From: an uncultured Victivallales bacterium
GTDB lineage: Bacteria; Verrucomicrobiota; Lentisphaeria; Victivallales; GWF2-38-69
Assembly: GCA_964523175.1 (NCBI GenBank)
Contig: CAZGAI010000001.1
Span: forward strand, 13,408-41,955
DNA: 28,548 nt
Direction of reading: 5' to 3'
Shown: piece by piece, positions 1 to 28,548 of the stretch
Layout: each line of letters begins with the position of its first letter
Numbering within the stretch: the stretch's first letter is position 1
Made by a program: the position numbers and the translations under genes
Notes under the pieces: generated by a model
Told to the model about the DNA's origin: nothing
Seen by the model: only the letters and a program-made list of their open reading frames with translations
The model's database searches: none

Positions 1-133
1 GCTCACTCCCTCCAGGGAGGGGAACTTGCTCACTCCCTCCAGGGAGGGGAACTTGCTCACTCCCTCCAGGGAGGGGAACTTGTCTCACTCCCTCCAGGGA
101 GGGGAACTTGCTCACTCCCTCCAGGGAGGGGAA
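1..133 (+). repeat. Tandem array of a 27-bp palindrome-containing unit (GCTCACTCCCTCCAGGGAGGGGAACTT), about 5 copies, possibly continuing left of the window
   Basis: Units at 1-27, 28-54, 55-81, 82-109 (one extra T) and 110-133 (truncated). Each contains the dyad TCCCTCC-AG-GGAGGGG. There are no unique spacers. Confidence 0.97.
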
Positions 134-187
134 TCTGCCTGATTTTCGTATCTAAAACTATAGAATTTAGATTGAATGACTTCATTT

Positions 188-589
188 TTAGTTCCCCTCC
201 TTGGAGGGGTTAGGGGTGGGTGCATTTTTCTTAATCCATTCTTCTATAATACTTGCGACATAGGTTGGATCATTTTTTACACTCAAATCGTCAAAACGTA
301 AAAATCTAACACCAAAAGACTCAAGCTTTATCTGTCTTTTATCATCCTTAATTTCTGCTAATCGATTATAATGAGTTATTCCATCTATTTCAATTGCAAG
401 CATAAGCTCTTTGCAATAAAAATCAACTATATACTGGTCAATAGGTCGCTGTCGATCAAAGTCATACCCTAAAATCTGTTTCTGCTTAAGTTTCTTCCAT
501 AATAAAATTTCTGAAAGAGTCATATTTCTGCGAAGTTCTTTTGCTAAATTTTTTAGTTTCGAATTATATGGAATTATTATGTTTTTCAC
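188..589 (-). CDS. DUF559 / Vsr-like (PD-(D/E)XK-type) endonuclease domain protein, 133 aa, GTG start
   Basis: Typical DUF559 motifs: A(K)ELRRNMTLSE.LLW..L, F.RQRPI..YIVDFYC, AIEIDG..H, RQ..LE..G..FLRF. The C-terminal APTPNPSKEGN is encoded by a repeat copy. Confidence 0.9.
   Translation of the reverse strand: MKNIIIPYNSKLKNLAKELRRNMTLSEILLWKKLKQKQILGYDFDRQRPIDQYIVDFYCKELMLAIEIDGITHYNRLAEIKDDKRQIKLESFGVRFLRFDDLSVKNDPTYVASIIEEWIKKNAPTPNPSKEGN
191..228 (-). repeat. Palindromic REP-like repeat, downstream-type copy D1, overlapping the 3' end of the DUF559 gene
   Basis: GTT-CCCCTCC-TT-GGAGGGG-TTAGGGGTGGGTGCATTTT. Core at 194-209. Bases 205-228 are identical to 754-777. Confidence 0.93.
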
Positions 590-594
590 TTAAC

Positions 595-635
595 TCTTTA
601 CTCACCCCTTAATCCCCTCCCAGTAGGGGCAACTT
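595..635 (+). repeat. Palindromic REP-like repeat, upstream-type copy U1
   Basis: TCTTTACTCACCCCTTAAT-CCCCTCC-CA-GTAGGGG-CAACTT. Core at 614-629. Bases 595-621 match 2173-2199 at 26 of 27 positions. Confidence 0.93.
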
Positions 636-739
636 ATCTGCCGTTCTTTATATAAAATTTCAAAAATTAAATACTCATAATTTATAAGAAATATAGTCAA
701 TTGTTTAGTCCCAAGCTAAAATGTACTTATCAGTTTTTT

Positions 740-777
740 GTTCCCCTCCCAGTAGGGGTTAGGGGTGGGTGCATTTT
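740..777 (-). repeat. Palindromic REP-like repeat, downstream-type copy D2, supplying the hydA stop codon
   Basis: GTT-CCCCTCC-CA-GTAGGGG-TTAGGGGTGGGTGCATTTT. Core at 743-758 is identical to 614-629. Confidence 0.93.
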
Positions 778-2138
778 CTTTTAATAAAACGACCATACCC
801 TTTTTTACCGATGAATATATTATCTTTGACAATAATTTTACCTCTGGCCATTGTTAATACCGGATACCCTTGAACAATCATTCCTTCGTAGGGTGTATAA
901 TCAACATTCTGGTGAAGCATGCTGTTAGTTATTTTAACTTTTTTATTGGGATCAATTATTACAATATCAGCATCTGAACCGATAGAAATTGTCCCTTTTT
1001 TGGGATAAAGTCCCATGATTTTAGCCGGGTTTTTGCAGCATATATCCACAAACCGTTCAATACTGATTCGATTTTTCATGACCCCTTCAGAGAACATGAG
1101 CGGTATTCTTGATTCAACACCAGGAATTCCACCTGGACATTTTCTAAAATCTTTAGATGCCATTTTTTTCCTCAAGCTTGAACTAAATGGGCAATGGTCT
1201 GTTGCAAAAGTTGAAATACTGCCATCTATCAACCCCTCCCATAAAAGAGCTTGATTGGATTTATTTCGAATTGGAGGGCTGCAAATATAATTTAAACCTT
1301 CCATATCAGGTTTTTCATACATCGTATCATCTAAAAATAAATAATGAGGGCAAGTTTCAGCAATAACATTTTGTCCTTTACTTTGGGCCAATTTTATATA
1401 TTCCAACCCTAATGCATTTGATAAGTGAACTATATAAAGGGGAGCATTCTCTGCCATATCCGCTAAAAGAATTGCTCTATTAATAACATCAGCTTCGCAC
1501 TGAAAAGGTCTGCTTCTTTCGTGGTAAACCGGATCTATTTTTCCAGCTTCAAAATAATCATTTCTTAAAAAATTAACAACTGAATCATTCTCCGGATGGA
1601 CAGTAAGTAAACCGCCTTGCTTTTTAATTTCTCTCATAATCTGAAGAACTTCGCAATCCTTCATTTTAAATTCATATGTGAAATATGCTTTAAAACTTGG
1701 AATGCCTTCATCATTAATTATTGTTTTTATTTCATTAAGTATATTTTTATCAAGGTGTTGAAAGACTCCGTGAAAACCATAGTCAATAACAGCTTTATCC
1801 CGGGCATATTTATGGTAAACATCAACCTGGTGTTTAAGACCGCACCCTTTAGGGCCAAAGCCCATATGATCTACAATAGTGGTAGTTCCACCACATGCTG
1901 CAGCGACAGTTCCAGTATAAAAATCATCCTCAGCTCTAGCAATTCCTACATCTAAATTAAAATGAGTATGGACGTCTACTCCACCGGGAATAACATACTT
2001 ATCAGTTGCATCAATAATTTCTGCATTGAGAATAGTTATATTCTCAGCAATATCTACAATCTTTTCATCTTTTATGCAAATATCACTATTGAGCAGGCCT
2101 GATTCTGTAACTAATTTCCCATTTTTAATTATAATCAT
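759..2138 (-). CDS. hydA: Dihydropyrimidinase / D-hydantoinase (amidohydrolase superfamily), about 459 aa
   Basis: PGGVDVHTH (HxH metal motif), GT.AAACGGTTTIVD, SFKAYFTY (carbamylated Lys region), VHPEN, YIVHLS, ETCPHYL, SPPIR, ATDHCPF, GS.ADIVI. Start moved to the ATG at 2138 (MIIIKNG...) because the GTG at 2183 lies inside repeat U2. Confidence 0.9.
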   Translation of the reverse strand: MIIIKNGKLVTESGLLNSDICIKDEKIVDIAENITILNAEIIDATDKYVIPGGVDVHTHFNLDVGIARAEDDFYTGTVAAACGGTTTIVDHMGFGPKGCGLKHQVDVYHKYARDKAVIDYGFHGVFQHLDKNILNEIKTIINDEGIPSFKAYFTYEFKMKDCEVLQIMREIKKQGGLLTVHPENDSVVNFLRNDYFEAGKIDPVYHERSRPFQCEADVINRAILLADMAENAPLYIVHLSNALGLEYIKLAQSKGQNVIAETCPHYLFLDDTMYEKPDMEGLNYICSPPIRNKSNQALLWEGLIDGSISTFATDHCPFSSSLRKKMASKDFRKCPGGIPGVESRIPLMFSEGVMKNRISIERFVDICCKNPAKIMGLYPKKGTISIGSDADIVIIDPNKKVKITNSMLHQNVDYTPYEGMIVQGYPVLTMARGKIIVKDNIFIGKKGYGRFIKRKCTHP

Positions 2139-2172
2139 TAGGGATATACCTGTTATTTGCTTTTTATCAAGT

Positions 2173-2211
2173 TCTTTACCCACCCCTTAATCCCCTCCCT
2201 GGAGGGGAACT
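2173..2211 (+). repeat. Palindromic REP-like repeat, upstream-type copy U2
   Basis: TCTTTACCCACCCCTTAAT-CCCCTCC-CT-GGAGGGG-AACT. Core at 2192-2207. Confidence 0.93.
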
Positions 2212-2326
2212 ATCAATTCTGCGCTGGGAGAATTGATCATGTCTGTACTTCTTTCCCGAAAAGGGAAAGTTAGAATTTTTATTTGTTTCCTCATGCTCTA
2301 TGTATATTGGTGTAATGAACTTTTCA

Positions 2327-2357
2327 GTTACCCTCCCTGGAGGGGGCAGGGGTGGGT
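2327..2357 (-). repeat. Palindromic REP-like repeat, divergent downstream-type copy D3
   Basis: GTT-ACCCTCC-CT-GGAGGGG-GCAGGGGTGGGT. Core at 2330-2345; 15 nt (2331-2345) are identical to U2 2193-2207. Confidence 0.88.
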
Positions 2358-2377
2358 TTATTGTTAATAGCCCACCC
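2350..2377 (-). terminator. Stem-loop just 3' of ppk1 (possible terminator or mRNA 3'-end stabiliser)
   Basis: GGGTGGG (2350-2356) pairs with CCCACCC (2371-2377), extended by TATT/AATA. It lies 25 nt past the ppk1 stop. There is no clear U-tract on the ppk1 strand. Confidence 0.4.
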
Positions 2378-2401
2378 ATCTATAATATTTATAACTACAG
2401 A

Positions 2402-4492
2402 TTACTTCTTTTTTTCAAAAATCATTCTCACTGTTTTTTTTTGTTTCGGTCTGGATTTTTTCAAAACTTGATAAGTTTTTAGCTGGCTTCTTGTTGAAGA
2501 GTCTCTTTTTCCTTTAGGGTAGTTTCCATAAGCATTTAATTTCCTGCCTTTATATGTATCAAGTAGCTGCAGGTCTAGGGTTTGTCTAATTAAATCCTGG
2601 CTAAACTGACTTTCAACAGGAAAGAGCAGTTCAATTCTTCTATCAAGATTTCTAGGCATCCAGTCTGCACTTGATAAATAATATTCCGGGTTTCCATTAT
2701 TTGCAAAGTAAAATATTCGGCTATGCTCCAAGTAGCGGTCTACAATGCTGATAACGGTAATATTTTTTGTATTAATCCCTGGTTTTAAGCAGCAGGTGCC
2801 CCGAATAATAAGGTCAATTTTTACACCTGTATATGCTGCTTTGTATAGGTGCTCTATTATTTCTTTATCAACAAGAGAATTCATTTTAGCAATAATATGA
2901 CCAGGACTATGTTTAGTCGAATTTCTAGCTTCTCTATCAATAAGACTGATAAATTTTTCTCTAAGGTTAAATGGTGCAACGGCAACCTTGTTCCATACAG
3001 GGGGTTCAGAGTAGCCTGTCATAACATTAAATAGAGCGGCAATATCTGAGCAAAGTTCAGGGTCTGTTAAAAACATACCAACATCGGTATATATTTTTGC
3101 AGTACTGTCATTATAGTTACCCGTAGCAAGGTGTAAATATCTTCTGATGATTCCTGACTCTCTTCGGACAATCAATAAGGCTTTGCAGTGAATTTTTAAT
3201 CCACCCATACCGTAAATTACATGTGCACCTGACTGTTCAAGTCTTTTCGCCCATGCAATATTTCTGCTTTCATCAAAACGTGCTTTTAGCTCAACAATAA
3301 CAGTTACCTGTTTGCCATTTTCTGCTGCCATTTGGAGGGCATGTACAACAGGGGAGTCACCGCTGACCCTGTATAATGTATGCTTTATTGCCAGTACATT
3401 AGGGTCTACTGCTGCTTCATTTAATAGTTCGGTCACATAGTCAAAACGTTCGAATGGGTGCATGAGCGGTATTGATGACCACTGTTTGATTGATTCAAAA
3501 ATTGATTCATTTTTCTTAAATACAGGTATATCCAGCGGTATAATTTGCTTATCAACTAGTTTCGGCTTTGTTATTAAAGGCATAAGTTCAAAAAAGCGGG
3601 AAAGATTAATGGGGCCATTTATTTCATAAACAGAATCTAAAGATATCCCCAACTTGTTTATCAACCATGAAGAAAGCTTATTTTTTACACCTTTTGCTAT
3701 TTCAAGGCGAATAGCTTTTCTTTTATTCGCAGCCTTAAGTTTTGTTTCTATACAGGTTAAAAGATCAACTGTTTCTTCATCTTCTATTGCAAAGTCCATA
3801 TCTTTTGTTATCCTAAACGGAAAGGCAGATAAAACAGTGCACCCTGTAAACAGCATTTCAATATGTTCTAAAATCAAATCTTCCAGTAGAATAAAAGCTT
3901 TTTCAGAATTATAATAACTTACTTTAATAAAGCGGGGAAGGACAGAGGGAACTTCAACAAAACCATAATATCCGTTTTCCTTGTTATTCTTTTTCAAATT
4001 TACAAGGATTTCAATTCTTATGTTGTTTATAACAGGAAATGGATGAGTTGGGTCTACTCCAATTGGAGTTAAGACAGGCAGAACATCTTTCTCAAAAAAA
4101 AATTTCATCCGCTCTTTTTCTTCAAGGCTTAGGTCTTCAGGCTTTAAAAGATGAATACCGGCGGTCTTTAATTCTTTCAGAATAGTATTCTGGTAATAGT
4201 TATAGAGTCTTCTTACAAACAGGCGGGTTCTTGCATGAATCAGCTCTAATTGTTTAGCTGGAGTTAATCCTGCAGGGTCTTCGGTTGTATGTCCTGCTTC
4301 ATAGTTTTGTCTTACTCCTGCAACCCTAACCATAAAAAATTCATCAAGGTTGTTACTGAATATTGCCATAAATTTAAGGCGTTCTAATAGAGGGTTGCTG
4401 TGGTCAAATGCCTGGTCAAGAACCCTTGAATTAAAGTCCAACCAGCTCAATTCTCTATTAATAAAATGAGTTTTATCAATATTTTTTTTCAT
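2402..4492 (-). CDS. ppk1: Polyphosphate kinase 1, 696 aa
   Basis: FINRELSWLDFN.RVL, ERLKF.AIFSNNLDEFFMVRVAG, ELKARFDE..NI.WA..LE..G.HV.YG..GLKIH.K, HLATGNYN, YLEHSRIFYF, SADWMPRNLDRRIE. Confidence 0.98.
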   Translation of the reverse strand: MKKNIDKTHFINRELSWLDFNSRVLDQAFDHSNPLLERLKFMAIFSNNLDEFFMVRVAGVRQNYEAGHTTEDPAGLTPAKQLELIHARTRLFVRRLYNYYQNTILKELKTAGIHLLKPEDLSLEEKERMKFFFEKDVLPVLTPIGVDPTHPFPVINNIRIEILVNLKKNNKENGYYGFVEVPSVLPRFIKVSYYNSEKAFILLEDLILEHIEMLFTGCTVLSAFPFRITKDMDFAIEDEETVDLLTCIETKLKAANKRKAIRLEIAKGVKNKLSSWLINKLGISLDSVYEINGPINLSRFFELMPLITKPKLVDKQIIPLDIPVFKKNESIFESIKQWSSIPLMHPFERFDYVTELLNEAAVDPNVLAIKHTLYRVSGDSPVVHALQMAAENGKQVTVIVELKARFDESRNIAWAKRLEQSGAHVIYGMGGLKIHCKALLIVRRESGIIRRYLHLATGNYNDSTAKIYTDVGMFLTDPELCSDIAALFNVMTGYSEPPVWNKVAVAPFNLREKFISLIDREARNSTKHSPGHIIAKMNSLVDKEIIEHLYKAAYTGVKIDLIIRGTCCLKPGINTKNITVISIVDRYLEHSRIFYFANNGNPEYYLSSADWMPRNLDRRIELLFPVESQFSQDLIRQTLDLQLLDTYKGRKLNAYGNYPKGKRDSSTRSQLKTYQVLKKSRPKQKKTVRMIFEKKK

Positions 4493-6030
4493 TATTTACC
4501 TATTAACTGTATCTTAAATCCAAAGATTTCTTTAAATAAATCCGCTTTTTTCCTACTTGTCCAAATTTCAAGAATTAAATTAGTGGGTCCATCAAGTGTT
4601 ATTTCTAACAACTGTTTTCTATAATTTAACTTGACATCAACAATTCTTAAATTGTGAGCAAAAATCAGTGCATCTGCTATTCTTAGTATTGCTGCAAGAA
4701 AAGTAACAGTAACTCTGGCTTCTTCTGAGAGAAAAGAGTATTCTATGTGAGTATCTTTTGGAAATGCCCGCCGATGATATCTTGCTGTTGCGGCGATGAT
4801 TTCTCGTTCTTTTTCTACAACACCCGGGATTTGACTGTTCCGTATTAAATAATAGCTGTGTTTGTGATGTCGTCTTGTATTTACAAAAATTCCGATATCG
4901 TGTAGTGTTGCAGCAATTTGCAGCAGTTTTCTGCTTTTGACCTGCTGACCGTGCAGGTACTTAGTTTTATCAAAAATTGTTAGAGCTGCTTGGGTTACAG
5001 CTTCGGCATGTATACTATCGTATTTATATTTTTCCCCTAATGTTTTTACACATGATTCCAAATGGGGAGCAAAAGGGTCTTTTATATTAGAGATTTCATT
5101 AATAAAATCATTAATAATAGCATCTCGTGTACTAATCAGCGGTATAATTAGCTTATCTATCTTGGTTGCATTTAAGAAATGATATAAAATTCCGCAGCTT
5201 GGTTCCATGCTTTGAGCTAATGTTTCCGAAATGTCATATTTTTCTGCAATTTCTGTCGGCGAGAGTTCTGATATTTTAGAGTAAATTTCTTCAAATTTAT
5301 TTTTTGTGAGAGATAATACCTGCGTCTTAGGTTGATTTAGGCCGAAATCGAGTTTCAGGAATGCTCTGACAGATGATCCCATACCTATCATTAATCCATT
5401 TTTCAAACTTAATGAAGATTGAGTCAGTACTCCAACAGCCTCTGTTTTAACAAAAGGCTTTATTGCTTGTTTAAGCTGTCTGGCATTCATTGGTCTTTCG
5501 AGTTCTTCCACAAGTCTCAGCGAGCCTATCCTGATTGCCTCTGAACTTTTTAAAATACCTTTTTCTATGAAAGATATTTGAGAAGTACCCGTTCCGATAG
5601 CACAGGCGATTGCATTTTTTTTATTAAAGGCAAACTGTTCGCCGATTACTTTTTTCAAGGCAAGGAACATTATTCTGGCTTCTTCGGGAGACTCAAGGGT
5701 TTTAAGTTTGATACCACTGATTCGGCTTACCCTGTCAATAAATAATACACTGTTTGTAGCTTCACGTACTGCAGAGGTTGCGACAGCCCTAATATGATCC
5801 ACTTTATATTCCTTAATTACTGTAGAAAAATCCTTCAATATTTTTCCAACCAGAATCATGTTGGCAGTGCTGATTTTGCCTTTTGTAAAAACATCTAAAC
5901 CTAAAGGAGCTATTTGTGTCAATCGTTCTAAAGTCTCATACTTTCTTCCATCACTCATGATTTGGACTATTTCCAGTCTGGCAAAATGAGCTCCAACATC
6001 AATAACAGCAATTGGTCCTTTAGGTTTCAT
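4492..6030 (-). CDS. ppx: Ppx/GppA exopolyphosphatase with C-terminal HD domain, 512 aa
   Basis: IAVIDVGA, ATSAVREATN, EEAR, IGTGTSQIS (ASKHA fold); LHDIG, HHKHSYYLI.NS, RYHR, AAILRIADAL (HD domain). Its stop overlaps the ppk1 ATG (TAATG), indicating translational coupling. Confidence 0.93.
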   Translation of the reverse strand: MKPKGPIAVIDVGAHFARLEIVQIMSDGRKYETLERLTQIAPLGLDVFTKGKISTANMILVGKILKDFSTVIKEYKVDHIRAVATSAVREATNSVLFIDRVSRISGIKLKTLESPEEARIMFLALKKVIGEQFAFNKKNAIACAIGTGTSQISFIEKGILKSSEAIRIGSLRLVEELERPMNARQLKQAIKPFVKTEAVGVLTQSSLSLKNGLMIGMGSSVRAFLKLDFGLNQPKTQVLSLTKNKFEEIYSKISELSPTEIAEKYDISETLAQSMEPSCGILYHFLNATKIDKLIIPLISTRDAIINDFINEISNIKDPFAPHLESCVKTLGEKYKYDSIHAEAVTQAALTIFDKTKYLHGQQVKSRKLLQIAATLHDIGIFVNTRRHHKHSYYLIRNSQIPGVVEKEREIIAATARYHRRAFPKDTHIEYSFLSEEARVTVTFLAAILRIADALIFAHNLRIVDVKLNYRKQLLEITLDGPTNLILEIWTSRKKADLFKEIFGFKIQLIGK

Positions 6031-6320
6031 GAACTATTCCAGGTTTTGAAGATAAAATTATATTTTTATTCAAAATATTTTAATACAAACTTAACATTAA
6101 TAAAGATATATAAAAATAGCAGTTAATTCAATAGGCAAGAAATAAGATACAGTTATAATAATCGATTTTTTAATATTTTTATATTTAAATAATGTATTTT
6201 CTGTCAGAGAATATAGTATATTGTATAAACAACAGGCAACCTAAACTTGTATTGTTCACGATCTAAATTTATTTATTGGAATCTAATACTTCGATCCTAA
6301 ATAAGGAGATTATAGTTTTT

Positions 6321-6572
6321 ATGGTTAATTACAGCAAGAATAATTTGCCCAGAGCTAAATTATTAGGCTTGGGGTCTGATAATCAAAATGAAGAGACAAG
6401 GGTAACCAAAGGAGACAATTTTTATCTTTACGGGGGCTCTGAAGAAACTCATGAACGAATGGTGGAAGCCACGATAAAGTTTAATGAAAAAATGGATTCT
6501 AAAGGGAAACAGTTAGAAGACCTTTCTCAAAATGAGTTCCGAGACATGATGTCGGAGTCCTCTCAAATTTAA
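6321..6572 (+). CDS. Conserved hypothetical small protein, 83 aa
   Basis: AAGGAG at 6303-6308 precedes the ATG at 6321. LLGLGSDN..R.T.GDNF.L.GGSEETHERM.E..IKFNEK resembles, from memory, an uncharacterised family seen in PVC bacteria. The stop is 29 nt before prmC. Confidence 0.75.
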   Translation: MVNYSKNNLPRAKLLGLGSDNQNEETRVTKGDNFYLYGGSEETHERMVEATIKFNEKMDSKGKQLEDLSQNEFRDMMSESSQI

Positions 6573-6601
6573 AAGAAAAATTAAAACAATTTTGAATTGA
6601 T

Positions 6602-7489
6602 ATGCCTGAACAAAATTACTCTGAATATCTTCGCAAATTAATTAATGAAGCTGAAAAATCGTTTCCTCCTGAAAACGTGTCAATCAGGCGATATGAAGCT
6701 GAATTGATAATTTCACATCTATTGAAAATTCCTCGAATAGATATATATACATGTAAGAATATTGAAATTTCTGAATCTCAAAAAAGAGCCCTCTACTCTT
6801 CTTTCGCCAGAAGAAAGGATATGGAGCCGCTACAGTATATCTTAGGTGAAGAAAGTTTTCGCAAATTGACATTGTCTGTCGGCCCTGGCGTCTTAATACC
6901 CCGTCCAGAGACAGAGCAACTTGTAGAAGTAGTGCTTAAGCTACTACCTTCGCGGGATGCTGCAATCCTGGATGTTGGTGTGGGCAGCGGTGCTATTGCG
7001 TTATCAGTTGCACATGAAGTTCCGGAGTCTTTTGTAACAGGTGTGGATATCAGCGAAGAAGCCTTAAGATTTGCCCGGGATAATATCCGTACAAACAATA
7101 TAACCAATGTCAGGTTGATGAAGGGCTGTTTATGTGAAGGCTTCCTAGCATGTTCCTTTGATATAATTACAGCCAATCTACCGTATGTTACAGAAAATGA
7201 ATTTACAGAACTTGACTTAGAAGTTAGAAATTTCGAGCCTAAAAAAGCATTAACTGGAGGTTTAGACGGACTGGATTTAATTCGTAAATTAATACCTCAG
7301 GCATTTAAAGTTTTAAAGCCATCAGGATGGCTTTTACTGGAAATAGGATGTTCCCAGGGCATAGAAACAGTAGGATTACTGAAAAAAAGCAATTATGTTA
7401 ATGTAGAAATAATTAAGGATTTCAACAATAAGGACAGGATTGTAGTTGGGCAAAAGGATTATGAAGAATTTGAGGTTGCTGATTTATGA
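6602..7489 (+). CDS. prmC: Peptide chain release factor N5-glutamine methyltransferase
   Basis: EPLQYILG, GVLIPRPETEQLV, ILDVGVGSGAIALS (SAM-binding), ANLPYV, FEP..AL.GG.DGLD, LEIG..Q. Confidence 0.95.
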   Translation: MPEQNYSEYLRKLINEAEKSFPPENVSIRRYEAELIISHLLKIPRIDIYTCKNIEISESQKRALYSSFARRKDMEPLQYILGEESFRKLTLSVGPGVLIPRPETEQLVEVVLKLLPSRDAAILDVGVGSGAIALSVAHEVPESFVTGVDISEEALRFARDNIRTNNITNVRLMKGCLCEGFLACSFDIITANLPYVTENEFTELDLEVRNFEPKKALTGGLDGLDLIRKLIPQAFKVLKPSGWLLLEIGCSQGIETVGLLKKSNYVNVEIIKDFNNKDRIVVGQKDYEEFEVADL

Positions 7490-7608
7490 TTTAGTAAAGG
7501 AATATATTCTTAATTTGCAGAAAAAGATGAAGTGATCTATAAAATTATTATTCAGCAATTATATTAAGATGATTTCTAATACTAAGAAAGAAGCTTAATT
7601 AAGGATAT

Positions 7609-8817
7609 ATGATGAAAAAGATAGTAGTAGCATACTCAGGGGGGCTTGATACTTCCGTTATTGTAAAGTGGGTCAAGGAAAAATATAATGCCGAAGTTAT
7701 TGGTTTTTGTGCAGATTTAGGACAGGGTGATGAATTAGACGGTATTGAAGAAAAGGCAATTCAAACTGGTGCCAGCAAATGCTATGTTGAAGATTTGCGA
7801 GAAGAGTTTGTCCGAGATTTTATTTTTCCTATGGCTAAAGCCAATGCTGTATACGAAGGAACTTATCTGTTGGGTACGGCTATTGCACGACCGTTAATTG
7901 CTAAAAGGTTAATTGAAATTGCCCGTGCTGAAGGTGCAGAAGCAATCTGCCATGGAGCGACTGGAAAAGGAAATGACCAGGTAAGATTTGAATTAACAGC
8001 ATACGCAATGGAGCCAAACATACAGGTAATTGCACCATGGAGAGAATGGGAGTTTAAAGGAAGAACAGACCTTCTTGCTTATGCACAAAAACATAATATA
8101 CCTGTTTCCAGTACCCATGAGAAACCCTATAGTATGGATAGAAATCTTCTTCATATCAGTTTTGAAGGTGGAATCCTGGAAGACCCATGGGTTGAAGCAC
8201 CGGATACTCTTGGGCAGTTGACCACTCCTCTTGGAGATACACCTGATGCCCCTGAATACGTAGAAATTTCATATACAGAAGGCATTCCTACTAAAATAGA
8301 CGGCAAAGAATCAAGTCCGGCAGAATTATTATACAAACTGAATCTGATCGGTGGGAAACACGGTATTGGAAAAATTGATATGGTTGAAAACCGTTATGCA
8401 GGAATGAAATCCCGTGGTATATATGAAACTCCTGGCGGCACTCTTCTGTATATGGCTCATAGAGGACTTGAAGGAATTACTATGGATAGAGAGGTTATGC
8501 ACTTACGTGACAGCTGGGTTTCAAAATATTCTGAACTTGTTTATAACGGGTTTTGGTATGCTCCTGAAAGAGAGATGCTGCAGGTAGCAATAGATAAAAG
8601 TCAGGAATATGTTACAGGTGATGTCAGGCTTAAACTGTTTAAGGGTACTGCCCGTGTTGCAGGAAGAAGGTCTCAATATAGTTTATATGATCCTGAAATT
8701 GCTACATTCGAGGCAGATAATGTTTATAACCAGGCTGATGCTGAAGGTTTTATAAAACTAAATGCTTTACGTTTAAGGGTTCTGGCAAACAGCAAACAAA
8801 GAAGAAAATATTTTTGA
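7609..8817 (+). CDS. argG: Argininosuccinate synthase
   Basis: [72 protein letters not shown]. Confidence 0.98.
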
Positions 8818-8850
8818 CTTCCTGCTTTTACTAATCTTAATGTGTTAAAT

Positions 8851-8888
8851 AAAGGCCTATCAGTTTTTAAAAATTGATAGGCCTTTTT
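8851..8888 (+). terminator. Rho-independent terminator after argG
   Basis: AAAGGCCTATCA (8851-8862) and TGATAGGCCTTT (8875-8886) form a perfect 12-bp stem ending in a T run. Confidence 0.85.
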
Positions 8889-9058
8889 AAAATAAAATTA
8901 AGAAGTCAATAAACTGCAATATTTAAAAATGTTTTTCAAAAACTGAAAAAGCTGTTTCAATATTTTAAATTTCAGATATAATTAAAAAATAACCTCTTAG
9001 GTTTCAGCTTGTTTTTAATAGATCTAAGTATATAACACAAACGGGAAAGGGAAGCGCT

Positions 9059-10288
9059 ATGAAAAGGGCAGTTATTTTATTGACGGACTCATTTGGTGTA
9101 GGTTGTTCAGAAGACGCAGATGTGTACGGGGATGTAGGTTCGGATACTCTTGGGCACATTGTTGATGATTGTGCGGCAGGAAAAACTGATGGCTCTGGAC
9201 TCAGAAAAGGTCCTTTGCAATTGCCTAATCTTGCTCGTTACGGACTCCAGAAGGCTGCTGAAGAAAGCAGAAAAGCTCCGTTATCTCATTCATTAGGTTA
9301 TGATGGAGAGATACAAGGTGCGTATGGGTATGGAATTGAACAGAGTAAAGGTAAGGATACTCCTAGTGGACACTGGGAGATAGCAGGTGTACCCGTAATG
9401 TTTGATTGGGGTTTTTTCCCAAAGACTATTCCATGTTTTCCTCAGGAACTTGTTGATGATTTTATTAAAGCGACAGGTGTTCCAGGTGTTCTGGGAAACA
9501 AGCATTCTTCTGGAACCATTATACTGGATGAACTCGGTGAAGAGCATATTAAAACAGGGAAACCAATAATTTATACCTCTGCTGACAGTGTATTTCAAAT
9601 TGCTGCCCATGAAGGACATTTTGGACTGGAAAGGTTAAATGAAATTGGCGATATAGCGCGTAAGATTGTTGACAAGTATAATATTGGCAGAGTCATATTA
9701 AGGCCATTTTTAGGTGAAAAACCTGGGGAATTTGCACGTACTGGAAACAGGCATGATATATCTGTACCTCCCCCGGCGCCGACCTTGTTGGATTTTCTAA
9801 AAGAATCAGGCGGTAATGTTGTTTCAATAGGTAAGATAGCTGATATTTATGCTAATTGCGGAATTACTAAAAAAGTGAAAAATCCAGGACTTGAAAACCT
9901 GTTTGATTCAACTCTTGCAGAGTTAAATCAAGCTGGAGATCAGACTCTAATATTCACCAATTTTGTAGATTTTGATGAAAAATATGGTCATAGAAGAGAT
10001 GTTGCAGGCTATGCCTGGGCTCTGGAATATTTTGACAAACGTCTTCCTGAGCTTGAAGCACTGCTGCAACCTGGAGATTTAATAATTGTAGCTGCAGATC
10101 ACGGCTGTGATCCGACCTGGGAAGGTACAGATCATACTAGAGAACATATTCCAATATTAATGTTTGGCCCTGGAATCAAACCTGTTAATTTGGGAGGGCG
10201 CTCTACTTTTTCAGATATTGGTCAAACTTTAGCTGCACATTTTGGTTTGAAGCCATTGAGTAATGGAGAGGTATGTCCAGTTTTATAA
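9059..10288 (+). CDS. deoB: Phosphopentomutase
   Basis: R..I...[89 protein letters not shown]. Confidence 0.97.
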
Positions 10289-10321
10289 GTATTATCGTAT
10301 AACTGAGGGCCCGTTATATTA

Positions 10322-10373
10322 GGGTCTGTATCAAAGTCTATTTTCTCGATTGCAGATCTTTTGATACAGGCCC
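10322..10373. repeat. Intergenic inverted repeat of about 52 bp (terminator or MITE-like scar)
   Basis: GGGTCTGTATCAAA (10322-10335) vs TTTGATACAGGCCC (10360-10373): 13 of 14 complementary, plus one G-T pair. Confidence 0.75.
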
Positions 10374-10429
10374 GTTTTAATGTCAGTCACTGTTAAATCT
10401 GTTGCAGATCAACTGAATTAGGAGAAGCA

Positions 10430-11077
10430 ATGTTTTTTTTGAGGAAAAATCAGGAGTTAATTGATCAGCTGGAAGATTTTTTTGATATGATTCAGGTTAC
10501 TCTTGCTAAAACACTAACAGCAGTTAAGTATGTAACAGAAAATGGTATCGATAATCATTTTGAAGTTATGACTGAAGAAATTAATGAGTCAGAGCGTGAT
10601 GCTGACGATATTCGAAAGACAATCGAGCATAAAATGTTCCTACAGTCGCTTCTTCCTGAAACCAGAGAGGATTTGTTGGAAATTGTTGAAGAGATGGATA
10701 ATATTCCTGATGCCTGTGAAAGAGCTGTTTATATTATCGCTGATCAGCAAACAGTTCCTATTGATGAGATAAGCGGTGATATTATTGAATTAGTCAAAAT
10801 TGGAATAGAATGTTATAAATACACTTTGGATGCAGTACACGACTTTTTGGGAAAAATGAAAAATATTCAAACGGTTTTTCAGAAGGTAAATGACTATGAA
10901 CATATAGGAGACAAACTTGAAAGAGTTATGATTAAAAAAATCTTTTCCAATAAATCTTTAAGTGCGGGTGAAAAATTTCTTCAAAAAGAACTTGTAAAAG
11001 AAATAGGTAACATTACGAATAGATCACAGCACTCTGCCCAGAAAATAATTATGGCTTCTATAAAGAGAAAAATTTAA
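10430..11077 (+). CDS. DUF47 family (PhoU-like) phosphate transport regulator / Pit accessory protein
   Basis: Helical protein with E.DADDIR..IE..MF...LLP..REDLL...E.MD.I.D and E..GD.LE motifs. AGGAG RBS at 10420-10424. Directly upstream of pit. Confidence 0.88.
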   Translation: MFFLRKNQELIDQLEDFFDMIQVTLAKTLTAVKYVTENGIDNHFEVMTEEINESERDADDIRKTIEHKMFLQSLLPETREDLLEIVEEMDNIPDACERAVYIIADQQTVPIDEISGDIIELVKIGIECYKYTLDAVHDFLGKMKNIQTVFQKVNDYEHIGDKLERVMIKKIFSNKSLSAGEKFLQKELVKEIGNITNRSQHSAQKIIMASIKRKI

Positions 11078-11096
11078 ATAAAAAGTTTTGGTGAGC

Positions 11097-12206
11097 ATGT
11101 TTGGTTTTAGTAATTTAATTTATTATGTCGGGGCTTTGTTTCTGGGGTGGGGATTGGGAGCTAACGATTCAGCCAATATCTTCGGCACAGCAGTAAGCTC
11201 AAAGATGGTCAAGTTTAGAGTTGCAGCGCTTTGTACTGCTGCTTTTGTTATTATTGGTGCTGTACTCCAGGGACGAAACGGTATAGAAACTTTAGCTTAT
11301 TCATTGACCTCAAACCACAACTCAAAAGAAATACAAAAACCTTCATATTCAGAAAAAAATAATGATGTTGCAATTTATAGAAAAAAACGTCATATTCAGC
11401 AAAATACCAACAACGAAAACGGACATCAAGCTAAATCAATCATTAGAGAGATCAAAAAAGATGAACTTCTTAAAGAAGCAATGATTATGTCGCTTGCAGC
11501 GGCGATAACTGTTTTCTTTATGACCCTTCGAAAACTTCCTGTTTCCACCTCTCAGGCTATTGTAGGAGCAATTATCGGCTTAGGCATTGTTAAAAATGAT
11601 GTAAATGTACAGGGGCTTGAAAAAGTTATTTTATGCTGGATTGGGACTCCGGTTGGAGGCATGCTTTTTACTCTGATTTTTTATTTTATTTTTAAAAGAA
11701 TATTCAATTTATGGAAACTTTCAGTTTTGCATTATGATTATGTAATGCGAACTCTCCTGATACTGGCTGGATGTTATGGAGCTTATGCTCTTGGGGCAAA
11801 TAATGTTGCCAACGTGACTGCAGTTTTTGTTACTTCCGGAACGCTAACTGTAAGTCAGGCAGCCTGGTTTGGGGGAATAGCTATTGCCTTCGGTGTTTTT
11901 ACGTACAGTAAGCCGGTTATGGAAACCGTTGGTTGTGGAATTGTTAAATTAGATGCATTTATGGCATTTATTACTGTTCTCTCCCTGTCTGTAACGGTGT
12001 ATATCTATGCGTTAATCGGCGTACCTGTATCTACTACGCAGGCAATTGTTGGCGCGGTTTTCGGAATTAGTATAATTAAAGGGAAGCAAACGGTTAATTT
12101 TGGTACACTCAGAAAAATAGGTCTAGCCTGGATAATGACACCGATAATTGGGGGAGTGTTAGGAGGGGTAGGGTATTTTATTTCTAATTTATATTACATA
12201 AAGTAA
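11097..12206 (+). CDS. pit: PiT (PHO4) family inorganic phosphate transporter, about 369 aa
   Basis: GANDSANIFGTAV, LPVSTSQAIVGAIIG, second repeat GANNVAN and GVPVSTTQAIVGAVFG, W..TP. ATG at 11097 preferred over the TTG at 11088. Confidence 0.92.
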   Translation: MFGFSNLIYYVGALFLGWGLGANDSANIFGTAVSSKMVKFRVAALCTAAFVIIGAVLQGRNGIETLAYSLTSNHNSKEIQKPSYSEKNNDVAIYRKKRHIQQNTNNENGHQAKSIIREIKKDELLKEAMIMSLAAAITVFFMTLRKLPVSTSQAIVGAIIGLGIVKNDVNVQGLEKVILCWIGTPVGGMLFTLIFYFIFKRIFNLWKLSVLHYDYVMRTLLILAGCYGAYALGANNVANVTAVFVTSGTLTVSQAAWFGGIAIAFGVFTYSKPVMETVGCGIVKLDAFMAFITVLSLSVTVYIYALIGVPVSTTQAIVGAVFGISIIKGKQTVNFGTLRKIGLAWIMTPIIGGVLGGVGYFISNLYYIK

Positions 12207-12248
12207 ATTAGAAACTTTTATCCATATTGAATGCCTGAGTGAGACATG

Positions 12249-12707
12249 CTAATATACGGTTTTTTCCTTAATCATTGATATTTTATATTTACTGATAAAG
12301 ATATTGAAACCGTCTTCAGTTAAAAATTCAATAAATTTATCTTTAGAATTTATAAAATCTGAAACTCTGTCTACAAGAGAGTTGGACGAAATATTGACCT
12401 TAAGTCTAGTATTATTTGAAAGTGTGAGTGTTATTGTTTTACCAGCTTTTGCTGAAGATTTTTGAGTTTCTTTAATGTAAATGATATTATATATATTCAT
12501 CAATTCAAAAGTATTATTGTTTTTATGAATAACAGGTAAAAATAGTCTATTTTCAAATTCTAAATACTCAATTACCGTCTCAGGTATTCCTGATTTTTTT
12601 TTAATTCCTAAAAATAAAGTATAATCATTGTTTATCTGAGTGTTTCCAGTTAATATTTTTACATCAAGTTTGAATTTAGGTACATATTTACTGCTTTGTT
12701 CGTTCAT
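12249..12707 (-). CDS. Hypothetical protein, about 152 aa, apparently two tandem small beta-rich domains (DUF6812-like by recollection)
   Basis: GGAG precedes the ATG at 12707. Two halves end in ...FLPV..N..NIIYIKE and ...RVSDFIN..KFIEF..ISKYKISMIKE. Very AT-rich (18% and 27% GC in two 60-nt lines counted by hand). Confidence 0.65.
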   Translation of the reverse strand: MNEQSSKYVPKFKLDVKILTGNTQINNDYTLFLGIKKKSGIPETVIEYLEFENRLFLPVIHKNNNTFELMNIYNIIYIKETQKSSAKAGKTITLTLSNNTRLKVNISSNSLVDRVSDFINSKDKFIEFLTEDGFNIFISKYKISMIKEKTVY

Positions 12708-13023
12708 GCTCAATTCTCCCATCAGTACTTGGTGCTTTAATAAAATAGTATGTAACAGTAAACAGGCCGTTTTCGTACTAGATACAAAATTTTGCGTCTC
12801 TACTTTTGTATTCAACGACATGAAGTATACTGATTACTTACGAAAAATATTACCTCAAACTTCTTATTTAAAACAGGAAATTTATTATATCGATGTTTTT
12901 TTTAAATAAAGGGAACCTATAACTTAATGATAGGGTAGGCTGAGAAAAAATCAAGGTTTCATTTATTTAACTGCAAATTTAGACTAAATATTTTTTTGGA
13001 ATTCAAAATATTCTTATAATATA

Positions 13024-14289
13024 TCATTCTCCGAACAACTGATCAAGCGGGGATTCTTTCCCTGTTTCGATATCAATCATTACTGTATTATTATATGCCA
13101 AGTCAACAAGGGCATCAACATCAAGCCTTTTTTCACCGTTTAATATCATTTTTCTAGGTGCACCGGTACTGGGATTCGAAGGAGAAAAAACTGTGCAACT
13201 GTCAGGAAGCTGTTCTTTTGATATTTCAAATGTTCCAATTTTTTCAGCAATTCTCAGTATTTCAATTTTATCCATACCAATAAGAGGCCGTAGTACAAGC
13301 ATATCAATAGCATTATCAATATTGGCTAAGTTAACGACTGTCTGGCTTGCCACCTGACCGACTGACTCTCCTGTAACTAAAGCCTTATTTTCATTTTTGT
13401 AAGCAATACGTTCTGCAAGGCGAAACATAAAACGTCTATAAAAAATAGTTCTGAAAGTTTCATAAGTTTCAGCGCATATAGTTTTCTGAACTTCAAGTAA
13501 ATTACATGCAAACAGACGTCTGCTTCCCTGATATTTATTTAATATTCCAGCTAGGATCCTAGTTTTATCAACTGAGGCCTGTGGTGTAAAAGGATAACTG
13601 TGGAAAGTTATAAAATCGACGTAAACACCACGTTTCATCAGCATATAAGCAGCAACAGATGAATCAAAACCGCCTGAAAGAAGTGTTAAAACAGGAGGGT
13701 TGCTCCCGCTTGGCAGGCCCCCGGGTCCTTTGTGTTTATCAAAAAAGACAAATGTTTCATCTTTATGTATTTCGCAAAACACTGTTACATCTGCATTGTC
13801 TCCAAGATTAACACTAAAAGCATCGTTTTTGGTGTAAACCAGTTCAGCAAGATCAATTTCAATCTCTTTTGTGGTCAAGTTAAAATTTTTATTGACTCTT
13901 TTAACTCTTATACGGAAAGTCAGAGCCTTTGTTTTTTTGTCCAGTATAGCGTTATCAATAATTGGACTTGAGTTATCTTCAACAATTTTTCGTATTGAGT
14001 CAATTGTGGAAAATGTTTTAATTGCAAACGAAAAAGTATCTAACCCAAAAACAAATGTTAATGCCTTAGATATTGTTGTAATTTCTTCAGGTGTGAATAT
14101 TGAATAGTTGATATAGTGAATAACTATTCTGCCTCTTATTTTTTTTACTTTAAGATGGCTGAATTTATTGAGAAGGCGATTGATTCTATCGATCATTTTC
14201 TGCTCAAAACGCCAGCGATTATTTCCTTTCAGGGCTATTTCACTGTATCTACATAGAATAATATTATAATCAGGACGTGGTTTATTCAT
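13024..14289 (-). CDS. thiI: tRNA 4-thiouridine(8) synthase ThiI (NFLD + THUMP + PP-loop, no rhodanese domain)
   Basis: RYSEIALKG.NR..FE, THUMP region, GPGGLP.GS, LLSGGFDS.VAAY...KRG, RR.M.R.AE, TGESVGQVASQT, RPLIG.DK.EI, D.C. Confidence 0.95.
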   Translation of the reverse strand: MNKPRPDYNIILCRYSEIALKGNNRWRFEQKMIDRINRLLNKFSHLKVKKIRGRIVIHYINYSIFTPEEITTISKALTFVFGLDTFSFAIKTFSTIDSIRKIVEDNSSPIIDNAILDKKTKALTFRIRVKRVNKNFNLTTKEIEIDLAELVYTKNDAFSVNLGDNADVTVFCEIHKDETFVFFDKHKGPGGLPSGSNPPVLTLLSGGFDSSVAAYMLMKRGVYVDFITFHSYPFTPQASVDKTRILAGILNKYQGSRRLFACNLLEVQKTICAETYETFRTIFYRRFMFRLAERIAYKNENKALVTGESVGQVASQTVVNLANIDNAIDMLVLRPLIGMDKIEILRIAEKIGTFEISKEQLPDSCTVFSPSNPSTGAPRKMILNGEKRLDVDALVDLAYNNTVMIDIETGKESPLDQLFGE

Positions 14290-14613
14290 AATAATTTTCC
14301 GGTTAATTAAAATTTTATTAAAAAAAATATAAATATTATCATTAAGAGTATAGCTTTTTTAAATGTAATACAATATAATCGAAAAATAATGAAAGAATAA
14401 GTAAATTAATTATTAGTAATGAAAGTGGTCTGTATGACTTTTTCATATTCTAAATTATTTTCTTTTCTTTGGTAAATTAGAGTTTGTAAAACTTTAGGGA
14501 TACTAATAATGTTAGTATTAATAAACTATTCCGGATTTTAAGCAAAAACTACCTTGATCATTAATTTGTGCCTAATTATTTAAAAATGAATTAATCAACG
14601 AAAGGAGAATAGC

Positions 14614-16059
14614 GTGAAGTTGTTTAAATCAACTCTACTCACAGCGGGAATCGTAGTCGTTACTTTAATATCAGGTTGTGTGTCACATAAGCCGCCACCA
14701 ACAATAATCCATGCGGATAACTATACAGCTGAAACCTTAAAAGAACAGAGGTTAATTCCTCCGGCTAATAGAATTTTAGGGCTGAAAGAGGCAATAAGGA
14801 TTGCTTTAACAAACAACCCTACATACAAACAAAAGCATCTTGCTATTGTAACAGCATGGGCAGCTTTCTACACTCAACTAGCCGCTTATTCTCCAAATCT
14901 TACCGCTACTTTTGGTGGAGCACAGACTCAGTCTACTACAGGTGTAACCGGGTTTCCTGCAACTACAGGTCCAAACAACAACGCCTTCAATACTGTTGCA
15001 ACAACCTGGAGCGCTAATCTTAATGGAACATGGAATGTATTTAACGGCTTCCAGACAACAATGGGTGTGTTAGGATCCAGAGCTACTGCACTTAGCTCAG
15101 AAGAACTTGACAGAGACTATCGCAGAAACCTTGTTTTTATGGTAACTAAGGCATATAATGATATTCTGCTTGCCAGAGCGGAAATCCAGATTGACCTGTC
15201 TGATGAAGCATTTAATAAACAGCAGCTTAGAGATAGTCAGTTAAAATATAACGCAGGAGCCAGTTCGCTTTCTGAACTTCTTAACTTTAAAATTGGTATG
15301 GTGAATGCTCAGAATAAGGTTGTTACAGGAACAGCCTCGTATAAGATTTTCCGATATGTACTATCTGCATTAATGGGGCTTACAACAGCCGACCTACCCG
15401 AGGAAACACAGTTTCCACCAATAGAAGTTCCTGAAAGTGAAGAATATTCGCTAGCAGTAGACTTTTATCTTGATTTAGCAATAACGCAGAGACCGGACCT
15501 GAAAGCTGCCAGATTGGATCTAGACTCACTTAGGTATGCACTTTATTCATCCTGGGGTGCCTTTTCTCCCACGGTTGATCTAGCTATGAATTTTGGATAT
15601 GGAAGAGGCGGAGCCGCTAACGGTAACTGGGGTGGCAGCTCGGCAGTCGCACGAGGACAGGATATGCTCTACAACTACGGCTTTACTGGGAGTTGGGTGC
15701 TATGGGAAGGTGGATCACGTATTGCTGCAGTCCGCGGTGCTCAGGCTGCTCTCTATTCGCAGGAAGAACAGCTAGTAATAACATGGATTCAAGTTGTTCA
15801 GCAAGTTAGAACTGCTTATACAAGCTTATTAGCAAATGTAACTCATAGAAAGCTACTTGGAAAGGTTATGCAATATTCACAACAGCGTAGAGACCTTGTG
15901 AGAGAAGAATATAATGCAGGAAATACTGATATTACTAACCTGAACCAGGCGCAGAACCAGCTTGTAACAGCTGAATTGAGTCATGTTACATCAGTTATTA
16001 ATGTATCTAACTCCAGGGCAGCACTTGATGAAGCTTGCGGAACTAATGTTCTTAAATAA
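14614..16059 (+). CDS. TolC/OprM-family outer membrane efflux channel, predicted lipoprotein
   Basis: Signal peptide with lipobox (LISG/C22). Two OEP repeats: L.EAIRIAL.NNP..., W.VFNG; RPDL.AA, .W.LWEGG, Y.AG..DIT.L.QAQ. GTG start with AAGGAG RBS. Confidence 0.9.
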   Translation: MKLFKSTLLTAGIVVVTLISGCVSHKPPPTIIHADNYTAETLKEQRLIPPANRILGLKEAIRIALTNNPTYKQKHLAIVTAWAAFYTQLAAYSPNLTATFGGAQTQSTTGVTGFPATTGPNNNAFNTVATTWSANLNGTWNVFNGFQTTMGVLGSRATALSSEELDRDYRRNLVFMVTKAYNDILLARAEIQIDLSDEAFNKQQLRDSQLKYNAGASSLSELLNFKIGMVNAQNKVVTGTASYKIFRYVLSALMGLTTADLPEETQFPPIEVPESEEYSLAVDFYLDLAITQRPDLKAARLDLDSLRYALYSSWGAFSPTVDLAMNFGYGRGGAANGNWGGSSAVARGQDMLYNYGFTGSWVLWEGGSRIAAVRGAQAALYSQEEQLVITWIQVVQQVRTAYTSLLANVTHRKLLGKVMQYSQQRRDLVREEYNAGNTDITNLNQAQNQLVTAELSHVTSVINVSNSRAALDEACGTNVLK

Positions 16060-16081
16060 GCTCTACTAAATATTACTATAT

Positions 16082-16113
16082 AAAAAGGTTCGCTTACACT
16101 GCGAACCTTTTTT
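16082..16113 (+). terminator. Rho-independent (bidirectional-type) terminator after the TolC gene
   Basis: AAAAAGGTTCGC-TTACACT-GCGAACCTTTTTT: perfect stem flanked by A and T runs. Confidence 0.9.
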
Positions 16114-16186
16114 CTTATTGTTGCAGACAGTTAAATTGGTGGTGAGGCGAAGACTGGACTTCATAATTCTTTTGATTCTTCTTCAG

Positions 16187-16214
16187 TCATAAATCATAAA
16201 TCATAAATCATAAA
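16187..16214 (+). repeat. Heptamer tandem repeat (TCATAAA)x4
   Basis: Four exact copies ending 6 nt before the rsmE ATG. Confidence 0.95.
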
Positions 16215-16220
16215 TTCTCT

Positions 16221-16916
16221 ATGCGCTGTTTTTATTGTAATAAAATTAACACGAATTATGCAGATCTTTGTGAATCTGATACTAAGCACCTCTTTTCAGT
16301 TCTCAGAGCTAAAGAAAATTGCAGAATTCGCCTTATAGACGGAAAAGGCGGAGTGGCAGAAGGAGTTATTGAAAAAAATAGAACTATTTCAGTACGCTCA
16401 TTTAGGCAGGTTCGGGAACCACGAATAAAAGTTCATCTTTATGTCTCTCCTCCCAGAAAACAGAAAATGGACCAGCTACTATCACAGTGCACCGAAGCAG
16501 GTGTGTGGAAAATACATCCTTTGTTTACAGAAAACTCTGTAGCATTACCCAAAAAAGAAACAACAATTGATAGATGGCATTTGAAGCTTATTGAAGCCTG
16601 CAAACAGTCACATAATCCATTTATACCCGACATTTATCCTCCTATACCTTTTACTGAAGCTGTAAAAAATATTATAGAGTCGGGCATTGAAGGTTTTTTT
16701 GGCTCAACAAGCTTCACTAACAATAACAGTACATTTACTCCGCAACACTCCGAAGTTGCTTGGTTGGTTGGCCCTGAAGGGGGTTTTACTTCAAAAGAAA
16801 CCGAGTTAATGATTAACGCTGGATTTCATGGTTTTTCTATAGGTAGGTGGGTTATGAGGGTGGAAACAGCCGCTTTAGCTGGTATAATCCTGTTGCAGAA
16901 TACATTCTCTCCCTAG
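16221..16916 (+). CDS. rsmE: 16S rRNA m3U1498 methyltransferase RsmE
   Basis: HL..VLR, LIDG.G, MD.LL.QCTE.GV..I.P..TE.S, RW.....EAC.QS, LVGPEGGFT..E, IG..VMRVETAA (SPOUT knot). Confidence 0.95.
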   Translation: MRCFYCNKINTNYADLCESDTKHLFSVLRAKENCRIRLIDGKGGVAEGVIEKNRTISVRSFRQVREPRIKVHLYVSPPRKQKMDQLLSQCTEAGVWKIHPLFTENSVALPKKETTIDRWHLKLIEACKQSHNPFIPDIYPPIPFTEAVKNIIESGIEGFFGSTSFTNNNSTFTPQHSEVAWLVGPEGGFTSKETELMINAGFHGFSIGRWVMRVETAALAGIILLQNTFSP

Positions 16917-16920
16917 ATGT

Positions 16921-16946
16921 GTACGGCGCAAGCATTGCGTCTCTAC
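16921..16946 (-). repeat. GTAG-tagged REP-like palindrome (RAYT-type)
   Basis: The minus strand reads GTAG-AGACGCAA-TGC-TTGCGCCGTAC: GTAG tag followed by an imperfect hairpin, 4 nt after the rsmE stop. Confidence 0.7.
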
Positions 16947-17280
16947 AAACGAAAGTATAAATATATTTTAAATAGATAGAACTATTTGGTAGCTTTTTAT
17001 GTAATAAAGTAACGTTTTAGGCAGATTAAAAAGTTATTACAGTTAAATAGAAGCACTTGCCATTGTGATTTTCTTGAGATGAGCAGCATATACTTCTTCC
17101 TTCATAGCTTACAATGGAAAAACGTCAATACTGTTTTGAAAAAACCCCTAATTTAATTATAAAATTGCTACTCTCAAATATTTACAAAAACCACATTGCT
17201 TTATCTGTTTTTTATTGATAATTTGCTAACAGTTTCTAAGTTGTTTATAATAAATATTTTTTGAGTAAAATTAAGGTATT

Positions 17281-17328
17281 ATACAATATATAGTTGTTTT
17301 ATTTTTCCCTATACACTATATATATGTA
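17281..17328 (+). promoter_or_regulatory. Tandem NrdR boxes upstream of nrdD
   Basis: ATACAATATATAGTTG (17281-17296) matches 13 of 16 positions of acaCwAtATaTwGtgt. ACACTATATATATGTA (17313-17328) matches 12 of 16. The starts are 32 bp apart, the usual spacing of paired NrdR boxes. Confidence 0.75.
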
Positions 17329-17438
17329 TAGAGAGTTTTTGCAATGCTTTTAATTACTCTCAAATCTATCAACTAAAAAACATTATATAATATTAAAATA
17401 AAACTGTAATCATATTTAAGAGGGGGAGTTTTATCGAC

Positions 17439-19439
17439 ATGCCTAGTTTACCGTACGCTAAAATCAGAAAAAGAGACGGAAGAATTACGGATTTTGAACC
17501 AGAACGAATAACACTGGCTGTAGATAAAGCTTTACGTGCTATAGGAACAGCCAATCATAAACTGGCAAAGACAATTTGCAACGATGTTCTAAAGTCATTG
17601 GAAAGCTGCAGGGATAAAGTTGATATACCTGATATTGAGTTGGTGCAGGACCTTGTTGAAAGTGCATTTATCCGTAGAAGTTTAACAGAGGCAGCAAAAT
17701 CCTATATTCTTTATCGTGCACAGCACCAAAATCTTCGAAAAAACCGGCAGCTTTTAATGGATATACAGGATCTTGTTGGTTCTTATCTTGATAGAAATGA
17801 TTGGAGAGTTAACGAAAACTCCAACGCAGGATATTCTTTTGCCAGCCTTTTAAATCATATTAGCGGTTCTGTTATTGCAAACTATACTCTAGGAAATATT
17901 TATCCGAAAGAAATAGCGGAAGCACATTCAGACGGAAATCTCCATATCCATGATCTGTCCTGCGGAATTGTTGGATATTGTGCCGGCTGGAGTTTAAGAC
18001 TTCTTCTTTCCGAAGGCTTTAGAGGGAGAGAAGGAAGAGCCAGTGCGTCACCTGCAAAGCATTTTGATACAGCACTTGGGCAAATAGTAAACTTTATGTG
18101 TACACTTCAAACAGAATGGGCCGGAGCTCAGGCCTTCAGTTCATTTGATACATTACTGGCTCCATTTATTAGAGAAGATGGTCAGAGCTACACAAAAGTT
18201 AAACAAACGATACAGCAGTTTGTTTTTGGCCTTAATATAGCAAGCAGGTGGGGGCAGACACCTTTTACAAATTTGACTTTTGACTGGGTAGTTCCAGAAG
18301 ATCTTAAAGAAACACCAATAATTATTGGTGGAGAAATACAAGATGGCAAATATTATGGTGACTATCAAACAGAAATGGATATGATCAACAAAGCATTTCT
18401 TGAGATTATGTCCAATGGAGATCGTGACGGAAGAGTGTTTACTTTTCCTATTCCTACATATAATATTACAGAAGATTTTAACTGGGGTTCTGAAAATGCC
18501 CGACTTCTGTTTGAAGTTGCGGGAAAATATGGACTTCCCTATTTTCAAAATTTTATAAAAAGTGATCTTAATCCCGGAGATGTGCGCAGTATGTGCTGCC
18601 GCCTGCAAATGGACATAAGAGAATTGAAAAATAAAACAGGAGGATTATTTGGTTCTGGTGAACAAACTGGTTCTATTGGTGTAGTAACAATTAATATGCC
18701 GAGAATTGGTTATTTGGCAGAAACTGAAAAAGAGTTTTTTGCCAGGCTCAGTAATCAAATGGATATAGCAAAAGAATCGCTGGAAATTAAAAGAAAAGCT
18801 GTCCAAAGGTATCTTGATAATGAACTGCTTCCGTACACCAGAATTTATCTTGATACACTAGACAATCATTTTAATACGATAGGACTGGTCGGACTCAATG
18901 AGACATGTCTGAATTTTCTGGGCTGCAGCATTGTAGACGAGGAAGGGATGGATTTTTCGCTAAAAGTTTTAGATTTTATGAGATCCAGAATAGCTGATTA
19001 TCAAGAAGAAACGGGTCATATTTATAATCTCGAAGCTACTCCGGCAGAAGGAACCAGCTTCCGTCTGGCTAAAATTGACAAAAAAAAATATCCGGAAATA
19101 ATATGTGCAGGTGATACAAATTATTATTACACAAATTCTTCACAGCTTCCGGTAGGTTATACAGATGATATGTTCGAAGCATTAGACCTTCAGGAACCTC
19201 TCCAGCAACGCTATACCGGCGGGACAGTTTTTCATGGATTTATCGGAGAAAGGATAGAGGATCCGGACCAAGTTGCCAAGCTGGTAAGGCGTGTAGCTGA
19301 AACCTATAAAATACCTTATTTTACAATCAGCCCTACCTTCAGCATATGTCCTGTTCACGGATATGTACCGGGAGAACATGATGAGTGTCCTTGTGACTCT
19401 CAAGATGATCTTAGCAAACAACTTAAGGTAATTGGATAA
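17439..19439 (+). CDS. nrdD: Class III (anaerobic) ribonucleoside-triphosphate reductase large chain with N-terminal ATP cone, lacking the C-terminal glycyl-radical motif
   Basis: ATP cone (IRKRDGR...F..ERI..AV), WRVNENSN, HIHDLS..YCAGW, GAQAFSSFDT, FTFPIPTYN, MCCRL finger loop (18591-18605), NLEATPAEG.S.RLA, YYTNSSQLP, YTGGTVFH, CPVHGY..GEH..CP. No YSRxxGY motif. Confidence 0.95.
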   Translation: MPSLPYAKIRKRDGRITDFEPERITLAVDKALRAIGTANHKLAKTICNDVLKSLESCRDKVDIPDIELVQDLVESAFIRRSLTEAAKSYILYRAQHQNLRKNRQLLMDIQDLVGSYLDRNDWRVNENSNAGYSFASLLNHISGSVIANYTLGNIYPKEIAEAHSDGNLHIHDLSCGIVGYCAGWSLRLLLSEGFRGREGRASASPAKHFDTALGQIVNFMCTLQTEWAGAQAFSSFDTLLAPFIREDGQSYTKVKQTIQQFVFGLNIASRWGQTPFTNLTFDWVVPEDLKETPIIIGGEIQDGKYYGDYQTEMDMINKAFLEIMSNGDRDGRVFTFPIPTYNITEDFNWGSENARLLFEVAGKYGLPYFQNFIKSDLNPGDVRSMCCRLQMDIRELKNKTGGLFGSGEQTGSIGVVTINMPRIGYLAETEKEFFARLSNQMDIAKESLEIKRKAVQRYLDNELLPYTRIYLDTLDNHFNTIGLVGLNETCLNFLGCSIVDEEGMDFSLKVLDFMRSRIADYQEETGHIYNLEATPAEGTSFRLAKIDKKKYPEIICAGDTNYYYTNSSQLPVGYTDDMFEALDLQEPLQQRYTGGTVFHGFIGERIEDPDQVAKLVRRVAETYKIPYFTISPTFSICPVHGYVPGEHDECPCDSQDDLSKQLKVIG

Positions 19440-19596
19440 AATAAATTAATAGTTAAAACGTACAGGGATTTACTTTTTAACATGTTCATAGTCAACAATG
19501 TTAAAATTCACAACAAAATAAAAAGACAAAAACAAGATTTATCTTGAATTAGATACCGGGTAGTATAATACTAAAAACAAACAAGGAGGAATAGAA

Positions 19597-19749
19597 ATGG
19601 CTAAATGTGCCAGTAAATGTGAAATTTATTCAAGAGTAACCGGTTATATGAGACCAATAAAAAGCTGGAACAAAGGGAAGCGTGAGGAATTCAAAAACCG
19701 CAAAGCCTACAATGTTCAACAATCCTCAGTAAAAGCTAATGTGGCGTAG
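19597..19749 (+). CDS. nrdD: Stand-alone glycyl-radical domain of class III RNR, 50 aa (absent from the ORF track)
   Basis: Translated by hand: MAKCASKCEIYSRVTGYMRPIKSWNKGKREEFKNRKAYNVQQSSVKANVA*. Contains YSRVTGY.RP...WN.GK..EF..R. AAGGAGG at 19583-19589, 7 nt before the ATG. Confidence 0.93.
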   Translation: MAKCASKCEIYSRVTGYMRPIKSWNKGKREEFKNRKAYNVQQSSVKANVA

Positions 19750-19780
19750 CCATACTCCAGCTGGACTGGAACGCTGACAA

Positions 19781-20482
19781 ATGAATATTCGAGGAATTAA
19801 TAAATTTAGTTTAGTTGATTATCCTGGAAAAATTGCCAGTATAATATTTGTAGGTAATTGTAATTTAATCTGCCCTTACTGCCATAATCCATTTTTAGTA
19901 GTAGATCCAGAAAGTCAACCATTAATTCCTGACTCTGAATTTTTTACTTTTCTAAAGAAAAGAAAAGGAAAACTTGATGCTGTTGTTATAAGCGGTGGCG
20001 AACCTACGTTAAGAAAAGAACTTTTAGCTTTTTCAGAAAAGCTAAAAGAAATGGGGTTCCTAATAAAACTAGATACAAACGGTACTAACCCTGACATAGT
20101 AGAGAAACTTTATTTATCTGATTGTCTTGATTACCTCGGCATTGATTATAAGTGCCCTTTGAACAGATATTCAGAATTAATGGTTTCTGATTCTATTAAT
20201 GCAGGTTTGAATGTTCAAAAAACAATTTCCTATGCAGTTAATTATAAAATACCGCATGATATAAGAACAACAGTTCACAAAGTGCTTCTTTTGCCTGAAG
20301 ACTTGAATATTATGCGAAAAGAGCTGAGTGGGCTTGGGGTCAAAAAGTGGGTACTTCAGCAGTTTAACAATGTAGATATACTGGATGAAAAGCTTTTGGA
20401 TTTAGAAACATATTCTGATGAAGAACTCGTTAGCATAGCTAAGCACTTACCTTTAGTCAAAGCAAGAGGACTAAAAAACTAA
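19781..20482 (+). CDS. nrdG: Anaerobic ribonucleotide reductase activating radical SAM enzyme
   Basis: S.VDYPGK.ASIIF..GCN..CPYCHN (CxxxCxxC), VVISGGEPTL, KLDTNGTNP, D.K, RTTV. Follows the nrdD genes. Confidence 0.95.
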   Translation: MNIRGINKFSLVDYPGKIASIIFVGNCNLICPYCHNPFLVVDPESQPLIPDSEFFTFLKKRKGKLDAVVISGGEPTLRKELLAFSEKLKEMGFLIKLDTNGTNPDIVEKLYLSDCLDYLGIDYKCPLNRYSELMVSDSINAGLNVQKTISYAVNYKIPHDIRTTVHKVLLLPEDLNIMRKELSGLGVKKWVLQQFNNVDILDEKLLDLETYSDEELVSIAKHLPLVKARGLKN

Positions 20483-20593
20483 AATTATATTTTAGTTCTT
20501 TTGATTGTTGGTTACTCGGAATAACGGTATGCTGTGGTAAACTTATCTTCAGCTTTTACATTAGTATTTTTAATATTTACCACCTACCTTAGA

Positions 20594-21310
20594 TTATAAT
20601 AGATGCTGGCCTCCGTCTAGGGTGATTATTTCTCCTGTAATGCTGTCATTTTCAGCAAAGAAAACACAGGCATTAGTTATCTCTTCTATTTGAGTAGGTA
20701 TTTTCATGGGGCTTGTCATCAGGGATTTCTGCATTTTTGATTTCGAAAGCCAGACAGGCGGAAGAACTACCCCGGGTGCTATCCCATTTACACGTATTTC
20801 AGGAGCCCATTGCAATGCAGCCATCCGGGTGGCTTCCGCAAGAGATTTTTTTGATAATAAGTATGATCCGGAAATACTATTTACAGAATATATACTATGG
20901 TCCAGAATATTTATAATAAGGCCTTTATCAGAGCACTGTCTTCTAAATTGTTTCATTAAAGTTAAAGGAGCCCAGAAATTAATTTCATATTGCTGTCGAG
21001 CTGATTCTAAATTTTCTACATCTAAAGGTTTATTATCGAAAATAGAGGCATTATTAATAAGTATATCAACCTTTCCTAAAGAATGAATAAGATTGCTAAT
21101 ATATGATGTACATGTCAAATCACCTCTGGTTAGGGTGTGGCCCCTACCAGATCCCCCAAGTTTAGCAAACAATTCTTCAGCCGCCCCACTCGAGCAATTA
21201 TAGTGAAGTATTATCTTTGAGCCATGGGCCGCAAGCATCCGGCATATGCCGGCTCCAATTCTGACTGCTCCACCGGTAACTAATACTCTTTTGTTTTTTA
21301 ATTTCATCAT
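20594..21310 (-). CDS. Short-chain dehydrogenase/reductase of the pteridine reductase (FolM/PTR1)-like type
   Basis: VLVTGGAVRIG (TGxxxRIG with the Arg typical of pteridine reductases), LHYNCS, LINNASIF, IINILD, YLLSKK (YxxxK), RVNGIAPG, ITGE...DGG. Confidence 0.8.
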   Translation of the reverse strand: MMKLKNKRVLVTGGAVRIGAGICRMLAAHGSKIILHYNCSSGAAEELFAKLGGSGRGHTLTRGDLTCTSYISNLIHSLGKVDILINNASIFDNKPLDVENLESARQQYEINFWAPLTLMKQFRRQCSDKGLIINILDHSIYSVNSISGSYLLSKKSLAEATRMAALQWAPEIRVNGIAPGVVLPPVWLSKSKMQKSLMTSPMKIPTQIEEITNACVFFAENDSITGEIITLDGGQHLL

Positions 21311-21362
21311 ATATCCAGTTCGATTACTGTTAAAGTAGTATCTTGATTTATTATTATATGAT

Positions 21363-23324
21363 TCATATCTTTGCTTTGTCGGTGGAGGCAGGAATATAGA
21401 TAAAGAATGCAGTTCCGGTACCTAATTGACTTTTTACATGTATAAAACCTTTATGATTAGTAATTTCACCATATGCCATTGCCAACCCCATACCTGTACC
21501 TTTGCCTACTTCTTTAGTGGTAAAAAATGGTTCAAATACTTGATCCATTATATCTTTATTCATGCCGGAACCATTGTCTTCTGCAATAATTTGATAATAA
21601 TTATTAGGATCAGCATCTGCTTTTAAGGGTTTCCAGTCTTCTGGGAATTTAGAAGCTTTTCTTAGTTCCAATGAGATTCTTTTAGGTCTATCACTATTAT
21701 TTTCAGTCGCATCCATGGCATTGATTAATAAGTTTAGAAGAACCTGTTGTAGTTGAAGAAAGTCACCATTAACAAAACAGGCATATTGCGGAATATCCAT
21801 TGACAACTCTATTTGCTTATGTGCTAAAGGTATAAACATTTCTCGGGTTCCCAGTAGTATATCCCGAAGATCAAGTATGCGCTTCTGAAACTTGCTTTTT
21901 CTTGCAAAACCTAATAATTGAACAGTAATATTGCTTGCCTTTTCTACGAGAGTCATAACACTATTTAAATGTTTCTTTACAGATTCATCTTTAATTTTAC
22001 TAAATAACAGTACGATATCAATATGCCCCTGTATTGCATGCAGGATATTATTAAATTCGTGAGCGATTCCGCCAGCCAGTCGACCAAGAGATTCAACTCT
22101 CTGTGCATGGTACAGTTGTTCTTTTAGTTCATCTTTCTCTTTGATTAATAGGTTCCGCTCGGTATAATTTCGACAAACAACTATAAGCACCGGTTTATTT
22201 CGTATAAATATTTTCGAAAATGATGCATCTACATCAATGGTCTCATTCATCCCATTTTTCATTGCTATCTGTTTGTTGGAGAGAGGAGTTGAAGAAGATT
22301 TATTCTTTGAATGTCCACCCTCGCTCCATAATTTTTCCCACATACACGGGAGTATAGTAAAAGTTTTAACAATATCGAAAAAGGATTTATTTATTAATTT
22401 ATCTTTTGATTTACAGCATAAAATTTTTAAGGTTGATGGATTAGCATCAAGAATTTTTCCATCTCTGTCAAGAATTAAAATCATATCACTGACATTTTCA
22501 ATTACCATACGATACCTGCCCTCCCATTCAAGAATATTTTGTTGGAGGGCTTTAGCTTTTTTATAGCTTCCAAGAAATGAAAAAACAATATCAAGAGTTT
22601 TTCTACCCCGTCCAAAAATATCTTTCTCTACTCTGGTAAGGTATATACTTATCAGTGCACTTAACCATATTGTAAGAATTGCCCTTGCAATATATGTGGA
22701 GCGCAGGTGCATCCACCATTGAGGATCATTCCAGTAAGAAATAGTTATAGAAACGAAGGAGTCAACAATTTGAGTAAGCATTAGAGAACCTAAAACAGCA
22801 AAAAAGACCCTTGCCTTAAGATTCCGTAAACGCTGATAAAATATGGGGATAAGAAACAGGTCAAGTACCAGTGCAGCAATAACGCCTGTCATACTAACAA
22901 GGCTACGTCCTAATAAGTACTCCAAAGAGTTAGCAGTTGGTCCCTGTGAAATATGAAAACCATTCCAGGAGCACTGAATTAAAGTTATATAAGAGATATA
23001 AATATAAAAAGCAAATACAACAACTGCTCCTATAATGAGTCGCTGGGTTATGATTGTTCCTTCCGAAATGTATACAACCATTACAGCGGCGAGAAGGGGG
23101 AGAAACAGAATAGAGTTCGCTATATAAAAATCAGCCCCTGAATAACCGACAACAACTTTTAATTCAGTAGAGCTGACGATCTGTAAAAAAACAAAAAGAG
23201 CCCCAAGTGCAAGGTAAAAAGCAGTTCTTCCTATTTGATTTCTAAGTCCGTGTAGTAGTAGTAGACCAGTAGTAATAAATGTAATTTCAAGAAAAGCCAA
23301 AGCTATAGCTATATAAAGTTCCAC
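21363..23324 (-). CDS. Membrane sensor histidine kinase: multi-TM N-terminus (about 1-231), PAS, HisKA and HATPase_c; no receiver domain
   Basis: E.RYR.VIEN.SD.I.ILD.DG.I...N (PAS), LAGGIAHEFNNIL (H box), LQQVLLNLLINAMDA (N), DNGSGM (G1), FEPFFTTKEVGKGTGMGL (F/G2). GTG start. Confidence 0.93.
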   Translation of the reverse strand: MELYIAIALAFLEITFITTGLLLLHGLRNQIGRTAFYLALGALFVFLQIVSSTELKVVVGYSGADFYIANSILFLPLLAAVMVVYISEGTIITQRLIIGAVVVFAFYIYISYITLIQCSWNGFHISQGPTANSLEYLLGRSLVSMTGVIAALVLDLFLIPIFYQRLRNLKARVFFAVLGSLMLTQIVDSFVSITISYWNDPQWWMHLRSTYIARAILTIWLSALISIYLTRVEKDIFGRGRKTLDIVFSFLGSYKKAKALQQNILEWEGRYRMVIENVSDMILILDRDGKILDANPSTLKILCCKSKDKLINKSFFDIVKTFTILPCMWEKLWSEGGHSKNKSSSTPLSNKQIAMKNGMNETIDVDASFSKIFIRNKPVLIVVCRNYTERNLLIKEKDELKEQLYHAQRVESLGRLAGGIAHEFNNILHAIQGHIDIVLLFSKIKDESVKKHLNSVMTLVEKASNITVQLLGFARKSKFQKRILDLRDILLGTREMFIPLAHKQIELSMDIPQYACFVNGDFLQLQQVLLNLLINAMDATENNSDRPKRISLELRKASKFPEDWKPLKADADPNNYYQIIAEDNGSGMNKDIMDQVFEPFFTTKEVGKGTGMGLAMAYGEITNHKGFIHVKSQLGTGTAFFIYIPASTDKAKI

Positions 23325-23419
23325 AAAATCATCCTTCTGTTATTAGTACAGGAATTGATTATAAACAGTTTGTAAACAAAAAATTAATATTCATAATTAA
23401 AAAAATAGACTTGTTAGAT

Positions 23420-24478
23420 TTATTCCTGGAGTTTCTCTCTTACAATTTTAGCTCTCAGAATATCTCGCTCTGTTGAAGTTAATTTATTCAGTGATTGTTT
23501 TTGAAGATGGGCTTGTTGTATCGCGATGAAAAGTTCATTTATTGTATGAATATTCAGTGAAGTAAACATTTTTAGATCTACTCCCATTCGCAATGCGGAA
23601 AGAGAATTTAAAGCCTCTTTGCTTGATAATATACAAGAATATCGCAGAACTCCGTATGCTCTCCCAATATAATCCTGTAAAAAATTTTGTTTTGTTTCCA
23701 AAAGCTTTAATCTGGTGTTTTTTTCATGGTTAATAATCTGTTTTATTATATTTTCAAGACGCTCTATTATCTGTAGTTCTGTTTCTCCAAGAGTACTCTG
23801 GTTTGATACCTGATACAAATTACCTATACATTCGGAACCTTCTCCAAACAAGCCTCTAACAGCTAATCCAAGCTTACTGACACCCTGGACAACAGAATTT
23901 AAATAGCCCGAAAGCGTTAAACCTGGAAGATTAAGCATTACAGAAGCACGCATCCCGGTCCCAACATTTGTGGGACATGATGTTAGATAACCGAGGGTTT
24001 TATTATATGCGAAAGAAATATTATTGCTTAATTGATTATCTATATCCTCAATGACAGTCCAGACTTTTCGAAGAGATAGACCCGGCTGCATTACCTGTAA
24101 ACGTATATGGTCTTCTTCGTTTATCATAATACTACATAAACCGGTTTTATTTGTCATTAAACTGCTTCCGCTTCCACCTTTAGAAAAATCACGACTGATA
24201 AGATGACGCTCTAGCAAAAAAAGTCTATCTATTTCAGATAAAGAATCTATGTGAAACTCCATTGCAGTATCTAGTATTTTATGTTTTTTAATTGTAGAAG
24301 ACAGCATTAAAAGTACCTGCTGAAGTTCTAATTCAGATGAATTGACTGGAAAAGGTAAGCCGGAAATATTTCTGGCAAGCCTAATGCGCGAACTAATAGC
24401 AATATTTTCATCAAGGCCGCTATCAGCCAGCCAATTGACAGGACAAAAGAGCAATTTATCTATAGATTTATTTTTCAT
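23420..24478 (-). CDS. mcsB: Protein arginine kinase McsB
   Basis: ISSRIRLARNI, L.ERHLIS, MINEEDHIRLQ, GYLTSCPTNVGTGMRASVM, RG.FGEGS...GNLYQVSNQ.TLG, D.LRA..VRE. Confidence 0.95.
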   Translation of the reverse strand: MKNKSIDKLLFCPVNWLADSGLDENIAISSRIRLARNISGLPFPVNSSELELQQVLLMLSSTIKKHKILDTAMEFHIDSLSEIDRLFLLERHLISRDFSKGGSGSSLMTNKTGLCSIMINEEDHIRLQVMQPGLSLRKVWTVIEDIDNQLSNNISFAYNKTLGYLTSCPTNVGTGMRASVMLNLPGLTLSGYLNSVVQGVSKLGLAVRGLFGEGSECIGNLYQVSNQSTLGETELQIIERLENIIKQIINHEKNTRLKLLETKQNFLQDYIGRAYGVLRYSCILSSKEALNSLSALRMGVDLKMFTSLNIHTINELFIAIQQAHLQKQSLNKLTSTERDILRAKIVREKLQE

Positions 24479-25028
24479 TTGTTTCAGTGTTAATATCTTT
24501 TTTAAGTTCGTGAATCTGATCTCTTATTTTAGCAGCTTCCTCGTATTCTTCACGTAAAACATGAATATCCAGCTGTTTTTGCAAATTCAATATATCAAGA
24601 AGCTGTAAGCCTATGCCATTTTCCCTTAATTCCGGGCACCTTCCTGTATGTATAATTCCTTTATGCATATGGCATAATGTTTCAGAGAGAATCTCTGAAA
24701 ATGCATGATAACAGGCCTCACAACCAAGTCTTCCAGTCTTTTGGAACCTGCGGACTTCCCATTTACATTTAGGACAAACAATGTTGGTGACAGCTTCATT
24801 ATCAAGGGGGGTGTTGGACTGTATTTTTTCCGGCTCCGGCAGCAATCCTTCTGTAGAAGCGGATAGTTTATAAAGAATTTCAGCAATGTTAATGCCTTGT
24901 AAGTCTATTGTATTCAAACCTTTTTCAACAGAACAGTTCTTGCAAATATGCAGAGTTGTTTTACCCTGTTTACTTAATTCTTGAATATGAATAGTGGCTT
25001 GATTTGTCTTACATATCTCACACAACAT
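24468..25028 (-). CDS. mcsA: McsA (protein arginine kinase activator; CxxC motifs plus UVR domain), about 186 aa
   Basis: MLCEIC...ATIH, HIC..C, CPKC, F..TGRLGC..CY..F, H....H.G..P, E.YEEAAKIRDQI. AAGGTG before the ATG at 25028. Overlaps the mcsB start. Confidence 0.93.
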   Translation of the reverse strand: MLCEICKTNQATIHIQELSKQGKTTLHICKNCSVEKGLNTIDLQGINIAEILYKLSASTEGLLPEPEKIQSNTPLDNEAVTNIVCPKCKWEVRRFQKTGRLGCEACYHAFSEILSETLCHMHKGIIHTGRCPELRENGIGLQLLDILNLQKQLDIHVLREEYEEAAKIRDQIHELKKDINTETNEK

Positions 25029-25076
25029 TTTAAACACCTTTAAAATTCAATTTATTAGAGGCTATATCTCAGTAGG

Positions 25077-25787
25077 TTAAGATGCAGCTTGGTTTTCTAG
25101 TTCCTGAATAATACCATCTTTAATGACAACGATTCTATCGGCAATTTTAGCTATTTCGTGATTATGGGTTACCATAATAATTGTTTTAGAGTAATTATTA
25201 TGTAATTCTTTGAATATTTCAAGTATTTCCAAACCTGTATTTGAATCTAAGTTTCCAGTAGGTTCATCGGCCAGTATTAGTTCAGGGTCGTTCACTAAAG
25301 CTCTGGCTATCGCAGCGCGCTGTTGCTCTCCACCTGACAGTTCTCCTGGTTTGTGATTTAATCTATGTTCTAGGCATACTTGAGAAAGAAGTTTTTTTGC
25401 TGCAGTAGTTGCAGTTTTAATACTTTCTCCATTCAGCATTGCAGCAAGTTTTACATTTTCTAAAACTGTAAGTTCCGGCAATAAGTGATAAGTTTGAAAA
25501 ACAAAACCAAATTTTGATTTACGTAGTTTTGTCCTTGCAGCCCTGCCTAGTTCAGTTAATTTAATATTATCGTATTTTATTGATCCTTTTTCTGGCTTTT
25601 CAAGACAGCCTACAAGATTAAGAAGGGTTGTTTTTCCACTTCCTGATGCCCCAAGCAAAGCAAGCCATTCACCTTTTTCTATATCCAAGTTAATGCCTCT
25701 AAGAACGTCTATTTTTGTTTTACAAATTTTATAGGTTCTATAAACATCCCTGATGGATAAAAATTTTTCTTGATCTAGATTATTCAT
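25077..25787 (-). CDS. lolD: Lipoprotein-releasing ABC transporter ATP-binding protein
   Basis: [11 protein letters not shown] (Walker A), [46 protein letters not shown]. Overlaps the permease stop. Confidence 0.9.
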
Positions 25788-27051
25788 ATCGTAAAGCCTT
25801 TGCCGGATCGAGCATAGCTGCTCGGTATGCCGGTATTATTGCTCCCAGTGTACATAGAATAATAGTGCATAATATAATAAATATTATGTCTCTAGGTACA
25901 ATAGAAGCTGGTAGTTCACTTAACATATAGAACTCCTTTGGAAATATTTCTATATGAAATAGTGTTGAAAGAATATTGAGAATACTCATTCTCCAATGTA
26001 TTACTATCACCCCAAGCAGCAGGCCAAAGCAGGTGCCTATGAAACCTACAAAAAAACCTTGCAAAATAAATATTCTCATAATAGTTGAAGAGCTGGCTCC
26101 GAGTGCTCTCAAAAGGCCTATTTCTCTTGTTTTTTGGACAACAACTGTTATAAGTGTATTAGTAATACTTGATGCGGCTACAAGAACAATGAATATCAGT
26201 ACAAAAAACATCATGTTCTTTTCGACCGCGAGGACATTCAGAAATTGTCTATTTGTCTGCTTCCAAGTAAATATTTCATAACCGGGAAAAGCCTTTGTGA
26301 TTTTCTTATAAATAGGGTTAATATTAAAGGGGTCCTTTGTTTTTACTGATACCATTGTAGCTGCTCCCCAAGGGTAGCCAAACAAATCATCAGCATCATC
26401 CAGACTTGTTATTATTGTTTTTGAGTCATAGTTGTAATCACCCACACTAAAAATACCTGCTACGGTAAATTCAGCTGGAAGATAAACTTCTCTATTCTTC
26501 TTTTCTGTAATCTGCCCATTGCCGGCTATGTCAACTATATCCTTCAGTCTTCCGGGAGAATGCACAAGTATTTTTGACCCCGGATATAATCTTAGTTTAT
26601 TAGCAAGAACATAGCTTACTAGAATATCACCCGGAGTGTTCAATGAAGCTTTTCCCTTAATTAGCCCTTTTGAAATAAAATTGTTCTTAGGCTCTCGGTC
26701 AACGTCAATACCAATTAAGCTTAGAGGGATAATTTTATCTCCCTTCTGAATTAGGACTTCTCCATAGGTTACAGGAATTGCGGAGGCGCCAAACGAATCG
26801 ACTTTTTTTATAATATCTTCGGGTTTTTTAATATATTCTTTGTAAGGACTCCTGATTGATATATGAGGGTTTATATCTAGAAGCTTTGTTTTTATCTCAT
26901 CAGTAAAGCCTGTCATAATAGCGAGGACGACCATTAAAACACAAACGCCTAAACCTACGCCAATAACAGAAATCAGTGTAATAACTGAAACTGCATTCCG
27001 TTTTGGTTTGAAATAGCGCCAGGCTAAAAAGAGTTCTGTAATTAAATTCAT
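25780..27051 (-). CDS. lolE: Lipoprotein-releasing ABC transporter permease (LolC/E/F family)
   Basis: LA.RY..PKR..SVIT.ISV.GV.LGV..L.VVLAIM.GF, EK.MMF.VL..IV.VAA..I, K.REIG.L.ALGA, PA.RAA.LDP..ALRYE. Only one permease gene is present. Confidence 0.88.
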   Translation of the reverse strand: MNLITELFLAWRYFKPKRNAVSVITLISVIGVGLGVCVLMVVLAIMTGFTDEIKTKLLDINPHISIRSPYKEYIKKPEDIIKKVDSFGASAIPVTYGEVLIQKGDKIIPLSLIGIDVDREPKNNFISKGLIKGKASLNTPGDILVSYVLANKLRLYPGSKILVHSPGRLKDIVDIAGNGQITEKKNREVYLPAEFTVAGIFSVGDYNYDSKTIITSLDDADDLFGYPWGAATMVSVKTKDPFNINPIYKKITKAFPGYEIFTWKQTNRQFLNVLAVEKNMMFFVLIFIVLVAASSITNTLITVVVQKTREIGLLRALGASSSTIMRIFILQGFFVGFIGTCFGLLLGVIVIHWRMSILNILSTLFHIEIFPKEFYMLSELPASIVPRDIIFIILCTIILCTLGAIIPAYRAAMLDPAKALRYE

Positions 27052-27470
27052 AAATAAAACCTATATGTTTATATATATCTTTCAGGTTAAAGGATAAATT
27101 GTACTGTATAATATAACATTGCAAATAATCTAAGAAAACAATAACCGTAATTTAAAAGCTGGTTTAATCTTAAATTTAAAGAGAAAGTTAAAATCACACA
27201 GAATATCAATACAATTACCTTGTGAATTCTGTTTAAAATGATAAAATTATAGTTAGGGCTGTAATCTTGATTTATTCAGCCTCTTTCAGGCTATCGAAAT
27301 TCCTCTTTTTTCGAGTTCTTTAGTTGTGAAAGTAATATAATTAATTCGTGACTGAAAGTCATTTGTGTAAACTTGCTCTAAAACTGCTTCTCAGTTGTAG
27401 AACATGGATAGCCTTTGATTATTATTAAAAATAATTGTTTTTGGCCAAAAAACCAGAAAGTTGAATAAAT

Positions 27471-28508
27471 ATGCATAGGAAAAGTAAAATTATATTAAGA
27501 CTTGTGAAAAGAAAAAATCATTGTTATAGCCCGTCACTCCTTACGGCGTTTACTCTATTTTGTTTGATTTATGTTATTTCTGGAAATAATTTATTTTCAC
27601 AAGGCCTAAGTAACCAATCAGGTGGATCGTCACTTGGCTCAAGTGGCCTTGGTGGATTTGAAAGCTCTAAAAAAGGTCCAGCAGTGTCATCTGGAGCATC
27701 TGCAGGTAAAGGTGAGTATATAAATTATTTTAATGATGCTGATGAAAACGAGTTGCTGCGAAGTTATTCAAACGTTCCAATAAAACATATTTCTGACGGA
27801 ATTGACTTTGAAGAGGAATGGAATTTTTTTATAAAAAAGAAAAATTTGACTGTTGACCAGTATCAAATACTGATCAAGGACATGATTAGCAAAAAATATC
27901 CGGATTTAAATGTTAACTCAGCAGTATCAAAATTTTTTTTCAGAGCACTTGCTGAAAATACGTACAGTTTAGATGGCTACCTACCTGCAGATAAATTTAA
28001 CTCTATTGTAGATGCAAGGGAGACTTTCTTTAAAATAAATAGCTACATTGATGCTTTAGATATTAGCAATGAAATAAAAAGACCTATGAAAGAGTTATTT
28101 GTTTACGCCTGTATTTATGCGCAGAAAATAGATTTATCTATCAAAACACTCCAGAAATTAAAAAGAATACCTCCCGGTTGTATTCTTTACGAATTAAAAA
28201 ATTATAGTGGTAAGATAGTTTTTGGGCAATATGCAACAGATAGACCCGGGGAAAACTTATACTACATCTGTTCCGCTTTTTATAATAAATTCACAGAGTT
28301 GCCACATAAAAAACAATTAGAAGCTCTGGACTATATTTATAGTTTTAATCCCACACTTCAACTTGCTCCTCCGATAGTTTCTCGGTACAATTTTGTTTAT
28401 TGGATTGCGAGTATCCTTCCGTTTTCAGAAAAGCCTAACTTGCTGAAGTATTGTGTAAGAGGAAACATCGGCTGGCTTCTTTTGCCGAAAACCATCCATT
28501 TCAAATAA
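27471..28508 (+). CDS. Hypothetical exported or membrane-anchored protein, 345 aa, with a Gly/Ser-rich linker
   Basis: Long ORF with no competing gene. Basic N-terminus, hydrophobic stretch (LLTAFTLFCLIYVIS), then SGGSSLGSSGLGG...SSGASAGKG. No family recognised. Confidence 0.65.
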   Translation: MHRKSKIILRLVKRKNHCYSPSLLTAFTLFCLIYVISGNNLFSQGLSNQSGGSSLGSSGLGGFESSKKGPAVSSGASAGKGEYINYFNDADENELLRSYSNVPIKHISDGIDFEEEWNFFIKKKNLTVDQYQILIKDMISKKYPDLNVNSAVSKFFFRALAENTYSLDGYLPADKFNSIVDARETFFKINSYIDALDISNEIKRPMKELFVYACIYAQKIDLSIKTLQKLKRIPPGCILYELKNYSGKIVFGQYATDRPGENLYYICSAFYNKFTELPHKKQLEALDYIYSFNPTLQLAPPIVSRYNFVYWIASILPFSEKPNLLKYCVRGNIGWLLLPKTIHFK

Positions 28509-28548
28509 ATATATAGAACAGGAATTTATTCTTAATTTGTAAATAACA

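Follow-up and report, generated by a model that had tools for sequence, protein, structure and literature searches.

The window analyzed here, a stretch of 28,548 nucleotides from an uncultured Victivallales bacterium, carries near its left end a small DUF559 nuclease gene that is embedded in copies of a single palindromic repeat. A dihydropyrimidinase/hydantoinase gene lies beside it, with ppk beyond. The features of this region are:

1-133, minus strand: 4.9 tandem copies of a shortened 27-nt unit (hairpin plus GTGAGCAAG); the array is truncated by the left edge of the window
134-190, no strand: AT-rich spacer of 57 nt in the doublet downstream of DUF559
188-589, minus strand: DUF559 / Vsr-like PD-(D/E)XK nuclease gene (Pfam PF04480), 133 aa from a GTG at 589
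191-223, minus strand: arm-hairpin unit (GCACCCACCCCT-AA-CCCCTCCAAGGAGGGG-AAC) encoding the DUF559 tail APTPNPSKEGN, with the stop codon at 188-190
600-633, minus strand: hairpin-arm unit immediately before the start of DUF559, reading GTTGCCCCTACTGGGAGGGG-ATTA-AGGGGTGAGT in gene orientation
634-739, no strand: AT-rich spacer within the doublet that lies between the dihydropyrimidinase and DUF559 genes
740-773, minus strand: arm-hairpin unit over the 3' end of the dihydropyrimidinase gene
759-2183, minus strand: dihydropyrimidinase/hydantoinase gene, a host gene between two doublets and outside the element
2178-2210, minus strand: hairpin-arm unit upstream of the dihydropyrimidinase gene
2211-2326, no strand: AT-rich spacer within the doublet that lies between the ppk and dihydropyrimidinase genes
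2327-2358, minus strand: degenerate arm-hairpin unit (stem ACCCTCC, linker GCA) downstream of ppk

The dyad core of the repeat, CCCCTCCNNGGAGGGG, occurs ten times in the 28,548-nt window at one mismatch or fewer (positions 7, 34, 61, 89, 116, 194, 614, 743, 2192 and 2330). All ten copies fall inside 1-2345. At the same threshold the rest of the window, 2346-28548, has no match, and the chance expectation is nil (zero matches in 100 shuffles). The copies at 194 and 2192 alone are free of mismatches. In the array, all five copies have the sequence TCCCTCC-AG-GGAGGGG, which leaves a 6-bp stem plus a T/G position, while those at 614 and 743 have GTAGGGG and the one at 2330 begins ACCCTCC. A sequence-only reading of this DNA had reported ten cores in 2.4 kb with none in the remaining window, three head-to-head doublets with unrelated AT-rich spacers, and an intact DUF559 gene in their midst. 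Our recount gives the same number, the doublets are arranged as first described (spacers of ~57, ~104 and ~115 nt), and the gene is indeed intact, with a match to PF04480 at E = 1.6e-28.

The full repeat exceeds the 16-bp core. It is a 31-nt unit composed of an arm and a hairpin, AACCCACCCCT-xx-CCCCTCC-nn-GGAGGGG-AA, and the order within each copy is the arm (A)CCCACCCCT, a linker of 2-4 nt, the hairpin and AAC. The arm copies the first 5 nt of the stem's 5' half. In the tandem array the period is 27 with 98% matches, and its units are contiguous and lack spacers, so a CRISPR-like array was rejected. When 595-778 is folded as single-stranded DNA, its two inverted units pair into a long hairpin (-19.8 kcal/mol, z = -2.05); a unit folded alone is only weakly stable (-5.6 to -6.6 kcal/mol, z of -1.4 to -1.6). 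Many of the hairpin loops are CCWGG, and the 3' stem strand contains GGAGG. An intrinsic terminator is a weak reading of the window units, since no T-run follows the hairpin and its energy is modest. An integron attC site or cassette was also set aside, since an integrase is lacking and the genes between the repeats are syntenically conserved housekeeping genes. Rfam searches yielded neither a credible family for the repeats or the window nor any intron RNA families, and the window has no tRNAs.

Two of the units are read as protein. The final 11 codons of DUF559 lie in the unit at 191-223, and the stop codon comes immediately after it (APTPNPSKEGN*). Similarly, the unit at 740-773 gives the dihydropyrimidinase gene its last codons (CTHP) and its TAA stop (759-761).

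The PF04480 match of the DUF559 protein scores 99.2 bits against a cut-off of 20.6. The database gene call for it begins at an internal ATG (111 aa, P0003), and that for ppk likewise uses another start. A match to NCBIfam NF007294 (63.5 bits) is below the equivalog cut-off of 218, which indicates that the protein is not an E. coli-type orthologue, and the window gene has no match to the Pfam Vsr family. The PDB sequence match is 3hrl (E = 6e-11). An AF2 model (pLDDT 85.9, tail disordered) has 3hrl and 3r3p, the homing endonuclease I-Bth0305I, as its best Foldseek matches. For I-Bth0305I the Foldseek E is 2e-4 with a TM of 0.76 on the target, and the phmmer E is 0.059; the Vsr structure 1vsr is reached at a Foldseek E of 0.064. 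Residues D56, E67, D69 and H73 are invariant among 26 aligned sequences. The core profile of the protein matches 18,240 cluster representatives at E <= 1e-3, and homologues carry the JGI label 'very-short-patch-repair endonuclease'. PADLOC returned only weak and generic nuclease matches, including a weak homing-endonuclease match, and a known defense system was rejected for this reason.

Related loci differ mostly in their repeats. One of them (L001) shows no difference from the window across 802 nt, and its array consists of six units and a terminal complete hairpin-arm copy, followed by a RidA gene. Another (L002) has an array of one unit. Part of these differences in array length could stem from assembly collapse. 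Loci L150, L151 and L152 lack the repeat. In each the dihydropyrimidinase gene is followed by 35-39 bp and then RidA, and the unit at 740-773 is missing at the same site. These empty sites come from relatives with 84% and 67% identity, and a target-site duplication is consequently not definable from them. In L149, where the flanking gene is 94% identical, a doublet alone is found without DUF559. Its outer junctions are the same as those of the window, its spacer is homologous to the ends of the window spacer at 634-739, and the repeats around the dihydropyrimidinase host gene are retained despite the absence of DUF559.

The gene itself is far steadier than its flanks. At the MetK locus, DUF559 DNA is identical in five alleles compared pairwise, and six different lengths of the upstream repeat region are present among eight loci. 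DUF559 stays at one site across 24 contigs in one case and 16 in another, and the order CysS-DUF559-IspG is maintained across lineages whose flanking proteins are 67-82% identical. No identical DUF559 copies were seen at separate loci, and there is thus no sign of recent movement of the gene itself.

The association of gene and repeat extends well beyond this genome. Among the 120 closest homologues, which are 58-87% identical, approximately 118 terminate in the repeat-encoded tail PTPxPSxEGN; a strict form of the pattern is present in 107 of these, and 15 have two to four tail copies. Over-extended N-termini of homologues are read-through of the inverted unit. To measure the association independently of the tail, perfect C-rich/G-rich hairpins were counted in 80 independent DUF559 loci, which were selected by a core profile lacking the tail. 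Within 100 nt of the gene there are 0.84 hairpins per 100 nt upstream and 1.28 downstream, compared to 0.012 per 100 nt beyond 1 kb, a density ~70-100-fold greater near DUF559. A hairpin is present upstream in 60 of the 80 loci and downstream in 62. This enrichment is confined to the DUF559 flanks and is absent from the ends of the other genes in these loci. A negative control of 42 distant DUF559 homologues from viral contigs (42% identity or less) exhibits no hairpin enrichment.

Repeats and proteins also vary together. Four repeat types were distinguished, in which the arm GGGGTGGG goes with the stem CCCCTCC, GGGGTGTG with CCCCTCT, GGGGGATG with CCCCCTT, and GGGGGGTG with CCCCCCT, so that arm and stem vary as whole units. 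In 39 of the 45 loci that could be typed on both sides of the gene, the upstream type is in full agreement with the downstream one. Protein identity averages 59.5% within a repeat type and 53.5% between types, a difference reached by none of 2,000 permutations, and the nearest protein neighbor shares the repeat type in 51 of 61 cases. Both the peak in density at DUF559 genes and the co-variation of repeat sequence with protein similarity had been predicted by the sequence-only reading, and both are borne out, although the co-variation could reflect plain co-inheritance of the gene and its flanks. The majority base at third codon positions has a frequency of 0.94 in the unit versus 0.64 in the gene body, a comparison that is only indicative because it draws on just seven loci.

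The 86 neighbors in the 80 loci include no conserved neighbor gene, and neither the window nor these neighbors place a C5 DNA methyltransferase beside DUF559. Recombinases likewise do not adjoin the gene in the window or the 80 loci. A plasmid collection held no DUF559 homologue at E <= 1e-15, and viral contigs lack close relatives, having only distant ones at 42% identity or less.

Copies of the unit are also dispersed without the gene. Solo copies, doublets and arrays occur in Cyanobacteria, Bacteroidota, Verrucomicrobiota, Ignavibacteriales and phage contigs, and the unit is nearly invariant in genomes of several phyla with GC contents of 33-64%. DUF559 is present in 7 of 119 motif-bearing genome stretches (~94% have none nearby) and in 0 of 21 viral ones, counts that refer to stretches and not to whole genomes. 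Several genomes have multiple unit loci, for example, at least ten stretches in Okeania sp. SIO3B5. Short gene-less hairpin-arm/arm-hairpin junctions occur, a unit overlaps the 3' end of a GNAT gene in L145, and cyanobacterial copies are embedded in lineage-specific longer repeats and heptamer arrays. A survey of neighbors covered 150 adjacent ORFs, with BLAST clustering, and ~1.1 Mb of flanking sequence. Beside ~170 unit copies, no RAYT, IS, Y1_Tnp or other transposase family recurs, and the only nuclease-type family that does so is DUF559. Neither of the sequence findings named as refuting the sequence-only reading was therefore observed: the spread of repeats around the gene is uneven, and no RAYT or IS family recurs by the ~170 copies.

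REP/REPIN elements are said to be the partners of RAYT, a REP-associated tyrosine transposase of the HUH/Y1 type. The occurrence of DUF559 with cognate palindromic repeats suggests an undescribed repeat-plus-enzyme system that resembles REP/RAYT. On balance, window positions 1-2358 are probably one member of a widespread gene-repeat partnership of this kind with a non-HUH nuclease. Its basic form would be a solitary Vsr-like DUF559 gene bounded by an upstream hairpin-arm unit and an inverted arm-hairpin unit at its 3' end, with gene-less copies adjoining it as inverted doublets and a tandem array, and with further copies dispersed in many genomes. The DUF559 protein may recognize the arm and hairpin of its own repeat type and nick or cleave there. 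Host recombination and replication repair of such lesions would then copy, duplicate or delete units locally, producing arrays, doublets and hypervariable flanks, and would now and then carry units, or even the entire module, to other copies or to new sites. The gene would be lost by recombination between direct repeats of the unit, with a solo doublet left behind.

A broader and more tentative possibility is that a large DUF559 clade comprises the dedicated enzymes of these cross-phylum arm-plus-hairpin repeats, with each clade cutting its own type and driving its duplication and dispersal. PD-(D/E)XK nucleases hydrolyze DNA, and strand transfer is beyond them. This counts against spread by DUF559 alone, as a purely hydrolytic enzyme has no means of joining DNA. 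The same data are compatible with a homing-type reading and with a relic reading, wherein solo copies are what remains of lost DUF559 modules.

In the homing scenario, which we regard as somewhat unlikely, DUF559 is a free-standing selfish gene, and gene-less repeats are landing pads that the nuclease would cut and that repair then converts from a gene-bearing copy. Solo units and doublets would be targets, or scars of gene loss through recombination between direct repeats of the unit, not elements mobilized in trans. The closest fold and sequence matches (3hrl and I-Bth0305I, 3r3p), the weak homing-endonuclease match from PADLOC and the tie between DUF559 and the EDxHD homing family (PMC9403480) favor this scenario. 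It also accounts for the presence or absence of the gene at a site with identical outer junctions (the window versus L149), for the repeats around the same host gene in L149 where DUF559 is missing, and for the short gene-less junctions. However, the setting is one of chromosomal housekeeping genes with no intron, intein or phage context, and the gene is kept at syntenic sites over long divergence with no sweep through alleles. Homing leaves unexplained how units arrived at naive sites, such as the dihydropyrimidinase-RidA spacer, and why hundreds of solo copies exist in genomes and phages with no gene nearby. Such copies, most of them far from any DUF559, might instead be moved or made by an unlinked agent (a RAYT, an IS200-like or other transposase, or host replication) for which DUF559 is a passenger or preferred neighbor. 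The repeats might insert at DUF559 ends, or the gene might have been captured once between two units. Units that overlap the 3' ends of unrelated genes (dihydropyrimidinase in the window, GNAT in L145) are in keeping with this, as are cyanobacterial units within lineage-specific longer repeats and heptamer arrays. We consider an unlinked agent quite unlikely because no transposase family recurs by the unit in ~1.1 Mb of flanking sequence and because the unit-DUF559 junction is fixed clade-wide. Random insertion is also not expected to match unit types on both sides for each DUF559 clade, or to favor DUF559 flanks over the ends of other genes there.

Two further explanations dispense with recognition of the repeat by the nuclease. 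The units lie exactly at the 5' and 3' boundaries of the gene and have complementary arms, and the 3' stem strand includes GGAGG. They might be cis expression elements of DUF559 (a terminator, an mRNA stabilizer, a ribosome-binding region or 5'-3' arm pairing) or the repeats of an invertible switch, given that DUF559 is 14-fold enriched among predicted programmed-inversion targets (PMC9881135). Such a role is very improbable for hairpins that lack a T-run, fold weakly as single units and have no Rfam match, and no recombinase adjoins the gene. Neither function explains dispersed solo copies, doublets at other genes, arrays or conservation across phyla. Lastly, DUF559 could be an ordinary Vsr-type mismatch-repair nuclease among coincidental intergenic REP-like hairpins. 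Its fold is related to Vsr (1vsr), homologues are named accordingly by JGI, CCWGG occupies many hairpin loops, and a Caulobacter DUF559 protein acts with a cytosine methyltransferase (PMC12907096). Nevertheless, this explanation is almost certainly wrong. No C5 DNA methyltransferase is adjacent in the window or the 80 loci, the Pfam Vsr match is absent, and a 70-100-fold local enrichment, matched types and an in-frame tail are not coincidental.

A partnership between DUF559 and its repeats would have several consequences. DUF559 is a very large family with no assigned role and is among the commonest nuclease domains of that kind. If its members are partners of the flanking repeats, they gain a testable function, the cutting of a defined 31-nt unit with specificity for its sequence or structure, and the near-unchanged state of this unit across Cyanobacteria, Bacteroidota, Verrucomicrobiota and other groups would be explained. 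A REP/RAYT-type symbiosis of nuclease and repeat would then have arisen at least twice with unrelated enzymes, and PD-(D/E)XK would be a second, mechanistically independent route to this lifestyle in place of HUH. An enzyme that recognizes so long a matched unit could also serve as a tool. In practical terms, the units break assemblies, add false tails and extensions to ORF calls, and give stop codons to neighboring genes. Our literature searches found no prior description of a DUF559-repeat system, no paper with the unit's sequence, no title dealing with repeats among the DUF559 papers listed (22 of 25), and no paper joining RAYT with very-short-patch repair.

Some features of this system have counterparts elsewhere. 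Cyanobacterial small dispersed repeats (SDRs) of ~21-27 nt reportedly share a hairpin structure and sit in heptamer tandem repeats with nested insertions, and they are not known to have an assigned enzyme. Cyanobacterial copies of the present unit look similar in organization. IS elements and MITEs resemble the module in their terminal inverted repeats, in their insertion into intergenic DNA, and in gene-less derivatives that share the ends of the gene-bearing unit (the window versus L149). They differ in that the sole ORF here is DUF559, with no DDE, HUH, serine or tyrosine transposase, and that it is conserved like a resident gene without multiple identical gene-bearing copies being seen.

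Vsr/Dcm and the Caulobacter pair of VsrA (DUF559) and ScmA (PMC12907096) employ the same nuclease superfamily, and VsrA shares the Pfam family. In contrast to these systems, the window DUF559 has no methyltransferase partner or conserved neighbor and is flanked by matched palindromic repeats. In a survey of programmed inversions (Milman et al. 2023, PMC9881135), 'DUF559 domain-containing protein' and 'endonuclease domain-containing protein' are enriched targets, with odds ratios of 14.3 and 9.6, respectively. Inverted repeats overlapping these genes were therefore picked up there, as a table entry with no link to a repeat family, dispersal or mobility. The EDxHD/Vsr-like homing endonuclease I-Bth0305I (3r3p) has the same catalytic fold as the modeled window protein, and its gene is likewise small, selfish-looking and found at its site in some cases but not in others. 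Unlike I-Bth0305I, the window gene is outside introns, inteins and phage DNA, is flanked by its own inverted repeats, shows long syntenic retention, and has a repeat with dispersed copies in many genomes.

The closest parallel is with REP/RAYT. The description of this locus as a RAYT-independent, REP/REPIN-like system holds for its anatomy and not for its family membership, because the absence of an HUH enzyme (no Y1_Tnp gene is beside the units among 150 adjacent ORFs) and of the GTAG motif places it outside the REP/RAYT family. The enzyme is a Vsr-like PD-(D/E)XK nuclease instead of an HUH Y1 transposase, and at the hairpin foot (A)CCCACCCCT with a linker of 2-4 nt takes the place of a 5' GTAG. 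Furthermore, the DUF559-linked unit has an arm that repeats the start of the stem, its 3' copy is read in frame as the protein's tail, and one unit type is common to several phyla. Nonetheless, both systems consist of short, GC-rich extragenic palindromes, and in both, pairs of inverted units around a spacer can form long hairpins. Many dispersed gene-less copies are probably a further likeness, as several genomes have multiple unit loci, although the copies in the window all lie within 2.4 kb. Both also have a single-copy, vertically retained enzyme gene that is bracketed by inverted units, with repeats that vary around it and a repeat type matched to the enzyme's clade.

The repeat at the left end of the window is a unit of 31-33 nt. 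In gene orientation, the L unit consists of (A)CCCACCCCT, a linker of 2-4 nt, the hairpin core CCCCTCC-nn-GGAGGGG and a terminal AAC, and the R unit is the reverse complement of L. The five first bases of the stem recur in the arm. A pattern search for CCCCTCC-NN-GGAGGGG with at most one mismatch returns ten copies within window positions 1-2345 and none in the other 26 kb, against a chance expectation of none at all; these are the counts of the sequence-only reading, which had described ten cores clustered in about 2.4 kb. Every gene around the repeats lies on the minus strand, and the main features are as follows.

Repeat units and genes at the left end of the window
1-133: tandem array with a 27-nt period, holding five of the ten core copies; its left end is cut by the window start
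188-589, minus strand: DUF559 gene (PF04480, E = 1.6e-28)
191-223: L unit encoding the final 11 DUF559 residues, APTPNPSKEGN, with the stop codon immediately after
740-773: L unit giving the dihydropyrimidinase its last codons (...KRKCTHP*) and its stop codon at 759-761
759-2183, minus strand: dihydropyrimidinase gene

All intergenic regions around the repeats in the window have the layout L, AT-rich spacer, R, and the DUF559 gene is therefore bracketed as R-gene-L. As single-stranded DNA, L-spacer-R is predicted to fold into one long hairpin. Because the unit supplies end codons and stops to unrelated host genes, its insertion rewrites C-termini. A GNAT acetyltransferase gene in a cyanobacterial MAG (L145:5762-6169) likewise takes its last codons and stop from a repeat unit and ends in ...KPTPNPSLEGN. 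One retrieved contig, L001, matches the window without a difference for 802 nt, and its array comprises six units, followed by a complete terminal copy and the RidA gene; the array of another contig, L002, has one unit. The dihydropyrimidinase gene is followed in the window by ppk and ppx. The remainder is ordinary housekeeping DNA, and no transposase, DNA methyltransferase, tRNA or Rfam family was found there.

The first protein search returned more than 4000 relatives of the window DUF559, and tails were examined in the best 120 (58-87% identical). A strict PTPxPSxEGN tail is present in 107 of these, nearly all of the others carry a decayed version, and 15 have two to four tandem copies. Over-called N-termini of homologues encode the R unit as PLPGGVRGGF or PSWEGLGVG. 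To guard against circularity, metagenomes were searched with an alignment of the tail-less core. That search gave 80 loci, in which perfect C-rich/G-rich hairpins occur at 0.84 per 100 nt in the first 100 nt upstream of DUF559 and at 1.28 in the first 100 nt downstream, compared with 0.012 beyond 1 kb. Repeat density thus peaks at DUF559 genes, a check that had been proposed from the sequence alone, and hairpins also cluster close to the gene in 20-kb loci of close homologues.

Distant DUF559 genes on viral contigs (n = 42) show no hairpin enrichment, with one exception. The exception (L233:2840-3520) is a 41%-identical gene on a GC-rich contig of viral or proviral origin. Perfect inverted repeats of its own lie on both sides of it, each with the hairpin CCTCCCCCGC-nnnn-GCGGGGGAGG, which suggests that the flanked arrangement reaches more distant DUF559 clades. 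Some representatives carry two or three DUF559 domains in one open reading frame (P0297, of 1214 aa, P0253 and P0288). In P0297, two modules lie inside an N6-methyltransferase-like protein (NPPY motif) and are joined by GC-rich repeat-encoded linkers, PSPREGVGEGSGVRAE. These proteins could be within-gene insertions or read-through gene calls. Many homologues, including copies of the window gene itself, are on short contigs (0.5-3 kb) with repeats at their ends, and short-read assemblies appear to be broken by them.

The flanks of DUF559 genes fall into types, and from one type to the next the arm changes jointly with the stem.

Flank types of DUF559 genes
Arm GGGGTGGG, stem CCCCTCC
Arm GGGGTGTG, stem CCCCTCT
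Arm GGGGGATG, stem CCCCCTT
Arm GGGGGGTG, stem CCCCCCT

Across these types, compensatory changes preserve both the palindrome and the arm copy of the half-stem. Of the 45 loci typed on both sides, 39 show full agreement between the upstream and the downstream type. The proposed co-variation of repeat sequence with protein phylogeny was borne out: DUF559 identity averages 59.5% within a flank type versus 53.5% between types (0/2000 permutations), and the nearest-neighbour protein has the same type in 51 of 61 cases. In representatives at 42-68% identity the tail takes other, matching forms, for example TPLNPLSRGD or GHPSQEG. These results support a specific, heritable partnership between the DUF559 clade and arm-hairpin repeats. 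Units of different types also adjoin one another (L020, L023, L135, L108 and downstream in L300), for example a type A arm-hairpin, the type of the window, followed by a CCCCTCT- or CCCCCTT-type hairpin-arm. Thus a doublet can combine unlike types, and a single locus can hold several of them.

Both gene and repeats are variably present among relatives. In relatives whose dihydropyrimidinase is 84% and 67% identical, the RidA gene lies 35-39 bp downstream with no repeat between. In L149, a fully syntenic relative at 94% identity, DUF559 is missing and only an L-205 nt-R doublet is present, whose outer junctions match those of the window. A second repeat cluster is retained across the dihydropyrimidinase gene from this doublet. 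The state of L149 fits loss of DUF559 by recombination between the two R units, with gain of the gene a further possibility. Flanked by xseA and pheA, the closest homologues among the matches listed (83-86% identical) have the layout L-sp-R-DUF559-L-sp-R.

At other loci DUF559 keeps its place. One DUF559 allele occurs between metK and a methyltransferase gene in 24 contigs. A comparison of five alleles from this site shows no DNA difference in DUF559, yet eight loci display six lengths of the upstream repeat region. In this near-clonal population (L300-L309, about 3700-4000 and 4405-4700), the region upstream has one to three hairpin units and also varies by a duplicated hairpin-arm module and by short 'gacgaag' repeats. 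The hairpin downstream carries two alternative nested palindromic inserts. The order CysS-DUF559-IspG is kept across lineages with flanking proteins 67-82% identical. At this site a Bacteroidales contig (L094:1088-4291) has about 15 tandem 63-nt units (KPTPDHSQEGNPKEDNPAKMI) downstream of DUF559, which stay in frame into ispG to give one open frame of 1068 codons; other lineages have a single unit. Across the loci compared, neither a conserved neighbour nor a C5 methyltransferase partner of DUF559 was found.

Type A units also occur without the gene. Matches lie in viral contigs (21 stretches) and in species-representative genomes (at least 119 stretches); hosts among the matches listed include Cyanobacteria, Bacteroidota, Ignavibacteriales, Calditrichota, Verrucomicrobiota, Latescibacterota, Brocadiaceae and others, at 33-64% GC. 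A DUF559 gene is present in only 7 of the 119 listed genome stretches and in none of the 21 viral ones, counts that are slight underestimates because loci are fixed 8-kb blocks. Among the matches listed, 132 of 170 copies are intergenic. Possibly the repeats are mobilised by an unlinked factor. The sequence-only reading had raised a RAYT or IS element with the same ends; among the matches listed, no transposase and no other protein family recurs beside dispersed copies. It is also possible that the units are purely cis-regulatory.

A structure model of the window DUF559 (pLDDT 85.9, with a disordered tail) is nearest to the DUF559 structure 3hrl and the homing endonuclease I-Bth0305I, and then to Vsr. 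None of the acidic and His residues of the active site varies in the DUF559 alignment. DUF559 may possibly be a homing-type nuclease gene. The explanation we favour is that the protein is a nuclease that would recognise and nick its own arm-hairpin unit. Host repair of these nicks would cause local duplication and deletion of units and, occasionally, their spread.

Some gene-less copies have arrangements of their own. A composite of hairpin-arm, about 38 nt and arm-hairpin recurs at several loci (L052, L059, L087, L095, Bacterium UASB14; L134, a Candidatus Moduliflexus MAG), and corresponds to the bracketing layout around DUF559 with the gene left out. In filamentous cyanobacteria (Okeania, Moorena, Anabaena; L037, L039, L045, L054, L057, L063, L113, L122, L132 and others), the unit is found within tandem arrays of heptamers (GGGAGTC, GGAGACA, GGGAATC) as well as within longer repeats that are specific to a lineage. 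These copies are reminiscent, by description rather than by sequence, of the 'small dispersed repeats' reported for Nostoc.

In the literature searched, outside the 2008 paper on small dispersed repeats of cyanobacteria, no published description was found of the unit's sequence or of the DUF559-repeat link. The nearest published hint is a table entry in which DUF559 genes are enriched among predicted inversion targets (PMC9881135).

In its anatomy and population behaviour, the DUF559-repeat partnership resembles REP/REPIN elements and their RAYT enzymes. However, the DUF559 system has no HUH enzyme and no GTAG, and is therefore not a member of the REP/REPIN-RAYT group.
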